In this document: piece after piece, positions 1 to 64,000 of the stretch
Layout: each line of letters starts with the position of its first letter
Numbering within the stretch: the first letter of the stretch is position 1
Assembly (NCBI GenBank): GCA_018900835.1
Contig: JAHIFQ010000009.1
Coordinates: 1,624-65,623 of the forward strand
Length of the DNA stretch: 64,000 bases
From: Patescibacteria group bacterium
GTDB taxonomy: Bacteria; Patescibacteriota; Minisyncoccia; Minisyncoccales; PEYH01
Direction of reading: 5' to 3'
Program-made: the position numbers and the translations under genes
The notes under the pieces: generated by a model
What the model saw: only the letters and a program-made list of their open reading frames with translations
The model's database searches: none
Told to the model about the DNA's origin: nothing

Positions 1-593
1 AACCCCATTTGTCTCATAGGTTTTTGAAAATAGCTGGAATCTTGGTTTTGTTCTTTGCTCTGTATAATATAAATTCACAATTAAATGTTTTGGGCATGCC
101 CAGTTTTAGCGACTTGGGCGCCAATTCTAATCAACCAAGAGCTGTTGTAAAAGATAATGGGCCTCAAAAACAAGATGGATTAGCGCCTATTGTTGATGGT
201 AAGCAAATCTTAAAAATGGATGCTTCTTCTCGCGGATATTCGCCAAGTTATTTTAAAGTAAGGGCTGGGATGCCAGCAAGATGGGAAATCACTGATAAAG
301 GAACCAGTGGTTGTACAAATGCCATTATTTCAAAAAATTTATTTGACGGAGAGATTCCCCTAACCCCAGGCCAGACGAGCATTAAGGAATTTATTCCTGG
401 AAAACCGGGTAAGTATAAGTTTAGTTGTTGGATGGGCATGGTTTCAGGAATTATAGAAGTTATTGACGATGGCAATGTAGTACCAGAATATAATTCTTTA
501 AATAGCAATGGAGATTCATTTAACCCATCAGGAGCAGAGGGTTCGGGTGGAAGCTGCGGCTCAAGCGGAGCATGCAGTTGTGGAGGAGAATAA
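1..593 (+). CDS. Cupredoxin-like (cupredoxin_1/EfeO-type) domain protein with Gly/Ser/Cys-rich C-terminal tail; probably 5'-truncated by the window edge
   Basis: Frame of track ORF 9..593 stays open to the window edge. Hydrophobic N-terminal segment, then [25 protein letters not shown]...[17 protein letters not shown], the Cys/Cys/Met pattern of cupredoxin_1 domains found next to metal ATPases. Tail is [17 protein letters not shown]. Confidence 0.6.
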
Positions 594-612
594 AAATATA
601 AATTTAATTTTT

Positions 613-2859
613 ATGAAGATGAATCAGAAAACGATTCTAAAAATATCTGGCATACGCTGCGCTTCTTGTGTGGCAAACATTGAAAACGCTTTAAAAAAAG
701 AGGCAGGAATTAAATCTGCTAATGTTAATTTTGCTTCAGAGAAACTTTATGCAGAGTTTGACCCCATAGAGACAAGCATTGCTAGCATTCAAAAAACAAT
801 TGAAAAATTGGGGTACATGGCGATAGAAGAAGTCACAGAGCAAGAGACGCATGACCATCATAAAGATGTGAAAGCTCAAGAAATTAAAAAACTAAAAACA
901 CGGCTTATCTTTGCCCTGGTTTTTGGTTTCCCGATTATCTATATGGCAATGGGCGAAATGCTTGGATTGCCAATGCCAACAGTTTTTAAAAATTACAGCG
1001 CTATCATCCAATTTGTTTTGGCAACAGCCGTTATTGTTTCCTGTTTTAATATCTGGGCATCTGGCTTTAGAAAAATGTTGGGCTTGTCTCCGAATATGGA
1101 TACACTAATTTTTCTTGGCACAGCTGTCGCTTATTTTTACAGTTTAGTTATTTCTATTTTGATATTTTTAGGAACAAAAATAGAAGCTAATCTTTACTAT
1201 GAAAGTGCAGCCATGATTTTGGTTTTTATTTCTTTTGGCAAATATCTGGAAGCAATAACCAAGGGCAAGACAAGCGATGCGATTAAAAAGTTAATTGGGC
1301 TCCAACCAAAAGAAGCGACCACAATAATCGGTGATGAGGAAATTAAAATTCCTATTTTTGAAGTAAAAGTCGGTGATATTATTTTGGTAAGACCTGGTGA
1401 AAAAATTCCAGTTGACGGGATTGTTATTGATGGATATTCCGGCGTTGATGAAAAAGCGATTACAGGAGAAAGCATACCCGTGGAAAAGAAAAAAGGCGAT
1501 GAAGTGATTGGCGCAACAATTAATAAAACCGGTGTTTTGAAATTCAGAGCAACCCGAGTAGGCAAAGACACTATGTTGGCTCAGATTATAGAAATAGTGG
1601 AACAGGCAATGGGGTCTAAGGCTCCAATCCAGCTTTTGGCCGATAAGGTCTCTTTTTATTTTGTTCCATTTGTGATTGGCATTGCTGTTTTATCTCTCTT
1701 AGTTTGGCTTCTATTGGGACAATCACTTGCTTTTGCTTTAACAGTTTTTGTAGCTGTCTTAATTATCGCCTGCCCTTGCGCGTTAGGTCTGGCAACGCCA
1801 ACCGCTGTGATGATGGGCACTGGCTTGGCAGCCAAAAGCGGCATTTTGATTAAGAGCGGTAAGGCGTTGGAAATCGCTAAGAATGTAAATATTGTTATTT
1901 TTGACAAAACAGGAACGCTAACTCGCGGAGAGCCGAGTATTACTGATATTATCCAAGTTAAGAATGAGATTAGCGAAGATTCTATCTTACAAATTGCTGC
2001 ATCAGTTGAAAAGAATTCCGAGCATCCCTTGGCACAGGCAATTATTAATAAAGCAAAAGAGAAAAATCTTGTCTTGAGCAAAGCAGAAGGGTTTCAAGCC
2101 ATACCCGGCCATGGTGTTTCGGCCCAATTGTCTGGAATTAAAAAAATACTTTTTGGAACAAGAAAACTAATGACTGACAATCAAATTAATCCAGACAGGA
2201 TAGAAGAAAAAATGGTCGTTTTAGAAGACCAAGGCAAAACAGCAATGATTTTAGCGCAAAATAAAGAGATTATTGGCATTATTGCAGTGGCTGACACTCT
2301 TAAGGACTATTCAAAACAAGCAGTTCAGATGCTTCACAAGATGGGCAAGGGGGTTGCAATGATTACGGGAGATAATAAAAGGGTCGGGCAAGCCATTGCC
2401 AAGCAAGTTGGCATAAATAGGGTTTTGTCAGAGGTTTTGCCGCAAGAAAAATCAGCTGAAATTAAGAAGATACAAAGCCAAGGGAATATTGTTGCAATGG
2501 TTGGAGATGGAATAAATGATGCTCCAGCTCTGGCGCAGGCGGATTTAGGCATTGCATTGGGGTCTGGCACAGATGTGGCTATGGAAACAGGAGAAATAGT
2601 TTTAATCAAAGATGATTTGAGAGATGTGATAACAGCGATTGATTTGAGTAAATACGCTTTAAGTAAAATTAAGCAGAATCTTTTCTGGGCATTCTTTTAT
2701 AATATTGTCGGCATTCCTATTGCTGCTGGTATTTTATATCCTTTTACTGGTTGGCTTTTAAATCCAGCGATTGCCGCCGCTGCTATGGCGTTTTCATCGG
2801 TTAGTGTTGTTTCAAACTCTCTTTTGATGAAAGCGTACAAACCAAGAATCATTAAATAA
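613..2859 (+). CDS. copA: Copper-translocating P1B-type ATPase
   Basis: HMA domain [12 protein letters not shown] (CxxC), membrane CPC motif [11 protein letters not shown], phosphorylation site FDKTGTLT, hinge [11 protein letters not shown] at 613 (MKMNQK) preferred over the track start at 508, which overlaps the previous gene. Confidence 0.93.
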
Positions 2860-2881
2860 TCTAAACAACAATATCTATAAA

Positions 2882-2908
2882 GGCGGAATTTTTATCCGCC
2901 CGTTTTTT
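2882..2908 (+). terminator. Rho-independent terminator after copA
   Basis: ggcgga/tccgcc stem (2882-2887 / 2895-2900) followed by cg + tttttt. Confidence 0.6.
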
Positions 2909-2965
2909 GTTGAGTTCGTGGCGATAGAACAACCAATCGCCTCTGAATTTGAAAAAAGTTTAATC

Positions 2966-3039
2966 TGGTCGGGGTGCCCGGACTCGAACCGGGACTAAAT
3001 CCTCCCAAAGGATTCGTGCTACCATTGCACTACACCCCG
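2966..3039 (-). tRNA. tRNA-Pro (anticodon TGG), CCA encoded
   Basis: Reverse complement folds as CGGGGTG..CACCCCG acceptor, anticodon loop TTTGGGA, T arm CCCGG TTCGAGT CCGGG, then A-CCA. Confidence 0.85.
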
Positions 3040-3136
3040 CATATATGATGTTAAAGGAAAATCAGTGGATTGTGAAGGGGTTGCTTCTTGCTTTCTTTTA
3101 AATGTGTTAAAATATATCAATATATAAGCGTGCCTA

Positions 3137-4093
3137 ATGGCCAAAAAATTTTTCCAATTCAATATTTTCGCACAGTGTAAGAGATATCAAATTCCTGCAT
3201 GGCAATGCCCCGAGTTTTTATTTTTTATTATGGGCATAATAATCATCATCTCAAGTATCTCATTTTATGCGATAGGCGAAAGATATGTGTCAGACCCCAG
3301 AATAGTGGCGTTAATTGTAATGATAGTTTCCATGACCCTTCTTGTCATCGCTTTCACGATTACACGCAGTTTTGAGGACTTGGCTGAAGCAAATAGAATG
3401 AAGGCAGAGTTTGTTAATATCGTTTCCCACCAATTGAGAGCTCCATTGACCAATTTAAGGTGGGCAACCCAATTTCTTCTGTCAGAAGATTTTTCCACAG
3501 TGGCTAAAAAACTTTCTACTGGCAAAGAATCAGAATACTTTGATATTATAAAAGAAAATTCTTACAGGATGGAACAATTGATTGATGATTTGCTTACCAT
3601 TACTCGCTTAAAAGATGGTAGAACCAACAGCAAGAGGACAAAATTTTCTTTAGCAGGCATTACCAAGGGCACTATGGAAGAATGCCGGGCAATTGCATCA
3701 GCGTCTAATCTGTCAATAGAATTGAATGAGGATAAAAATGCGCCTTTAGTTTTTTCCAGTTATCCATTGATAAAGATAGTAGTTGATAACCTTTTGGGCA
3801 ATGCTATCAACTACAGCAATGGCGGCGGTAAAATAGCGATTAAAATTAAGTCATTGCCAAAAAAGGTCCAATTTGAGATAACAGATGAAGGCATTGGGAT
3901 TCCTGCAGAGGACCGGAAATATATTTTTGAAAAATTTTTCCGAGCCAAAAATGCTGTTAAGGCCGAGGTCTATGGAACCGGATTAGGGCTTTTTATCGCG
4001 AAATTAATTATTGACCAAATGAAAGGAAGGATTTGGTTTAAATCACAACAAGACAAAGGCACAACCTTTTATTTCACGCTACCAATCAATTAA
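3137..4093 (+). CDS. Membrane sensor histidine kinase
   Basis: Two N-terminal TM segments. HisKA H-box FVNIVSHQLRAPLT. HATPase_c N/G boxes NLLGNAINYS, TDEGIGIP, GTGLGLFIAKLII. Confidence 0.9.
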   Translation: MAKKFFQFNIFAQCKRYQIPAWQCPEFLFFIMGIIIIISSISFYAIGERYVSDPRIVALIVMIVSMTLLVIAFTITRSFEDLAEANRMKAEFVNIVSHQLRAPLTNLRWATQFLLSEDFSTVAKKLSTGKESEYFDIIKENSYRMEQLIDDLLTITRLKDGRTNSKRTKFSLAGITKGTMEECRAIASASNLSIELNEDKNAPLVFSSYPLIKIVVDNLLGNAINYSNGGGKIAIKIKSLPKKVQFEITDEGIGIPAEDRKYIFEKFFRAKNAVKAEVYGTGLGLFIAKLIIDQMKGRIWFKSQQDKGTTFYFTLPIN

Positions 4094-4132
4094 TCACTAA
4101 TCACTAATAACTAATCAATAATAATTAATTAT
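4091..4132 (+). repeat. Heptamer tandem array taatcac/taatcac/taataac/taatcaa/taataat/taattat
   Basis: Read directly. The array starts at the kinase TAA stop and ends 10 nt before the receiver ATG. Confidence 0.8.
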
Positions 4133-4142
4133 TTCTACTATT

Positions 4143-4532
4143 ATGAGCAAAATTTTATTCATAGAAGATGAGGCAGCTATCCAAAAAACGCTTGGTGAGT
4201 CGTTGCGCTCAAGAGGTTTTGATGTGAAGTCAGCGCTTGATGGCGAAATAGGTCTCCGCTTGGCGAAGAGCGAAAAGCCGGACTTAATTCTTTTAGACCT
4301 GATATTGCCCAAAAAACACGGGTTAGAAGTTTTAGAGGAGTTGAGGAAAGATGAAACCACATCAAATATTCCGGTAATGATACTAACTAATTTGGAAAAC
4401 GCCGGAGAGGTTGAAAAAGCAATTGAGCTTGGAGCAACCACTTATTTAGTAAAGGCAAACTACAGCTTGAACGAGGTCATAGAAAAAGTTGAACAAGCCC
4501 TGGCAAAAAAAAACATAGACAGCAAGGCATAA
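4143..4532 (+). CDS. Stand-alone response regulator receiver (CheY-like)
   Basis: Receiver motifs IEDE, DLILLDLILPKKHG (phospho-Asp), TNL..., ATTYLVK. No output domain. Confidence 0.9.
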   Translation: MSKILFIEDEAAIQKTLGESLRSRGFDVKSALDGEIGLRLAKSEKPDLILLDLILPKKHGLEVLEELRKDETTSNIPVMILTNLENAGEVEKAIELGATTYLVKANYSLNEVIEKVEQALAKKNIDSKA

Positions 4533-4557
4533 TTAATTTTTTACTCTGTTTTTTATT

Positions 4558-6312
4558 ATGAAACTTGATGTTAAAAGATTAAAAGCGTTCATTTTAGACG
4601 CTGATTTAGTCACAAAAGAGCAATTTAAGAAGGTAGAGCAGATAGCTAAAGCCAATGACCAGAATATAGAGGATGTTCTATCCTCTCATGATTTTATTTC
4701 CCCTGACGATTTGGCTCGGCTTAAAGCATATATTCTCGGGATGCCGTTTATTAATTTAGAGCAGTCCATAATCCCAAGCGATGTTTTAGAAATCATTCCA
4801 GAACCAATCGCCCGTTCTAACAACATAGTCGCTTTCAGAAAAGACAAGAAAAATTTAGAGGTGGCGATGATTGACCCGGATGACTTACAAACCATAGAGT
4901 TTATCAAAAAGAAATCCAACCTGAAAATCCTCCCTCGCCTGACTTCTCCGGAAGGGATTAAGAACGCCTTAGCCCAGTATAGAAAAACTTTAAAAGCGGA
5001 ATTCCAAGACCTTATAAAAAAAGACGCAAATGGCGTGAAGGTTATTCCTTTTAAAAGAGAATTTGGAGACAAAGAAAAACAAAATCTTAAAAAAGTAGCC
5101 GAGGAACTGCCTGTTATAAGAATTGTTGATACTCTTTTAAGGCATGCGGTTTTAGATAGGGCTTCAGATATTCACATAGAGCCGACAGAAAAAGAGGTCT
5201 TGGTTCGTTATAGGATTGATGGCATATTGCACGATGCTATGACATTACCCAAGCAAATTGCCCCGGGTATTGTTGCGAGAATTAAGGTTCTTTCTAATCT
5301 CAAACTGGATGAGCAACGATTGCCCCAAGATGGACGATTTAAGTTCAAAAGCAATGACGATAAATATTCAGTAAGAGTTTCAGTCCTCCCTGTTTTGACT
5401 GGTGAAAAGGTGGTTATGCGACTTTTAGCAGAAGGAGCCAAGGGATATTCGTTGGAAGAATTAGGCCTTAAGGGCGAGGCCTTAGAATACATCCATTCAG
5501 CGATTAAGAGACCGACTGGCTTGATTTTAGTGACAGGGCCTACTGGTTCTGGAAAAACCACTACCCTGTATTCAATCTTGGAGATGTTGAATACCCCGGA
5601 AATTAATATCTGCACTGTGGAGGACCCTATTGAATACCGGATACCGAGAGTCAACCAAACACAGGTTATGCCGAAAATTGGGCTTACATTCTCTAGTGGG
5701 TTAAGGTCTTTATTAAGACAAGACCCTGATATTATAATGGTTGGCGAAATCCGCGACAATGAAACTGCTTCTTTGGCAATAAATGCCGCCCTCACCGGAC
5801 ACCTTGTTTTATCAACACTTCATACAAATGACGCTGCCGGAGCAATTCCAAGATTGATAGATATGAAAATAGAACCGTTCCTAATCGCTTCTACCCTCAA
5901 TGTTGTTCTTGCCCAGCGGTTGGTCAGGAGATTATGCGCTTCAGGAGAGGAATACGCGCCAAGTCAGACAATTATTAAAAATTTATCCAAGCAATGCGAT
6001 TGTTCAAGATTTCTCGCCGCCCTAAAAGAAGATAAAATAATAAAACAGAGTCAGAAGCTCACAGATATCAATTTTTATCATCCCAAAAAGAGCAAGTCGT
6101 GTCCGGAAGGATATAAAGGCAGGAGCGGTATTTTTGAGGTCTTGCCCATCACCGAGTCAATCAAGAGATTGATTGATGAAGGCGTTTTTTCAGAAAAAAT
6201 AAAAGACCAGGCCATTAAAGAGGGAATGAGAACAATGGTGGAAGATGGTTTGGTTAAAGCAGCCCAGGGCATTACGACCATAGAAGAGGTGCTGAGAGTA
6301 ATAATGGAATAA
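4558..6312 (+). CDS. pilB: Type IV pilus/T2SS assembly ATPase, GspE/PilB family (set 1)
   Basis: N-terminal GSPII domain, Walker A GPTGSGKTTT, Asp box, Walker B IIMVGEIRD, His box TGHLVLSTLHTND, C-terminal Cys cluster. Confidence 0.92.
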   Translation: MKLDVKRLKAFILDADLVTKEQFKKVEQIAKANDQNIEDVLSSHDFISPDDLARLKAYILGMPFINLEQSIIPSDVLEIIPEPIARSNNIVAFRKDKKNLEVAMIDPDDLQTIEFIKKKSNLKILPRLTSPEGIKNALAQYRKTLKAEFQDLIKKDANGVKVIPFKREFGDKEKQNLKKVAEELPVIRIVDTLLRHAVLDRASDIHIEPTEKEVLVRYRIDGILHDAMTLPKQIAPGIVARIKVLSNLKLDEQRLPQDGRFKFKSNDDKYSVRVSVLPVLTGEKVVMRLLAEGAKGYSLEELGLKGEALEYIHSAIKRPTGLILVTGPTGSGKTTTLYSILEMLNTPEINICTVEDPIEYRIPRVNQTQVMPKIGLTFSSGLRSLLRQDPDIIMVGEIRDNETASLAINAALTGHLVLSTLHTNDAAGAIPRLIDMKIEPFLIASTLNVVLAQRLVRRLCASGEEYAPSQTIIKNLSKQCDCSRFLAALKEDKIIKQSQKLTDINFYHPKKSKSCPEGYKGRSGIFEVLPITESIKRLIDEGVFSEKIKDQAIKEGMRTMVEDGLVKAAQGITTIEEVLRVIME

Positions 6313-6322
6313 CTCAAAATTT

Positions 6323-7534
6323 ATGTCTGTCTATTCATATACTGCAAAATCGTTCAGCGGGAAAAGCAAAAAAGGAACAGTAGAGGCCAAGAGTAAAAAA
6401 GAATTGGCAAGCATGCTTAAGCAGGATGGGTTTTTTTTGATTTCAGCGGAAGCTGGGAAAGCGCCGAATAAGAAGATAAAAATTTCTTTAGGCATAAAAT
6501 ATGTTTCTCTTACAGAGAAACTGATGGCAACAAGGAATCTGCAGGTGATGATTGCTGCGGGAGTCCCTTTGCCAAGGTCATTGGAAATTTTGAGCACTCA
6601 GGCGAAGAACAAATATTTTAAGAAGGTTTTAGCCAATATTAAAAATGAGATTATTAAGGGGACAACTCTTTCAGATGCTCTGAAAAAATATCCAAGGGTT
6701 TTTCCGGAAATATATTACAGTATGGTTCAAGTCGGAGAGCAAACAGGTAAAATGGAAGAGGTTCTTGATATTCTCGCCATCCAACTTGAAAGAGCTCATG
6801 AGTTGAAGTCAAAGGTGATTGGGGCGATGGTTTATCCAGCAGTGATTATTGCAGCAATGCTTGTTATTGGAGTTATTATGTTGGTCAAGGTCGTGCCTCA
6901 GCTTAGTAAAACATTTGAGGAGTTGGGAGTAGACCTTCCTCCGATGACATTGCTTGTAATCGGACTCGGGAATTTCTTAGTCAATAGGTGGTATATAGTA
7001 ATTTTAATATTATTGGTATTGGTCTTTGCAATTATAATTCTAATAAGAAATAAGACCGGCAAGAAGTATTTTGACGCATGGCTTTTGCGAATTCCAGTAA
7101 TATCAGGGTTAATTAAAAAAATTAATTGCGCCTATACTTCTATCACCTTGAGCGCATTGATTCAAGGAGGGGTCCCGATTGTTACAGCATTGGGGATTTC
7201 GGTTGGCGCAGTGAGCAATACTCATTTCAAAGACGCGCTTAAAGACGCTGCCAAAAAAGTCCAAAAAGGAGAACGATTGTCTTCTGCTATGTCTAAGTTC
7301 CCGAATCTTTATCCGAACCTATTTTTACAGATGCTTCAAGTTGGCGAAGAGACCGGCGAAACATCTGGTATGCTTTCCAAATTAGCTAATTTTTTTGAGG
7401 GCCAGGTAAATAATATTACTAAGAATTTATCGTCTATTATAGAGCCGGTTCTTTTACTCTTTGTTGGAGCTGTTGTCGCTTTTTTTGCAATTGCCATGGT
7501 TCAGCCGATTTATTCAATAATGTCGGGCATGTGA
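6323..7534 (+). CDS. pilC: Type IV pilus platform protein, GspF/PilC family (set 1)
   Basis: Two T2SSF repeats (LSDALKKYPRVFPEIYYSMVQVGEQTG and LSSAMSKFPNLYPNLFLQMLQVGEETG) and three TM blocks. Confidence 0.9.
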   Translation: MSVYSYTAKSFSGKSKKGTVEAKSKKELASMLKQDGFFLISAEAGKAPNKKIKISLGIKYVSLTEKLMATRNLQVMIAAGVPLPRSLEILSTQAKNKYFKKVLANIKNEIIKGTTLSDALKKYPRVFPEIYYSMVQVGEQTGKMEEVLDILAIQLERAHELKSKVIGAMVYPAVIIAAMLVIGVIMLVKVVPQLSKTFEELGVDLPPMTLLVIGLGNFLVNRWYIVILILLVLVFAIIILIRNKTGKKYFDAWLLRIPVISGLIKKINCAYTSITLSALIQGGVPIVTALGISVGAVSNTHFKDALKDAAKKVQKGERLSSAMSKFPNLYPNLFLQMLQVGEETGETSGMLSKLANFFEGQVNNITKNLSSIIEPVLLLFVGAVVAFFAIAMVQPIYSIMSGM

Positions 7535-7539
7535 GGAAT

Positions 7540-7574
7540 CGTAAAGCGAAAAACACAAAACACAAAATAAAAAG
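7540..7574 (-). repeat. Heptamer array of the TTTTRYG/CTTTRCG flavour (reads cgtaaag/cgaaaaa/cacaaaa/cacaaaa/taaaaag on +)
   Basis: Read directly between the pilC stop and the GTG start at 7574. Same unit family as 44221-44270 and 46653-46754. Confidence 0.65.
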
Positions 7575-9430
7575 TGAAAAAGATAAAAAAGAAATTATCC
7601 AATAAAGGATTGACTCCCCGCTTTTTTTCTTACAATCAAAATGGGGGGTTCACCTTAATAGAGGTGCTTGTTGCCACTCTTTTAATCTCCATTATTTTTT
7701 TGGGGATTTTCGGCGGTTTTCAGTTAGCAGTAAGGGTAGTGGCGCAATCCAAAGCCAGAATGCAGGCAGTGTATTTGGCGTCAGAAAAAATAGAAGAGAT
7801 GCGAGGATTGAACTTTGTTGACATTGAAACAACCCAAGAAAGTATTGTCGTTAATGGCGTTGAATATAATACGGAAACAATAGTAGAGGATTTTGACGAT
7901 TGCGCGGACGGGACTATTGAGGGATTTGATTGTTCTGGAGCAATTGTTTTGCCGGATACCGCGCCTGATGATTATAAAAAAATAAAAGTAAGGGTTTCCT
8001 GGCAGACCTTTTTTGGCGGTGAAATGGTTTTAAGCTCTTATGCTGCCTCTGAATCATTGGAAACAGGGGAAGGCAAGGGGGCTATGAGGGTTTCTTTAAG
8101 CGATAGCTTGGGCCAGCCAATAGAGATTTTGACTGGGGACCAATTAGCCCCATGTTCTGCGAGTTCAATCAATATAATAAACAATGGGTATGGCCTTGAC
8201 CAATGTTATGGCACAGATACCAATAACCCCGGGGTCAGGGTTTTAATTTTGGATGAGTCATTGGAGCCGGATGATTATAAAATTATTGTTTCAAAGAGTG
8301 GTTATGCCGCAGCCGAGACATTTCGTTCTGGAGACACATACGGAGGAACAATAATCTCCACGCCAAACAGGAAAAATCCAACAATCAATGAAGGAGAGCT
8401 CTATCCGATTACTTTTATCATTGATTTGTTGAGCGATTTGAATATTAGCACAGCGCTCGCTTGGAGCGGAGATAGTTTTTTTGATACTTTTCTGAACCAG
8501 AACAAAATCTCTACAATAGAGAATCTTATTGTATCCAACGGACAAGCAACTCTAGCAACCAGCTCCCCTATTAGTTATTTTGATTCAGGATATTTAGAAT
8601 CAACGCCAATAGTTCCCGGCGAGATTACTGAATGGTATGATTTTGAATGGTCGGAATTAGAAGACACAGATACAGATATTACATATCAGGTCTTTTATGC
8701 AACCAGTAGTTCGTGGCTTTTGGTTCCTGATATTGATATCCCGGGAAATAGCAGTGGCTTAGAAATGTCACCCGTTGATTTAAGCCAAATGGATATTAAT
8801 AAATATTCTGAATTAAAAATAGGGGCGAATTTTTCAACAAGCGATGTCCTTAAAACACCCACCTTATATGAATGGCGCGCTTCTTGGAAGAATGGCGAGG
8901 AGACAATTATTTCCAATGTGAGTTTCGATATTAGGGGAGACAAGACAGTTGGGACAGATATCGAGGAATACTTGATTTATAAATATTCAGAAACACTAAC
9001 ATCAGATTCAGGCGGGCATAAATTAATATCAGGATTAGAAACAGATAATTACTATTTTTCAGGTTTTATAAAAAACGGAAGCGCGCTTAATCTTAACAGT
9101 AGTTTGAGCCCAATGCCTTTTAATCTTTTATCAGGCACAAGCACGGGATTTACTCTATACCTTGAATCAGACAATTCTTTACTCGTTAAAGTTAAAGATG
9201 TTTCAATCGCAGAGCCGGTTTTTGGCGCTGGAGTCCGACTTTCCAATCAAGGATTAGGATATGATGTGAGCTTGACTACGAATGAGTCAGGAGAAGCGTT
9301 GTTCCTTCCTTTGCAAATAAGCGCAAATTATGTTTTAGAGATTCAGGCGCAAAATTATTATGAAGAAACGATTCCTATTGCTGTTTCAGGAAATAATTAT
9401 AAAGAAGTAGGCATAGAGAGATATGAATAA
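7574..9430 (+). CDS. Giant prepilin-type protein (618 aa) with N-terminal cleavage/methylation motif
   Basis: GGFTLIEVLVATLLISI class III signal (G/FTLIE with Glu at +5) after a basic leader. The large beta-rich ectodomain ends in a carboxypeptidase-regulatory-like segment (my reading). GTG start. Confidence 0.75.
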   Translation: MKKIKKKLSNKGLTPRFFSYNQNGGFTLIEVLVATLLISIIFLGIFGGFQLAVRVVAQSKARMQAVYLASEKIEEMRGLNFVDIETTQESIVVNGVEYNTETIVEDFDDCADGTIEGFDCSGAIVLPDTAPDDYKKIKVRVSWQTFFGGEMVLSSYAASESLETGEGKGAMRVSLSDSLGQPIEILTGDQLAPCSASSINIINNGYGLDQCYGTDTNNPGVRVLILDESLEPDDYKIIVSKSGYAAAETFRSGDTYGGTIISTPNRKNPTINEGELYPITFIIDLLSDLNISTALAWSGDSFFDTFLNQNKISTIENLIVSNGQATLATSSPISYFDSGYLESTPIVPGEITEWYDFEWSELEDTDTDITYQVFYATSSSWLLVPDIDIPGNSSGLEMSPVDLSQMDINKYSELKIGANFSTSDVLKTPTLYEWRASWKNGEETIISNVSFDIRGDKTVGTDIEEYLIYKYSETLTSDSGGHKLISGLETDNYYFSGFIKNGSALNLNSSLSPMPFNLLSGTSTGFTLYLESDNSLLVKVKDVSIAEPVFGAGVRLSNQGLGYDVSLTTNESGEALFLPLQISANYVLEIQAQNYYEETIPIAVSGNNYKEVGIERYE

Positions 9431-9442
9431 ACGATTCTCACT

Positions 9443-10438
9443 ATGAATAAAGGATTTACATTAATAGAAACAATTGTCGCTGTGTTTATTTTAAGCGTTA
9501 TAACAACAGGGTTATTTTCTATCATCCCTGCCATTTATCGCGTTGATAGCTATGCTTGGCATCAGGCGCACGCAACCAATGAGGCAAGGAGAGGGATGAA
9601 GACAATGATAAGAGAAATCAGAGAAGCAATTACCGGCGAAGACGGGTCATATGTGCTTTTATCAGCCCAAGACAACGAACTCATTTTTTTCAGCGACATT
9701 GATAAAGACAATGACATAGAAAGAGTAAGATATTTTTTGGGAGGGACTTCAGATTATCAACAGACGCAGGAATGCGTTACCTATATTGACGGGGGCTCAT
9801 GTTCAATAGTATTTTCTGATTTTTTTAATGGAACATTAAATCAAGCAGTAGTACAGGTAGGCGTTAAGGGCGATTTCGGGCTGTCTAGCGAACTCGCCAA
9901 TATTTATGCTGATAGTGTTTTATTGGGTTCAATTTGTTCCAGCGTGTCATCTTGCGAAGATTGTTCAACTGTCTGGAACGGAATAATGAGCTTTGATGTT
10001 ATGGGTCAGGCGTCTGATAATTATTTGCAATTGACAGCTGATGCCAGTAGCTATGTTAATGACATTTGTTCTCCGGGATATTTTGCTATGCGCGCGCAGT
10101 TTCAATTAAATTGGCAGGCAGAGGAAGCAGGAAAGGAAAGAGAGTTTAAGAGAGGGGTTGTTGAGCCAATCGGCGATATTCCACAATACCTTACAGATAC
10201 GGAGGAAATAACTGTATTGTCCCGCTATGTTCAAAATCAAATAAACAGTCCACAAAAAACCGTTTTTAAATATTATGATAAAGATGGGCAGGAAATAATT
10301 GACCCGATAGAAAGAATAAACAGCACTAAGATTATAAAGATTATGTTGATAGTGAATGTTGAGCCGAATCGCGCGCCCGATGATTATTATCTGCAAAGCA
10401 AAGTTCAATTAAGAAATTTAATTTTTGATAACGAATAA
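9443..10438 (+). CDS. Large prepilin-type protein (331 aa)
   Basis: MNKGFTLIETIVAVFILSVI prepilin motif. Cys-rich ectodomain. Confidence 0.75.
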   Translation: MNKGFTLIETIVAVFILSVITTGLFSIIPAIYRVDSYAWHQAHATNEARRGMKTMIREIREAITGEDGSYVLLSAQDNELIFFSDIDKDNDIERVRYFLGGTSDYQQTQECVTYIDGGSCSIVFSDFFNGTLNQAVVQVGVKGDFGLSSELANIYADSVLLGSICSSVSSCEDCSTVWNGIMSFDVMGQASDNYLQLTADASSYVNDICSPGYFAMRAQFQLNWQAEEAGKEREFKRGVVEPIGDIPQYLTDTEEITVLSRYVQNQINSPQKTVFKYYDKDGQEIIDPIERINSTKIIKIMLIVNVEPNRAPDDYYLQSKVQLRNLIFDNE

Positions 10439-11901
10439 TGAATAGGGAAAAAGGATTTGTCATCACTTATATATTGGTCTTTGGTTCAGTGTTTTTGGTT
10501 TTGTTGGTGGCTCTTTTGGGCTTTATCTTAAGCCAAATGAGGCAGTCGCAGCACGAGTTGGCTTATGAACAATCTCTTCATATCGCAGAAGCAGGTCTAA
10601 ATAGATATAGGTGGTATTTACTGCACAAAGAGCAGGAACTTTTTGGCGGGATTGAGATTGGTTGTCCGCCTTCTGATTGCGTTTCTTGCGACCCCTGCGA
10701 ATACGAATATAGTTTGCCGGGCATCGGAGTAATCGGCAGGTATCGGTTGGATGTTGTTGAGGAGAGACCATGCGACATAACTACATCAATACAAGTGACT
10801 TCAACTGGCTGGACCAATCAGTTTCCCAATGCAGACAGAACAATAAGGGTTCATTATATCAAACCAACGGTTGCAGAATATTCATATATTCTTGACCATA
10901 ATGTTTGGGCAGGAGATGACCGGCTAATTATGGGACCATATCATTCCAATGGAGGAATCCGTATGGATGGGCAAAATAATTCTTTTGTGAGCTCTGAACA
11001 GGAACAATGGGTTTGCACTGATTCGTATGGTTGTTCTCCATGCCCACAGGAGTGCGATTATAGCCCATTGCAAGGATGCGTTTGCTCTGGTGTTTTTACT
11101 ACTGCCAATGGCAACGAAGATTTATTCAGAACAGGCGTGTCCCATTTTGACTTTGAGGGGATTACCATTGATTTGGGCACAATAAAAGGACTCACAAAAC
11201 CGCCACCAGAAGGAGAGGGCAAGGGCATATATATTCCTCCTTCAAATGCTTATGGTTATCATGTTATAATCAACCAAAGGCAGTTGTCTGTAAGAAAAGT
11301 TGAGCGAGTGAGCAGTGTGTATGCTTATGATACGGAGTTGGGTTATTTCTGGGAGTATTCAATAATCAGCAGAGAGAGTTCGGCTGTTAATTACAATTTA
11401 AGCGATTGCGGATTGGTATTTATTGAAGACAATGTTTGGCTTCAGGGTACGGTGAGCGGAAAAATCACTATGGCTATCGCTGACCTGATTACACCGAGCA
11501 CAACAAGAAATGTTTGGCTGAAAGACGATATTGTATATTTGAATCCTGATAATTCCGACAGTTTGGTGGTTCTTGGGCAGAACAATGTTTTGATAACCCC
11601 TGACTCGCCTAATTATTTGGACCTGCAAGGAGTGTTCATAGCCCAGACCGGCCATTTTGGAAGAAATTATTATTCTCCGTATAGTTATCCGAGTTATGCT
11701 AAAAAAGAACAGCTAAATATGTTTGGCTCTATCATTAGCAACGGCAGAGTGGGCACAAAATGGACATCTGGCAGTGTATGGGTCTCTGGCTATAAAGAGA
11801 GGCAGAATATCTATGACCCGACTATGAGCTTTAATCCCCCGCCGTTTTTACCATCTATTTCAGAGGAGTTTAGTTATAAAAAGTGGGAAGAAATACAATG
11901 A
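10438..11901 (+). CDS. PilX-N-like membrane-anchored pilus-associated protein (487 aa)
   Basis: N-terminal anchor GFVITYILVFGSVFLVLLVALLGFIL followed by SLHIAEAGLNRY (PilX_N-type AEAG motif). Cys-rich ectodomain. ATGA overlap with the previous gene. Confidence 0.6.
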   Translation: MNREKGFVITYILVFGSVFLVLLVALLGFILSQMRQSQHELAYEQSLHIAEAGLNRYRWYLLHKEQELFGGIEIGCPPSDCVSCDPCEYEYSLPGIGVIGRYRLDVVEERPCDITTSIQVTSTGWTNQFPNADRTIRVHYIKPTVAEYSYILDHNVWAGDDRLIMGPYHSNGGIRMDGQNNSFVSSEQEQWVCTDSYGCSPCPQECDYSPLQGCVCSGVFTTANGNEDLFRTGVSHFDFEGITIDLGTIKGLTKPPPEGEGKGIYIPPSNAYGYHVIINQRQLSVRKVERVSSVYAYDTELGYFWEYSIISRESSAVNYNLSDCGLVFIEDNVWLQGTVSGKITMAIADLITPSTTRNVWLKDDIVYLNPDNSDSLVVLGQNNVLITPDSPNYLDLQGVFIAQTGHFGRNYYSPYSYPSYAKKEQLNMFGSIISNGRVGTKWTSGSVWVSGYKERQNIYDPTMSFNPPPFLPSISEEFSYKKWEEIQ

Positions 11902-12995
11902 AGTTTAATGTGCTTAATTTACATCCCGGGACATTTGGGTTAGATATTTCTGACCTGTCTTTAAAAGCGGTTTCATTAAAGAAACACAGAAGACATTTAA
12001 GAATAGAGTCGCTCAAAGGAATTCTTTTGCCAGATGGCATAATTCAAGGCGGGGAAGTCAAAGATATAGAAAAACTTGCTGATTTTATAAAAAAAATAGT
12101 TAGCAAACTTAGGGGGCTTGATACTAATCAGGTGATTGTGTCTCTACCAGAAGAAAAGTCGTTTATACGGTTGCTTCGTATGCCGATAATGCCTGCGCAG
12201 GAAATAAAGGAAGCTGTACGATTTGAGGCAGAGAACTATATTCCGTTTTCAATAGACAAAGTTTATCTTGATTCACAGATTGTTCAGTCATTGGATAAAG
12301 ATAATAGTTTCGTGGAAGTTCTGATAGCTGCTTTGCCGAGAAAAACAGTTGACCCTTATGTGTCTGCGATTTATGAGGCCGGCCTTATTCCTGTTGCCAT
12401 GGAAACCGAATCCCAGGCAACTGCGCGAGCGCTGATAAAGGGTTCTTATATCCAGAAACCGGTTTTCATTGTTGATATGGGCGCAACTTCTACGAATTTT
12501 AGTGTTTATTCAGGCAATTCTCTGCGCTTTACTTCGTTTATCCCATTTTCTACAAATAGCTTAACAACTGTTTTATCTAAGGCATTAAAAATTAGCCCGC
12601 AAGAAGCGTATAAAGCGCAACTTCTATATGGATTTCAAAAGAAAGGAGAACGGTCTAAAAGAATATTTGAGGCGCTCCTTCCCTCAATAACCGGATTTAT
12701 AGAGGAAATCAATAAACATATTGATTATTATCAAACCCATTCTTCCCAGAAAGTAAAAGATAGCGCTGATATGGATGTGAAAGAATTGATTTTCTGCGGA
12801 GGCGGAGCAAGGATTAAAGGGTTAACTGGTTTTATGTCTGAAGAAACAGGGCTGAAGGTTCAAAAGGGGGATCCATTAACAAATCTTCCATTGGAAGAGA
12901 AATTGAATAAGAAAATATCTAAAGACGAGCTACTCCCTTTTACAACAGCCATAGGACTTGCCTTGAGGGGATACAAAATTGAACTATATGATTAA
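11898..12995 (+). CDS. pilM: Type IV pilus assembly protein PilM (actin-like ATPase fold), set 1
   Basis: GLDISDLSLKAV..., VDMGATSTN, CGGGARIKGL motifs of PilM/FtsA-like proteins. ATG at 11898 overlaps the upstream stop (ATGA). Confidence 0.85.
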   Translation: MKFNVLNLHPGTFGLDISDLSLKAVSLKKHRRHLRIESLKGILLPDGIIQGGEVKDIEKLADFIKKIVSKLRGLDTNQVIVSLPEEKSFIRLLRMPIMPAQEIKEAVRFEAENYIPFSIDKVYLDSQIVQSLDKDNSFVEVLIAALPRKTVDPYVSAIYEAGLIPVAMETESQATARALIKGSYIQKPVFIVDMGATSTNFSVYSGNSLRFTSFIPFSTNSLTTVLSKALKISPQEAYKAQLLYGFQKKGERSKRIFEALLPSITGFIEEINKHIDYYQTHSSQKVKDSADMDVKELIFCGGGARIKGLTGFMSEETGLKVQKGDPLTNLPLEEKLNKKISKDELLPFTTAIGLALRGYKIELYD

Positions 12996-13521
12996 TTTAT
13001 TGCCACCAATTGAAAAAGGTAAGAGGAGGCGAGAAAAGCAATTAAAATTGATTTGGATTTTAGGCATTTTAGTCGTGGCATCAGTCCTTTCATTCGCCTT
13101 GATTTTGCTTTCTATGAGGTTTTATATCGCTGGCCAGATAAGGGAGCAGGACATTTTAGTAGACGAAGCAAAAGGAAAAAATATTAAGGTAAATATTCTT
13201 CAGGAGAAAATAAAATCAGTCAATCGCACCTTGTCAGGACTGAATGATTTTTATCAGAGCCAATTTCCTCTTACAGATTTTTTGGAAAGGATCTCTAAAT
13301 TACTTCTTCAGGATATGTATTTAGAAAGGTTCTCATATCAGGAGGAGGGCTCGCGCGTGACTTTTACCTGCTATGCACCGACAATTGATTCAATTTATCA
13401 ATTCCGCGAAAGGGTTAGAAGCCAAGACGATTTTGAAGACATCAACTTTGTATTGCCGGATTGGCTTGAGCCAAACAATATAATTTTTAGAGTGAGTTTT
13501 AAGCTAAAATATGAATTATAG
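12988..13521 (+). CDS. pilN: PilN-like bitopic protein, set 1
   Basis: N-terminal MINLLPP (the INLLP motif that binds PilM), one TM, coiled periplasmic part. The position after pilM fits. Confidence 0.7.
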   Translation: MINLLPPIEKGKRRREKQLKLIWILGILVVASVLSFALILLSMRFYIAGQIREQDILVDEAKGKNIKVNILQEKIKSVNRTLSGLNDFYQSQFPLTDFLERISKLLLQDMYLERFSYQEEGSRVTFTCYAPTIDSIYQFRERVRSQDDFEDINFVLPDWLEPNNIIFRVSFKLKYEL

Positions 13522-14083
13522 AAAAATATTTTATTTATCTATATTCTTGATAATACTCACAGTGTTTTTGCTTTTTATGTTTTGTATTTTTCCGGCATTA
13601 AGGGCGATTAACTTGAGCTCAAAAGAATTGGCGCTTCGCCGTCAGGAGCTTGCGTCAATTGAGTTTTTAGCTCAAAGCTTTGAGGATTTTGAAAAGAATT
13701 TTCAATTTTATGAAGAAGGGCTTGCTGAAATGGATAATCTCCTCCAGGCAGAATCCTTAATTGACCCGGAGATACCAGTGAGTTTTATTAATTTTTTTAA
13801 AGAAGAGGCATTAAATCTTAATCTTGTTTTAAAGATTTCCCCTGTCGCCTTTCATGAGAATAATAATGGACAATGGGATTATATGGTGTTCAGGATTGAT
13901 GGTATGGGTAAGTTTGTTGATGCGATGAAATTTCTTGAAAAATTAGAAAACAGCAGGTGGTTAATAAAGGAAACGACATTTGACATTTCAAGCGTAAGGC
14001 AAGTCCAAGGGGCAGAAGAGTCAAAATTTGGCGGGGATTATGTAGAAATTTATCTTTCAATCGAGGCCTATGCCAAGAATTAA
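13511..14083 (+). CDS. PilO-like bitopic protein, set 1
   Basis: Single N-terminal TM, coiled coil, alpha/beta C-terminal part. Called mainly from its position after pilM/pilN. Confidence 0.5.
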   Translation: MNYRKIFYLSIFLIILTVFLLFMFCIFPALRAINLSSKELALRRQELASIEFLAQSFEDFEKNFQFYEEGLAEMDNLLQAESLIDPEIPVSFINFFKEEALNLNLVLKISPVAFHENNNGQWDYMVFRIDGMGKFVDAMKFLEKLENSRWLIKETTFDISSVRQVQGAEESKFGGDYVEIYLSIEAYAKN

Positions 14084-14390
14084 TTTTAGAATAAATATCA
14101 AGGGCGCAAAGCGGATATCAAGAAGAGTTCTTTGGTTTTTAGGGGAAAGGGCATTTGTTGTATTTTTAACCCTTGTTTTTGTATCTCTTTTTATTGGAGC
14201 TGTAATTTTTTATTATTATGGTTTCTTGGTCATAATTGATGAACCCGAGGCAAGACCGCAAGAGGTTCAGCTTGGCGATGAGTCATACCAGCAGTTTCTG
14301 GAAAACTATCGCCAGAGGAAAGCGAACTTTGAAAATACTGACTCTAAAATTTATTTTAATCCGTTTTTCCATACAAATATTCAGCAATAA
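14070..14390 (+). CDS. Small single-TM protein ending pilus set 1
   Basis: Basic N-terminus then TM FVVFLTLVFVSLFIGAVIFYYYGFLVII. A similarly placed small TM ORF follows pilO in set 2 (54380). Confidence 0.45.
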   Translation: MPRINFRINIKGAKRISRRVLWFLGERAFVVFLTLVFVSLFIGAVIFYYYGFLVIIDEPEARPQEVQLGDESYQQFLENYRQRKANFENTDSKIYFNPFFHTNIQQ

Positions 14391-14427
14391 GAGGGAATTA
14401 TTTTTCTAATTATTTTGCGCTAATACT

Positions 14428-14455
14428 CCTTGAGGCGGGCCTGTCCGCCTCAAGG
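14428..14455 (+). terminator. GC-rich stem-loop ending pilus operon 1
   Basis: ccttgaggcgg / ccgcctcaagg, an 11-bp perfect stem with a 6-nt loop. No clean U-tract. Confidence 0.5.
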
Positions 14456-14457
14456 GC

Positions 14458-14487
14458 TTGATTTAAGTAGGGTTTTTATTGTATAGT
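14458..14487 (+). promoter_or_regulatory. Putative sigma70-type promoter for tRNA-Arg
   Basis: ttgatt, 18 nt, tatagt. The spacer contains agtagggt, as in the promoter at 23725. Confidence 0.4.
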
Positions 14488-14498
14488 GTGAAGCATTA

Positions 14499-14570
14499 GC
14501 CCTCGTAGTTCAACGGATAGAATAGGGCCCTTCTAAGGCCTAGATATAGGTTCGATTCCTATCGAGGGCA
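14499..14570 (+). tRNA. tRNA-Arg (anticodon TCT)
   Basis: GCCCTCG..CGAGGGC acceptor, anticodon arm GGGCC CTTCTAA GGCCT, T arm ATAGG TTCGATT CCTAT. Confidence 0.85.
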
Positions 14571-14600
14571 CAAGCGACCACTTCGTGGTCTAAATTAAAG

Positions 14601-14656
14601 GTTAAAAATGAAAAGTTAAAAATAAAAGATAAAATTAGAAATTAGAAATTAATATT
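14601..14656 (+). repeat. Heptamer array gttaaaa/atgaaaa/gttaaaa/ataaaag/ataaaat/tagaaat/tagaaat/taatatt
   Basis: Read directly. It contains a 23-mer also found inside tsaD (antisense of 44501-44556) and a 23-mer shared with 44981-45003. Confidence 0.75.
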
Positions 14657-14661
14657 ATTAT

Positions 14662-14733
14662 GGTGGCTATGGTGTAATGGCAGCACAGAAACTTGTGGAG
14701 TTTCCAGAGGCGGTTCGAGTCCGCTTAGCCACC
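14662..14733 (+). tRNA. tRNA-His (anticodon GTG) with encoded G-1
   Basis: G-1 + GTGGCTA..TAGCCAC + C73, anticodon arm GAAAC TTGTGGA GTTTC, T loop TTCGAGT. Confidence 0.85.
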
Positions 14734-14740
14734 AAAAATG

Positions 14741-14777
14741 CCAAAAACCCTTGTATTTACAAGGGTTTTTGGGTTTT
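14741..14777 (+). terminator. Terminator hairpin after tRNA-His (copy 1 of a repeated hairpin)
   Basis: ccaaaaaccctt gtatttac aagggtttttgg, then gtttt. Confidence 0.6.
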
Positions 14778-14849
14778 ATGTTTACTGGTTGTTTGACTTT
14801 TGTTTTGTAATCTAATATAATCTTATATAGTTAAAGTATAAGATAATTT

Positions 14850-15911
14850 ATGACAAAAAATAAACGATTTGACCAACGATTATCTCAGATTCCAGCTAAG
14901 ATATGGTCAAAAATAACACAGATTGATGAATTAAAAGGACAATGGATTGCTGGCGCACGATTAAGTCCGCAGATTTTAGGTCGCTTGAAGCAGTCGGTTT
15001 TGATTACCTCCACTGGCGCCTCTACTCGTATTGAGGGCGCTCGTCTTTCTGATGAGGATGTAGAAAAATTGATGCGAGGTATTGATATTCAAAAATTCAC
15101 TGATAGGGATAAGCAAGAAGTGAAAGGTTATTTTGAATTGCTCGAAAATATTTTTAATTCTTGGAAATCTCTTAAATTTTCAGAAAATACTATTAAGCAT
15201 TTTCACAAAGAGCTTCTTAAGTATGTCCAAAAGGATGAGATTCACCGAGGTGATTACAAAAAAGAAGAAAACAAAGTGCATATGATTAATGCAGTTGGCG
15301 AATCTGTTGGCGATCTTTTTGATACTGCGCCGGCATATCTCACGCCGAAAGAAATGCAGGAATTGATTGAGTGGACTCAATGCGTACTGAATGAAAAAAA
15401 ATATCATCCACTTCTGGTTATTGGTAGTTTTTTGGTTGATTTTTTACAAATACATCCATTTCAAGATGGCAATGGTCGGCTTTCCCGTGTTTTGACCAAC
15501 CTTCTTTTATTAAAAGAGGGCTATTTATATGTGCCCTATATTTCTCATGAGAAATTAGTCGAAGACAATAAGCCGGAATATTATCTTGCGCTTCGTCAAA
15601 GTCAGAAAACATTTAAGACAAAACGCGAAAACATTATTCCGTGGCTCGATTTCTTTTTAACTATTTTCCTTAAACAATCGCAGATGGCTGTTGAGTTATT
15701 ATCTAAAGAAAACATAGAAAAACTTCTTTCAAGGAAACAACTTGCAGTATGGCAGTATTTGCAAGAAGTGGACGAAGTAAGTCCCGGCGAAATCGCTAAA
15801 AAAGCAAAAATTGCTCGTCCTACAGTTAATCAAGTGATGGATAGACTTTTGCGCCTTAAGAAAATCGAACGCATTGGCCTTGGCCGAAGCACAAGGTATA
15901 GGAAGATATAA
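14850..15911 (+). CDS. Fic/DOC family protein (probable AMPylase) with N-terminal inhibitory motif and C-terminal winged-helix domain
   Basis: Fic core HPFQDGNGRLSR. Upstream STRIEG matches the (S/T)xxxE(G/N) auto-inhibition motif. The C-terminal PGEIAKKAKIARPTVNQVMDRL is HTH-like. Confidence 0.88.
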   Translation: MTKNKRFDQRLSQIPAKIWSKITQIDELKGQWIAGARLSPQILGRLKQSVLITSTGASTRIEGARLSDEDVEKLMRGIDIQKFTDRDKQEVKGYFELLENIFNSWKSLKFSENTIKHFHKELLKYVQKDEIHRGDYKKEENKVHMINAVGESVGDLFDTAPAYLTPKEMQELIEWTQCVLNEKKYHPLLVIGSFLVDFLQIHPFQDGNGRLSRVLTNLLLLKEGYLYVPYISHEKLVEDNKPEYYLALRQSQKTFKTKRENIIPWLDFFLTIFLKQSQMAVELLSKENIEKLLSRKQLAVWQYLQEVDEVSPGEIAKKAKIARPTVNQVMDRLLRLKKIERIGLGRSTRYRKI

Positions 15912-15996
15912 AAATCATTTATAATCTTCAATCTATTCGGTGCTTGACTCAACGGGTTCTAATATCGTCCGATAGACGACCCTGTCATTCGGAAAC

Positions 15997-16031
15997 CCAA
16001 AAACCCTTGTAGTAAATGAAGGGTTTTTTGG
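15997..16031 (+). terminator. Terminator hairpin after the Fic gene (copy 2 of the repeated hairpin)
   Basis: ccaaaaaccctt gtagtaaatg aagggttttttgg, with arms nearly identical to 14741-14777. Confidence 0.6.
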
Positions 16032-16195
16032 TTACACTATAGGCAATTTTTGTTCTCCAGTCAGACAAGTGTTATAGATGATAATCAACCAAACGAGGAT
16101 ATAGAGGAAGTCGTTTATCAGAATAAAATGGAGATGGGTTTAATGATGTTTTTTTTAATGCTAAAATACTAAGAATCATTAATATCTATAAAACT

Positions 16196-17146
16196 ATGAA
16201 TGATCAAAACGAAAAAGTGTCGCCAAAGCATGTTTTTTTGCATCTTTTCTCGATAAGCATGCTTTATGTAACAACAATAAATATTCTTACGCTAATTTTT
16301 CAGTTTATAAATCAGAGCATAAAAGACCCCCTTGTTTATAGCATTTATAGCAGCATTAACTCTGCAGCATATTATAGCCATAACCTTGTCAGGTCCGCAT
16401 TAGCATCAATTATCATAGTTTTTCCATTATTTATTTGGGGTTCATGGTATTTGAATAAAATCTATTTAAGAATTCCTCAAGTCAGACAGATGAAAACTAG
16501 AAAATGGCTCATATATTTAACCCTCTTCATTGTTTCTCTTGTAATAGTCGGTGATTTTATCAGAATTGTTTGGGGATTTTTGGGCGGAGAAATCACTTTA
16601 CGCTTTATCCTAAAAGCGTTTGCAGTTTTCATCACTTCAGGATGTATTTTCGGATATTATTTATGGGATGTGCGCAGGGAAGCGCCATCCAATCGTTCAA
16701 AATATTTTGCTTGGTTAGCGAGCGCAGTTGTCTTAACATTAATTGTAATTGGTTTTTTTCTCACAGGCTCTCCAAAACAGGAAAGATTAATGCGTTTTGA
16801 TTATCAAAGGGTTAGCGCTTTGCAGGAAGTACAGTATCAAATAATAAGCTACTGGCAGAGCAAGGAGCGTCTGCCACAAGAACTTCAAGAATTAGAGGAC
16901 CCGATAAGTGGATTTATGGTGCCACAAGACCCGCAGACAGGAAATCTATATGAATATACTATAAAAGGAGAGAATGAATTTGAGCTTTGCGCGGAATTCA
17001 ATTTACCAAGTGATGAGAAACTGGATATAGCGGAACCAAGAATGTTGTCTGGTTCCAATTTTTCAAAGTGGAGTCATCCAGCAGGCAGATTTTGTTTTGA
17101 AAGAACAATAGACCAAGAGCTTTATCCGCCTTTCAAAAAATTATAG
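16196..17146 (+). CDS. Polytopic membrane protein (DUF5671-like by recollection) with a C-terminal pilin-head-like domain
   Basis: About five TM helices, then QRVSALQEVQYQIISYWQSKERLPQELQEL...DPQTGNLYEYTIKGENEFELCAEF, which resembles GspG/pilin globular domains. Family names are from memory and not searched. Confidence 0.4.
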   Translation: MNDQNEKVSPKHVFLHLFSISMLYVTTINILTLIFQFINQSIKDPLVYSIYSSINSAAYYSHNLVRSALASIIIVFPLFIWGSWYLNKIYLRIPQVRQMKTRKWLIYLTLFIVSLVIVGDFIRIVWGFLGGEITLRFILKAFAVFITSGCIFGYYLWDVRREAPSNRSKYFAWLASAVVLTLIVIGFFLTGSPKQERLMRFDYQRVSALQEVQYQIISYWQSKERLPQELQELEDPISGFMVPQDPQTGNLYEYTIKGENEFELCAEFNLPSDEKLDIAEPRMLSGSNFSKWSHPAGRFCFERTIDQELYPPFKKL

Positions 17147-17199
17147 AAATACCTAACCTTTAGGATAGAAATTTTTCATTGACTACCCTGCGTCGAAAG

Positions 17200-17219
17200 C
17201 CCCGCCCTTTAGGGCGGGG
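17200..17219 (+). other. GC-rich stem-loop ccccgccc ttta gggcgggg, followed directly by ttgaca
   Basis: 8-bp perfect stem. It may terminate the 16196 gene, and the adjoining ttgaca (17223) may be the -35 box for the TA pair. Confidence 0.4.
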
Positions 17220-17287
17220 AGGTTGACATTGATTTTTTGTTTTGATAAAGTAAGAATGTAAGAAAGTATTACTTAATTTAAAAATTT

Positions 17288-17530
17288 ATGACTACAATAG
17301 TTAGGGCAACAGCTAAAGGTCAAATTACCCTGCCCATTCGATGGAGGCAGAATTTTGCTAGTAACCGCTATATTATCAAAGAGAGAGGCGGGAAATTAGA
17401 GATTGCGCCGTTTAATCTTGAAAGGTTAGAAAAAGAAGAGGGATATACGGTATTTGACGCTATCCGCGATAACAAGGGCAAGGGAATTAAGGCCAGGGAC
17501 TTGGTTAAGATGTTGAAAAAAACGATTTAA
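17288..17530 (+). CDS. AbrB/MazE/SpoVT-type antitoxin
   Basis: The N-terminal VRATAKGQITLPIRWRQNF is the swapped-hairpin AbrB-type motif. 80 aa, 8 nt upstream of the toxin. Confidence 0.7.
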   Translation: MTTIVRATAKGQITLPIRWRQNFASNRYIIKERGGKLEIAPFNLERLEKEEGYTVFDAIRDNKGKGIKARDLVKMLKKTI

Positions 17531-17538
17531 CTTTTTTT

Positions 17539-17778
17539 ATGAAGGGAATAGAGAAATTATTAAAAAAGATTAACAAGCAGGATAGGCAGAGATTATTGGA
17601 GTTCATAGAAAAGTTGATTCAAGGCGAGGGAAAAGGATTGAATATTAGAAAAGTCACGGACAGTGATTTTTATCGTTCAAGGTCAGGTCGTTTTAGGATT
17701 ATATTCCATTATGAAAATAAGGAGATTATCATTGACAGTATTAAATTAAGGGATAAGAATACATATAGACGATTGTAA
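17539..17778 (+). CDS. RelE/ParE-family toxin
   Basis: 79 aa. FYRSRSGRFRIIFHYENKEIIIDSIKLRDKNTY matches the RelE/ParE YRxRxGxYRIIY...I..I..R pattern. Confidence 0.7.
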   Translation: MKGIEKLLKKINKQDRQRLLEFIEKLIQGEGKGLNIRKVTDSDFYRSRSGRFRIIFHYENKEIIIDSIKLRDKNTYRRL

Positions 17779-17781
17779 GTT

Positions 17782-17808
17782 GCCCCCATAGTTCAACTGG
17801 ATAGAGAA
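17782..17808 (+). pseudogene. 5' fragment of an Arg-like tRNA (acceptor 5' strand + D arm only)
   Basis: gcccccatagttcaactggatagagaa aligns with the 5' end of tRNA-Arg(GCG) at 48997 (gcccccgtagttcaatggacagaat). No T arm or matching 3' acceptor strand follows. Confidence 0.6.
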
Positions 17809-17917
17809 ATTCTGCGTTTCAACATGTATTATTAAATCAAGAAATTGTTTTAATAGAACAAGTTTTATCTATATTTAGGGCTATTGCTATTTCTATTGAG
17901 CATGTTAAAATGAAAAT

Positions 17918-18550
17918 ATGAGAATTCACTCAATAGAAAAAATAAAAGAGTTAAAAAGACTAAGAAGGAAAGGACTTAGTATTAATGAATTAGTAACGCA
18001 ATTATCAATCCCGAAGACTACGGTATGGCACCATATTCACGATATTGATGTTCCGGCAAAATATATTCCGACACTGAGAGCCAAAAGAGGTGGTAGTAAA
18101 GAACGTAAACAGAGAAACATAGAAAAAGCACAGAAACGCGCTCAAGAATTATTACGAAGTCCTAACAGGGATTTGTCAATCGTAATAGCTATGCTCTATT
18201 GGGCCGAAGGGAGCAAAAAGGGGTGCGAATTTATTAATTCTGATGGGAAAATGATAAAATCCTATTTGACTGTACTAAGAAATGTATTTAATGTTCAGGA
18301 GGAATTTATAGAGCCAACTATGAGAATATTTTCTGGCATGGATAGAAGAGAATGTTTAAATTATTGGTCCTTTATTACAGAAATACCGAAGCATAGATTT
18401 ATTATTCGATTTAATGATGGGGGTAGTAAAGGAAGAACTAAATACGGAATGTGTAGAATAACAGTAAAGAAAGGGGGCGATATTTTAAAATTAATACAAT
18501 CATTGAAAGATCAGGTTTATGAAGAGATAATGAACAAAACTGTAGTATAG
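17918..18550 (+). CDS. HTH + degenerate single-motif LAGLIDADG-like endonuclease (putative)
   Basis: N-terminal HTH LSINELVTQLSIPKTTVWHHI. LSIVIAMLYWAEGSKKG resembles a LAGLIDADG helix ending in an acidic residue. The architecture parallels ORF 49106. Confidence 0.45.
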   Translation: MRIHSIEKIKELKRLRRKGLSINELVTQLSIPKTTVWHHIHDIDVPAKYIPTLRAKRGGSKERKQRNIEKAQKRAQELLRSPNRDLSIVIAMLYWAEGSKKGCEFINSDGKMIKSYLTVLRNVFNVQEEFIEPTMRIFSGMDRRECLNYWSFITEIPKHRFIIRFNDGGSKGRTKYGMCRITVKKGGDILKLIQSLKDQVYEEIMNKTVV

Positions 18551-18563
18551 TATTCATACAGAT

Positions 18564-18637
18564 GCCCTCGTAGCTCAGTGGACAAGAGCAGGACACTCCT
18601 AAGGTCAAGATCGCAGGTTCAAATCCTGCCGAGGGCA
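18564..18637 (+). tRNA. tRNA-Arg (anticodon CCT)
   Basis: GCCCTCG..CGAGGGC acceptor, loop CTCCTAA, T arm GCAGG TTCAAAT CCTGC. The anticodon stem has two terminal mismatches. Confidence 0.75.
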
Positions 18638-18639
18638 CA

Positions 18640-18710
18640 GGGCCCGTAGTCTAGTGGCAAAACACGTCTATGGCATAGATGAGCTGAGGGTTCGATTCCC
18701 TCCGGGTCCA
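18640..18710 (+). tRNA. tRNA-Ala (anticodon GGC)
   Basis: Acceptor GGGCCCG..CGGGTCC gives the G3:U70 Ala identity pair. Anticodon arm CGTCT ATGGCAT AGATG, T arm GAGGG TTCGATT CCCTC. The D arm is irregular. Confidence 0.65.
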
Positions 18711-18734
18711 CAAGGGTTAATTATTAAACCTATT

Positions 18735-19943
18735 ATGAAAATTGATTCTAAAAAAATAGACGAGGTTCTGACAAGGAGCGTTGAGCAAATTGTCGACAGA
18801 GATCACTTCAGTAAAGCCCTTGCTTCGGGTAAAAAATTGAGAATTAAGCATGGCATTGACCCAACTGGAGACAAGATTCATATTGGCAGAGCCATCCAGC
18901 TCTGGAAATTAAAAGCATTTCAGGATTTAGGGCATAAAATCGTTCTGATTATCGGCGACTTTACTGCTCGCATCGGCGACCCATCAGATAAGCCAGAAGG
19001 CAGAAAAGGACTTAAAGACGAGGAGATAAAAAAGAATGTCAAATCATATTCAGACCAAATTGGGAAAATACTTGATTTAAAAAAGACCGAAATTAGATAT
19101 AACAGCGAATGGTTTAATAAGATGCCTCTTGGTGATTTTTTGCATTTGTCTGGCAATTTTTCTGTTCAACAATTAGTTCAAAGAAGAAATTTCCACGAAA
19201 GATGGAAAAAAGGAGAGCCAATTTCATTGAAAGAGATTTGCTATCCCCTTTTGCAGGGCTATGATTCAGTAGCAGTCAAGGCAGATATTGAATTGGGCGG
19301 TTATGACCAGCTTTTTAATCTTAATGCTGGAAGAGATATTCAGCGATTATTTGGAATGTATCCGCAAGATATAATGACCTTAAAAATGCTTTCAGGGCTT
19401 GATGGCAGAAAGATGTCCACTAGTTGGGGTAATGTGATTAATATTGTTGATAAACCGGAAGATATGTATGGGAAATTGATGTCTATGCGGGATGAAATGA
19501 TTTTTGATTATTTTGAGCTTTGCACGCTTCTTGCTGAAAAAGAATTAAGCGAAATTAAAAGAGAACTTAAGAATAAGAATATTAATCCAAGAGACATTAA
19601 AGCCAGATTAGCCAGAGAGATTGTTTCTATGTATCACAGCGAAAAATTAGCGCAAAAAGCAGGGCAAGAGTTTGATAAAATATTCAAAGAGAAAAGAATG
19701 CCCTCCAAGATGCCAGTATTTTTTACTCCAAAGCCGAGTTATCCAATAGTTGAGCTTTTATTTCATCTAGGACTAGCCAGCTCTAAGGGGGAGGGCAAGA
19801 GATTGGTGCTCCAGGGAGGAGTTAGAGTTGATTCTAATGTAATAAAAGATTTTAAACAGGAAATAAAAGTGAGGGATGAAATGATTATTCAAGTTGGCAA
19901 AAGAAAATTTGCTAAGCTAATTACCCATGACATCAGATGCTAA
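18735..19943 (+). CDS. tyrS: Tyrosyl-tRNA synthetase
   Basis: HIGH-type HIGR, GDFTARIGDPSDK, ELGGYDQLFN, KMSTS loop, C-terminal S4-like domain (GKRLVLQGGVRVD). ATG 18735 chosen because the track start 18654 lies inside tRNA-Ala. Confidence 0.88.
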   Translation: MKIDSKKIDEVLTRSVEQIVDRDHFSKALASGKKLRIKHGIDPTGDKIHIGRAIQLWKLKAFQDLGHKIVLIIGDFTARIGDPSDKPEGRKGLKDEEIKKNVKSYSDQIGKILDLKKTEIRYNSEWFNKMPLGDFLHLSGNFSVQQLVQRRNFHERWKKGEPISLKEICYPLLQGYDSVAVKADIELGGYDQLFNLNAGRDIQRLFGMYPQDIMTLKMLSGLDGRKMSTSWGNVINIVDKPEDMYGKLMSMRDEMIFDYFELCTLLAEKELSEIKRELKNKNINPRDIKARLAREIVSMYHSEKLAQKAGQEFDKIFKEKRMPSKMPVFFTPKPSYPIVELLFHLGLASSKGEGKRLVLQGGVRVDSNVIKDFKQEIKVRDEMIIQVGKRKFAKLITHDIRC

Positions 19944-20907
19944 TAAAGAAAGAGTCGCCATTGTTGGCGCAGGAATTATTGGACTTTATTTGGCTTGGCG
20001 CTTAAGCCAAAAGGGCCATAGCGTCACGGTGTTTGAGAAAAAGAGCAATATTGGAGGCAAGCCCTGCACTGCCCTGATATCAGAAAGGATTAAAGAGTAT
20101 TTGCCAATAAGCGATAGAGTTTATCAAGGAAGAGTAGAATCAATTTTAGTTCATTTTCCCAAGAAAGACATCAGAATTAAAGCGCGCCCTGCTTATCTTG
20201 TTTTTAATAGAGATGCCCTGGAGAACTTTGTCTATGATTTAGCAAAACAAGCAGGCGCAGAGATAGTTTTTAATAAAGAAATCAAGGAAATTCCAAAGGG
20301 TTTCACAAAGATTATTGGATGCGACGGAGCCCTATCGCAGACAAGGCAATTATTATCTATACCAATTCCTGTTTGTCGTTTGGGAATACAATTTTTTGTT
20401 GATAGGGCTGATAGGACTGATATGGCCGGAGAATCTATTGAGGTTTGGCCTCAAAAATTCGCTTGTCCTCCGAAATACGGCTTTGCGTGGAAAGTTCTCA
20501 AGAAAGACAACATTGAATATGGAATTATTGGCCCAACCAAAGAGGCGAAGAATGGGCTTGATGTATTTTTGACAAAACAAGAAATATATTTAAATGAAGG
20601 TGATTTTAAGGCAGCGATGATTCCTCAAGGATTGCGGTTGCCAAAATCAGACAAGATTACTTTGCTTGGTGATTCCGCTGGCATGACCAAGCCGACAACT
20701 GGTGGGGGGATTATTTGGGGATTTAAAGCTGGCGATATTTTAGCAGATTGTTTTCCTGATTTTAAAAAATATCGAAGAAAGACCAAAAGATTTTTTATTC
20801 TCAAGATTTTAAAAGGCAGAATAGCAGTTTCTGCTAGTTATTTCTTGGGCAATTATTTCCCCTTCCTGCTCCCTAAAAAAATATCAATTGACCCAGATTT
20901 ATTTTAA
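19927..20907 (+). CDS. FAD-dependent oxidoreductase, geranylgeranyl-reductase-like
   Basis: Rossmann VAIVGAGIIGLYLA...VFEKK and GCDGALSQ motif. Confidence 0.7.
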   Translation: MTSDANKERVAIVGAGIIGLYLAWRLSQKGHSVTVFEKKSNIGGKPCTALISERIKEYLPISDRVYQGRVESILVHFPKKDIRIKARPAYLVFNRDALENFVYDLAKQAGAEIVFNKEIKEIPKGFTKIIGCDGALSQTRQLLSIPIPVCRLGIQFFVDRADRTDMAGESIEVWPQKFACPPKYGFAWKVLKKDNIEYGIIGPTKEAKNGLDVFLTKQEIYLNEGDFKAAMIPQGLRLPKSDKITLLGDSAGMTKPTTGGGIIWGFKAGDILADCFPDFKKYRRKTKRFFILKILKGRIAVSASYFLGNYFPFLLPKKISIDPDLF

Positions 20908-20928
20908 ATCTGTCATCTGTATTTTAGG

Positions 20929-20963
20929 AATAGTAAATAATCAATAATAAATAATAAATAATG
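20929..20963 (+). repeat. Heptamer array aatagta/aataatc/aataata/aataata/aataatg
   Basis: Read directly. It ends 4 nt before tRNA-Ser(CGA). Confidence 0.65.
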
Positions 20964-20967
20964 ACTT

Positions 20968-21056
20968 GGAGAGGTACCGAAGTTCGGCTATAACGGCACG
21001 GTTTCGAAAACCGTCGGCCCCTAAAGGGCGCGTGGGTTCAAATCCCACCCTCTCCG
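20968..21056 (+). tRNA. tRNA-Ser (anticodon CGA), long variable arm
   Basis: GGAGAGG..CCTCTCC acceptor, ACGGT TTCGAAA ACCGT, variable arm cggcccctaaagggcgc, T loop TTCAAAT. Confidence 0.85.
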
Positions 21057-21083
21057 CATAAATTTTTGCCTTTACAAAAATTT

Positions 21084-21118
21084 GAGTAGTTAGTAATTAG
21101 TAATTAGTAGTTAGGACA
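21084..21118 (+). repeat. Heptamer array gagtagt/tagtaat/tagtaat/tagtagt/taggaca
   Basis: Read directly. gtagttagg (21105-21113 approx) pairs with cctaactac about 40 nt downstream. Confidence 0.65.
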
Positions 21119-21197
21119 AGGAAGTAGATTTTTATTCAAACAAAAATTTATTCCTAACTACAAATTACACACACAAATTACGATTTCAAATAAAGGA

Positions 21198-21220
21198 AAA
21201 AGCCGCATGAGGCGGTTTTT
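21198..21220 (+). terminator. Rho-independent terminator
   Basis: aaagccgc atgag gcggtttt, with the U-tract merging into the stem. Confidence 0.55.
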
Positions 21221-21222
21221 GC

Positions 21223-21251
21223 TTGAAAAATAGCGGGATTAGGTGTATTAT
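21223..21251 (+). promoter_or_regulatory. Putative promoter of infB
   Basis: ttgaaa, 17 nt, tattat, located 27 nt upstream of the ATG. Confidence 0.4.
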
Positions 21252-21277
21252 TCCTATTACTCTATCTATGTCTGCAT

Positions 21278-22771
21278 ATGAAAAAATCAAAAAAAGACAA
21301 TTTAAAAGAACGGGCGCCGATAGTGGTGGTTATTGGTCATGTTGACCATGGTAAGTCCTCGCTCTTGGAGGCGATTAAGGATTTTCGAATTACACAAAAA
21401 GAATCAGGCGGGATTACTCAGCATATCGGGGCTTATGAATTAGAGCACAAAGGAAAGAATATTACATTTATTGATACGCCCGGGCATGAAGCGTTTTGCG
21501 CTATGCGCTCAAGAGGCGCTAATGTTGCTGATATGGCTGTTTTAGTAGTAGCTGCCGAAGAGGGAGTGAAACCGCAAACAAAGGAAGCGATAAATTGCAT
21601 TCAAGAAACAGGCATACAGGTTATTGTGGCTATCAACAAAATAGACAAGCCAGAAGCTAATCCGCAAAAAGTAAAAGGCGAATTAGCAAAGGCAGGAATA
21701 GTTACAGAAGACATGGGTGGCAATATTCCTTGTGTTCTAACTTCTGCGACCCAAAAGATAGGGATTGATGATTTGCTGGAAATGATTTTATTGCTCGCCG
21801 AGATGCACGAGATTAAGGCTAGATATGAAAAGCCAGCAGAAGGCGTGATTATTGAAACTTATTTGGATGATAAAAGAGGGTGCATGGCAACGCTTTTGGT
21901 CAAAGACGGAATTTTAGAAGCGCAGGACATTGTAGCCACACCGTCAGCCATTGGAAAGATAAAAAATATGGAGGATTTCCAGGGCAATAATCTTAAGCAA
22001 GCAATTCCCTCTCAGCCAGTTTCGGTCTTAGGATTTGAAACAGTGCCTTTTGTGGGAGAAATTTTTAAAACATTTCCTGATATTGAAAAGGCGAGAGAAT
22101 ATGTTATAAAAGAAGGCAGAGAAAAACAGCAAAACTGTATTCAAACGGAAGAGGGGCATAAGTTCTTGAATATTATTTTAAAAACAGATGTTACAGGGTC
22201 GCTGGATGCCATAGAAGGAATGATTAGGGCAATACCGCAAAATGAAATGGCGGTCCATATTCTCAAGTCAGGAGCAGATACTATCACGGAAGATGATGTC
22301 CAAACAGCGGTTTCTGGAAAAGCGAAAATATTCGCTTTTAGGATAAAAGCGAATCCAAATGCCATAAGGTTGGCTGACCAGAAAAAGGTAACTATTCTGC
22401 ATTACGATGTCATATACGAGCTGATTCAAAATCTTAGGCGCTTGATGAAGCAGGAAGCAGAGCAGGAAATAGTGCGTAGAGATATCGGGAAAATGCAGAT
22501 ATTAAAGGTTTTTATGACCGAGAAAGACAGTCAGATTGTAGGTGGCAGGGTGGTGGAAGGAGAAATTATTAAAAATTCTAAATTAGAAATATACAGGAAT
22601 AACGAATTAATCGGCAAAGGTACGATTTCAGGAATCCAAAAAGAGAAAAAATCAGCGGAAAGAGGGGTCTTGGATGACGAAATAGGAATACTTTATCGGG
22701 GGACCACCAAGATAGAAGAGGACGATATTTTATCCTTTTTCGTAGAAGAGAAAAAGCAAGTAGATATTTAA
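21278..22771 (+). CDS. infB: Translation initiation factor IF-2 (short form lacking the long N-terminal region)
   Basis: G domain [29 protein letters not shown]-2 domains II-IV follow. Confidence 0.93.
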
Positions 22772-22782
22772 ACATAATATAA

Positions 22783-23130
22783 ATGTTTTCAAGGATAGAC
22801 CGACTTAACGAGCTTTTAAAAAGGGAAATAGGAAGCATTATTTTAAGAGAAGAAGGGTTTGATAGAAATGTTTTGGTCACGATAACTAAAGTGGATATTT
22901 CAAGTGATTTGAGCAACGCAAAAGTGTTTGTGAGTGTGATGCCTGCGGACAGGAGAAGGGAAATGATAAATTATCTTAGGGCTGATATTTATAACATACA
23001 GAAAATTCTGGACAGGAAATTGCGCATAAGAAAAGTTCCTAAAATAATTTTTTGTGAGGAAAAACAGGTTGAAGAAGCGGGAAGAATTGAGGAATTGTTG
23101 TCAGTGATTCATAAAAATAGCGAACAATAA
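22783..23130 (+). CDS. rbfA: Ribosome-binding factor A
   Basis: [18 protein letters not shown]..., [31 protein letters not shown]. Position after infB fits. Confidence 0.88.
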
Positions 23131-23145
23131 TTGATAATTGTCTTT

Positions 23146-23217
23146 GGCCAGGTAGCCAAGTAGCAAGGCAGCGGTCTGCAAAACCGCTATACGTGGGTGC
23201 AACTCCCGCCCTGGCCT
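23146..23217 (+). tRNA. tRNA-Cys (anticodon GCA)
   Basis: GGCCAGG..CCTGGCC, GCGGT CTGCAAA ACCGC. The T loop TGCAACT is non-canonical, with G at position 55. Confidence 0.75.
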
Positions 23218-23230
23218 TAAAATATATTGC

Positions 23231-23313
23231 GCCGGGGTGGTGGAATGGTTTACACGATGGATTTAAAATCCATTGGGCGCAAGCCCATGTGGGTTCGACT
23301 CCCACTCCCGGCA
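23231..23313 (+). tRNA. tRNA-Leu (anticodon TAA)
   Basis: GCCGGGG..TCCCGGC, ATGGA TTTAAAA TCCAT, long variable arm, T arm GTGGG TTCGACT CCCAC. Confidence 0.85.
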
Positions 23314-23316
23314 TAT

Positions 23317-23394
23317 GGGCGGTTAGCTCAGTTGGTAGAGCGTTCGCTTGACGTGCGAAAGGTTTCACTGGTTCGAGCCCAGTACCGCCCACCA
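23317..23394 (+). tRNA. tRNA-Val (anticodon GAC), CCA encoded
   Basis: GGGCGGT..ACCGCCC A CCA, TTCGC TTGACGT GCGAA, T arm ACTGG TTCGAGC CCAGT. The variable region is about 2 nt longer than usual. Confidence 0.8.
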
Positions 23395-23395
23395 A

Positions 23396-23509
23396 GCCGC
23401 GGTAGCTCCCTCCTTCGCCCTCATAATATTCGGGCTTCGGAAGGGCAAGTATCAATTTTGAGAATCATATTTGCTTTTCCGAAGCTCTGGTACTCCAGAG
23501 CACAGGAGA

Positions 23510-23522
<13 letters not shown>
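23396..23522 (+). repeat. 13-nt direct duplication of the tRNA-Phe 5' end (gccgcggtagctc at 23396-23408 and 23510-23522) bracketing a 101-nt structured insert
   Basis: Read directly. The insert contains gctctgg tact ccagagc (7-bp hairpin) and gcttcgg...ccgaagc long-range complementarity. Confidence 0.8.
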
Positions 23523-23581
<59 letters not shown>

Positions 23582-23602
23582 CATAATTGAGCATTTTGAA
23601 AT

Positions 23603-23678
23603 GCGGGTGTCGTATAATGGTTCATTACGCTACCTTGCCAAGGTAGTGATGGCGGTTCGATTCCGCTCACCCGCTCCA
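23603..23678 (+). tRNA. tRNA-Gly (anticodon GCC), CCA encoded
   Basis: GCGGGTG..CACCCGC T CCA, CTACC TTGCCAA GGTAG, T loop TTCGATT. Confidence 0.88.
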
Positions 23679-23683
23679 AAAAT

Positions 23684-23705
23684 ACGCCTGTTTGGCGTTT
23701 TTTGT
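23684..23705 (+). terminator. Rho-independent terminator of the five-tRNA cluster
   Basis: acgcc tgttt ggcgt followed by ttttttg. Confidence 0.65.
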
Positions 23706-23724
23706 TCCAAAATACCCAAAATCC

Positions 23725-23754
23725 TTGACAAGTAGGGTGTAAAAATGCTATGAT
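23725..23754 (+). promoter_or_regulatory. Sigma70-type promoter with extended -10
   Basis: ttgaca, 18 nt (agtagggtgtaaaaatgc), tatgat, with TGc immediately upstream of the -10 box. Confidence 0.55.
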
Positions 23755-23785
23755 ATAGTCAGATTCGGAAAAAATATATAAATAT

Positions 23786-24292
23786 ATGAAAACTAAAATT
23801 CAAGGATACATTGAATTTTTTATTATCTGGGGCGTTGTTGGCGGAGTAATTTTTTCTTTGTCAGGCGCTTTAGCTGCTTACCAGGACAATTCTTTGCCTG
23901 ATGATTATTTTGAATCAGGAGGCGCTTTGGCATTTGTTCAAGGAAATAGCGCTGTTTCCAATATAGAGCATTTTTTAGCAGTGCCGAGAGCAACAAATTC
24001 AAAGACGATTAAGGTTGTTGTCACTGCTTATTCTTCTTGCCCAATGGAAACAGATGACGACCCATATATCACTGCTTCTGGCTCATGGGTTCGTGACGGC
24101 ATAGTGGCTACAAATTTTCTTCCCTTTGGTACAGAAATAAGGATTCCAGAGATATATGGAGACAAGGTTTTCGTTGTTGAAGACAGAATGCATTCCAGAA
24201 AGACGCAACAAGTGGATATTTGGTTTCCATCTAAGCAAGAAGCCCTTGAATTCGGAGCGCGTTATAGCTATATAGAGGTTGTGGAGATTTAA
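23786..24292 (+). CDS. 3D-domain (MltA/RlpA-like) cell-wall-binding or lytic protein
   Basis: N-terminal TM/signal, then VVVTAYSSCPMETDDDPYITASGSWVRDGIVATNFLPFGT...VEDRMHSRKTQQVDIW, typical of 3D domains. Confidence 0.75.
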   Translation: MKTKIQGYIEFFIIWGVVGGVIFSLSGALAAYQDNSLPDDYFESGGALAFVQGNSAVSNIEHFLAVPRATNSKTIKVVVTAYSSCPMETDDDPYITASGSWVRDGIVATNFLPFGTEIRIPEIYGDKVFVVEDRMHSRKTQQVDIWFPSKQEALEFGARYSYIEVVEI

Positions 24293-24320
24293 ATTAATAT
24301 TTGATTGAATTAGGAAAACA

Positions 24321-24357
24321 AAAAATCGCCCTGAGTTTATCAAAGGGCGATTTTTTG
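24321..24357. terminator. Bidirectional terminator
   Basis: aaaaatcgccct gagtttatcaa agggcgattttt, with A-run and T-run flanks. Confidence 0.65.
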
Positions 24358-24372
24358 TTCTTATAATAGAGG

Positions 24373-24456
24373 TGCCGAGGGTGGGAGTTGAACCCACACG
24401 CCATTGCTGGCACATCCCCCTCAAAGATGCGAGTCTACCTATTTCTCCACCTCGGC
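24373..24456 (-). tRNA. tRNA-Leu (anticodon GAG)
   Basis: Reverse complement reads GCCGAGG..CCTCGGC A, CATCT TTGAGGG GGATG, long variable arm, T arm GTGGG TTCAACT CCCAC. Confidence 0.85.
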
Positions 24457-24473
24457 TCTCAACCAACGCTGTC

Positions 24474-25055
24474 TCATTGCTTATTTTCGTTTTTCAGCTC
24501 TTGTGCGCGATTTTCTTCAATAATCGACTCTTGCTGATTAGTGTTTTCAATTGGATTTTCGATGTTACTATTATCACCCCCTATTGGCATAGTCGCTTCT
24601 GGCATAATTTCTGGCGCTGTGTTATTCGGAATTTCTTCGCTTTCTGTAGGCATAGGTGTTTCTTCAACAGAAATTTCTGGCATAAACTCTTTGGCTTTAA
24701 GTCGCGCCTTTCTACCGCTTGCCCGGCGAAGATAAAAAAGCTTAGCCCTTCTCACCTTGCTCTTTCTTATTACCTCTATTTTTTTAATAGTAGGGGAAAA
24801 GATAGGGAAAATCCTTTCTACTCCAATTCTGTCTATCACCTTTCTTACGGTGATGGTGGCGCCGATTTCTTTGTTTCTTCTTTTCGCCAATACAACACCC
24901 TCAAATATCTGTATTTTTTCTTTTTTCTCTCCATGTTTTGAGGAGCTGGAATCAGGCATGATTTGATAAACCCTAATCGTATCTCCTGGTCTGATATCTG
25001 GAATTGATTTTGTCTCTTGTTCGTGATTTGTTACTTCTTCGTTTTCTATTGTCAT
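24474..25055 (-). CDS. rplS: 50S ribosomal protein L19 with long acidic C-terminal extension
   Basis: IRPGDTIRVYQ...IQIFEGVVLAKRRNKEIGATITVRKV...GVERIFPIFSPTIKKIEV core. About 70 extra low-complexity residues at the C-terminus. Confidence 0.9.
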   Translation of the reverse strand: MTIENEEVTNHEQETKSIPDIRPGDTIRVYQIMPDSSSSKHGEKKEKIQIFEGVVLAKRRNKEIGATITVRKVIDRIGVERIFPIFSPTIKKIEVIRKSKVRRAKLFYLRRASGRKARLKAKEFMPEISVEETPMPTESEEIPNNTAPEIMPEATMPIGGDNSNIENPIENTNQQESIIEENRAQELKNENKQ

Positions 25056-25759
25056 AAGTTTTTCAATAATTGTTTTAAGTCATCTGGCAATGGAGAAGAA
25101 AATGTTTTTTCCTCACCATCCATTAATTTAATTGTTAGTCCGCTGGCATGAAGGAATTGCCTTGTTAATACTTTTGGCACTATCTGATTCTTGAAAGAAT
25201 ACAGCTTGTCTCCTATTATAGGATGTCCTATATAAGAAAAATGAACTCGTATTTGGTGTTTTCTGCCGGTCTTTGGAATCGCCTCTATCAAGGTATATTT
25301 ATCATATTCTTCTATCATTTTCCATTGCGTTTCAGCCAATCGAGACCCTGTTTTTTTGGCTAAAGGACCGAGCCAAGGGTATGCCCTTTGTTTTTTTCCG
25401 TCTTTATCTCTATTAATCAGGGTTTTGATAATTCCTTCCTTTTCTTGGATTTTACCCCAAACCAGCGCAATATATTTTTTTCGTACATCTCTTGTTCTAA
25501 ACTGTTTTTGGAAAAAAGACAAGGCCTGATTGTTTTTTGCTACCAACAACAGCCCAGAAGTGTCTTTGTCCAAGCGATGAATCAATCCATATCTTGGTGG
25601 TTCGCCGACATTTTTAAGTTCAGGATTAGATTCAACTATCTCAGCCATCAGTCCGGAATCATTGTCTGAAAAAACAGCAATTCCTGCTGGTTTGTCCAAA
25701 ACTATAATGTTTTCATCTTCATAAATAATTTTCATAGTGCTTGGACAGATTGAATCCAT
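25052..25759 (-). CDS. RluA-family pseudouridine synthase
   Basis: Catalytic HRLDKDTSGLLLVAK and KKYIALVWG, HQIRVH motifs. Confidence 0.88.
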   Translation of the reverse strand: MDSICPSTMKIIYEDENIIVLDKPAGIAVFSDNDSGLMAEIVESNPELKNVGEPPRYGLIHRLDKDTSGLLLVAKNNQALSFFQKQFRTRDVRKKYIALVWGKIQEKEGIIKTLINRDKDGKKQRAYPWLGPLAKKTGSRLAETQWKMIEEYDKYTLIEAIPKTGRKHQIRVHFSYIGHPIIGDKLYSFKNQIVPKVLTRQFLHASGLTIKLMDGEEKTFSSPLPDDLKQLLKNL

Positions 25760-25779
25760 CTTGTGATTATTTTGTCAAA

Positions 25780-25855
25780 TGGTGGGCGAGAGAGGATTTG
25801 AACCTCTGGCCTGCCGCGTGTAAGGCGGATGCTCTAGCCGCTGAGCTACTCGCCC
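25780..25855 (-). tRNA. tRNA-Val (anticodon TAC), CCA encoded
   Basis: Reverse complement reads GGGCGAG..CTCGCCC A CCA, loop CTTACAC, T arm AGAGG TTCAAAT CCTCT. Confidence 0.85.
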
Positions 25856-25860
25856 TTTAT

Positions 25861-25894
25861 CCTCCCAACTTTTTATTTAAGAAAAGTTAGGAGG
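25861..25894. other. 13-bp stem-loop cctcccaactttt / aaaagttaggagg (one mismatch)
   Basis: Read directly. It separates tRNA-Val from the orphan tRNA 3' half. Confidence 0.5.
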
Positions 25895-25898
25895 GCAA

Positions 25899-25940
25899 GG
25901 TGGGCACGGTTGGATTTGAACCAACAACCTCGGCCTTATA
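25899..25940 (-). pseudogene. Orphan 3' half of a tRNA-Ile(UAU)-like gene (anticodon TAT through ACC)
   Basis: Reverse complement reads TATAAGGCCGAGGTTGTTGGTTCAAATCCAACCGTGCCCACC. It matches tRNA 26022-26093 except for 3 T-loop bases, and its T loop TTCAAAT is canonical. Confidence 0.8.
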
Positions 25941-25983
25941 GCGGCAACTCTGATTTAATATAATAAATAATTGTAGTTGCCGA

Positions 25984-26019
25984 TATATCGATGATTTCAT
26001 ATTGATTTTATCTCTTTGG
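25984..26019. repeat. Left arm of the inverted repeat flanking the intact tRNA
   Basis: tatatcgatgatttcatattgattttatctctttgg versus the reverse complement of 26097-26134, tatagcgatgattttcatttactaatttatctctttgg. Blocks of 14 nt (one mismatch) and 13 nt (exact), with a variable centre. Confidence 0.8.
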
Positions 26020-26021
26020 TA

Positions 26022-26093
26022 TGGGCACGGTTGGACTCGGACCAACAACCTCGGCCTTATAAGAGCCTTGCTCCGCCATTGAGCTACGTGCCC
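26022..26093 (-). tRNA. tRNA-Ile-like with genomically encoded anticodon TAT (UAU)
   Basis: GGGCACG TA GCTC AATGGCG GAGC A AGGCT CTTATAA GGCCG AGGTT GTTGG TCCGAGT CCAAC CGTGCCC A. The T loop has C at position 55. Confidence 0.75.
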
Positions 26094-26096
26094 ACC

Positions 26097-26134
26097 CCAA
26101 AGAGATAAATTAGTAAATGAAAATCATCGCTATA
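26097..26134. repeat. Right arm of the inverted repeat flanking the intact tRNA
   Basis: See 25984-26019. Its outer tata overlaps the anticodon of the orphan 5' half. Confidence 0.8.
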
Positions 26135-26166
26135 AGAGCCTTGCTCCGCCATTGAGCTACGTGCCC
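26130..26166 (-). pseudogene. Orphan 5' half of the same tRNA (positions 1-37), overlapping the ftsH stop codon
   Basis: Reverse complement reads GGGCACGTAGCTCAATGGCGGAGCAAGGCTCTTATAG, identical to tRNA 26022-26093 through the anticodon. The first 10 nt are the ftsH codons GGC ACG TAG plus C. Confidence 0.8.
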
Positions 26167-28010
26167 TTCTTCTTCCTGCTGATTTTGAGGATTTTTTCAA
26201 TTTCTTCTCTTTCCAGAGTTTCTTTTTCCATCAATTCCTTAGATAATTTTTCCAAAAGGTTCTTTTTTGCTTTTAGGACTTTTATTGCTAAAGCGCTTGC
26301 TTCTTTGATTATTTTTGATACTTCTTCGTCTATTTGTTCAGCTATTTTTTCAGAGTAATTTCTTTCTTCGCCGAAGTCCTTTCCCAAAAACTGAAGTTCG
26401 TTTCTTTCTCCGAAAACAATGGGTCCGAGTTTCTCTGACATGCCATAGTCCTTCACTAATCTCCGCGCCAATTCAGAGGCGATTTTCAGGTCATTGCTTG
26501 CGCCTGTGCTCACCTCCTTGAATTTCATCTTCTCTGTGAAGTATCCTCCGAGCAATGTAGCTATGTCTGCCAAGAAATCAGATTTTGCCTTAATGCTTTT
26601 TTCCTCTATCGGCGATTTAATAGTATATCCTGCCGCCATTCCTCTTGAAACAATAGAAACCTTTCTTACCGGTTCTCCTTTGTCGGTAAATGATGCGACT
26701 ATTGCGTGGCCTGCTTCATGATAGGCAGAAATTTTCTTTTCCCTTGGCGACAAGACATGGCTCTTCCTTTCAGGCCCTAAAAGAACTTTTTCAATTGATT
26801 CTGTCAGTTCTGCTTGGTCTATTTGGTGCTTGTTCCTCCTAGCAGCCAAGATTGCTGCTTCGTTTAAAAGATTTTCCAAATCAGCCCCGGAAAAACCAGG
26901 AGTCCTTTCCGCTATTTCTCTTAAATGGGTGTTTTTCGCCAATGGTTTGCCTCTGGTGTGGATTTTAAGGATTGCCTCTCTGTCTTCTATGCTGGGTAGA
27001 TTTAAGATAACCTGTCTGTCAAATCTGCCTGGTCTTAAAAGTGCAGGGTCCAAAATGTCCGGGCGATTGGTTGCAGCGATTATAATGGTTTTTGAGTCCC
27101 TTTCAAATCCATCCATTTCAACAAGTATCTGATTCAATGTTTGTTCTCTCTCATCATGCCCACCACCCATTCCCATTCCTCTTGTCCTGCCAATAGCGTC
27201 TAATTCATCAATAAAGATAATCGCTTTATTGTGTTTTTTCGCTTCCTGAAATAATGACCTTACTCTTCCGCTTCCTACGCCAACGAATAATTCTATAAAC
27301 TCGGAACCAGCCACAGAAAAAAACGGAACATTGCTCTCGCCTGCGGTTGCTCTTGCCAATAGTGTTTTGCCGCATCCCGGTGGGCCTAATAGCAAAACGC
27401 CTCTTGGAATTTTTGCACCCATATCCAGGAATTTTTTAGGGGTCTTTAAAAATTCAACAATTTCTTTCAATTCTTCTTTTGCTTCTTTTAGTCCAGCCAC
27501 ATCCTCAAAGTTTATCTTTTGTTTTGGATGACCCTCTGCGCCAAAAACACGAGCTCTTGCCTTGGAAAAATTAAATGTTTGCATTGCTCCCATTTTTGCC
27601 TGTTTCGCAAACGACCAAAAGAATAAGCCGAAGATTAATAAAGGAACGGCGAATAACATTATTGAGCCAATTTGTCCCCAGCCCGCCTTGGGCTCCTGAA
27701 CAACCATATTGACCTTTTCCAATTTTTCTTTTTCAACACCGTAATTAGCCAGAGATTCTGAAAGAGCTAATTCAGTTTCTTTTCTGCTTTGCCCCTGACT
27801 GTTGTCGTTATATGTGACGAGAATATCATTTCCAACAACCACAATTTCTTTAACTTTTTCTTGAGCTATTTCTTGGCTAAGTTGGCTTATGGAAATTTCT
27901 TTTTCAACATCAGGGGTTGGAGAAAGAATGGCAAAAACCACTGATATGCCTAAAAAAATCAGTACAATAACAAAAAAGTTCTTCGCTAAGTTTTGCGTTG
28001 CTTTTTTCAT
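26157..28010 (-). CDS. ftsH: ATP-dependent zinc metalloprotease FtsH
   Basis: Two TMs, AAA+ Walker [12 protein letters not shown], Walker [13 protein letters not shown], zinc site HEAGHAIV. Confidence 0.95.
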
Positions 28011-28046
28011 TATTTTTTTGTTTATAAATACAGGACTATGTCTATT

Positions 28047-29168
28047 CTAACCGTTTTTCAGGCGTAAGCCCATACGATGAGTGTCTATATCAAGGGCGAT
28101 GATTTCAAACTTATATTTTTTGCCCTTTTGTAGAGATTCTTTTTCCTTATCTTGGTTGTTGAATTCCGAGAGATGGATCAATCCCCTGATTTTTGGTTCA
28201 ATTTCAATAAATGCTCCTAATTGATTTATTTTTACCACTTCTCCTTCTATAATATCATTTTTCTTGTATTTTTTATCTATATCTTTCCAAGGGTCTTCTT
28301 TTAATGCTTTTAGGGATAGCGAGACCCTTCCGTCTTGGGATATTTCAGTAATTTTTGCCTTAATTATATCTCCAACCTTAACCACATCAGAGACATTGTC
28401 TATCAATTGCCAATCAAGCTCAGATATGTGAATAAGTCCTTCAGCTTGAATTTTTTCCAGCTTTAGTTCTTCCGCCCCGCTCTCTTTTAGCAATGGAAAT
28501 TTTATAAATGCGCCGAAATCGGCAAGTCCGGTAATTTTTCCTTCCACTATATCGTTGACCTTGTATTGTTCTAAAAGTTCGTTTATTGCCTTTGAGGTAA
28601 CCGCTTTTTCAGAAAAGATGAGTTTGTTTTCCTGCGGAGAAACATCAATAATTTTCACCTCTAATTGCTGGCCCACTAATTTTTGCAGATGTTTCAGTAT
28701 TTCATTTGAGTCCCCGTCCTTAACCCGTGGATAATTTTTAATTGAGAGCTGTGAGAGAGGGAGGAATCCCTTTATCCCTTCCATTTCAGCCAGAAGTCCG
28801 CCTTTATTTGCTCCCGCGATATCAACCATAACTGTCTGGGATGCTTTCTCGGTTTCTTTCAGAGTTTCCCAGCTCACCTCTTTTTGGGCGTCGGTAAGCG
28901 ATAGCTCCAAATAACCATCTTCGTTATCTACTTCCACAATCTTTGCCTTTATTAGCGCCTCGGGCTGTAGTCGTTTTATTATATCTTTGGCTGCGTAATA
29001 TTCTTTTCCATAAATTACGCCCACGCCAACAGGGCCCAAATCAACATAAACAGCAAAATGTCCGGCTCCGATAATCTTGCCCTCTATTGTCTGCCCCTTT
29101 TTCGGAGGAGTGGCAATATTTTGCAATTCATCTTTTGGCTGAATTGTTTTTTCAATTATTTTAGTCAT
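28047..29168 (-). CDS. rpsA: 30S ribosomal protein S1 (four S1 domains)
   Basis: Repeated S1/OB motifs (G.I..G.V..I...G.FV.L). 373 aa. Confidence 0.85.
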   Translation of the reverse strand: MTKIIEKTIQPKDELQNIATPPKKGQTIEGKIIGAGHFAVYVDLGPVGVGVIYGKEYYAAKDIIKRLQPEALIKAKIVEVDNEDGYLELSLTDAQKEVSWETLKETEKASQTVMVDIAGANKGGLLAEMEGIKGFLPLSQLSIKNYPRVKDGDSNEILKHLQKLVGQQLEVKIIDVSPQENKLIFSEKAVTSKAINELLEQYKVNDIVEGKITGLADFGAFIKFPLLKESGAEELKLEKIQAEGLIHISELDWQLIDNVSDVVKVGDIIKAKITEISQDGRVSLSLKALKEDPWKDIDKKYKKNDIIEGEVVKINQLGAFIEIEPKIRGLIHLSEFNNQDKEKESLQKGKKYKFEIIALDIDTHRMGLRLKNG

Positions 29169-29215
29169 AGTAAAATAAAGGGTAGCATAAAAGCCTGTTC
29201 ATATCAATAGGAAGG

Positions 29216-29244
29216 TTGAGTTTGTCTTTACTAAATGTTATAAT
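29216..29244 (+). promoter_or_regulatory. Putative promoter with extended -10
   Basis: ttgagt, 17 nt, tgt-tataat. Confidence 0.45.
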
Positions 29245-29283
29245 CATAAAAGATTTAAAAATAATTAAGCGTTTTTGTTTATT

Positions 29284-29937
29284 ATGGATATACTTTGGCA
29301 TGGTCAATCGTGTTTTGAAATAAGGGTGCCCTTGAATCAAAACGAAAAGAAAACGATTGTTATAGACCCGTTTTCGCCGGAGCAGACCGGATTAAAAATG
29401 CCGTCTATCGCGGCAGATGTTTTATTAATCACCCATCAGCATACTGACCACAATAATGTTAAAGCAATAAAAGGCCCTTTGTTTTTAATAGAAGGCCCAG
29501 GAGAATATGAGGTAGGAGGAATATTTATACAAGGCATTCCTGCGTCGCATGGGAGCATGGATAAAGAAAATTTGGGGGGCATCACCATTTATACGATTGA
29601 AGCAGAGGGTATTAAGTTATGTCATTTAAGCGACTTAAATCAAGGCGAACTTTCTTCCGAACAAGTTGAGGCCATAGGAGATATTGATATATTAATGATT
29701 CCCATAGGAGGCACTTACACAATTGACGGAACAATTGCTTCTAAAGTTATTAATCAGATTGAGCCAAAAATAGTAATACCAATGCATTACAAGATACCGG
29801 GTCTGAAAGTGAATTTGAAAGACATTGATAACTTCCTCAAAGCAATGGGGCAAGAAAGCATCGAGCCGCAGTCGTCATTGAAAATAAAAAAGCAAGGATT
29901 GCCAGCGGAAATGAAAATAGTTGTTTTGAAGCCGTAG
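29284..29937 (+). CDS. MBL-fold metal-dependent hydrolase (UPF0173-like)
   Basis: MDILWHGQSCFEI..., HQHTDHNN metal motif. ATG at 29284 preferred over TTG at 29275. Confidence 0.8.
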   Translation: MDILWHGQSCFEIRVPLNQNEKKTIVIDPFSPEQTGLKMPSIAADVLLITHQHTDHNNVKAIKGPLFLIEGPGEYEVGGIFIQGIPASHGSMDKENLGGITIYTIEAEGIKLCHLSDLNQGELSSEQVEAIGDIDILMIPIGGTYTIDGTIASKVINQIEPKIVIPMHYKIPGLKVNLKDIDNFLKAMGQESIEPQSSLKIKKQGLPAEMKIVVLKP

Positions 29938-29940
29938 AAA

Positions 29941-30141
29941 ATGAAATTTTTACAAAAAATTCAATCATTATCTTTGGAAAAAAGAAAAATGGTCTTATGG
30001 GTGTCTGTGGCAATCATAGGATTGATTTTTTTAATCGTGTTTTTAGCAGTAATTGCCTTCAGATTTAAATCATTTGATTTTCAGAATTTTGGGCAACAGC
30101 TCAATATCCCTTCTTTTGAAATTCCTGATTTAAACGAATAA
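29941..30141 (+). CDS. Small single-TM protein
   Basis: 66 aa with [26 protein letters not shown]. No recognisable family. Confidence 0.4.
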
Positions 30142-30152
30142 TTTTTACAACT

Positions 30153-32675
30153 ATGCCAAAATCAAAATCAAAACCAGAGCCAGAGCCAGAAGAAAATAAC
30201 AAGGCCAAGAAGACAGACAATGGAGACAATGAAAACGGGTTAGAGAATATAGGATATGTAAAACCCAGAGAAATCTGCGAAGAAATGAAGGAGAGCTATA
30301 TTGATTACGCAATGTCAGTAATTGTTTCTCGAGCATTGCCCGATGTGAGGGATGGGTTGAAACCAGTGCACAGGAGAATTCTTTACGCAATGGGAGAAGA
30401 GGGTCTTTATTACAACGCCAGATTTAGGAAATCAGCAACAGTAGTTGGAGCAGTTCTTGGCAGATATCATCCACACAGCGACGCTGCGGTTTATGATTCT
30501 TTGGTAAGAATGGCGCAGGATTTTTCTTTGAGATATATGCTGGTAAAAGGCCAGGGCAATTTTGGATCAATTGATGCGGATCCTCCAGCCGCTCAAAGAT
30601 ATACAGAGTGTCGGCTTTCAAGGGCGGGGCAGGAGATGTTAAGGGATATAAATAGAGATACTGTTGATTTCATAGACAACTATGACTCAACAAGGAAAGA
30701 ACCGACCGTTTTGCCGTCTCCGCTTCCCCAGCTTCTATTAAACGGCTCATTGGGAATTGCGGTTGGTATGGCGACAAGCATTCCGCCACACAATCTTGTG
30801 GAAACATGCGATGCAGCCATACATTTGATTGATAATCCCGAAGCCACAACCGAGGAATTATTTCAGTTTATAAAAGGACCTGATTTCCCGACAGGTGGCA
30901 TTATCTTTAACCAAAAAGAAATAATTTCTGCTTATGCCCAAGGCAAAGGACCTGTTTTGGTTCAGGGTAAGGCAGATATAGTTGAGGAAAAGAACGGTGG
31001 GTGGAAGATTGTTATCAATGAAATACCTTATCAAGTTAATAAAGCAACATTGGTGGGACAGATAGCCAAGTTGATTCAGGAAAAGAAAATTAAAGGAGTA
31101 AAGGATGCTAGGGACGAATCAGACAGAGATGGTATCAGGATTGTCATAGAATTAAAAAAAGAAGCGTTTCCGCAAAAGGCGCTGAATTGTCTCTATAAGT
31201 CCACTGATTTACAGAAAAAATTCCATCTCAACATGATAGCTCTTGTTGATGGGATTCAGCCAAAAGTTTTGTCTTTATCAGAAATGCTTGGATATTTTTT
31301 AAAGCATCGTCAGGAAGTTGTGTTGCGGAGAACTAAATTTGATTTAACAAAAGCCAAAGAAAGGGAGCATATTCTTTTGGGTTTGGCAAAATGCTTGGCA
31401 AAAATAGACCAAGTCATTGAAACCATTAAGAAATCCAAAAACAGGGATGATGCCAAGAGCAACTTAAAGAAAAAATTTCAACTCACGGACATTCAAGCAG
31501 AGGCAATTTTAGAGACAAAGCTTTCTGCTTTAGCTCGTCTTGAAATACAGAAAATAGAAGATGAGCTTAAAGAGATAAAAGCAAAGATTGAAGAACTATC
31601 TGGAATTGTTAAGAGCCCTGCAAAAGTAAAGGCAGTTGTGAAAAAAGAACTCAAAGAATTGAAAGAGACCTATCCTGAACCACGGAGAACTAAAGTATAT
31701 GTGAAAAAAGCGGAAGAAATATCAGAAGAGGATTTAGTGCCAGAAGAAGAGGTTTTGATTACTCTTACCAATAAGGGATATATCAAGAGAGTGAGCCCGT
31801 CTTCCTATAAGATTCAAAAGAGGGGCGGGAAAGGCATTATGGGCATCAAGGCGCAGGATGATGATTTTGTGGAACATTTCTTTTTAGCAAATACTCTTGA
31901 TAAGATATTGGTCTTTACTGATTCCGGTAAGGTTTTTGCAATGCCTGCTTATGAGATTCCTTCTGCAACAAGGATTTCAAAAGGCAGGGCATTAGTTAAT
32001 TTCTTAGAAATCAGCCAAGAAGACAAGGTTTTAGCAATTTTGCCTCTTGGTAAAAAAGATGACAGCGAACAAATGAAGTATTTAGTCATGGCAACCAAGA
32101 ATGGTATAATCAAAAGAACAGCGCTTGAAGAGTTTCGCAATTTAAGGAGTTCTGGTTTGATAGCGATTCGGCTCAAAAAAGGCGACTCATTAAGGTCTGT
32201 AAAAAAGACGAGCGGAAAAAGTGAAACAATACTTGTGAGCAAACAGGCCCAATCAATCAGATTCAAAGAAGAACAGATAAGACCGATGCAGAGAAGCGCG
32301 GCAGGTAATAAGGGAATGAATCTCAAAAAAGGAGATGAAGTAATTGGAATGGAGGCTATTGAGAAAGACCAAGTTAAGGACTATATTTTAATAATCACTA
32401 GCAAGGGATATGGCAAGAGAAGCGGGGTTTCCTCGTATCGTCAGCAAAGCAGAGGAGGCACAGGAATAATGACAGCCAAGCTCACAGCCAAAACAGGCGA
32501 TTTGGTTAAGGCAGAGATTGTAAAGGGCGACGAAGAGTTGATATTCATTTCAAGAAATGGTCAGGTTTTGAGAACTACTGCCAAAGGAATATCCGCGCTC
32601 GGCAGGGCAACCCAAGGAGTAAGAATAATGCGCTTGGATGAGGGCGATAGCGTAGTTTCATTAATAAAGTTGTAA
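30153..32675 (+). CDS. gyrA: DNA gyrase subunit A
   Basis: [29 protein letters not shown] and the active-site Tyr region [12 protein letters not shown]-terminal beta-pinwheel repeats. Confidence 0.95.
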
Positions 32676-32685
32676 TATTTAATTT

Positions 32686-33216
32686 TTGAATATGGTTAGT
32701 TTTTTGGAACCGGAAAAAATAATAGAGCAGATCCCTTTAAGTCAGGATTGGCAAACAGCAGAGTTTGGCTGCGGTCCGGGCGGTTTTGCAATTGCTTTAG
32801 CAAGGCGAGTGCCGAAAGGGATGGTTTATGCTTTGGACATCCAAGAAGAACCGCTTTCCGCTTTAATTGGAAGAGCTAAAGGTGTGGGCTTATCGAATAT
32901 TAAAACAATACAATGCGACTTAGAGGAACCCAAGGGCTCTACGCTTAAAGATGAATCAATGGATTTGGTGCTGATAGCAAATGCATTGTTTCAAATAGAA
33001 GACAAAGACGCATTTTTGAAAGAAGCCAAGCGAGTGCTCAAACGAAATGGCAATTTAGTGATAATTGATTGGAATCCGGACTCTCCTTTCGGGCCTGAAG
33101 AAAATAGAGTTTCTCTTGAACAAGCGCACAAAATAGTTAAGTTTATGGACATTAAGCTGGTAAAAGAGTTAGAGACCGGCACCTACCACTGGGGAGCAAT
33201 TTTCGTAAAAATGTAA
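32686..33216 (+). CDS. Class I SAM-dependent methyltransferase
   Basis: Motif I AEFGCGPGGFAIALA, motif II YALDIQ, MDLVLIANALFQ. Confidence 0.8.
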   Translation: MNMVSFLEPEKIIEQIPLSQDWQTAEFGCGPGGFAIALARRVPKGMVYALDIQEEPLSALIGRAKGVGLSNIKTIQCDLEEPKGSTLKDESMDLVLIANALFQIEDKDAFLKEAKRVLKRNGNLVIIDWNPDSPFGPEENRVSLEQAHKIVKFMDIKLVKELETGTYHWGAIFVKM

Positions 33217-33233
33217 TCTCTCGGCAAGGCAAA

Positions 33234-34220
33234 ATGAAAAAAAAGATTATTTTTTTCACACTGATTTTTTTAGGGGTTTTTATAGTTTGTCAATCTGTCT
33301 TCTCTGCGACATCTACCGGCGGTTTTGTCACAGTTAATTTAAATTCTTCTTATTCATATCCGGCTGTGGGAGCTGCGATTACTATAACAGCAGGGGTTAA
33401 TATAAATACAACTCAGTGTGTGATCAATTTTGATGATGGAATAGAGATATCATTGGATTGTTGGGAGGCAAGCGATTGTCTCTCAAATCCCAATTGTACT
33501 TGGTCTGATTCTACTGATCCTACTGACCCCCGCGGTTCCGGAAGTTGTTCTTATTCTTTCAGCCATAGTTACGGGACGAGCGGAGAAAAATTTATTACTT
33601 TTTATTGCATAAATTCAGCAAGCTATGAAGCTGGGGTAGATATTCTTATAGAGGTAGGTGGCACACCACGGCCCTGTGAACCTGATGGGTGTAATAACTA
33701 TTGTCCGCAAAATTGCGATGTAAGCCAAGACTATGATTGCGCTTGTGTCGGCGGAAATGGGTGCTGCGCACCTGGATGCGATTTTACCACTGATAGTGAT
33801 TGTCCTCCTCCACGGCCGTGTTCTCCTATTCAGTGCGACCAAATTTGTCAGCCAAATTGCAATGTCAGCCAAGATTCTGATTGCGGATGCCTTGGAGGGA
33901 ACGGTTGTTGCGCCCCGGGATGCACTATTGCTAATGACAGCGATTGTCCTCCTGTTCCAACCCAGTATGACAATCCCTTAACTTGGAGCGATGTGCCAGA
34001 ACTTTTGCAACAAACCATAGAAACCATTTTTGGTATGTTAATGGCTTTGGCAGTCCTGATTATCATAATTGGTGGTTATGTAATGGTAACTTCTGGCGGG
34101 ATTCCTTTAAGATTTGATAAAGGCAAGAAGATAGTTATCTGGGCATTAATAGGATTTGCCGTATCTGCTGTCTCTCGAGGCATAATCGCTTTAGTGGAAA
34201 TGATTATAGGGAAACAATAG
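33234..34220 (+). CDS. Secreted PKD-like + tandem Cys-rich-module protein with C-terminal two-TM VirB2/TrbC-like pilin module (paralog 1)
   Basis: Signal peptide. INFDDG...SHSYGTSGEKFITF is PKD-like. Two 48-aa modules with 10 Cys each. C-terminal NPLTW...LAVLIIIIGGYVMVTSGGIP...GKKIVIWALIGFAVSAVSRGIIALV. Confidence 0.6.
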   Translation: MKKKIIFFTLIFLGVFIVCQSVFSATSTGGFVTVNLNSSYSYPAVGAAITITAGVNINTTQCVINFDDGIEISLDCWEASDCLSNPNCTWSDSTDPTDPRGSGSCSYSFSHSYGTSGEKFITFYCINSASYEAGVDILIEVGGTPRPCEPDGCNNYCPQNCDVSQDYDCACVGGNGCCAPGCDFTTDSDCPPPRPCSPIQCDQICQPNCNVSQDSDCGCLGGNGCCAPGCTIANDSDCPPVPTQYDNPLTWSDVPELLQQTIETIFGMLMALAVLIIIIGGYVMVTSGGIPLRFDKGKKIVIWALIGFAVSAVSRGIIALVEMIIGKQ

Positions 34221-34226
34221 AAAAAT

Positions 34227-35006
34227 ATGAAAACCAAAAGTAATTTAATAATACTATTTTTCGTAGCGGTTTTTTCTATTTTTATATTATTTTCTACAAC
34301 AAGGGTATATGCTGGAAACCCTTTTCCGCCTGACGATGTAATTGTATCAGCAGACACGGTATTTTTAGGCGATTCAAGTCAGATTCAAGTCACAGTCAAA
34401 GCATATCCTTTGGCATATGCCTGGAAGATAAAGGTGGACTTCGGAGATGGGTCGGGCATTAGAACAAGGGTTTGCTTTATTGATTCAATACTTGGTCAGT
34501 GTACTCTAAATTTTCCGCATCCGTATGGTACTATAGGAAGCTATGCTGTTAAAGTGAATGTTTGTGATAAACAAAATATTACACTATGCAGAACTGGTCG
34601 CGCAACCGCTGTCGTGAATGGTCCTTTTGTCTGTGGGAATAACACACTGGAGCCACCAGGCGAAGAATGTGATGATGGAAATACTGTTTCCGGAGATGGA
34701 TGTAGCCAGAGTTGCAAAATAGAACACCCATCTCCGCCACCTGTTAATAATGATTTGAATCCACTTCAAGCAAATACTTTTGGAGAATTATTTAGAGATA
34801 TTGTTGGCGCGATTTTTTGGATAGCAATAATTTTAGGACCTCTACTGATAATCGCTGGAGGGTTTATGATAATTTTTGCTGGCCTGGATGGGGGCAAAAT
34901 AATCTTGGGCAAGAAAATTATTCTATACACTGCTGTAATTCTTGGTATAATATTGATAATAAAGGCAATGGCTGACTTTTTCGCGCCTGATGTAACTTTT
35001 TTATAA
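34227..35006 (+). CDS. Secreted PKD-like protein with Myxococcus-type Cys-rich repeat and C-terminal VirB2/TrbC-like module (paralog 2)
   Basis: KVDFGDGS...HPYGTIGSYAVKVNV (PKD). CGNNTLEPPGEECDDGNTVSGDGCSQSCKIE (CxxxxxExCDDGNxxxGDGCxxxC repeat). NPLQANTF...GGFMIIFAG...GKKIILYTAVILG. Confidence 0.6.
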   Translation: MKTKSNLIILFFVAVFSIFILFSTTRVYAGNPFPPDDVIVSADTVFLGDSSQIQVTVKAYPLAYAWKIKVDFGDGSGIRTRVCFIDSILGQCTLNFPHPYGTIGSYAVKVNVCDKQNITLCRTGRATAVVNGPFVCGNNTLEPPGEECDDGNTVSGDGCSQSCKIEHPSPPPVNNDLNPLQANTFGELFRDIVGAIFWIAIILGPLLIIAGGFMIIFAGLDGGKIILGKKIILYTAVILGIILIIKAMADFFAPDVTFL

Positions 35007-35010
35007 AATT

Positions 35011-35586
35011 ATGAAAAAAACAACATTAATTTTTCCTTTGATTTTGGTGATTCTTTCCTTATTTATTATCGTTGGCCAAGCGCAAGCGCAAATCACTATT
35101 ACCAATCCATTAACTCCGGGGAATATAGATTTTGACGAAATGCTTATAAGGGTCTTGGGCTGGGTATTCGGGTTTGCGTTAGTTATCGGTGTTTTAATGG
35201 TAATAATAGGTGGCTATATGATGATTGTTTCCTCCGGCGACCCAGAAAGATTTTCCACAGGCAGAAAGACCGTTGTTTATGCTTTGTCTGGTGTTGCCAT
35301 TGTAACTGTGTCAAGAGGAATAATCGCCTTGGTGGGGCAAATACTGCCACAGGGAGTGGATGCTGGAACAGCTCTGTATAATATAATAGTTTATGCCTTT
35401 GGATTTTTAATAGTAATAAGCGTTTTAATGCTTATTATTGCGGCCTTTTTATTCATCACTGGCGGAGGAAATCCGGAACAAACAACAAAAGCAAAGAGGT
35501 GGTTGATATACGCCTTAATCGGATTGACTGTTGCGGTAATCAGTAGGGGGCTGGTAGCGCTTGTTCTGTTAATAGTCACTCCTTGA
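35011..35586 (+). CDS. Secreted protein made of two tandem VirB2/TrbC-like two-TM modules (paralog 3)
   Basis: Signal peptide ending AQA. Module a is NPLTPGN...VIIGGYMMIVSSGDPERFSTGRKTVVYALSGVAIVTVSRGIIALV. Module b is ...LIIAAFLFITGGGNPEQTTKAKRWLIYALIGLTVAVISRGLVALV. Confidence 0.6.
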   Translation: MKKTTLIFPLILVILSLFIIVGQAQAQITITNPLTPGNIDFDEMLIRVLGWVFGFALVIGVLMVIIGGYMMIVSSGDPERFSTGRKTVVYALSGVAIVTVSRGIIALVGQILPQGVDAGTALYNIIVYAFGFLIVISVLMLIIAAFLFITGGGNPEQTTKAKRWLIYALIGLTVAVISRGLVALVLLIVTP

Positions 35587-35625
35587 TGAGAGTATTTAAT
35601 AAAAGTTAAATATAAATTTTAGAAA

Positions 35626-36393
35626 TTGCTTATGAAAAAAAATTGTTTACTTTTTATAATGTTAATCATTTGCGGTTTGTTTTTGGGATTGAGCCAGCAA
35701 GTATGCGCAGCCAATCCGCCGGGCTTTGCGGTTGCGTTTATTTCTGAAATTGGTCCCACTAATATACAAACAGGAGATACTGTTAACGGTACGCTTATTA
35801 TAGAAGCAAGTTGTTATAGTGGTGCGGTTGGCGGCGCGGTATTTTTTAAACCAATAATAAATTTTGGCGAGGCGCCTCCACCTTCGGCAACTGCCCCGGA
35901 CGAGCAATTGGAGGGAGGTCCTTGTGTATGTGTGAACGATAGTAACGATACATCGTTAAAAACAGTAAGATGCAGCTATAATTTTAGCCATACCTACAGT
36001 AGAACCGGCACTTTTGCGGTCATCCCAAAGACCTCATATTCTTCTTTCGGATCTTCTGCCGTAGGTTCAAGTGGAACAGCAGAAACCATTTATGTTACAG
36101 AAACGCCTACGCCAACTCCGCATGGAAACGATATCAATCCATTGGTGGCTACCGGAATCGCAGAGCTCATAAGGCAACTTACTGACAGAATTTTTATATA
36201 TTTTAGTGGTTTAGCGGTCTTGTTCGTAATCATGGGTGGGCTTACTATCATGACAGCAGCTGGAAGCCCAACGCGGGTTATGAAAGGAAAAAAGATTGTT
36301 ATTTTTACTATTGTTGGTTATGCCCTTATTATATTAGCAAGGGCGATTGCGATGCTGATTGTAAGAATTTTAGATATTAATGTTGTGATTTAG
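35626..36393 (+). CDS. Secreted PKD-like protein with TPTPTP linker and C-terminal VirB2/TrbC-like module (paralog 4)
   Basis: CSYNFSHTYSRTGTFAV (PKD-like), ETPTPTPHGNDINPL..., VIMGGLTIMTAAGSPTRVMKGKKIVIFTIVGYALIILARAI. The start may be the second Met (35632). Confidence 0.55.
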   Translation: MLMKKNCLLFIMLIICGLFLGLSQQVCAANPPGFAVAFISEIGPTNIQTGDTVNGTLIIEASCYSGAVGGAVFFKPIINFGEAPPPSATAPDEQLEGGPCVCVNDSNDTSLKTVRCSYNFSHTYSRTGTFAVIPKTSYSSFGSSAVGSSGTAETIYVTETPTPTPHGNDINPLVATGIAELIRQLTDRIFIYFSGLAVLFVIMGGLTIMTAAGSPTRVMKGKKIVIFTIVGYALIILARAIAMLIVRILDINVVI

Positions 36394-36501
36394 CTTCCTG
36401 TGGACAAAATACTTGCTTTTTTACGCTTAAGGATTAAAATAGTATAATAAAACAAAACTTCAAAGGTCGGTTAATTGAAAAAAAATAATCAATAAAAAAC
36501 A

Positions 36502-36876
36502 ATGAACAAGAAAATATTGGGGATAATGAGTTTGGTTGTGATTGGAGGACTATGCTTTGCGCCATATTTGGCTTTAGCAGCACCAACTCCTCCTTCTGTA
36601 GGACTCACGCCAAGCCCAACAGACCCGCCGAATATAGACCCAAATGCATTACTTGCAGTGATAATTAGATATGTATTTGGTTTCATGATAGTCGTAGTAG
36701 TTCTAATGCTTATGATTTCTGCTTATATGTTTGTAACAGCAGGGGGTAGCCCAGAACAAGTAGGAAAAGCAAAAAATTTCCTTATTTATGCCTTAATCGG
36801 ATTAGCTGTTGCTGTTTTAGCCAGAGGATTAGTTGGTATAGTGTTGACTATGCTTTGGGGAGCCTCAACAACATAA
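36502..36876 (+). CDS. Minimal VirB2/TrbC-like pilin-type protein (paralog 5)
   Basis: Signal peptide ..LALAAP, Pro/Thr/Ser linker TPPSVGLTPSPTDPP, then LMLMISAYMFVTAGGSPEQVGKAKNFLIYALIGLAVAVLARGLVGIV. Confidence 0.6.
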   Translation: MNKKILGIMSLVVIGGLCFAPYLALAAPTPPSVGLTPSPTDPPNIDPNALLAVIIRYVFGFMIVVVVLMLMISAYMFVTAGGSPEQVGKAKNFLIYALIGLAVAVLARGLVGIVLTMLWGASTT

Positions 36877-36902
36877 TAAGAGAGTTTTTATCTCTAAATT
36901 AT

Positions 36903-36942
36903 AAAAATCAATCTCCTTTGTAAAGAGGAGATTGATTTTTTT
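36903..36942 (+). terminator. Rho-independent terminator of the pilin-like cluster
   Basis: aaaaatcaatctcct ttgtaaag aggagattgattttt, then tt. Confidence 0.7.
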
Positions 36943-36991
36943 CAAGAAAAAGGATAATTTAAGAAGAGATGCGATTTGTTATAAAAGCTAA

Positions 36992-37073
36992 GCCGAGGTG
37001 GTGAAATTGGCAAACACACTAGCTTTAGGAGCTAGCGCCGTAAGGTTTGTGGGTTCAACTCCCACCCTCGGCA
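36992..37073 (+). tRNA. tRNA-Leu (anticodon TAG)
   Basis: GCCGAGG..CCTCGGC A, CTAGC TTTAGGA GCTAG, long variable arm, T arm GTGGG TTCAACT CCCAC. Confidence 0.85.
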
Positions 37074-37090
37074 TTAATTTTATAAAATTA

Positions 37091-38014
37091 ATGAAAATAT
37101 CCTTTATAATTCCTATTTATAATGAAAGCGGAAATATTCCAGAGCTTTATCGCAGGTTAAAAAAAGCAATAGAAAGCGATTTCCGTGATTTTGATTATGA
37201 AATAATATTTGTGGATGACGGGAGCAATGATAATTCTTTTGATTTAATAGAAGGATTACATAATCAAAATACCAAGGTCAAGGCAATTAAATTTAGTAGA
37301 AATTTTGGTCATCATATAGCCATCACAGCTGGGCTGGATATTGCTGTTGGAGATTTCGTAGTGATGATGGATGGGGACTTGCAGGACCAACCAGAAGAGA
37401 TAATCAAGCTATGGAATAAGTTGCAGCAAGGATATGATGTGGTTTATGCTCAAAGAAAAAACAAAAAATTTGGCTATTTTAAAAAAGTCACCTCGAAATT
37501 ATTCAATTTTTTAATCAAAAAATTAATCGATGAAGATATTGAAATTAATAGTTCCATTTTTAGGATTATGACCAAAGAAGTGGTAGAAAAAATCAAAGAA
37601 TTAAGAGAATCCAACAGGTATATTATAGGCCTGATCGGTTGGGTTGGGTTTAAGCACATAGCGCAAGAAGTAGAACACGGGGAGAGATTTAAAGGCAAGG
37701 GTAAATATGATATTAATAGGCAATTTAAGTTAGCCCTTAATGCTATTTTTTCTTTTTCCACCATTCCCATTAAAATAATAACTAGGATTGGATTATTATT
37801 TATTCTTTTTTCGCTTTTTTTAGCAATTTATATTCTTATTAAAAAATTTATTTATTGTTCTATTATCGCAGGATTGACTTATGCTATTTTATTGATATTT
37901 TTTGTCGGAGGAATTCAAATTATAGCCATTGGGATTATAGGAGAATATATTGTCAGAACTTATGCAGAAGCAAGAAGAAGGCCGTTGTATATAATTAAGG
38001 ATAAATTAATTTAA
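37091..38014 (+). CDS. GT2 polyprenyl-phosphate glycosyltransferase (Dpm1/Ppm1/GtrB/ArnC-like) with two C-terminal TMs
   Basis: ISFIIPIYNESGNI, IIFVDDGSNDNS, VVMMDGDLQDQPEE (DxD). C-terminal TM pair. ATG 37091 used because the track start lies inside tRNA-Leu. Confidence 0.8.
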   Translation: MKISFIIPIYNESGNIPELYRRLKKAIESDFRDFDYEIIFVDDGSNDNSFDLIEGLHNQNTKVKAIKFSRNFGHHIAITAGLDIAVGDFVVMMDGDLQDQPEEIIKLWNKLQQGYDVVYAQRKNKKFGYFKKVTSKLFNFLIKKLIDEDIEINSSIFRIMTKEVVEKIKELRESNRYIIGLIGWVGFKHIAQEVEHGERFKGKGKYDINRQFKLALNAIFSFSTIPIKIITRIGLLFILFSLFLAIYILIKKFIYCSIIAGLTYAILLIFFVGGIQIIAIGIIGEYIVRTYAEARRRPLYIIKDKLI

Positions 38015-38015
38015 C

Positions 38016-38750
38016 ATGGAGTTTTTTGTAGAAAAATTTGATTCTGAAGTATTGGGCAAGACCGTTGCCAAGCTAATTCTTGACGAACCCATTAGTAAGA
38101 GGTTTCAAGACAAATACAAAGAATTTGTTGCAGGGAATAATCCTGATATAGTTTTTGCCTTTACTCATTTTTATCAACAGAACATTAATTTTTTAGAAGA
38201 ACAAGAGTTTGGACTAATAAGCGTTAGAACAATATATAAATGTCCAGATTTGACTTCCAAAAAGCCCAATAATGACCCAGATTTAAGCATTAAGGAGAAA
38301 GTGGATTGTCGGTTAACGCCGGATAATGATTCTGTCCAAGAAATTCTTAAAATAATTGCTCGCACTAGCAGATATTGCAAGGATATTAAATTGGGAGAAG
38401 AGTCGTGTTTTAAAATATATAATCAATGGCTTGTTAATAGTTTTTCAGGATATGCTAAAAAAATATTTTTTCTTTTTTATAAAGAAGTAGTGATAGGATT
38501 TGTCACGCTTAAAGAAAAAGACGATAAGGTTTGGGTGGACCTTATAGGAATAGGCGCTGGCCTTCAAGGAAAGGGGCTAGGAGATTTGCTTATTGATAAA
38601 TGTAAGCAATATTGCCAAGAGAACAAAAAAGAGCTATGGGTTATTACAGAGGGAGAAAATATAGGAGCGAGTAGGTTTTATCAAAAAAATGGATTTTTGA
38701 TTCAAATTTTAGAGCTGGTATTCCATAAACATTTAAATAAATCATTATGA
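38016..38750 (+). CDS. GNAT-family N-acetyltransferase (sugar N-acetyltransferase candidate)
   Basis: The C-terminal LIGIGAGLQGKGLGDLLIDK...GASRFYQKNGF is the acetyl-CoA binding motif A/B. It has an extra N-terminal domain, as in sugar-nucleotide acetyltransferases. Confidence 0.65.
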   Translation: MEFFVEKFDSEVLGKTVAKLILDEPISKRFQDKYKEFVAGNNPDIVFAFTHFYQQNINFLEEQEFGLISVRTIYKCPDLTSKKPNNDPDLSIKEKVDCRLTPDNDSVQEILKIIARTSRYCKDIKLGEESCFKIYNQWLVNSFSGYAKKIFFLFYKEVVIGFVTLKEKDDKVWVDLIGIGAGLQGKGLGDLLIDKCKQYCQENKKELWVITEGENIGASRFYQKNGFLIQILELVFHKHLNKSL

Positions 38751-39778
38751 AAAAAACAATTTTAATAGCAGGGTCTGGCGGATACTTAGGTAGCGAAATG
38801 GTGAAAGATTTTTTATCTAAGGGATATAAGATTAAGGCATTAGATAGGCATTTTTTTGGTTATAAATTCGGAGATATTGAAAATAAAAACATCGAAGTCA
38901 TTCAAGAAGACATAAGGTGGATAGGAGAAGATTTTTTAAGAGGAGTAGATGTTATTATAAATTTAGCTGGGCTTTCCAATGACCCAAGCGTTGATTTAGC
39001 GCCTGCAGCTAGCGAGGATATAAATTATATAGGGGCAGTAGAATTGGCGAAAAAAGCAAAGAATGTGGGCGTAAAAAAATACATTTTTTCTTCTTCTTGT
39101 AGCGTCTATGGCCAAGGAGACGATACTCAATTAACAGAGGAATCAAAATTGAGGCCGGTTTCTCTTTATGCTATTTTGAAAGCCAAAGCAGAGGAAGAAA
39201 TATTATCTCTATCAGATGATAATTTTTGCGTTACTTCATTAAGGAATTCAACACTTTACGGATTATCAGAGCACAGAATGAGGTTCGATTTAGTGGTTAA
39301 TTTGATGACGCTTAACGCATGGAGAGATGGTAAGATTTTTGTTTTGGGCGGTGGTGAACAGTGGAGGCCGCTGATGCACTTGAAAGACGCGATTAATGCT
39401 TTTGAGAGAGTCATTGAAGAAGACAACCTCTCCAAGATAAATAAACAAACATTTAATGTCGGCTCAAACAATCAGAATTATAAAATAATTCAAGTCGCTA
39501 ATTTGGTGAGGAATGTTTTGCCAAATACTAAAATCGAATCTATTCCAAGCGACACAGACAAAAGGGACTATAATGTTTTGTTCAATAAAATTAGACAAAT
39601 TCTGAATTTTGAGCCACGGTTCACCGTGGAGGATGGGATAAAAGAAATAGTAGAGGCATTAGAGAGAAAAATAATCGATGGCAATGACACTAGGACCAAT
39701 ACCGTGAGATATTATAAGCATCTAATAGATACTGATAGAGTTTTATCAGACGTAAAGCTTCGGGGAAGAATATTTTAA
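38747..39778 (+). CDS. NAD-dependent sugar-nucleotide epimerase/dehydratase (extended SDR)
   Basis: GSGGYLGSEMV (GxxGxxG), SSSCSVYG, YAILKAKAE (YxxxK). Confidence 0.85.
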   Translation: MKKTILIAGSGGYLGSEMVKDFLSKGYKIKALDRHFFGYKFGDIENKNIEVIQEDIRWIGEDFLRGVDVIINLAGLSNDPSVDLAPAASEDINYIGAVELAKKAKNVGVKKYIFSSSCSVYGQGDDTQLTEESKLRPVSLYAILKAKAEEEILSLSDDNFCVTSLRNSTLYGLSEHRMRFDLVVNLMTLNAWRDGKIFVLGGGEQWRPLMHLKDAINAFERVIEEDNLSKINKQTFNVGSNNQNYKIIQVANLVRNVLPNTKIESIPSDTDKRDYNVLFNKIRQILNFEPRFTVEDGIKEIVEALERKIIDGNDTRTNTVRYYKHLIDTDRVLSDVKLRGRIF

Positions 39779-39807
39779 ATTACAATATAAATCATAAATA
39801 TAATTTT

Positions 39808-40935
39808 ATGAAAATTGAATTTTATAGACACAATCTTAATGATGACGACAAAAAAGAAGTTCAAAAGATTTTAGAATCTTTGTTTTTAACCACAGGAGAT
39901 TCTGTTGTGGAGTTTGAGAATAAATTCGCAAAATATACTGAGAACCAGCATGCCCTGGGCATTACCTCTTGTACAGAGGGACTTTTTTTGGGATTAAAAT
40001 ATTTAGGCATTAAAGATGGAGACGAAGTGATCACGACCCCAATGTCTTTTGTGTCCACCGCCAATAGCATAGAGTATTGCAATGCCAAGCCAGTGTTTGT
40101 AGACGCGGAGAAGACAACAGGGAATATTGATATTGATAAGATTGAGGCAGTCATTGCTCCCAATACAAAAGCAGTAATTCCTGTTCATCTCTATGGGCAG
40201 ATGTGCGACATGAAGCGCTTAAAAGAGATTGCAATTAAGAATAATCTTAAAATAATTGAGGATTCTGCTCATTGTATAGAGGGGAGCAGAGATGATGTTA
40301 GGCCCGGGCAATTGGGTGACATCGCTTGTTATAGTTTCTATGCTACAAAGAATATAACCTGTGGCGAAGGTGGCGCGATAACATGTAATAATCAAGATGC
40401 GCATGATTGGATTAAAAAAGCGAGATTACACGGCATAAGCAAGTCAGCTGCCGATAGATATACAAAAAGATATGAACATTATGATATGGATTTTTTGGGC
40501 TTTAAGGCAAATATGACCAATATAGACGCAGCCCTACTGATTCATCAAATAGACAGAATAGAAGAATTATTGTCAGCTAAAGAGAATATAGCAAAAAGAT
40601 ATGATGATGGGTTTAGTAATAATCTATTTATATCAATTCCTAATGTTTTGCCAAATAGCAAGCATGCTCGCCATATTTATACCATATGGGTTAATCCACA
40701 AAAGAGAGACGAGTATATGCACCAGCTTCAAGATGTTGGAATAGGGGTTGCGGTGAATTTTAGGCCAATTCATTTGATGAAATATTATAGGGAGAAATAT
40801 GGGTATAAGCCCGGAGACTTTCCTGTTGCAGAAAAAATTGGGAATAGCACCATTACAATTCCGCTTTATTCTGGCCTGAAAGATGAAGAAGTAGATTATA
40901 TTATAAATTCAATTAATAAGATTATAATTCAATAA
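39808..40935 (+). CDS. DegT/DnrJ/EryC1/StrS-family PLP-dependent sugar aminotransferase
   Basis: VITTPMSFVSTAN, IIEDSAHC, SFYATKNITCGEGGAI (PLP-lysine motif). Confidence 0.88.
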   Translation: MKIEFYRHNLNDDDKKEVQKILESLFLTTGDSVVEFENKFAKYTENQHALGITSCTEGLFLGLKYLGIKDGDEVITTPMSFVSTANSIEYCNAKPVFVDAEKTTGNIDIDKIEAVIAPNTKAVIPVHLYGQMCDMKRLKEIAIKNNLKIIEDSAHCIEGSRDDVRPGQLGDIACYSFYATKNITCGEGGAITCNNQDAHDWIKKARLHGISKSAADRYTKRYEHYDMDFLGFKANMTNIDAALLIHQIDRIEELLSAKENIAKRYDDGFSNNLFISIPNVLPNSKHARHIYTIWVNPQKRDEYMHQLQDVGIGVAVNFRPIHLMKYYREKYGYKPGDFPVAEKIGNSTITIPLYSGLKDEEVDYIINSINKIIIQ

Positions 40936-40967
40936 AATTTAGCATTAAAAAAGTTGATAAATGAACT

Positions 40968-40991
40968 AAAAATCCGCTTAAGCGGATTTTT
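40968..40991. terminator. Bidirectional terminator between convergent genes
   Basis: aaaaatccgc ttaa gcggattttt. Confidence 0.7.
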
Positions 40992-41012
40992 AGTTAGACC
41001 GTAGAAGTGCGT

Positions 41013-42365
41013 TTAAAATATATTGAAATATCGTTGAAATCCGTAAGTGGTGGGAGCTGAGGCGATAAACCCACCTATGATAATAAGAATCATTATCCAA
41101 AACAATTTTTTATTGTGTTTTCTTATCCAATCCAAAATGATTCCCAAATTAACAATTGTGAGAACATATGAGGGGAAATAGTGATAAAGGAAAGTTGAGC
41201 GAGAAATTAGGATGAACGGCAATAAATTAAACAGATATCCGAATAAAATAAAGAATATTAAAAATGGAGATATGGCAAACTCATCTCTTATTTTTTTTGA
41301 CAATAAGCTGAATACCAACATTATCATTCCGATACTTGATAGTATCCAGATGACATAGTTTCCAACCAATCCAATGGCAGCAACATTGGGCTTGTCTGCT
41401 GTTGTGGTTGCTGTTGGCTCGAGCCAGTATGTTATCGTCGTTTCCATAAAAGGCCATTCGTAAAAACGACTACTGCTTGGGTGTGAAAAATCACCACTTT
41501 CTTGGCTTTGAAACATTATATAATTCATTCTTGCCAATTTCCCTGGGAAAGAAAGCTGTTCAAAATCGTCCCCTCTAAATTGTATTGGAGAAAATCTTTC
41601 TCCATATTGATTCCAAAAATTATCCACCTTATTATTGTTCGGAGTAATATGGAATTGGACCCAAAATGACAAACAATAAACGAATATAACACAAATTCCT
41701 AAAACAATTCCAGTTTTTGACCATTCTCTCAAACGAGCCTTTGATTCTGATAATTTCATCATTACAAGAAGAATGGCTGTAGCAATTATGCCGAGTCCTG
41801 TCCATTTGACTGATAGGCAAGCACCCAAACTTAATCCTGATAAAATAATAAAAAGCCATTTTATTTTGATGCGTTTTTCATCCATGGCTTTCAAAAGCAG
41901 AAAGAGGCCGAGGATGCCGAAGAATATGAGAAAAATATCAATAAGAATAAGCCGCGACTGAACGAGAATAGCATTTTCGCAAACAAATAAAAATCCTCCG
42001 ATCAGAGCGATTTCTTTTGATTTGGTCAGTATTTTTATAAAAGCGTAAAACACCATTAGAGACAATACTCCGAATAGCGCTGGTAAAAATCTTAATGCGA
42101 AAAAAATATAAGGAGAGCAAGGATGCCCCACTTCTTCAAATGTGCAGTTTGGTTCTATATTAAAAATCCAACCAGCCCCAGCGAGCATCATTTCTCCCAA
42201 TGGAGGATGCCCAGAGAAAGAGGGGTCTCTCGTCAAATAGGCAGAAGCGAATTTGCCATAATGATATTCATCAAAAACTACCTCTGAAGGGTAGTTTAGG
42301 AACATAAAATGGGTGAGGAAGGATAGAGAAATTAGAACAATCAGAAGCCAGTCCGTCTTTGTCAT
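41013..42365 (-). CDS. GT-C glycosyltransferase of the PMT (protein O-mannosyltransferase, GT39-like) type
   Basis: Loop-1 motif VVFDEYHYGKFASAYL matches the PMT DE-x-H-F/Y-GK signature. At least 9 predicted TMs (counted by eye) with a large extracytoplasmic loop. Confidence 0.75.
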   Translation of the reverse strand: MTKTDWLLIVLISLSFLTHFMFLNYPSEVVFDEYHYGKFASAYLTRDPSFSGHPPLGEMMLAGAGWIFNIEPNCTFEEVGHPCSPYIFFALRFLPALFGVLSLMVFYAFIKILTKSKEIALIGGFLFVCENAILVQSRLILIDIFLIFFGILGLFLLLKAMDEKRIKIKWLFIILSGLSLGACLSVKWTGLGIIATAILLVMMKLSESKARLREWSKTGIVLGICVIFVYCLSFWVQFHITPNNNKVDNFWNQYGERFSPIQFRGDDFEQLSFPGKLARMNYIMFQSQESGDFSHPSSSRFYEWPFMETTITYWLEPTATTTADKPNVAAIGLVGNYVIWILSSIGMIMLVFSLLSKKIRDEFAISPFLIFFILFGYLFNLLPFILISRSTFLYHYFPSYVLTIVNLGIILDWIRKHNKKLFWIMILIIIGGFIASAPTTYGFQRYFNIF

Positions 42366-42773
42366 TTATTTATCCTTTATAGTGATTTTTTTCTTGGAAA
42401 TTGTTTGGGCTTTTGGGATTTTTAGAGTGAGTACTCCATTTTTTACCTCTGCCTTAGCTGAAGCGATTTTCGCTTTTTCAGGCAAGATGATTTTTTTGGA
42501 AAATGGTCCCCAATAACACTCCTGCTGAAAGTAATTTTTTATTCCATCGCTTTCTGGCTTCTGGCGGGAGCCCTTGATAATCAGCATATCCTCTTCAGCA
42601 GAGATGTCCAAATCGCTGGCGCTGATGCCTGCAATTGTTGACTGGATGACGATTTCCTTGTCGGTTTCATAAGCATCTATTGCCAACTCGCCCTCGTTGT
42701 TTTGGGATAGCCACTGTTCCTGTGGTTGTTTTTCTTCTTTTTCCGGTTGTTCTGATTTTGATTTTTTAAACAT
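42366..42773 (-). CDS. Hsp20/alpha-crystallin small heat-shock protein
   Basis: ELAIDAYETDKEIVIQSTIAGISASDLDISAEEDMLIIKGSR...AEVKNGVLTLKIPK. Confidence 0.88.
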   Translation of the reverse strand: MFKKSKSEQPEKEEKQPQEQWLSQNNEGELAIDAYETDKEIVIQSTIAGISASDLDISAEEDMLIIKGSRQKPESDGIKNYFQQECYWGPFSKKIILPEKAKIASAKAEVKNGVLTLKIPKAQTISKKKITIKDK

Positions 42774-42780
42774 AATTTTA

Positions 42781-43497
42781 TTAAAGCGGTTTGCGCATAC
42801 CGTAAATTTTTAATTTGTTAACCTTTTTGAATTCGTATAAAACAACGAGGAATAAGCCGAAGAGCATTGATATTATAATCACTGCCTTAGACCATCCTTC
42901 TATCGTTATAGCAAGATTATACACCCCATGCAAGATGATAGAAGCTGTCAGTCCTGTAATAAAAAGCAAGGTATTTCTTTTCTTTTTAATAAGAGATAGG
43001 GCTAAAAAGAATCCGATGTTTGCCGAGCAAAGGGCATGCAGAAATGTTGCGCCAATAAATCTTCCGCTTAGAGTGAGAATTGTTTTTTCCAAAAGCTCGG
43101 GTTGTTTTAGGACAAACAGGACCAAGATGTTTTCTAAAGCAGCAAATCCCAGTCCAGCTATTATCATATAAATCATTGCGTCTATTGGTTCGTCAAACGC
43201 AGGGTCTCTTAATATCCTAAATTTTATTATCAGATATTTTGCCACTTCCTCAACCAAAGCAACGCCTAAAAGAAAATAAATGGCAAGCATTACGCCGGAA
43301 GGAAGGTTAAAGTTTTTGAGTACGCCTACAAAGCCCCACTCTATCAAGGCAACAGGTAGAGTAATTGCCATTCCGTAAATAAATATCTTTATCACCATTT
43401 CATTTGGTTCAGGCCTCTTGTCTTTTCTAAGATAAAAAAGCAACCAGATAATACTTGGCACAAGCCCGAGAATTATGAAAATAGGGTATTGAAACAT
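42781..43497 (-). CDS. PrsW-family intramembrane metalloprotease
   Basis: VALVEEVAKYL (EExxK), FLHALCSAN and ILHGVYN His motifs. Multiple TMs. Confidence 0.75.
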   Translation of the reverse strand: MFQYPIFIILGLVPSIIWLLFYLRKDKRPEPNEMVIKIFIYGMAITLPVALIEWGFVGVLKNFNLPSGVMLAIYFLLGVALVEEVAKYLIIKFRILRDPAFDEPIDAMIYMIIAGLGFAALENILVLFVLKQPELLEKTILTLSGRFIGATFLHALCSANIGFFLALSLIKKKRNTLLFITGLTASIILHGVYNLAITIEGWSKAVIIISMLFGLFLVVLYEFKKVNKLKIYGMRKPL

Positions 43498-43500
43498 AAT

Positions 43501-43563
43501 TTAATCAATAATGATTAATCATTTATCGCTAATCACTTATCATTGGTCATTGATGATTAATCA
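43501..43563 (+). repeat. Heptamer array ttaatca/ataatga/ttaatca/tttatcg/ctaatca/cttatca/ttggtca/ttgatga/ttaatca
   Basis: Read directly. It fills the spacer between the prsW-like start and the tsaD stop (which lies inside the last unit). Confidence 0.75.
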
Positions 43564-44771
43564 GCGATGCGGAGATTTGGTTCTGCTTTGATTTTATTCC
43601 AATTTATCGCTTTTTTATTTGGGATTCGCAGATACGCAGACATTGCTATCATCGCCGCGTTATCTGTGCAGTATTTGCCACTTGAAACAATTAGGTTAGC
43701 TTCTGGACTGTATTCTTGAACTTTTTTTTCAAATTGTATTCTTAATTCTTTATTCGCTGCCACGCCTCCGCCGAGCATAATTGTTTTTACTCTATAATCC
43801 CTCGCTGCTTTAAGGGTTTTCTTGATTAACACATCGATAATTGCTTGTTGGGCTTCTTTTGCAATCAGGCGGATATATTCTTTTGATTTTTTTATTTTAC
43901 TGTTTCTTTTTATATAATCATACAATACTGATGTTTTAAGTCCAGAAAAACTAAAATCATAATCCTTGGTATTGAGCATTGGCCTCGGCAGTTTTATTGA
44001 TAATTTATCATTGATCATTGATGATTGCTTGGCTTGTTGGGCAATGACTGGTCCGCCAGGGTAGCCAAGACCAAGGATTCTTGCTATTTTATCAAATGCT
44101 TCGCCAGCAGCATCATCTCTTGTCTCTCCCAATATCTTATATTGCCCAATTTTTTTTACTAAGATAATCTGCGTATGCCCACCGCTTACTATCAAACAAA
44201 TCGCAGGCAATTTAATTTTATTTTCTGTTTTCTGTTTTACGTTTTGCGTTTTGCGCTTTGCGCTTTCGCCAATTGGCGTTAGCCAATTGGCGAGTAGGTG
44301 TCCCTCAATATGATTCACTGGAATTATTGGTACTCCCCACCAATAGGCGAGCGCTTTGGCGAAATTAACCCCAGTCCAAAGACAGGGGTCAAGGCCAGGG
44401 CCTACAGTCACTGCGATATAATCAATCTCCGGCTTCTGATATTTTCCCAAAAACTTCTCTGTTTTATCGTAAAGGAATTTTTCTCTTTCTAATATATTTT
44501 TTAATTTTAGATTTTTAACTGTAATTTTTAACTTTTCATTTTTAACTTTTAACTTAAGCATATTTGTTGCCCTTAAACCTTGTTCTAAAAGCGGGACAAG
44601 ATTTTTTTGGTGTTCCCTCCGCGCAAAAGATGGATACACTCCTCCCCATTTTTTATGAATCTCCTTTTGCGATGAGATAAGATTAGACATTAATTTAAAA
44701 TCTTTGGCAGATGGTTCTGCCAAAGCAATACAAGTATCATCGCAGGATGTTTCTATTGCTAAAATTTTCAT
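43557..44771 (-). CDS. tsaD: tRNA N6-adenosine threonylcarbamoyltransferase TsaD, carrying two low-complexity insertions
   Basis: MKILAIETSCDDT, VTVGPGL, VNHIEGHLLA, IVSGGHTQII, GETRDDAAGEAFDK, GYPGGP motifs. The extra segments LKLKVKNEKLKITVKNLKLKN and ESAKRKTQNVKQKTENK are encoded by heptamer arrays. Confidence 0.92.
   Translation of the reverse strand: MKILAIETSCDDTCIALAEPSAKDFKLMSNLISSQKEIHKKWGGVYPSFARREHQKNLVPLLEQGLRATNMLKLKVKNEKLKITVKNLKLKNILEREKFLYDKTEKFLGKYQKPEIDYIAVTVGPGLDPCLWTGVNFAKALAYWWGVPIIPVNHIEGHLLANWLTPIGESAKRKTQNVKQKTENKIKLPAICLIVSGGHTQIILVKKIGQYKILGETRDDAAGEAFDKIARILGLGYPGGPVIAQQAKQSSMINDKLSIKLPRPMLNTKDYDFSFSGLKTSVLYDYIKRNSKIKKSKEYIRLIAKEAQQAIIDVLIKKTLKAARDYRVKTIMLGGGVAANKELRIQFEKKVQEYSPEANLIVSSGKYCTDNAAMIAMSAYLRIPNKKAINWNKIKAEPNLRIAD
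44221..44270 (+). repeat. Seven-unit heptamer array ttttctg/ttttctg/ttttacg/ttttgcg/ttttgcg/ctttgcg/ctttcgc inside the tsaD CDS
   Basis: Read directly. The antisense strand translates to ESAKRKTQNVKQKTEN within TsaD. Confidence 0.8.
44501..44556 (+). repeat. Eight-unit heptamer array ttaattt/tagattt/ttaactg/taatttt/taacttt/tcatttt/taacttt/taactta inside the tsaD CDS
   Basis: Its reverse complement contains gttaaaaatgaaaagttaaaaat, a 23-nt exact match to intergenic 14601-14623. Confidence 0.8.
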
Positions 44772-44844
44772 TGCTTACTTAGAATATCAAACCCCTTGAA
44801 TTTTTACAACTTTTTGTCTATTATAAAGCCACGCTTGGAAGTCC

Positions 44845-45005
44845 CAATTTTCAATTTACAATTTTCAATGAAATTACAAATCTTAATTTCCAAACCAAAT
44901 TTTGAAAATTAGTGCTTGGTATTTATTTGGGATTTGAAAATTAAAAATTTGATTCAAAATTCGAGTTTCATTCAAAATTCAAAATTAGAAATTAAAAATT
45001 AATTC
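44845..45005 (+). repeat. 161-nt spacer readable as 23 consecutive heptamers in one register (caatttt/caattta/caatttt/caatgaa ... ttcaaaa/ttcaaaa/ttagaaa/ttaaaaa/ttaattc)
   Basis: Read directly. The middle units are degenerate. It ends 1 nt before tRNA-Glu. Confidence 0.6.
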
Positions 45006-45006
45006 T

Positions 45007-45078
45007 GGCCCTATCGTCTAGTGGTTAGGACATCAGGTTTTCAACCTGACGACCGGGGTTCGACTCCCCGTAGGGCCG
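45007..45078 (+). tRNA. tRNA-Glu (anticodon TTC)
   Basis: GGCCCTA..TAGGGCC G, TCAGG TTTTCAA CCTGA, T arm CGGGG TTCGACT CCCCG. Confidence 0.88.
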
Positions 45079-45091
45079 CAACATTATTTCT

Positions 45092-46678
45092 ATGCCTGAT
45101 AAATATTATCTAAGAATTGCTTTTGCGTCTGATTTGAAAAAAACAAGCGAGCGGTTATTATACCGCTTTTTAGAAATGCTGCCTGGCATAATAACATGGA
45201 CAACCCTTCTCGGCGCAATTCTGTTGTCTTATCTTAAGCCCATATTGATATCCATTTTTATTATCATTTTTGTAATATATTGGCTTTCCAAGACAATATA
45301 TTTTTCGTTTCACCTAAGAGTAAGTTATCAAAAAATGAAGCAAAACATAGAAATTGACTGGTTAGGCAAGTTGAACAAGCTTGGTACACCCTCCAACGGA
45401 CTGCCGATTCATCACTGGAATGAAATATACCATTTAATAGTTCTGCCAATGTATAAGGAGCCGTATGAAGTTGTAAGAGAATCCATAAAATCGCTTTTAA
45501 GAACTGATTATCCCAAAGACAAAATGATTGTTATTTTAGCCCAAGAAGAGAGGGCTGGAAATGATTTCAATAATGAATTGTCCAAGAAGATAGGTCAGGA
45601 ATTTAAAAATAGTTTTTATCAATTTTTTATTACTGTCCACCCAAAGGACTTACCCGGGGAAATAGCAGCAAAGTCCTCAAATGAAACATGGGCAGCCAAG
45701 AAGGCAAAGGAGCTAATATCTGTGCTCAATATTCCTTTTGAAAAAGTCATTTTTTCATCTTTTGACATAGACACAGTTGTTTCTGCCGATTACTTCGGCT
45801 GTCTTACTCATCACTATTTAACTACCCCAAAGCCATTGCGAACCAGTTTTCAACCAATCCCTTTGTTTTTAAACAATGTCTGGCAAGCCCCTGGAATATC
45901 AAGGGTATTTTCTTTTTCTTCAAGCTTTTGGCATTTGATTAATCAGCAAAGACCGGAAAAATTAATAACTTTTTCATCGCACTCAATGCCGTTCAAGGCA
46001 TTAGTTGATGTTGGTTTTAAGCAAACAGATGTTGTTTCAGATGATTCCCGGATTTTTTGGCAATGCCTTTTATTTTATGATGGCGATTATCGCGCAGAGC
46101 CGTTGAATTGTTCCATATCCATGGATGCCAATGCAGCAGAAACGCTTCGCAGAACTATTGTTCATATGTATAAACAACAAAGAAGGTGGGCTTATGGCGC
46201 AGGAGAAATTCCTTATTTTATTTTCGGATTTTTAAAGAATAAAAAAATATCTCTCAAAAGAAAGATTGCCTTAGCATTTGAAGCTATAGAGGGGCACTGG
46301 AATTGGGCTTGCGCCCCCATCCTTATTTTCGCCTTGGGCTGGCTTCCGATTTATCTTGGTGGCTCGGAATTTACCCAAACGATTTTTTCATACAATCTGC
46401 CAAAAATACTCGGCAGAATTCTTACAATTTCTATGCTTGGCTTGATTATGTCTATGTATTACACTTTTTATCTTTTGCCCCCAAAACCAAACACCAAGAA
46501 ACAGAAATTAAATATTTTGTGGGCCTGTGTGCAATGGATATTGGTGCCCTTTACAATGATATTTTTTACTGCTTTTCCAGCCATAGACGCGCAGACAAGA
46601 TTGCTTTTGGGGAAATATATGGGATTCTGGCCAACCCCGAAGCACAGGAAAGTGCAAAGCGTAAAACAAAAAGCGTAA
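45092..46678 (+). CDS. Membrane-embedded processive GT2 glycosyltransferase (cellulose/chitin-synthase-like, QxxRW type)
   Basis: LPMYKEPYEVV, DKMIVILAQEE, SFDIDT and QQRRWAYGA (Q-x-x-R-W), flanked by N- and C-terminal TM bundles. Confidence 0.7.
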   Translation: MPDKYYLRIAFASDLKKTSERLLYRFLEMLPGIITWTTLLGAILLSYLKPILISIFIIIFVIYWLSKTIYFSFHLRVSYQKMKQNIEIDWLGKLNKLGTPSNGLPIHHWNEIYHLIVLPMYKEPYEVVRESIKSLLRTDYPKDKMIVILAQEERAGNDFNNELSKKIGQEFKNSFYQFFITVHPKDLPGEIAAKSSNETWAAKKAKELISVLNIPFEKVIFSSFDIDTVVSADYFGCLTHHYLTTPKPLRTSFQPIPLFLNNVWQAPGISRVFSFSSSFWHLINQQRPEKLITFSSHSMPFKALVDVGFKQTDVVSDDSRIFWQCLLFYDGDYRAEPLNCSISMDANAAETLRRTIVHMYKQQRRWAYGAGEIPYFIFGFLKNKKISLKRKIALAFEAIEGHWNWACAPILIFALGWLPIYLGGSEFTQTIFSYNLPKILGRILTISMLGLIMSMYYTFYLLPPKPNTKKQKLNILWACVQWILVPFTMIFFTAFPAIDAQTRLLLGKYMGFWPTPKHRKVQSVKQKA

Positions 46679-46687
46679 AACAACAAT
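46653..46687 (-). repeat. Heptamer array (reads tgcaaag/cgtaaaa/caaaaag/cgtaaaa/caacaat on +) covering the last codons and stop of the GT2 gene
   Basis: Read directly. It encodes ...VQSVKQKA*. Confidence 0.7.
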
Positions 46688-46719
46688 TTAAAATTTAAAC
46701 TTTTATTTTTGCACTGTTA

Positions 46720-46754
46720 TTTTGCGCTTTACACTTTACGCTTTACGCTTTATT
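46720..46754 (+). repeat. Heptamer array ttttgcg/ctttaca/ctttacg/ctttacg/ctttatt, inverted relative to 46653-46687
   Basis: Read directly. It abuts the recG stop (46750-46752). The two arrays can pair (aaagcgtaaa / tttacgcttt). Confidence 0.7.
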
Positions 46755-48882
46755 CCAGGTGAATATTTCTGCGGAAAAAAACCAATCTCTGTCTTAAGAA
46801 GGGGAGATTTTTTAGTTCTGGGTCGCGCGTTAATATATCCTGCGCTGTTTCCCTGGCTTTTTCTACCAAAGAGAAATCATCCAAAGCATTCATCGCAATA
46901 TCAGGCAGACCCCATTGTTTTGTTCCAAGGAATTGTCCAGGCCCCCTTATTTTCAAATCTTTTTCCGCCAACTTAAGCCCATTGTCTATGGTTGCCAACG
47001 CTTTGAGTCGGGCATAGGCATTTTTAGACCGGGTATTACAGAATAACAGGCAATATGCTTGGTCGCCTTGTCTGCCTATCCTGCCTCTGAATTGATGTAG
47101 TTGCGACAAGCCGAATCTTTCCGCTCCTTCAATAACCATCACTGTTGCGTTGGGGATATCTATTCCCACCTCTATAACAGAAGTGGAAACCAGAATATCT
47201 ATTTTCTGCCTCCTGAAATCCTTCATTATTTTATTCTTATCTGTGTTCGGCATTTTGCCGTGGAGCATTGCGATTTTAAATTGAGGGAACACTTCTTTAG
47301 ATAGCCGTTGATATTCTTCCTTGACTGCTTTCACTTCTGACCAGCCCGACTTATCTTCTTTTCCTTCTTCTAATTCTTTTTCCTCAATCCGAGGACAAAT
47401 CACGAACGCCTGTCTGCCCCTGCCCATCTCTTCTTCAATTAATTTGTAGATTTTTTTCCTATCTTTTTGGGGGACTAAAAGGGTTTTTACTTTCCTTTGC
47501 CCTTTTGGCATTTGGTCAATCAGAGATAAATCCAAATCACCGTAAACTGTCAGAGCCAAAGTTCGGGGGATAGGAGTGGCGGTCATTGATAAAAGATGTG
47601 GAATAATTGTTTTCCCAGCGCGATGGAGCTTGGCACGCTGTTCCACGCCGAATCGGTGTTGTTCGTCTAAAATCACAAGTCCTAATTTTAGAAATTTTAC
47701 CTTATCTTGAATTAAAGAATGGGTGCCGATTAAAATATCTATATCTCCTTTTAATGTATCCTCTAAAAGTTTTTTTCTGGAAATTTCCACTGCCTGGCGT
47801 TTAAGTTTTTTGGAAATAAATTTGTCTGTTTTTGAAGTGAGCAAACCGATATTTATTTTACAATCTTGCAGCAACGCGCCAATGGTTTCAAAATGTTGTT
47901 TTGAAAGAATCTCTGTGGGCGCCATAAAAGCAACTTGATTCCCGGACTTTATCACATTTAAACTTGCCATTGTAGCTACAACTGTTTTACCAGAGCCGAC
48001 ATCTCCTTGGAGTAGGCGGGTCATTGGTCTGTTCTTTTCCATATCTTTTAATATTCTCCAAGCAATTTTTTTCTGTGAATCAGTGAGCTTAAATGGAAGA
48101 GATTTTACGAATCGCTGAATAATCTCTACCTTAATAGGCATAGGAACGGTCTTGAGCCGGGAGATTTCCTCTTTCTTGCCTAATACAAATAATTCCAGTA
48201 AAAATAATTCTTCAAAAGCAAATCTGTGCTTTGCTTTTTCCGCCATTTTAGCAGAGCTTGGGAAATGTATTTCAGAGATAGCTTTTTTAATGGCTAAAAG
48301 ATTGTTTTCTTTTATAATATTCTCTGGCAAAGTTTCTGGAACTTTTTCGGAAAACTCTTTTAGCAATGGCCTGATGATGAATCTTAACCACCTTGAAGAA
48401 ACGCCCCTGATTTCAGGATAAACAGGGATTATCCTACCAGTATGAGTGAATTCATTTTGTTTGCCATTTGCTTCAGACCATATTTTTTCGTAAACAGGAT
48501 TGGAGAAATAAGCGCCTTCTTTGCCAATAGAGATTTTTCCTGCCAGACAAACAATATCTCCGGACTTAATAGATTGAATTAAATATGGTTGATTAAACCA
48601 AGTCGCTTGCATTGTTCCGCTTGAATCCTTTATCACTGCTTTTGTAAGGGAAAATCTTTTTCTGAATGTGGTTTGGTTTTCAATCTTTAAAACCTCGCCC
48701 TTGATACAGGCGGTCTCGTTTATTTTCAGTTGGGATATTTTTTTGAGATTGGAAAAATCCTCGTAGCGGTGGGGGAAATAAAAAAGAAGGTCACGAACAG
48801 TCCTAACCCCCATTTTTTCAAGTTTTTTTATATACACAGGTCCGATTTTCTGAAGCTCTCCTACTGGAGTGGATAATTGCAT
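46750..48882 (-). CDS. recG: ATP-dependent DNA helicase RecG
   Basis: N-terminal wedge/OB domain, helicase motif I GDVGSGKT, DEQHRFG (motif II), SATPIPRTL, C-terminal helicase lobe QLHQFRGRIGRQ. Confidence 0.93.
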   Translation of the reverse strand: MQLSTPVGELQKIGPVYIKKLEKMGVRTVRDLLFYFPHRYEDFSNLKKISQLKINETACIKGEVLKIENQTTFRKRFSLTKAVIKDSSGTMQATWFNQPYLIQSIKSGDIVCLAGKISIGKEGAYFSNPVYEKIWSEANGKQNEFTHTGRIIPVYPEIRGVSSRWLRFIIRPLLKEFSEKVPETLPENIIKENNLLAIKKAISEIHFPSSAKMAEKAKHRFAFEELFLLELFVLGKKEEISRLKTVPMPIKVEIIQRFVKSLPFKLTDSQKKIAWRILKDMEKNRPMTRLLQGDVGSGKTVVATMASLNVIKSGNQVAFMAPTEILSKQHFETIGALLQDCKINIGLLTSKTDKFISKKLKRQAVEISRKKLLEDTLKGDIDILIGTHSLIQDKVKFLKLGLVILDEQHRFGVEQRAKLHRAGKTIIPHLLSMTATPIPRTLALTVYGDLDLSLIDQMPKGQRKVKTLLVPQKDRKKIYKLIEEEMGRGRQAFVICPRIEEKELEEGKEDKSGWSEVKAVKEEYQRLSKEVFPQFKIAMLHGKMPNTDKNKIMKDFRRQKIDILVSTSVIEVGIDIPNATVMVIEGAERFGLSQLHQFRGRIGRQGDQAYCLLFCNTRSKNAYARLKALATIDNGLKLAEKDLKIRGPGQFLGTKQWGLPDIAMNALDDFSLVEKARETAQDILTRDPELKNLPFLRQRLVFFRRNIHLE

Positions 48883-48925
48883 ATTATTACGAGGTTATTA
48901 CGAGGCCGGGCCTCGTAGTTCTTTG

Positions 48926-48997
48926 TGCCCCCGAGAGGAGTCGAACCTCTATCACAAACTCCGCAAGTTCGCATTCTGTCCATTGAACTACGGGGGC
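48926..48997 (-). tRNA. tRNA-Arg (anticodon GCG)
   Basis: Reverse complement reads GCCCCCG..CGGGGGC A, CGAAC TTGCGGA GTTTG, T arm AGAGG TTCGACT CCTCT. Confidence 0.8.
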
Positions 48998-49105
48998 TTG
49001 ATTATATATAATTTAGCATAGAAAGCTCTTAATTTCAATGTTTTGCCGTATACTTAATACAAAAATTATGTTAACATGGAGATATAGCCGAATAGGCTAA
49101 TCATT

Positions 49106-50086
49106 ATGAGAGTTATTTTATCTCCGCAAAAACAGAAAAAATTAATGCAAGCCATTTTGTCTCGTATCTCAGTGAAAGATGTAGCAAAAGCATGCTCTCT
49201 TTCCGAGAGAACAATTAGAGATTGGCGTAGAGCAAAGTTTTCAATAGACCTAAAGGCTCTGCGTAAATTATGTAGCAAAACTAATATTCCCTTTCCTTCT
49301 AATGCTGAATTAAAGGATGATTATTGGTATACAGATGATGGCTCATCCGCTGGTGGCCTGGCAGTTTATAAAAAATATGGGAGAGTTGGAGGAGATCCTG
49401 AATATCGGAAGAAGAAATGGTATGAATGGTGGGAGAGAGAGGGACAATATAGAAATAATTTAATAGCTGGCCACCCTCTTCCTTTTAAGAAGCCAAAATT
49501 GTCTCAAAGTTTGGCAGAGTTTGTCGGGATTATTTTAGGCGATGGTTCTGTTGCTGAAAGACAAATTGTTATAACGCTCCATAGTAAAGATGATAGGGAA
49601 TATGGTAGATTTATCGTTAGTTTAATAAAAAAATTATTTAATGTGCCAGTGGGTACCTATTTAAGGAAGGATCAAGCAACAATTAATTTTATTATTTCAA
49701 GAACTAAATTGGTTAATTTTATGGTTGGAAAGCTTGGACTGGTGAGAGGAGACAAAGTGAAACAACAAGTAGATGTTCCAAAATGGATAAAAGAAAACAA
49801 GAGATACGTGATTGCCTGTATTCGTGGACTCATAGACACCGATGGGTGTGTTTTTGATCATCGTTATAAAGTGAATGGAAAGGCTTATAGCTATAAAAAA
49901 CTTTCTTTTACAAATCATTCTAAGCCACTTCTCGAATTTGTTTTTAACAATTTAAAGAGGAATAAATTAAATCCTAGATTGGCACGGGATACAGATGTTT
50001 TTCTTGATAGCAAAGAAGATATGAAAAGATATTTCAGAATCATTAATTCTCATAACCCTAAACACTTGAAGAGATATTCAAAATGA
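49106..50086 (+). CDS. Free-standing double-motif LAGLIDADG homing endonuclease with N-terminal HTH
   Basis: LAEFVGIILGDGSV and ACIRGLIDTDGCV are the two LAGLIDADG motifs. N-terminal VKDVAKACSLSERTIRDW is the HTH. Confidence 0.8.
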   Translation: MRVILSPQKQKKLMQAILSRISVKDVAKACSLSERTIRDWRRAKFSIDLKALRKLCSKTNIPFPSNAELKDDYWYTDDGSSAGGLAVYKKYGRVGGDPEYRKKKWYEWWEREGQYRNNLIAGHPLPFKKPKLSQSLAEFVGIILGDGSVAERQIVITLHSKDDREYGRFIVSLIKKLFNVPVGTYLRKDQATINFIISRTKLVNFMVGKLGLVRGDKVKQQVDVPKWIKENKRYVIACIRGLIDTDGCVFDHRYKVNGKAYSYKKLSFTNHSKPLLEFVFNNLKRNKLNPRLARDTDVFLDSKEDMKRYFRIINSHNPKHLKRYSK

Positions 50087-50114
50087 GATAAGATAAGCTA
50101 AAGTAAGCATTTTG

Positions 50115-50202
50115 GGAGGAGTACTCAAAAGGTTACGAGAGCGGGTTGCTAACCCGTAGGGGTTTAAAAAGCCTCTTGTGGGTTCGAATCCCACCTCCTC
50201 CG
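50115..50202 (+). tRNA. tRNA-Ser (anticodon GCT)
   Basis: GGAGGAG..CTCCTCC G, GCGGG TTGCTAA CCCGT, long variable arm, T arm GTGGG TTCGAAT CCCAC. Confidence 0.85.
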
Positions 50203-50296
50203 CAGACGAATATAGATGAGGAGGCACTGAGCACAGTAGTGCGAATGTGCCAAATATTTAAGTTAGAATAAATAGCGCCAGATACTAATTTTAAAT

Positions 50297-50380
50297 GGAG
50301 GAGTCGCATAGTGGTTTAGTGCACCGGTTTTGAAAACCGGCGTCCGCAAGGACTCGTGGGTTCGAATCCCACCTCCTCCG
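50297..50380 (+). tRNA. tRNA-Ser (anticodon TGA)
   Basis: Same acceptor and T arm as 50115. CCGGT TTTGAAA ACCGG. Confidence 0.85.
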
Positions 50381-50463
50381 CAGATGCAATTTCTTATCGG
50401 AGCGACCCGAGCGATTAATTTAAAAAATGAAATAAGGATTTTCAGAAGAATCAAAATATCAAT

Positions 50464-51150
50464 ATGGATTTACAGGAATTTAAAAATAAAGTCATATGTG
50501 AAGAGTTAGAAATTCCTGAAGATTATGGAAAGATTTTTTCTTTTGTAGATTTTTCTAATGTAAATAGATGGTTTGAAAATGATAATCAAGATTGGAATAA
50601 TAAATTGCTTACTAACAGCGAGAAGCTTTCTATAGATCTTGAAAAGTTAAAATCATTTACAGATATTTTTAGCGAAAAGGTAAGGATATATTACGGAGAA
50701 GATTCTAAAAATCAAGGGTCGCTAAAATTTACTTATGTAATCAGAAAAATATTCGGAAAACGAAATGTAGTAATAAAAGATTTACAGAGAATAAAGCATT
50801 ATATTGAATTAGAGGGGGCAGATAACATTAAGCATATTTTTAGAGATAAGGATGGGAGATATTATGCGGAAATTAGAAAATGTAATTTTGATGTAGAAAT
50901 TTCTGTTGATGCTATTAAAATGCTTCGGCACTATGATACTTTTTGCATTCTTTCGAGCGATGCGGACTTTACATATTTAAACAACTTTTTAAGAAAAGAA
51001 GGAAAGAAAGTTATTATAATAAAAGGTGGATTTATTACTGCTAAGCTAAGGGAATCGGCTGACTTAGTTATCAATGCTCAAAAGATAAAAAAATATATAG
51101 CTCGAATAATAAAAGACAAAGACCTGACTGAGTCAGGTCTTTGTGGATAG
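50464..51150 (+). CDS. NYN-domain (LabA/PIN-like) putative RNase
   Basis: FSFVDFSNVN, KCNFDVEISVDAIKM, DTFCILSSDADFTYLNNFLRKEGKKVIII match the NYN motif series. Confidence 0.65.
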   Translation: MDLQEFKNKVICEELEIPEDYGKIFSFVDFSNVNRWFENDNQDWNNKLLTNSEKLSIDLEKLKSFTDIFSEKVRIYYGEDSKNQGSLKFTYVIRKIFGKRNVVIKDLQRIKHYIELEGADNIKHIFRDKDGRYYAEIRKCNFDVEISVDAIKMLRHYDTFCILSSDADFTYLNNFLRKEGKKVIIIKGGFITAKLRESADLVINAQKIKKYIARIIKDKDLTESGLCG

Positions 51151-51404
51151 TTCTCCCGAATTAACCTCGGGCAGGTATGAATCCAATATACTATACTTAA
51201 AATTAAAGTCAATGGGTATTATCCACATAGGTAAAATTTATCTCAAAAATAAAGACATTTGTTGAGTTAGTTGTTTAGGGTTAGTGTAAAAGATATAATT
51301 TTTAAAATCTTCAGTATTGTCTCGTTTATAGAAGATAGGCCATGACCCATGTGCCTCGGTTACTGCGTGGCAAAGTCCGTCTCAAGCACACGAATCATTG
51401 GTTT

Positions 51405-52097
51405 TTATCCTCGCGCGACAACCGCGCCCCAAACCCGCTGGGCGTGGTTTTGTTTTAGGACTTTCGCGCATTCTTCCATTGTTGCGCCAGTGGTGAAAAC
51501 ATCATCTATCAATAATACATCTTTATTTTTAATCAACTGCCCAAACAGCGGATTCAATTCAAAAGCATTAAGAATATTTTTTATCCGTTCTTCTTTTGTG
51601 AGCTCTGCTTGCGGAAGCGTTGTTTTTGTTTTCACAAGCAATCCTGGGACGAAAGAGATGCCGATTTCTTCGGAAAAATATTTAGCGATTTCTTCGGATT
51701 GGTTAAAGCCCCTGTTTTTCAGTTTTTTTCTGCGCATTGGCACGCCACAGACAATTAAATTATCACAGCATTGGTTTACAGAGAGTAATTGATACGACAG
51801 GAGCGTTTGATTGTCCAATAATTTAAAGTGAGCTATAATTAAATCAGATAAATGGTTGGACAAGTCCTTGATGCGATTGTATTTGCATAAATGGATTATT
51901 GATTTGACCATTTTGTCATTGTAAGCAGTGGCAGCATGCAGACCGTCAAGATACTGGAATTTTTCATAGGACGCATCCTTGAAAATATCAATTAACGCAA
52001 AGCAATCCTCGCAGAGGCATTGCCCTGGTTTATTGCAATTTACGCAACGCTTTGGCCAGAGGCCGTCTAAAATAGTTTCTTTTATGGTTTTCCACAT
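51405..52097 (-). CDS. comFC: ComF-family phosphoribosyltransferase-like competence protein
   Basis: N-terminal CxxC...CxxC zinc finger (CVNCNKPGQCLCEDC) and PRTase motif VLLIDDVFTTGATM. Confidence 0.85.
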   Translation of the reverse strand: MWKTIKETILDGLWPKRCVNCNKPGQCLCEDCFALIDIFKDASYEKFQYLDGLHAATAYNDKMVKSIIHLCKYNRIKDLSNHLSDLIIAHFKLLDNQTLLSYQLLSVNQCCDNLIVCGVPMRRKKLKNRGFNQSEEIAKYFSEEIGISFVPGLLVKTKTTLPQAELTKEERIKNILNAFELNPLFGQLIKNKDVLLIDDVFTTGATMEECAKVLKQNHAQRVWGAVVARG

Positions 52098-52191
52098 TGT
52101 GTGTTTAAAAATAATAGCAAAAAAAAAGAAATAAGGGTAAAATAGATTAATCGCAATAATCGCAATAAAATAATATTATATCATTTTTTAA

Positions 52192-53250
52192 ATGCCGTTA
52201 TTTTCTAAAAACTTTTTAGGCATTGATGTTGGCACCTCGTCTATCAAGATAGTGGAGTTGCAAAAAAGCAAGGGCATTACTTTGTCCAATTATGCTATTT
52301 TAGGCGCTGACTATTTTGGCGCAGATGATTTTCAGACCCGAGAAAAAGGCATGCTTTCTATTTCCGAGGATGATATCTCTAAGGCACTTATGGTTATGTT
52401 GAAAGAAGCAGGAATAAAATCAAAGCAGGCATTTTTTTCTATTCCTGATTACGCAACCTTTTTTACCACCTTTGACCTTCCGTCAATGTCTGCGGAAGAA
52501 ATTCCTGAAGCAGTAAAATATGAAGCGCCGCGCCGAATTCCTTTGCCCTTATCAGAAGTAATTCTTGATTGGCAACTTATTAAAGGCGGTCCCTCTAAAG
52601 AGGGTCGAACGCCGTTGCGGATTCTATTGGTAGCTGTACCAAAAGAGATAATCAACCAATATCAGAACATAGCATTGTCAGTGGGGCTCAAGGTGATTGC
52701 TTTGGAGGCAGAAGTGTTTGCCATTATCAGGGCATTGATTAAATATCAGGATAAGAGCAATATTATATGCCTTGTTGATATCGGAGAAAGGAGCACCACA
52801 ATTAATGTTGTTGCCCAAGGAATCTTAAAGGTTTCCCACAGCTTTGATGTGGCTGGTGAAGATTTTACAAAAGCATTTTCTGATTCTCTGCAGATTGACA
52901 AAAGAAAAGCAGAGACAATTAAAAGGATGTATGGACTTACTGATAAAAATCCAGGCATCAAGGAAATAATCAAACCGCAAATAGAAGCAATTGTTAAAAA
53001 GATTAAAAATACCACCGATGAATTATATTTAGAGGATAAAGAGAGGATAGGAAAGGTCATTATTTCCGGAGGAGGAGCTATGTTAGCAGGAGGAGCAGAT
53101 TATTTTTCTAAAAAACTTGATTTGCCGGTAGAGTTAGCTGACCCGTTTATAGACATTTCATACCCGCCCATTCTCTCGGAGCCATTGAAAAAAATCAGTT
53201 CTGGATTTACAATAGCAGTAGGAATGGCTCTCCGCGGTTTTAATAAGTAA
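52192..53250 (+). CDS. pilM: PilM, set 2
   Basis: GIDVGTSSIKIVEL, VDIGERSTT, ISGGGAMLAG. Actin-like fold. About 350 aa. Confidence 0.85.
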   Translation: MPLFSKNFLGIDVGTSSIKIVELQKSKGITLSNYAILGADYFGADDFQTREKGMLSISEDDISKALMVMLKEAGIKSKQAFFSIPDYATFFTTFDLPSMSAEEIPEAVKYEAPRRIPLPLSEVILDWQLIKGGPSKEGRTPLRILLVAVPKEIINQYQNIALSVGLKVIALEAEVFAIIRALIKYQDKSNIICLVDIGERSTTINVVAQGILKVSHSFDVAGEDFTKAFSDSLQIDKRKAETIKRMYGLTDKNPGIKEIIKPQIEAIVKKIKNTTDELYLEDKERIGKVIISGGGAMLAGGADYFSKKLDLPVELADPFIDISYPPILSEPLKKISSGFTIAVGMALRGFNK

Positions 53251-53267
53251 AAGTTAATATTCTTCTT

Positions 53268-53807
53268 ATGGTGCAGGTGATTCCAAGAAAAGTTGCTCCC
53301 CAGAAGTCCTTGGTCAAAAAGATATTGCCCTGGTCTTCTTTGTTTTTAATAGCGCTGATGGTTATCCTTTATTTCGTCTTTGATTTTCAGGCCAAAAGAG
53401 CAGAGACATCTTTAGTAGAAGTAAAAAATGAGCTGGGCAGAACTCAAACAGAAGAGCAGGCAGAGCTTCAGAAAATTGTTTTGGGTTTCCAGAAAAGAAT
53501 TGAGGATGTTGCTATTCTATTAAAGGACAGAGAAAAGGTTTCAGATATATTGGCCTTCCTTGAGACATATATTCATCCGAAAGTATATTTTGATTCAATG
53601 ACCCTTAATATTGAAACTCGGCTAATAAATCTACAGGGGATATCAGAGGATTTTACAAGTTTGGGCCAACAGATTTTCGCCTTTCAACAGGACCCGTTTA
53701 TCAAAGAAGTAAAGCTGTCTAATGTTTCTCTATCTGTAGAGGGGGGAGTAAAATTTGTTATAGAATTGTTCTTGCCAGATAAAAGCGAGGACATAACTAA
53801 GAAATAA
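53268..53807 (+). CDS. PilN-like bitopic protein, set 2
   Basis: Single TM WSSLFLIALMVILYFVF, coiled region. Position after pilM fits. Lacks the INLLP motif. Confidence 0.5.
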   Translation: MVQVIPRKVAPQKSLVKKILPWSSLFLIALMVILYFVFDFQAKRAETSLVEVKNELGRTQTEEQAELQKIVLGFQKRIEDVAILLKDREKVSDILAFLETYIHPKVYFDSMTLNIETRLINLQGISEDFTSLGQQIFAFQQDPFIKEVKLSNVSLSVEGGVKFVIELFLPDKSEDITKK

Positions 53808-53812
53808 TTATA

Positions 53813-54337
53813 ATGAAATACGCTATTATCATTGTCGCTGTGAGCATATTGATTTCCCTGACATTGGGCATTTTCTTAGTTTGGCCTCAATACAGGGGCT
53901 TTAGAGATATACAGAGTCAGTTGAATCAGAAAGAATTGCAGTTGGAAAATCAGAATAAATATATTCAATCACTGAAGGTCGCTAAAAAAGAAATGGATGA
54001 GCGGTCGGATATAGTTTCTAAAATTGAGAGCGCTCTCCCCATTGGTTCTGACGCGCCTTCTTTGCTTGAGTTCCTGCAAAACGCATCTGCCTCATCTGGC
54101 ATTAGTTTGGACAATATTAGCTTGGAAAAGGCCTCTCCTGGCGACGAAAAAGAGAGGGTTAAGAGCCATTTTTTCAGCGCAGAATTGTCTGGTTCTTATT
54201 TTTCATTTAAAAATTTCTTATTTGCCCTTGAGACGAGTTCCCGCTTGATAGAGGTGGAGCAAACAAATTTTTCTGTGCCATTAACAGAAGGGCAATCAGC
54301 ATTGATTAAAATTAGAGCAAGAATCAGTTCGTATTAA
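53813..54337 (+). CDS. PilO-like bitopic protein, set 2
   Basis: N-terminal TM, coiled coil QLNQKELQLENQNKYIQSL, alpha/beta C-terminus. Confidence 0.5.
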   Translation: MKYAIIIVAVSILISLTLGIFLVWPQYRGFRDIQSQLNQKELQLENQNKYIQSLKVAKKEMDERSDIVSKIESALPIGSDAPSLLEFLQNASASSGISLDNISLEKASPGDEKERVKSHFFSAELSGSYFSFKNFLFALETSSRLIEVEQTNFSVPLTEGQSALIKIRARISSY

Positions 54338-54376
54338 TAACTAATAACTGATAACTGATTAATGATTAATGATTAA
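54335..54376 (+). repeat. Heptamer array taataac/taataac/tgataac/tgattaa/tgattaa/tgattaa
   Basis: Read directly. It starts at the TAA stop and ends 3 nt before the next ATG. Confidence 0.85.
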
Positions 54377-54379
54377 TTT

Positions 54380-54667
54380 ATGGCTATAGTATTTTACGAA
54401 AAAAGGAAGAAAGAAATTTATATAGCAATTGCTGGTTTGGCATTGATAGCCATTCTTGTTTTTGTTTTAATTAAAATTAAAGGAGGCGGGTTTATTGTGG
54501 GAGAATCAGCGTTGTCTCTTCCTGTAGTCAAGGAGGTTAAGATAGATTTTCAAAAAATAGAGGAGGAAATTTGGAACGACCTAAAATCCTTTACGCCGAT
54601 TTCTCCTCTTTCAGAAGGCATTGGGAGGGAGAATCCTTTTGCCCCTGCGCTTCCTGTGTCAAATTGA
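54380..54667 (+). CDS. Small single-TM protein of pilus set 2
   Basis: TM IYIAIAGLALIAILVFVLI. Positional counterpart of 14070..14390. Confidence 0.4.
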   Translation: MAIVFYEKRKKEIYIAIAGLALIAILVFVLIKIKGGGFIVGESALSLPVVKEVKIDFQKIEEEIWNDLKSFTPISPLSEGIGRENPFAPALPVSN

Positions 54668-54742
54668 TGGTCAGTCATTGTCAGGCGAAATTTTTATATA
54701 CTTTTGCAGTCCACTCGCGCGGGTGGTCTTCTTCTTAATGAA

Positions 54743-56473
54743 ATGAATTTAATAAACCAACTATTAAAACAAAGGGTTATTGACAAGAAGATTGCAGATT
54801 CTTTGGTAAAAGAATCTGCAAGTTCTGGACGAACCATTGAGGAGGTTATATTAAGCAAACAATTATTGCCGGAAAACAAGCTTTTTCAGATAAAAAGCGA
54901 TACTCTTGGCATCCCCTTAAAAGAGATTATCTCGCAAGATATTCCGGGCGATGTTTTGGAGCTTATTCCGCAGGATTCCGCAGAGCATTATAAGATGGTT
55001 CCGCTGGAGAAGAAGCAGAATATGCTTGAAGTGGCGATGGTTTATCCAGAAGATTTAAAGGCGCAAGAGGCCTTGAATTTTTTAGCCAGGCAAAGAGGAT
55101 TTAATTATCGCGTGAGCTTAATTACCTTAAGCAGTTTTCAGAATTTTTTGAAGAAATATCAAAACTTGGGGAGAGAAGTTAAAACAGCTCTTCAAGAATT
55201 AGAGAGACAGCTTCAACCCGGGAGACAAGATTCTGCGTTAAAAACCAAAGAGGAAATCGTTCAAAAAAGAAGCGAGGCCCCTATCAGCAAAACCGTTGCA
55301 GTTATCTTAAAACATGCTGTAGAAGGAAGGGCCTCGGATATACACATAGAACCCATGCCAGGCAGAAGCAGGATAAGATTTCGATTAGACGGTATTTTGC
55401 ATTCCAGTTTATTCCTGCCACAGGAGGTTCATCCTTCCATAGTAGCCAGAATTAAAATTATATCTAAATTAAAAATAGATGAGACGCGAATTCCGCAAGA
55501 TGGCCGTTTTTCCGTAAATATGAACAATCAAAATATTGATTTTAGGGTTTCAACCTTTCCAACAACGCTTGGCGAAAAAGTAGTAATGAGGGTGCTTAAT
55601 CCTGATTTAAGGGTTTCCACATTTGAGGAATTAGGGTTAGTTGGAAGAAATTTAGAGATTTTGAAGAAAGCGGCGAAAAGGCCTTATGGTATGATATTGT
55701 CCACAGGACCTACTGGTTCTGGGAAAACAACTACGCTTTATGTTGTCCTGGATTCTGTTAACAAGGAAGGCGTTAATATCATCACACTGGAAGACCCAGT
55801 AGAATATTTTATCAGTGGTGTGAGCCAATCGCAAGTAAAGCCAGAGATTGGGTATAGTTTTGCTACCGGATTAAGGCATGTTTTAAGACAAGACCCGGAT
55901 ATAATTATGGTCGGAGAAATTCGTGATAACGAAACCGCAGAATTAGCCACACACGCAGCGCTTACAGGACACTTGGTTCTTTCAACCGTCCATACTAATA
56001 ATGCTTTGGGCGCAATTCCAAGAATGATTGATTTAGGAGTCAGGGCGTTTTTGTTGCCTTCCAGTACAAACGCAATAATCGCCCAGAGATTAGTTAGGCG
56101 ACTTTGTCCTCATTGCAAGAAAAAAATTGCTGCAAGCGGGAAGATGAAGGAATTAATAATTGATGAAATGAAGGGCTTGCCAGATTGGGCGAAAGATGAA
56201 TATGGCGCTGGAACGAATATTCAAATTTGGGAACCTGTCGGCTGTAGTCAGTGCGGAGAAAGCGGGTATGTCGGCAGAGTCGGGGTATTTGAGATTTTAG
56301 AGATGACTAAAGCGCTTGGAGATATAATTATATCTGAACCAAGCGAGAATAAAATACTTGCCGAAGCCAATAATCAGGGGATGATAAGCATGAGACAGGA
56401 TGGAATATTGAAAGTTCTGAAAGGAGAGACATCTTTAGAGGAAGTTATCAGGAGCACATCCGAAGAGAGGTAA
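54743..56473 (+). CDS. pilB: Type IV pilus assembly ATPase PilB/GspE, set 2
   Basis: GSPII N-domain, Walker A GPTGSGKTTT, IIMVGEIRD, TGHLVLSTVHTNN, tetracysteine CPHC...CSQC. ATG 54743 preferred over TTG 54704. Confidence 0.92.
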   Translation: MNLINQLLKQRVIDKKIADSLVKESASSGRTIEEVILSKQLLPENKLFQIKSDTLGIPLKEIISQDIPGDVLELIPQDSAEHYKMVPLEKKQNMLEVAMVYPEDLKAQEALNFLARQRGFNYRVSLITLSSFQNFLKKYQNLGREVKTALQELERQLQPGRQDSALKTKEEIVQKRSEAPISKTVAVILKHAVEGRASDIHIEPMPGRSRIRFRLDGILHSSLFLPQEVHPSIVARIKIISKLKIDETRIPQDGRFSVNMNNQNIDFRVSTFPTTLGEKVVMRVLNPDLRVSTFEELGLVGRNLEILKKAAKRPYGMILSTGPTGSGKTTTLYVVLDSVNKEGVNIITLEDPVEYFISGVSQSQVKPEIGYSFATGLRHVLRQDPDIIMVGEIRDNETAELATHAALTGHLVLSTVHTNNALGAIPRMIDLGVRAFLLPSSTNAIIAQRLVRRLCPHCKKKIAASGKMKELIIDEMKGLPDWAKDEYGAGTNIQIWEPVGCSQCGESGYVGRVGVFEILEMTKALGDIIISEPSENKILAEANNQGMISMRQDGILKVLKGETSLEEVIRSTSEER

Positions 56474-56498
56474 AATAATTATTAATTTATTATAAAAT

Positions 56499-56864
56499 AT
56501 GAAAAAAGTATTATTAGTAGAGGATGACCCATTTTTAATAGATATTTATTCCACAAAACTTGGTGAATCAGGGTTTGAGGTTCATTTGGCAAAGGACGGA
56601 GGAGCTGTATTAGATTTTTCCAAAAAAATTAAGCCAGATATAATTATTCTGGATATTGTTTTGCCGCACATAGATGGGTGGCAGATATTAAAACAACTAA
56701 GAGTAGAGGAGGGGCTTAAGCATACCAAAATTATAATCCTGTCCAATTTGAGTCAAAAAGAGGAGGTTGAAAAAGGACTTTCGTTAGGGGCTGACAAATA
56801 TTTAATTAAGTCGGATTATACTCCTACGCAAGTCATTGATGAGATTAATAAAGTTTCTCATTAA
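56499..56864 (+). CDS. Stand-alone response regulator receiver (PilH/CheY-like)
   Basis: VEDD, DIIILDIVLPHIDG, SNL, ADKYLIK receiver motifs. Confidence 0.88.
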   Translation: MKKVLLVEDDPFLIDIYSTKLGESGFEVHLAKDGGAVLDFSKKIKPDIIILDIVLPHIDGWQILKQLRVEEGLKHTKIIILSNLSQKEEVEKGLSLGADKYLIKSDYTPTQVIDEINKVSH

Positions 56865-56893
56865 AAAAAACAATTAGGGTTGTTGTATAATAA

Positions 56894-57985
56894 ATGATAA
56901 AAGACCATAAAAAATTTTTAGATGATTTATTAACTCTTGCCGTTAAAAAAGGCGCTTCTGATATTCATTTTTCTTCTTCCAAAAGTCCAATTTTGCGGAT
57001 AGCAAGCCGACTAACCCCGCTCACAAAAGAAGCAGAGCTTAAGTCAGATGATATTGTTTCCATAGTCAAAGTTTTGTTATCACAGAATTATTCACAAGAA
57101 AGATTTGATAAATTCTTAAGGGAGAGGGAGATTGATTTTTCTTATGACTCTGGTGATAAGGGCAGGTTTAGAGGAAACGCATATTTCCAGCAGGGTAAGG
57201 TGAGTTGCGCTTTGAGGTTTTTATCAAGGAAGATTTCAACTATTGAAGACCTGAATCTCCCGCCAGTTCTTAACTTGTTTAGCCAAGCCCATCAGGGGTT
57301 TGTTTTAATAACAGGGCCTTCCAGTCAAGGAAAATCAACCACTTTGGCTGCCTTGATAGACGCTATTAATCATTCTCGGAGCTGTCATATCATAACAATT
57401 GAAGACCCTATTGAATATGTGTTTGAGGACGATTTGGCGATTATTGACCAAAGAGAGGTCTTTAGCGATACATTATCTTTTGCCAGGGCTTTGCGTTCTA
57501 CTTTTCGCCAAGACCCGGATGTGATTATGTTGGGAGAGATGCGCGACCCAGAAACAATCGCCATTGCTCTTTCAGCAGCAGAAACCGGACATTTGGTCTT
57601 TGCCACTCTTCATACCAACTCTGCTGCCCAGACAATACACAGGATTGTAGATAGTTTTGATGATAATCGGCAAAAGCAAATCCGCGCGCAATTATCCACT
57701 TCGCTTTTAGGCATTGTCTCCCAGCGGTTAATTCCAAATATCAAAGGAGGACTTACTCCTGCCACGGAAATAATTTTTAATAACCCTGCGATAGCCAATC
57801 TTGTCAGAGAGGGCAAGATACATGAGATTCCGATAGTAATAGAGACCTCATCTGAAGAGGGAATGATTTCCTTAAATAAATCGTTGGCGCTTTTGGTTCA
57901 AGATAAGGAAATCACAAGGGAGTCAGCATTTAAATTTACCACAAACCCAGACGGATTGAGAACCCTATTAGGAGGCAAATTTTAA
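56894..57985 (+). CDS. pilT: Retraction ATPase PilT
   Basis: ASDIHFSS, Walker A GPSSQGKSTT, DVIMLGEMRD, TGHLVFATLHTNSA. 363 aa, which is PilT-sized. Confidence 0.88.
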   Translation: MIKDHKKFLDDLLTLAVKKGASDIHFSSSKSPILRIASRLTPLTKEAELKSDDIVSIVKVLLSQNYSQERFDKFLREREIDFSYDSGDKGRFRGNAYFQQGKVSCALRFLSRKISTIEDLNLPPVLNLFSQAHQGFVLITGPSSQGKSTTLAALIDAINHSRSCHIITIEDPIEYVFEDDLAIIDQREVFSDTLSFARALRSTFRQDPDVIMLGEMRDPETIAIALSAAETGHLVFATLHTNSAAQTIHRIVDSFDDNRQKQIRAQLSTSLLGIVSQRLIPNIKGGLTPATEIIFNNPAIANLVREGKIHEIPIVIETSSEEGMISLNKSLALLVQDKEITRESAFKFTTNPDGLRTLLGGKF

Positions 57986-57999
57986 TAATTCTGCTATAA

Positions 58000-58174
58000 T
58001 TAAACTACTTTTAAAAATTATATATAAAAAGTTTAATTTCAAGGTTCTGTGAGCGGAGCGAGCAGGTTCTTATTATTAAACTGAATGAAGTTTAATTTCG
58101 AGCGTTCTGCGAGCGGAGCGAGCAGGTTCTTATAATGAGATTTATCATCAACAACTTAAACTAATGCAGTTTAA
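58000..58174 (+). promoter_or_regulatory. Repeat-rich leader of pilC2: two 45-46 nt direct repeats plus three ttaaact-N-agtttaa palindromes
   Basis: Direct repeats at 58029-58073 and 58088-58133 (aagtttaatttc..gttctg.gagcggagcgagcaggttcttat). Palindromes at 58000-58036, 58076-58095 and 58156-58174, the last spanning the ATG. Copy 2 ends in tataat. Confidence 0.6.
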
Positions 58175-59378
58175 TTATCAAGCAAGAACAAAAAACGGAT
58201 TAATCCAAGTTGGAGTGATAGAAGTGTCATCACGGAATGATGCTGTTTCTCTTTTGCAGAAAGAGGGTCTTTACATCACCCATTTAGAGGAAGTGACGAA
58301 AAGACCGTTTTATTTCCGTCAAATAGACCTGCTTAATAGGGCAGGGAAAAAAGATGTTATGATGTTCTGTCGAGAACTCGCCCTAATGTTGAAATCAGGA
58401 GTCGGATTAGTGGAGTCATTGAGGGCATTGGCAGAGCAAACCGAAAAATCAGTGTTTAAGGCACAGATTGTTGAGGTATCAGAAGATGTTGAAGGTGGCG
58501 TATATTTCTCAGAGGCATTATCAAAATTTCCGAAGATTTTTTCCAATTTTTTTATCAATATTATAAAAGCAGGCGAGGCGTCTGGAAAATTGTCAGAGAG
58601 CTTAAATTATTTAGCCCAGCATCTTGAAAGAGAGTATAATCTAATTAATAAAATTAAGAGCGGAATGACTTATCCGGCGTTTATTCTCTTGGTATTTTTA
58701 GGAATAGGAGGACTGGGAATATTTATGGTGCTTCCGTCATTCCAAGATACGCTTTCATCGCTTGAAGTGGAATTGCCTGTTTTAACACGGGCGGTTCTCG
58801 GATTAGGTGAAGCAGCGAGGACATGGTGGTGGGCATTCTTAATAGGCATTATTCTAATCGTGGTCTTGATTCGGAGATATTCTAAAACCGATGAAGGAAG
58901 AGAAATAATAGGAAAAATTGTTTTAAAGATACCTATATTAGGTAAAACTGTCAGGAGGGTGTATCTAACGAGATTTACGGAAAATCTATCTACATTGATT
59001 TTAGCAGGCCTGCCAATTACTCAAGCATTGGATATAGTGAGCGGCGCTGCAGGCAATAAAACATATCAGAGAATAATAATGGAGACACAAGAAGGAGTGA
59101 GGAGGGGAGAATTAATGAGCTCTGTTTTGGAAAAATACCCAAAAGACATTCCGGGATTAGTGACTCAAATGATTAAGGTTGGAGAGAGGACCGGACGGCT
59201 TGACGAGTCGTTGATGCATATTGCTAATTTCTATGAATCAGAGGTTAATCGAAATATTGATGCTTTGATAGATATTATTGAACCGGTCTTGATAGTTGTG
59301 TTAGGCGGGATGGTCGCATTATTAATGGTTTCTATCATAGTCCCTGTATACAAAGGCGTATCTTCTTTCGGATTTTAG
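58164..59378 (+). CDS. pilC: PilC/GspF platform protein, set 2
   Basis: Two T2SSF repeats (FSEALSKFPKIFSNFFINIIKAGEASG and MSSVLEKYPKDIPGLVTQMIKVGERTG) and three TM blocks. Confidence 0.9.
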   Translation: MQFNYQARTKNGLIQVGVIEVSSRNDAVSLLQKEGLYITHLEEVTKRPFYFRQIDLLNRAGKKDVMMFCRELALMLKSGVGLVESLRALAEQTEKSVFKAQIVEVSEDVEGGVYFSEALSKFPKIFSNFFINIIKAGEASGKLSESLNYLAQHLEREYNLINKIKSGMTYPAFILLVFLGIGGLGIFMVLPSFQDTLSSLEVELPVLTRAVLGLGEAARTWWWAFLIGIILIVVLIRRYSKTDEGREIIGKIVLKIPILGKTVRRVYLTRFTENLSTLILAGLPITQALDIVSGAAGNKTYQRIIMETQEGVRRGELMSSVLEKYPKDIPGLVTQMIKVGERTGRLDESLMHIANFYESEVNRNIDALIDIIEPVLIVVLGGMVALLMVSIIVPVYKGVSSFGF

Positions 59379-59478
59379 TTATTCCCGCTTTAGCTAAGTT
59401 ATTCACAGTATTTGTTTGATAAGACCCATTTTTTGGTATACAATAAATTATAGACAAATAAATGTAATTCCCGTCTAA

Positions 59479-59568
59479 CTTGCGAGGTTTGCAGGATAAA
59501 TAGGAGGGGGTAAAATCCCCCACCAATCCTGCGAGCGACGCAGGATTGGTGGGGGGAAAGGTCGCAAG
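59479..59568 (+). ncRNA. Structured leader upstream of the major pilin gene (candidate cis-regulatory or stabilising RNA)
   Basis: Outer helix cttgcga/tcgcaag (59479-59485 / 59562-59568) encloses a perfect 17-bp hairpin cccccaccaatcctgcg agcga cgcaggattggtggggg (59517-59555). Alternative pairings are ggggg taaaat ccccc, and gcaggat with atcctgc. Confidence 0.5.
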
Positions 59569-59594
59569 AGTAAAAATTTAAATCTATAAAGGTT

Positions 59595-60056
59595 ATGAAA
59601 TCAAAAAAAGGTTTTACTTTAATTGAACTTTTAGTGGTTATTGCTATTATTGGAATTTTGGCTGCTATTGTGTTGGTTTCTTTGAGGGGAGCTCCTGCTC
59701 GGGCAAATGACGCGAGAATCAAATCAGCTGTCAATCAAGCAAGGACACAGGCCGAATTAATTTGGGCAGATGATTCACTTTATACTGGTCTGTGCGATAC
59801 AGATACCCTGAATCAAGCGCACGCCACTTACGGTGCTCAACTCGCTGCTTTGGAAAATGATATTGCAGACAGGCAAGGGAAGGTTTTCCCTGCTCCTCCC
59901 GATATGAATTGTCAAGCAAGCGCTAATGCCTATTGTGTGAGCGCAAAACTTACCAGCCCTGCCACAACAACCTATTTCTGTGTTGACAGCGATGGCTTGG
60001 TGAAAGACGACGCAACAGAAGCTGATTGTGTTGTTGGCGCTATAAATTGCCAGTAA
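59595..60056 (+). CDS. pilA: Type IV major pilin
   Basis: MKSKKGFTLIELLVVIAIIGILAAIVLVSL class III signal. 153 aa with C-terminal Cys pairs. Confidence 0.9.
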   Translation: MKSKKGFTLIELLVVIAIIGILAAIVLVSLRGAPARANDARIKSAVNQARTQAELIWADDSLYTGLCDTDTLNQAHATYGAQLAALENDIADRQGKVFPAPPDMNCQASANAYCVSAKLTSPATTTYFCVDSDGLVKDDATEADCVVGAINCQ

Positions 60057-60078
60057 TTAATAGTTATCATTTTCTCCT

Positions 60079-60522
60079 ATGAAAGCTTTGCTTAAAAAAA
60101 GAAAAGGGTTTACTATAGTTGAACTGCTTATAGTAGTGGCTATTATTGGTATTTTGGCAACCATTGTCATTGTTTCTTTAAAAGAAGCGTCAGACAGGGC
60201 AAGGAATACTAAGATAATCACAAGCGTAACACAAATCAGAAAAATCGCTGAAGATATGTATATTCAGGAGGCAGGCGGATACGAGTCATTATGTATATCC
60301 GGCGAATTGAATGGTGGCTACAGCGATATATTGACTATTCTGGAAAACGATGTGGAAAAATATGGTGGAGATATGGTAAGCTGTTACGACTCGCGCTACA
60401 GTTACTGTGTAAGCGCTCAACTCACTGGTAGCACAACAAAATATTTTTGCATTGATGACCAGGGAAGCAATATTGAATCAACAAGCAATGCCTGTAGCGA
60501 CATCAATATTGCCTGTGAGTGA
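60079..60522 (+). CDS. Second type IV pilin
   Basis: KRKGFTIVELLIVVAIIGILATIVIVSL. 147 aa. The layout YCVSAQLT...YFCID parallels that of pilA. Confidence 0.88.
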   Translation: MKALLKKRKGFTIVELLIVVAIIGILATIVIVSLKEASDRARNTKIITSVTQIRKIAEDMYIQEAGGYESLCISGELNGGYSDILTILENDVEKYGGDMVSCYDSRYSYCVSAQLTGSTTKYFCIDDQGSNIESTSNACSDINIACE

Positions 60523-60548
60523 GGGGCAGTTATAATCTAATCTTCAAA

Positions 60549-60580
60549 AAGAGACCTCCTCTATCTTAAGGAGGTCTCTT
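60549..60580 (+). terminator. Stem-loop after the pilin genes
   Basis: aagagacctcc / ggaggtctctt, an 11-bp perfect stem with a 10-nt loop. Confidence 0.6.
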
Positions 60581-60589
60581 GGCTGAATA

Positions 60590-60613
60590 GGTTGGCAGGT
60601 TGGCAGGTTGGCA
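60590..60613 (+). repeat. Three tandem copies of the octamer ggttggca
   Basis: Read directly. The last copy runs into cataat (-10-like). Confidence 0.75.
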
Positions 60614-60642
60614 TAATAAGCTCACAGCGCTTACTTGTAGAG

Positions 60643-60671
60643 AATGTTTAGAGGTTCAACCTCTAAACATT
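60643..60671 (+). other. Perfect 12-bp hairpin aatgtttagagg ttcaa cctctaaacatt covering the first ATG of track ORF 60644
   Basis: Read directly. It argues that pilD starts at the next in-frame ATG (60686). Confidence 0.6.
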
Positions 60672-60685
60672 GTAATGATTTATTA

Positions 60686-61531
60686 ATGATTATTTATTAT
60701 TTGTTAATTTTTATATTCGGTCTTATAGTGGGTTCATTTTTGAACTGCGTGATTTATCGGTTGGAGAAAAAGGAGAGTTTTTTACATGGCAGGTCATTTT
60801 GTCCTAATTGCAAGCATTCTTTAGCTTGGTATGACCTGATTCCATTATTGAGTTTTATTCTTCTGCGCCGAAAATGCCGTTATTGCCATAAATCAATCTC
60901 TTGGCAATATCCAATTATAGAAACAGCAACAGGGGCGCTATTTCTGCTAATTTTCAATTTCTCCGCCCAAGGCGGGCAGGCAATTTTCAATGAAATCTCA
61001 ATTTTCAACAGTTCGGCCATGAGCTCACTGCCGAATGGTTTTCAATTTTTAAACTTTGTCTATTATTTATTGATTGCCTGTTTCCTCATTGTTATTTTTG
61101 TTTATGACTTGAAGCATTTCATAATCTTGGACAAGGTCTTGATTCCAGCAATCGCCATATCTTTGATATATAGGTTAGTCGGCGCCTTGTTTTTGAATAA
61201 TCAATTATCAATTATTAATTATCTGCTTTCTGCTTTTGGCGCTGCTGGTTTTTTCCTTTTGATATATTTGATCTCCAAGGGCAAGTGGCTTGGATTTGCA
61301 GATGTTAAATTGGTAATACTTTTGGCAATGATTTTGGGCTGGCCTAAAATAGCCCTGTCTTTGTTTTTAAGTTTTTTCATCGGTGCTATAATAGGTATAG
61401 GACTGATAGTTTTCTCCGGGAAAAAGCTTAAAAGCGAAGTTCCGTTTGCCCCATTTTTAATAACCGGAACATTGATTGCCTTATTTTGGGGTCAGCATCT
61501 CATTGATTGGTATTCCGCTTTGATTTTCTGA
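60686..61531 (+). CDS. pilD: Prepilin peptidase/N-methyltransferase PilD (A24 family) with a repeat-derived insertion
   Basis: GSFLNCVIYRL, CPNC...CRYC zinc motif, YPIIETATGALF, FVYDLKHFIILD and GFADVKL catalytic Asp regions. The segment FNFSAQGGQAIFNEISIFN is encoded by repeat DNA. Confidence 0.88.
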   Translation: MIIYYLLIFIFGLIVGSFLNCVIYRLEKKESFLHGRSFCPNCKHSLAWYDLIPLLSFILLRRKCRYCHKSISWQYPIIETATGALFLLIFNFSAQGGQAIFNEISIFNSSAMSSLPNGFQFLNFVYYLLIACFLIVIFVYDLKHFIILDKVLIPAIAISLIYRLVGALFLNNQLSIINYLLSAFGAAGFFLLIYLISKGKWLGFADVKLVILLAMILGWPKIALSLFLSFFIGAIIGIGLIVFSGKKLKSEVPFAPFLITGTLIALFWGQHLIDWYSALIF

Positions 61532-61605
61532 TAAATGATTAATGATAAATCCGCCCGAGGCGGGCAGGCCCGCCTCGGGAGGGCAAGTGATAAATGATAA
61601 ATAAT
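61529..61605 (+). repeat. Heptamer array tgataaa/tgattaa/tgataaa interrupted by a 38-nt GC-rich hairpin element, then tgataaa/tgataaa/taattat
   Basis: The hairpin is cccgaggcggg cagg cccgcctcggg (61553-61578). The 20-mer tccgcccgaggcgggcaggc matches pilD CDS 60962-60981 at 19 of 20 positions. Confidence 0.8.
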
Positions 61606-62145
61606 TATTGTTCAACAAAGAGTAAGGAGACAGGCATGACCTTGGTTGAGGCCTTGATTACCGTTGCGATAGTAGGAATTTTATTGGCAACAAGCTTTTT
61701 GGCTTATCGGCCAAGAGGGCAGGAGCTTGCCCTGCAGAGGTCTGCTTTCAAGATTGCATCTGATATTGAGATTGTTAGAGAAATGGCAATGTCAGCGCGG
61801 AAAAATGTTGGCGGAGAAATTCCTATTGGCGGATACGGTATTTATTTTGACATTGCAAATCCATCGTCTTATATTCTATTCGCTGATTCAGACGCAAGCA
61901 AGAATAGAAAATCAGACGGTTCCGAAGATATTAAAACATTAGACATAGAAGACGGAATAGTGTTAAGTATTTTGTCGCCCTCTAATCCAGTAAACATCAC
62001 ATTTGTTTCTCCTTCCCCTGATGTTTTTTTACAAGGAGGCGCCACAGTGGGACAAATAGATATAACCGTAGCAATACAAGCGGATATTTCTAAGACAAAA
62101 ATTATCTCTATAAACAAGGCGGGATTGATTTCCACTGACCAATGA
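61594..62145 (+). CDS. Minor pilin, GspH/FimT-like
   Basis: Leader MINNYCSTKSKETG then MTLVEALITVAIVGILLA (Glu at +5). 183 aa. Confidence 0.7.
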   Translation: MINNYCSTKSKETGMTLVEALITVAIVGILLATSFLAYRPRGQELALQRSAFKIASDIEIVREMAMSARKNVGGEIPIGGYGIYFDIANPSSYILFADSDASKNRKSDGSEDIKTLDIEDGIVLSILSPSNPVNITFVSPSPDVFLQGGATVGQIDITVAIQADISKTKIISINKAGLISTDQ

Positions 62146-62219
62146 TCACTAATTAATGATTGCTGATTACTGATTAATAATCACTGATAAATGATTAATA
62201 ATAAATGATTAATAATAAC
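62143..62219 (+). repeat. Eleven-unit heptamer array tgatcac/taattaa/tgattgc/tgattac/tgattaa/taatcac/tgataaa/tgattaa/taataaa/tgattaa/taataac
   Basis: Read directly. It begins at the TGA stop and contains the next gene's ATG and its MINNN codons. Confidence 0.85.
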
Positions 62220-62738
62220 GGATTTACATTGATAGAAATGCTTATCACCGTCTCTGTGGTGAGCGTTGGCATTGTTGGCGTTTTTATGTCGGTCCAACAA
62301 GGGATAATTGCAATTGATTACGCTAACTCCCGATTTACCGCAGCCCTACTTGCTCAAGAGGGAGTAGAAATTATTAAAAGCATTAGAGACACGAATCTTT
62401 TGGAATATAATTATGTTTCCACTGGCACTGCTTGGAACGAGGGAATTAGAACAGGAGATATTGAAGCACAGTATACAGACCCTCAATTAACAGAACCCGC
62501 CATGACACAACCAATATGTAGTCCAAGTTGTGACCCTGATGATATCAGGTTCCTTAAAAAATCCATTACAGGATTTTACAATTACGATACAGGGGATGAT
62601 AGCAGATTTAAAAGATTGATTCATATAGAATCACCGAATGCTGACCAAATGGATGCGACTATTACTGTTTTTTGGAACAAGAGGGGCGGAGGGTATTATA
62701 GTATTTCTCTGCTTCAGCATTTATATAATTGGTGGTAG
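62205..62738 (+). CDS. Minor pilin, PilV-like
   Basis: MINNNGFTLIEMLITVSVVSVGIVGVFMSVQQG. Confidence 0.7.
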   Translation: MINNNGFTLIEMLITVSVVSVGIVGVFMSVQQGIIAIDYANSRFTAALLAQEGVEIIKSIRDTNLLEYNYVSTGTAWNEGIRTGDIEAQYTDPQLTEPAMTQPICSPSCDPDDIRFLKKSITGFYNYDTGDDSRFKRLIHIESPNADQMDATITVFWNKRGGGYYSISLLQHLYNWW

Positions 62739-62758
62739 ATTCCTTCGTCAAACAAAAA

Positions 62759-63310
62759 ATGCAAAACAGGAAACAAAAAAAGAGAAATAATAAAAATAAT
62801 GGCTTTACCCTTATTGAGGTTGTTGTTGTGGCAGGGATATTTAGTGTTTTAATGATAGTTATTTCAGGAGTTTTTATTGCAGCTCTCAAAGCAGAGAGGA
62901 ATATTCTTGAGTCCAAAAAAGTTTTAGGAGAATTAAGTTATGCTATAGAATATATGACCCGGGCCTTGAGAATGGCGGAAAAAGACACTTCTGGCACCTG
63001 TATCCCTAATGGTTCTAATTATCAATTAACAGCCAGGGACGGCATAAAATTTATTAATATTCTTCAATCAAGCGCTTGCCAGGAATTTTTTGTAAATGAT
63101 GGGAAAATCAAGTATGCGACAGGGGCTGAAGAACTTGAGCTAACCTCTGCAGATGTAAATGTTTTAGTGTTAAAGTTTGAGATTATTAATGAGACAGAAT
63201 CAGATAATCTCCAGCCATTTGTAACGATACAGATTAAGGCAGACACGCCTAACAGCACAACGCTTGAACTTCAGACCAGTGTTTCGCAAAGAAATCCTGA
63301 TATCAGATAA
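62759..63310 (+). CDS. Minor pilin, PilW-like prepilin-type protein
   Basis: Basic leader MQNRKQKKRNNKNNG then FTLIEVVVVAGIFSVLMIV. ATG 62759 preferred over TTG 62729. Confidence 0.65.
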   Translation: MQNRKQKKRNNKNNGFTLIEVVVVAGIFSVLMIVISGVFIAALKAERNILESKKVLGELSYAIEYMTRALRMAEKDTSGTCIPNGSNYQLTARDGIKFINILQSSACQEFFVNDGKIKYATGAEELELTSADVNVLVLKFEIINETESDNLQPFVTIQIKADTPNSTTLELQTSVSQRNPDIR

Positions 63311-63331
63311 TAATCTTCTAATAGAAGTATG

Positions 63332-63366
63332 TAAGTGATAAGTGATAACAAATCAATGATTAGCAA
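63332..63366 (+). repeat. Heptamer array taagtga/taagtga/taacaaa/tcaatga/ttagcaa
   Basis: Read directly. It spans the alternative GTG/ATG starts of the next gene. Confidence 0.6.
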
Positions 63367-63751
63367 TTCTCAAAAAGGAGCCACCCTATATTTCGCAATA
63401 ATCATAATGTCTATTTTACTGGCAGCGGTTTTTAGCATTAGTTCTATAGTGTTAACACAGATAAGGACTATCAAGGGAATGGGGGATTCAATAATAGCTT
63501 TCTACGCAGCTGACACTGGTATAGAAACAGCGTTGTATGACCTCTATAATGCCAATTATATTGGCCATTATGGGCCAGTATCGTTGGGCAGTGGGACATA
63601 TACTTATGAAGTATGGGTTACACAGCCAGTTGGCGGAGCATTACCCACAGAAATTTTAGAAGACATTAATTGCACAGCAGGCGAATATTATTGCATTAAA
63701 TCAGTCGGCACATATAATAATACCAAGAGGGCAATAGAAGCAGATGGTTAA
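63356..63751 (+). CDS. PilX-N-like minor pilus protein
   Basis: [27 protein letters not shown] anchor then [14 protein letters not shown] (PilX_N-type motif). Start is ATG 63356 or GTG 63335. Confidence 0.6.
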
Positions 63752-63771
63752 TAAACGATAAGTTTTTTATT

Positions 63772-64000
63772 ATGGATAAGGGGTCTGCAAAAAAAAGGAT
63801 AGAAAAACTCAAAAAGGTGATTAATTATCACCGTTATTTATATCATGTTTTAGATAAGCAGGAGATTTCTGACCCTGCTTTTGACTCTTTAAAAAACGAA
63901 CTTGTTGTTTTGGAAAAACAGTATCCAGATATGGTTACTAAAGATTCTCCGAGCCAGAGAGTTGGAGGAAAACCATTAGATAAGTTTGAAAAAATAGAAC
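63772..64000 (+). CDS. ligA: NAD-dependent DNA ligase LigA, N-terminal fragment (runs off the window)
   Basis: My translation from ATG 63772 gives [66 protein letters not shown], the LigA domain Ia/adenylation N-terminus pattern. It is open to base 64000 and is not in the ORF track. Confidence 0.8.

What the first reader, a model, noticed from the sequence alone, without database searches (positions are those of the whole stretch)
60949..61587. GC-rich hairpin element plus array sequence inserted in frame in pilD, with a sister copy in the downstream spacer
Inside pilD, aattttcaat occurs at 60949 and 60982, 33 nt (11 codons) apart, with a third partial copy at 61000. Between the first two lies tccgcccaaggcgggcaggc (60962-60981). 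The same 20-mer, matching at 19 of 20 positions (tccgcccgaggcgggcaggc), starts the 38-nt hairpin element that splits the heptamer array after pilD (61550-61587). The 15-mer aattttcaatgaaat (60982-60996) is also found in the intergenic array at 44860-44874. The resulting FNFSAQGGQAIFNEISIFN segment sits in a loop between TM helices of PilD. A related stem (gaggcgggc...gcccgcctc style) forms the hairpin at 14428-14455. This suggests a small GC-rich palindromic element that targets the AT-rich arrays and occasionally lands, with a flanking duplication, in genes.
Basis: partly seen in the sequence, partly recalled or inferred. Interest (0 to 1): 0.58.

Follow-up and report, generated by a model that had tools for sequence, protein, structure and literature searches.

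The report
Tiny hairpin repeat inside pilD loop
A 19-20 base GC-rich hairpin repeat sits in frame inside a run of 7-base repeats that encodes a loop of the pilus-processing enzyme PilD in a groundwater Patescibacteria genome, with a two-unit copy just after the gene, which suggests that very small repeat units can enter essential genes in these bacteria.

Summary
TCCGCCCAAGGCGGGCAGGC (60962-60981, inside pilD) and TCCGCCCGAGGCGGGCAGGC (61550-61569) are the only two copies in the window, against 0 expected.

The AATTTTC heptamer array was not inserted. It is an old, in-frame part of a hypervariable PilD loop shared by many Patescibacteria orthologs. The "flanking duplication" is array periodicity.

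What was added is a 19-nt mini-hairpin unit (TCCGCC-NNN-GGCGGG-CAGG). Removing it restores a perfect or near-perfect array. The spacer element is two such units in tandem (38 nt), sitting between complete TGATAAA units.

- Orthologs 66-76% identical lack the unit.
- A PilD only 53% identical, from another groundwater study, carries the same sequence at the same spot (42/43 nt).
- Six other PilDs carry a 33-nt double-hairpin version whose stems keep pairing through compensatory changes while the encoded peptide changes.
- A covariance model built only from those six finds the window's spacer copy first and the pilD copy second.
- Similar peptides (SARGGQA and the like) occur patchily in MurD.

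I read this as a small hairpin repeat that spreads into heptamer arrays, close to cyanobacterial small dispersed repeats and to in-frame Rickettsia palindromic elements. The copying mechanism is unknown. Copy number is low: 2 in 64 kb.

The parts
60686..61531 (+). pilD (prepilin peptidase / N-methyltransferase). The likely start is the ATG at 60686 (MIIYY...). The longest ORF starts at 60644, inside an upstream hairpin.
   Evidence: Pfam A24_N_bact 1.3e-33 and Peptidase_A24 2.1e-15. 100% identical to NCBI MBU3964475.1 'prepilin peptidase [Patescibacteria group bacterium]'. Orthologs start at MIIYY.
60949..61055 (+). Loop-1 heptamer array (unit AATTTTC), read in frame as F-N-F-Q-F-S-I repeats. 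It is ancestral to the PilD clade and is interrupted here by two foreign GC-rich blocks.
   Evidence: Codon-level comparison with L002 (pure array), L001 and L005. Loop census of 120 orthologs. pLDDT is below 50 for residues 96-112.
60962..60980 (+). One 19-nt mini-hairpin unit, TCCGCC-CAA-GGCGGG-CAGG. It is translated as S-A-Q-G-G-Q-A.
   Evidence: Removing the 19 nt leaves aattttc aatttcc aattttc, and a perfect array in L041. Absent from orthologs P0002-P0011. Second-best window hit of model R1, which was built from other genomes only (16 bits, E about 0.09).
61009..61038 (+). Unrelated 30-nt palindrome, cagttcggccatgagctcactgccgaatgg, inserted inside one heptamer (a|ttttca). It encodes (N)SSAMSSLPNG and is shared with P0002 and P0007 but not P0003.
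   Evidence: Inverted repeat I3. Single copy in the window. Presence and absence among L001, L002 and L005. RNA fold -12 kcal/mol, z = -2.1.
61196..61223 (+). Loop-2 heptamer array (unit AATTATC, peptide NNQLSIINY). It is empty here. In the orthologs L005, L007 and P0014 it carries a 36-54-nt hairpin of another family.
   Evidence: TRF. Codon comparison. Family copies in L007 intergenic DNA.
61529..61549 (+). Left part of the spacer heptamer array, tgataaa tgattaa tgataaa. Its first TGA is the pilD stop codon.
61550..61587 (+). Spacer element of two tandem 19-nt units (61550-61568 TCCGCCCGAGGCGGGCAGG; 61569-61587 CCCGCCTCGGGAGGGCAAG; 13/19 alike). It folds into an 11-bp hairpin.
   Evidence: Top window hit of model R1 (20.2 bits, E about 0.011, full length with a 4-nt insert). 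No T-run follows on the + strand. The spacers of L001, L002, L005 and L007 have no such block.
61588..61604 (+). Right part of the same TGATAAA array, in register with the left part.
61636..62145 (+). Next gene, a pilin-like protein with an N-terminal methylation motif (RBS aaggag at 61624-61629).
   Evidence: Pfam N_methyl. Sequence.
14428..14455 (+). Possibly related GC-rich hairpin, ccttGAGGCGGGCctgtCCGCCTCaagg, after an ORF and before tRNA-Arg. Not in an array.
   Evidence: -24.1 kcal/mol, z = -3.3. It shares only a 9-mer with the element and is not found by model R1.

Best explanation
**What is shown**
- pilD of this Patescibacteria lineage carries two runs of 7-base repeats in frame. Each encodes the turn between a pair of membrane helices.
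- The first run has acquired one 19-nt GC-rich mini-hairpin unit (6-bp stem TCCGCC/GGCGGG, 3-nt loop, tail CAGG), translated as SAQGGQA.
- The same unit, doubled in tandem, sits in the TGATAAA repeat run right after the gene.
- Both belong to a family of one- and two-unit hairpin elements found at the same pilD site in scattered Patescibacteria.
- The hairpin is kept through compensatory changes while the encoded peptide drifts, so the constraint acts on the nucleic acid, not the protein.

**What is inferred**
- The unit is a very small non-autonomous repeat. It is copied from one place to another by host replication or repair (templated insertion or gene conversion at slippage-prone arrays) or by an unidentified enzyme.
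- Heptamer arrays are where it is tolerated or preferentially lands.
- Because 19 is not a multiple of 3, only events combined with a gain or loss of heptamers survive in a gene (here net +12 nt), and only in loops that tolerate extra residues.
- I infer these loops are extracytoplasmic from the published PilD topology, with both catalytic Asp residues on the cytoplasmic face.
- The spacer copy probably has no role beyond forming a stable RNA or DNA hairpin.
For: 1. The two copies match 19/20 and are the only matches in 64 kb, against 0 expected. A looser 18-nt pattern gives 5 hits against 0.28 expected. Four of those are the pilD copy, the two units of the spacer dimer and a reverse-strand hit on the spacer palindrome.
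2. Removing the 19 nt restores the heptamer array: perfectly in L041, with 1 mismatch here. The spacer block sits between complete units in register.
3. Orthologs 66-76% identical (P0002-P0011) lack the unit. L002 has a pure array at the site, and the spacers of L001, L002, L005 and L007 lack the hairpin.
4. The pilD of L041 is 53% identical in protein and 64.8% in DNA, and comes from a Hainich groundwater assembly. It has the same unit and flanks, 42/43 nt. That is the strongest outlier among all 43-nt windows of the gene alignment, which typically score 25-28.
5. Six other PilDs (L059, L060, L062, L064, L065, L066) carry a 33-nt two-hairpin version at the same codon. 97% of cells are paired, 4 pairs change on both sides, 0 of 500 shuffles reach the observed covariation score or percentage paired (5 of 500 reach the count of pairs changed on both sides), and slid controls give 19-56% paired. 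The peptide varies from SAQGGPASGGQ to SPFEGSPVGRQ.
6. Model R1, trained only on those six, ranks the window spacer first and the pilD unit second.
7. Carriers are scattered on a loop-masked PilD tree, each next to non-carriers.
8. The exact 20-mer lies in frame in the murD of L011 (SARGGQA). Most MurD orthologs read EDF-RNR-DF there, while scattered ones have SAKGGQA, SGRGGNA, SSEGGSASGGHG or SARGGSALSG.
9. As a parallel case, the CCCGCCTGCAACGCT...GCAATGCGGGCAGG family has three intergenic copies plus one in-frame copy in the loop-2 array of pilD in L007, and one in L005.
10. Period-7 arrays are enriched, 13 against 0.5 expected.
Against: - Copy number is very low. R1 finds no further copy in the window or in about 115 kb of related loci outside pilD. 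A successful mobile element would be expected to be commoner.
- I could not search the rest of the source genome. It is in neither scanned collection, judging (no locus with two matches; no match to the window).
- No transposase, RAYT or other candidate enzyme was looked for systematically.
- Exact 20-mer hits in other low-GC genomes (L017, L030, L031, L022) have unrelated flanks. They could be convergence among the many GC-rich hairpins in the 596 Gb scanned.
- L011 has 49% GC, where about 0.5 chance hits are expected by my estimate.
- Apart from L011, the MurD evidence rests on peptides only. No DNA was retrieved.
- The patchy distribution is equally explained by one old insertion followed by repeated loss through slippage between flanking heptamers.
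- The NJ tree rests on short sequences with no support values.
Confidence: 0.55

Rival explanations
1. An old, functional structure rather than a mobile element. A double hairpin was fixed once in the loop-1 region of pilD in an ancestor of a broad Patescibacteria clade. It is kept by selection on the mRNA or DNA fold, for example as a translation pause while the helix pair inserts into the membrane, or as an mRNA processing or stability signal. It has been lost many times by slippage between the flanking heptamers. The window lineage regained a short form by recombination with a foreign pilD allele taken up as DNA.
For: Compensatory changes keep both stems while loops and the encoded peptide vary. 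All pilD copies sit at exactly the same codon (after AAT TTY) and in the same orientation. Long forms were found only in pilD among the loci held. Flanking direct repeats make precise loss easy. These organisms carry a type IV pilus and uptake-type gene cluster.
Against: It does not explain the two-unit copy in the spacer after the gene, nor the SA(R/K)GGQA-type inserts in MurD. The window and L041 share the identical short form although L041 groups with a long-form carrier (P0107) on the tree. Identity extends only over array units, so a recombination patch cannot be demonstrated. Most orthologs do without the hairpin, which argues against an important function.
Confidence: 0.25
2. A purely local event. 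The spacer hairpin is an ordinary end-of-gene hairpin that acts as a terminator or RNA stabiliser. Its first 20 nt were copied 590 nt upstream into the slippage-prone pilD array by a replication template switch, or the reverse. No repeat family is involved.
For: The two copies lie 590 nt apart on the same strand and match 19/20. No other copy exists in 64 kb. GC-rich hairpins stand after other genes in the window (14428, 17202, 60555, 60643).
Against: The same unit and flanks occur in the pilD of L041, which has no spacer at all because the next gene overlaps the stop codon. The spacer element is homologous over its full length to the 33-nt pilD inserts of six other organisms. No T-run follows the hairpin on the coding strand.
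Confidence: 0.08
3. Chance resemblance or assembly artefact in repeat-rich DNA.
For: MAG assemblies can collapse or mis-join short repeats. GC-rich palindromes have low information content.
Against: None of 100 shuffles gives even one match. Two separate assemblies give an identical protein. An independent study's contig has the same junctions. The reading frame stays open through the insert.
Confidence: 0.02

Closest known systems
Small dispersed repeats (SDR) of Nostoc and other cyanobacteria (Elhai et al. 2008, Genome Res 18:1484). Cited as ref. 43 in PMC3116915. The paper itself was not held, so details are from my own knowledge.
   Same: Very small units (SDRs are 21-27 nt, here 19 nt). 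Some are inverted repeats that fold as hairpins. They lie inside tandem heptamer arrays and nested in one another. No coding capacity. Mobility is inferred from filled and empty orthologous sites.
   Different: A different phylum and an unrelated sequence, as far as I can tell. SDRs are abundant per genome, whereas only 2 copies were found here in 64 kb. Here the unit is translated inside essential genes. The stems show compensatory change across species.
Rickettsia palindromic elements (RPE; Ogata et al. 2000), as summarised in PMC3184786.
   Same: Palindromic repeats inserted in frame into protein-coding genes and translated as extra peptide segments in tolerant regions. Also found in intergenic DNA.
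   Different: RPEs are about 105-146 bp, which is 3 to 8 times longer. They are not associated with heptamer arrays and are found in Rickettsia only.
REP / REPIN elements with RAYT transposases (PMC3116915; PMC3184786).
   Same: GC-rich hairpins of about 20-35 nt in spacers after genes. They occur as singlets and doublets.
   Different: REPs are extragenic by definition, number hundreds per genome, form inverted doublets and depend on a RAYT gene. Here the doublet is in tandem, copies are few, one is intragenic, and no RAYT was identified (not searched systematically).
Intergenic heptamer direct repeats: TAACTGA repeats of Beggiatoaceae, Cyanobacteria and Bacteroidetes (PMC4679880), and cyanobacterial STRR heptamers (my own knowledge).
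   Same: Arrays of 2 to tens of 7-nt units concentrated in spacers close to gene starts and ends. One window array (54337-54359) even has the unit ATAACTG, which is TAACTGA in another register.
   Different: Many different units here rather than one dominant heptamer. Arrays also run in frame through protein loops (PilD, TsaD). My searches found no description for Patescibacteria.
Intrinsic (rho-independent) terminators.
   Same: A stable GC-rich hairpin directly after a stop codon.
   Different: No U-tract follows on the coding strand. The same sequence is also found inside the coding region.

Membership tests
Prepilin peptidase PilD (MEROPS A24A) | N-terminal A24_N_bact domain with two Cys pairs, plus a Peptidase_A24 domain with two catalytic Asp | tested here: met
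   Pfam hits 1.3e-33 and 2.1e-15. CxxC...CxxC, D141 and D206 are invariant in the alignment.
Small dispersed repeats (SDR-like very small repeat) | Unit of about 20-30 nt with no coding capacity, some forming hairpins | tested here: met
   19-nt unit and 38-nt dimer. Fold data. Anatomy.
Small dispersed repeats (SDR-like very small repeat) | Embedded in tandem heptamer arrays, with excision restoring the array | tested here: met
   Window and L041 pilD arrays, and the spacer TGATAAA array.
Small dispersed repeats (SDR-like very small repeat) | Filled and empty orthologous sites among related genomes | tested here: met
   P0002-P0011 are empty while the window is filled. Carriers are scattered on the tree.
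Small dispersed repeats (SDR-like very small repeat) | Many dispersed copies per genome | tested here: not met
   2 copies in 64 kb by pattern and by covariance model. None outside pilD in about 115 kb of related loci. The whole genome was not available.
Small dispersed repeats (SDR-like very small repeat) | Sequence relationship to the described cyanobacterial SDR1-8 | not testable with these tools
   The paper and its sequences were not held.
Rickettsia palindromic elements (RPE) | Palindromic repeat inserted in frame and translated within conserved genes | tested here: met
   SAQGGQA in PilD. SARGGQA in the MurD of L011, a 5-residue gap against PDB 3lk7 and absent from most orthologs.
Rickettsia palindromic elements (RPE) | Length of about 105-146 bp; Rickettsia lineage | tested here: not met
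   19-38 nt, in Patescibacteria. RPE size from PMC3184786.
REP / REPIN | Extragenic, highly repeated, inverted doublets, linked RAYT gene | tested here: not met
   One copy is intragenic. The doublet is a tandem pair of units 13/19 alike. Copy number is low. A RAYT gene was not searched for.
MITE | Terminal inverted repeats plus a target-site duplication, usually more than 50 bp | tested here: inconclusive
   The stems act as inverted repeats. The apparent 10-nt direct repeat aattttcaat is array periodicity. The size is far below known MITEs.
Intrinsic terminator (spacer copy only) | GC-rich hairpin followed by a U-tract on the transcribed strand | tested here: not met
   The scan lists only a minus-strand match at 61567-61551. 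Nothing on the + strand. The sequence after the stem is agggcaagtgataaa.
Any Rfam RNA family | Match at the gathering threshold | tested here: not met
   Only tRNAs were found in the window and seven other loci.

The most novel reading that the evidence does not exclude
Patescibacteria may harbour a currently active class of ultra-small (19-nt) hairpin units. These would move within and between genomes without any element-encoded function, land in heptamer arrays, and together with array slippage continually rewrite the exposed loops of membrane and cell-wall enzymes such as PilD and MurD. That would be a repeat-driven generator of protein loop diversity in organisms with minimal genomes. The identical 42/43-nt junction in two PilDs that are only 53% identical would then mark recent independent insertions, or exchange across lineages on different continents.
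Probability: 0.2. Interest if true: 0.75.

Novelty: new variant of a known kind. Interest (0 to 1): 0.55.

Why it matters
Very small repeats of about 20 nt are close to the lower size limit of anything proposed to be mobile, and how they are copied is unknown. This case offers clean filled and empty sites. The unit sits in a perfectly periodic array inside a conserved gene, so its borders can be read to the base. There are also related one- and two-unit forms, and covariation across species.

It also shows that heptamer arrays, so far described mainly for cyanobacteria, Beggiatoaceae and some Bacteroidetes, pervade a Patescibacteria genome and run in frame through protein loops. Annotators and structure predictors should expect such low-complexity, nucleic-acid-driven inserts in proteins of this radiation.

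If mobility is confirmed, the system could be used to find the responsible host machinery.

Tried and rejected
1. **FtsH site (27678-27695, minus strand).** It shares 13 nt (GCCCAAGGCGGGC) with the unit, just before TM2. Sixty orthologs show no indel there and encode the same E-x-G-G-x-W motif. It is not an insertion.

2. **Exact 20-mer in public collections.**
   - Genome contigs gave 24 hits and metagenome contigs 27, mostly in genomes of 56-75% GC, which I treat as chance.
   - Low-GC intergenic hits (L017, L030, L031, L022) have unrelated flanks. I do not count them as family members.
   - L041 is fully convincing. L011 is a probable hit: the exact 20-mer lies in frame in murD, but its genome is 49% GC, where about 0.5 chance hits are expected.
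   - Viral contigs gave 2 hits, both in high-GC contigs.

3. **Rfam at gathering threshold.** Only tRNAs.

4. **Target-site duplication.** It cannot be separated from array periodicity.

5. **The 15-mer shared with 44860.** Explained by the shared heptamer unit.

6. **A longer shared element around the intergenic 20-mer hits.** No common flanks.

7. **Census of perfect 6-bp GC mini-hairpins.** Only a handful per locus, with no hidden high-copy family.

8. **The source contig.** I could not retrieve it beyond the window. The source genome seems to be absent from both scanned collections.

9. **Elhai 2008.** Could not be read.
Full report
**Setting.** The window comes from a Patescibacteria (CPR) genome of about 38% GC. 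The finding lies in a type IV pilus cluster: pilC-like T2SSF, two pilins, pilD, then more pilins. pilD is the ORF 60644-61531. Orthologs indicate that the real start is the ATG at 60686.

**Check of the observation.**
- The 20-mer TCCGCCCAAGGCGGGCAGGC (60962-60981) and its 19/20 match at 61550-61569 are the only matches in the window, even at 3 mismatches. None of 100 dinucleotide-preserving shuffles produced a match.
- The downstream block 61550-61587 folds into an 11-bp hairpin (-29.7 kcal/mol, z = -4.7). It lies between complete TGATAAA units that stay in register across it.
- The insert is translated. It lies between the two Pfam domains of PilD, in the only stretch of an AlphaFold model with pLDDT below 50, between two long helices.
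- Two separate assemblies encode the identical protein, so it is not an assembly artefact.
- The shared 15-mer at 44860 and the hairpin at 14428 are real but weak links.

**The array is native to pilD.** In an alignment of 31 orthologs the region between the second and third membrane helices is hypervariable. In most sequences it reads as a translated heptamer array, for example FNFQFPIFNEFSIFNFQFLN.
- At the DNA level, L002 (P0003) has an uninterrupted run of ATTTTCA units in frame.
- A second loop (NNQLSIINY, 61196-61223) is an AATTATC array.
- So the array was not brought in by the hairpin, and the aattttcaat "flanking duplication" is array periodicity.
- Period-7 arrays are strongly enriched in the window, 13 against 0.5 in shuffles, while other periods are near expectation. 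Most are intergenic, but TsaD also carries degenerate arrays in frame.

**Anatomy of the element.**
- Removing TCCGCCCAAGGCGGGCAGG (19 nt) from L041 leaves AATTTTC x3 exactly. Removing it from the window leaves aattttc aatttcc aattttc. The unit is therefore 19 nt: a 6-bp stem, a 3-nt loop and the tail CAGG.
- The spacer block is 38 nt, which is two such units in tandem (13/19 alike). Unit 2 is found on its own by an 18-nt pattern at 2 mismatches. That pattern gives 5 hits against 0.28 expected.
- Relative to L001 and L002 the window has one heptamer fewer plus 19 nt, a net gain of 12 nt (4 codons).
- By inspection the unit has no stop codon in any of the six frames.
- A separate 30-nt palindrome (61009-61038) interrupts another heptamer (a|ttttca). 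It is shared with P0002 and P0007 but not P0003.

**Relatives elsewhere.**
- The closest PilDs (66-76% identity, P0002-P0011) lack the unit, and their post-pilD spacers hold heptamer arrays without a hairpin.
- The metagenome scan found one low-GC contig, L041 (Hainich groundwater). Its PilD is only 53% identical, and its DNA is 64.8% identical over ungapped columns. Yet it carries the same unit at the same place. 42 of 43 nt match, including flanks, which is the extreme outlier among all 43-nt windows of the alignment.
- Six further PilDs (L059, L060, L062, L064, L065, L066) have a 33-nt version at the same codon made of two adjacent 15-nt mini-hairpins plus CAR.
  - Across these six, 97% of cells pair, and four pairs change on both sides. 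L066 has three compensatory pairs in hairpin B.
  - No shuffle of 500 reaches the observed covariation score or percentage paired; 5 of 500 reach the count of pairs changed on both sides. Slid controls give 19-56% pairing.
  - The peptides differ (SAQGGPASGGQ, SAFGGPAVGWQ, SPFEGSPVGRQ), so the constraint is on the nucleic acid.
- A covariance model built from these six alone (R1) ranks the window's spacer element first (20.2 bits, full length with a 4-nt insert) and the pilD unit second (16 bits, with hairpin B deleted). It finds nothing else convincing in the window.
- The spacer copy, the pilD short form and the foreign long forms are therefore one family.

**Distribution.** On a neighbour-joining tree of PilD with the loops masked, carriers are scattered (P0001, L041 with P0107, P0079, P0101, P0042, P0036, P0024, P0086). 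Each sits next to non-carriers with pure arrays. The tree is short and carries no support values. Even so, the window's own clade is clear from the identities and holds no other carrier.

**A second gene.**
- The exact 20-mer lies in frame in the murD of another Patescibacterium (L011)...HRLADF-SARGGQA-SPDLILKAAGVP.
- Against the solved MurD structure 3lk7 this is a 5-residue gap.
- Among 60 orthologs most read EDF-RNR-DF, while scattered ones read SAKGGQA, SGRGGNA, SARGRRG, SSEGGSASGGHG or SARGGSALSG at the same spot. These resemble the short and long PilD peptides.
- I could not fetch their DNA. L011 has 49% GC, so a chance match is not excluded.

**A parallel family.** In L007 a different hairpin, CCCGCCTGCAACGCT...GCAATGCGGGCAGG (with nested inner hairpins), occurs three times in intergenic DNA. 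It occurs once, in the opposite orientation, in frame in the AATTATC array of pilD loop 2. L005 has a shorter copy there. This independently shows that intergenic hairpin repeats enter the pilD arrays of these organisms.

**Explanation.** I conclude that the finding is a very small hairpin repeat living in heptamer arrays, including arrays that are part of pilD.
- Shown: the unit borders, family membership, filled and empty sites, structural covariation, and translation in a disordered loop.
- Inferred: that it spreads by copy-and-paste, with only in-frame outcomes surviving in genes, and that the loops face outward (from published PilD topology).
- The copying mechanism is unknown. Templated insertion at slippage-prone arrays and an unidentified single-strand transposase are both open.
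- The main rival is a single old insertion kept for an RNA or DNA structural role and lost repeatedly by slippage. It explains the covariation and the fixed site. It does not explain the spacer dimer, the MurD inserts, or the identical short form in two distant PilDs.
- A purely local copy event is contradicted by L041 and by model R1.

**Comparison with known systems.**
- It works most like the small dispersed repeats of Nostoc (very small, hairpin-forming, inside heptamer arrays). Reference via PMC3116915; details from my own knowledge.
- It also works like Rickettsia palindromic elements (in-frame insertion; PMC3184786).
- It fails the SDR and REP criterion of high copy number in the sequence available, and the RPE size criterion.
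- The spacer copy lacks the U-tract of an intrinsic terminator.
- Heptamer arrays themselves are known from other phyla (PMC4679880). My literature searches found no description of either feature in Patescibacteria.

**Dead ends.**
- The FtsH site with a 13-nt match is not an insertion.
- Most exact 20-mer hits in public collections are chance matches in GC-rich genomes.
- Rfam finds nothing.
- The source genome beyond the window could not be searched.

**Verdict.** This is a new variant of a known kind, of moderate interest.

Noticed in passing
whole window, e.g. 4089-4124, 20929-20966, 21083-21116, 44845-45002, 46683-46752, 54337-54377, 62141-62224: Tandem arrays with a 7-nt period are strongly enriched (13 arrays of 3 or more units against 0.5 in shuffles). 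They use many different AT-rich units, mostly in spacers next to gene ends and tRNA genes. My literature searches did not find this described for Patescibacteria.
   Followed up: partly
54337-54359: ATAACTG x3.3 is the TAACTGA heptamer reported as an abundant intergenic direct repeat in Beggiatoaceae, Cyanobacteria and some Bacteroidetes (PMC4679880). It is followed directly by TGATTAA x3.
   Followed up: no
43557-44771 (-), arrays at 43996-44027, 44221-44266, 44498-44555: The TsaD/Kae1-like ORF contains degenerate heptamer arrays in frame (e.g. peptide NMLKLKVKNEKLKITVKNLKLKN). In-frame arrays are therefore not special to pilD.
   Followed up: partly
61009-61038: A second, unrelated 30-nt palindrome (cagttcggccatgagctcactgccgaatgg, with core TGAGCTCA) sits in the same pilD array. 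It is single-copy in the window and is shared with only some orthologs (P0002, P0007).
   Followed up: partly
60589-60613; L002 2915-2938: An 8-mer array AGGTTGGC x3 lies upstream of pilD. The equivalent spacer in L002 instead holds a GC-rich hairpin, CGCCTGCCCGTCCCGGGCGGG.
   Followed up: no
48884-48916: TTATTACGAGG occurs twice in tandem and is followed directly by the hairpin ACGAGGC-CGG-GCCTCGT. The left arm of the hairpin is the end of the repeat unit. This lies between a gene end and tRNA-Arg.
   Followed up: no
L011 5401-6801 (-), MurD residues about 154-170: A second in-frame insert made of nested hairpins (GLNRPRKGAVGRTTFQVV; DNA ...CCGCCCCcgtaaaGGGGCGG...AACAACCTttcAGGTTGTT...). Related peptides (GLNRAEGAVGRTT...) occur patchily in MurD orthologs.
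   Followed up: partly
L007 349-707 and 7464-7503; L007 10484-10537; L005 about 3467-3505: The hairpin family CCCGCCTGCAACGCT...GCAATGCGGGCAGG has nested inner hairpins. It has three intergenic copies and one in-frame copy in pilD loop 2 (peptide SPARIATQSVVGGQSVAGG).
   Followed up: yes
L007 16354-16713 and 16903-19705: A bAvd / 23S_rRNA_IVP-type gene followed by an ORF of more than 900 aa, downstream of the pilus cluster. Possibly part of a diversity-generating retroelement.
   Followed up: no
26021-26094 (-): A tRNA-Ile gene with anticodon TAT, which is uncommon in bacteria.
   Followed up: no
27678-27695 (-), FtsH residues 105-111: A 13-nt exact match (GCCCAAGGCGGGC) to the hairpin unit lies inside ftsH just before TM2. 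Orthologs have no indel there and encode E-x-G-G-x-W.
   Followed up: yes
L041 36-290; L062 3024-3278; L065 15296-15532: Small GIY-YIG nuclease-domain ORFs (about 80 aa) lie next to or near the pilus gene clusters in three element-carrying contigs.
   Followed up: no
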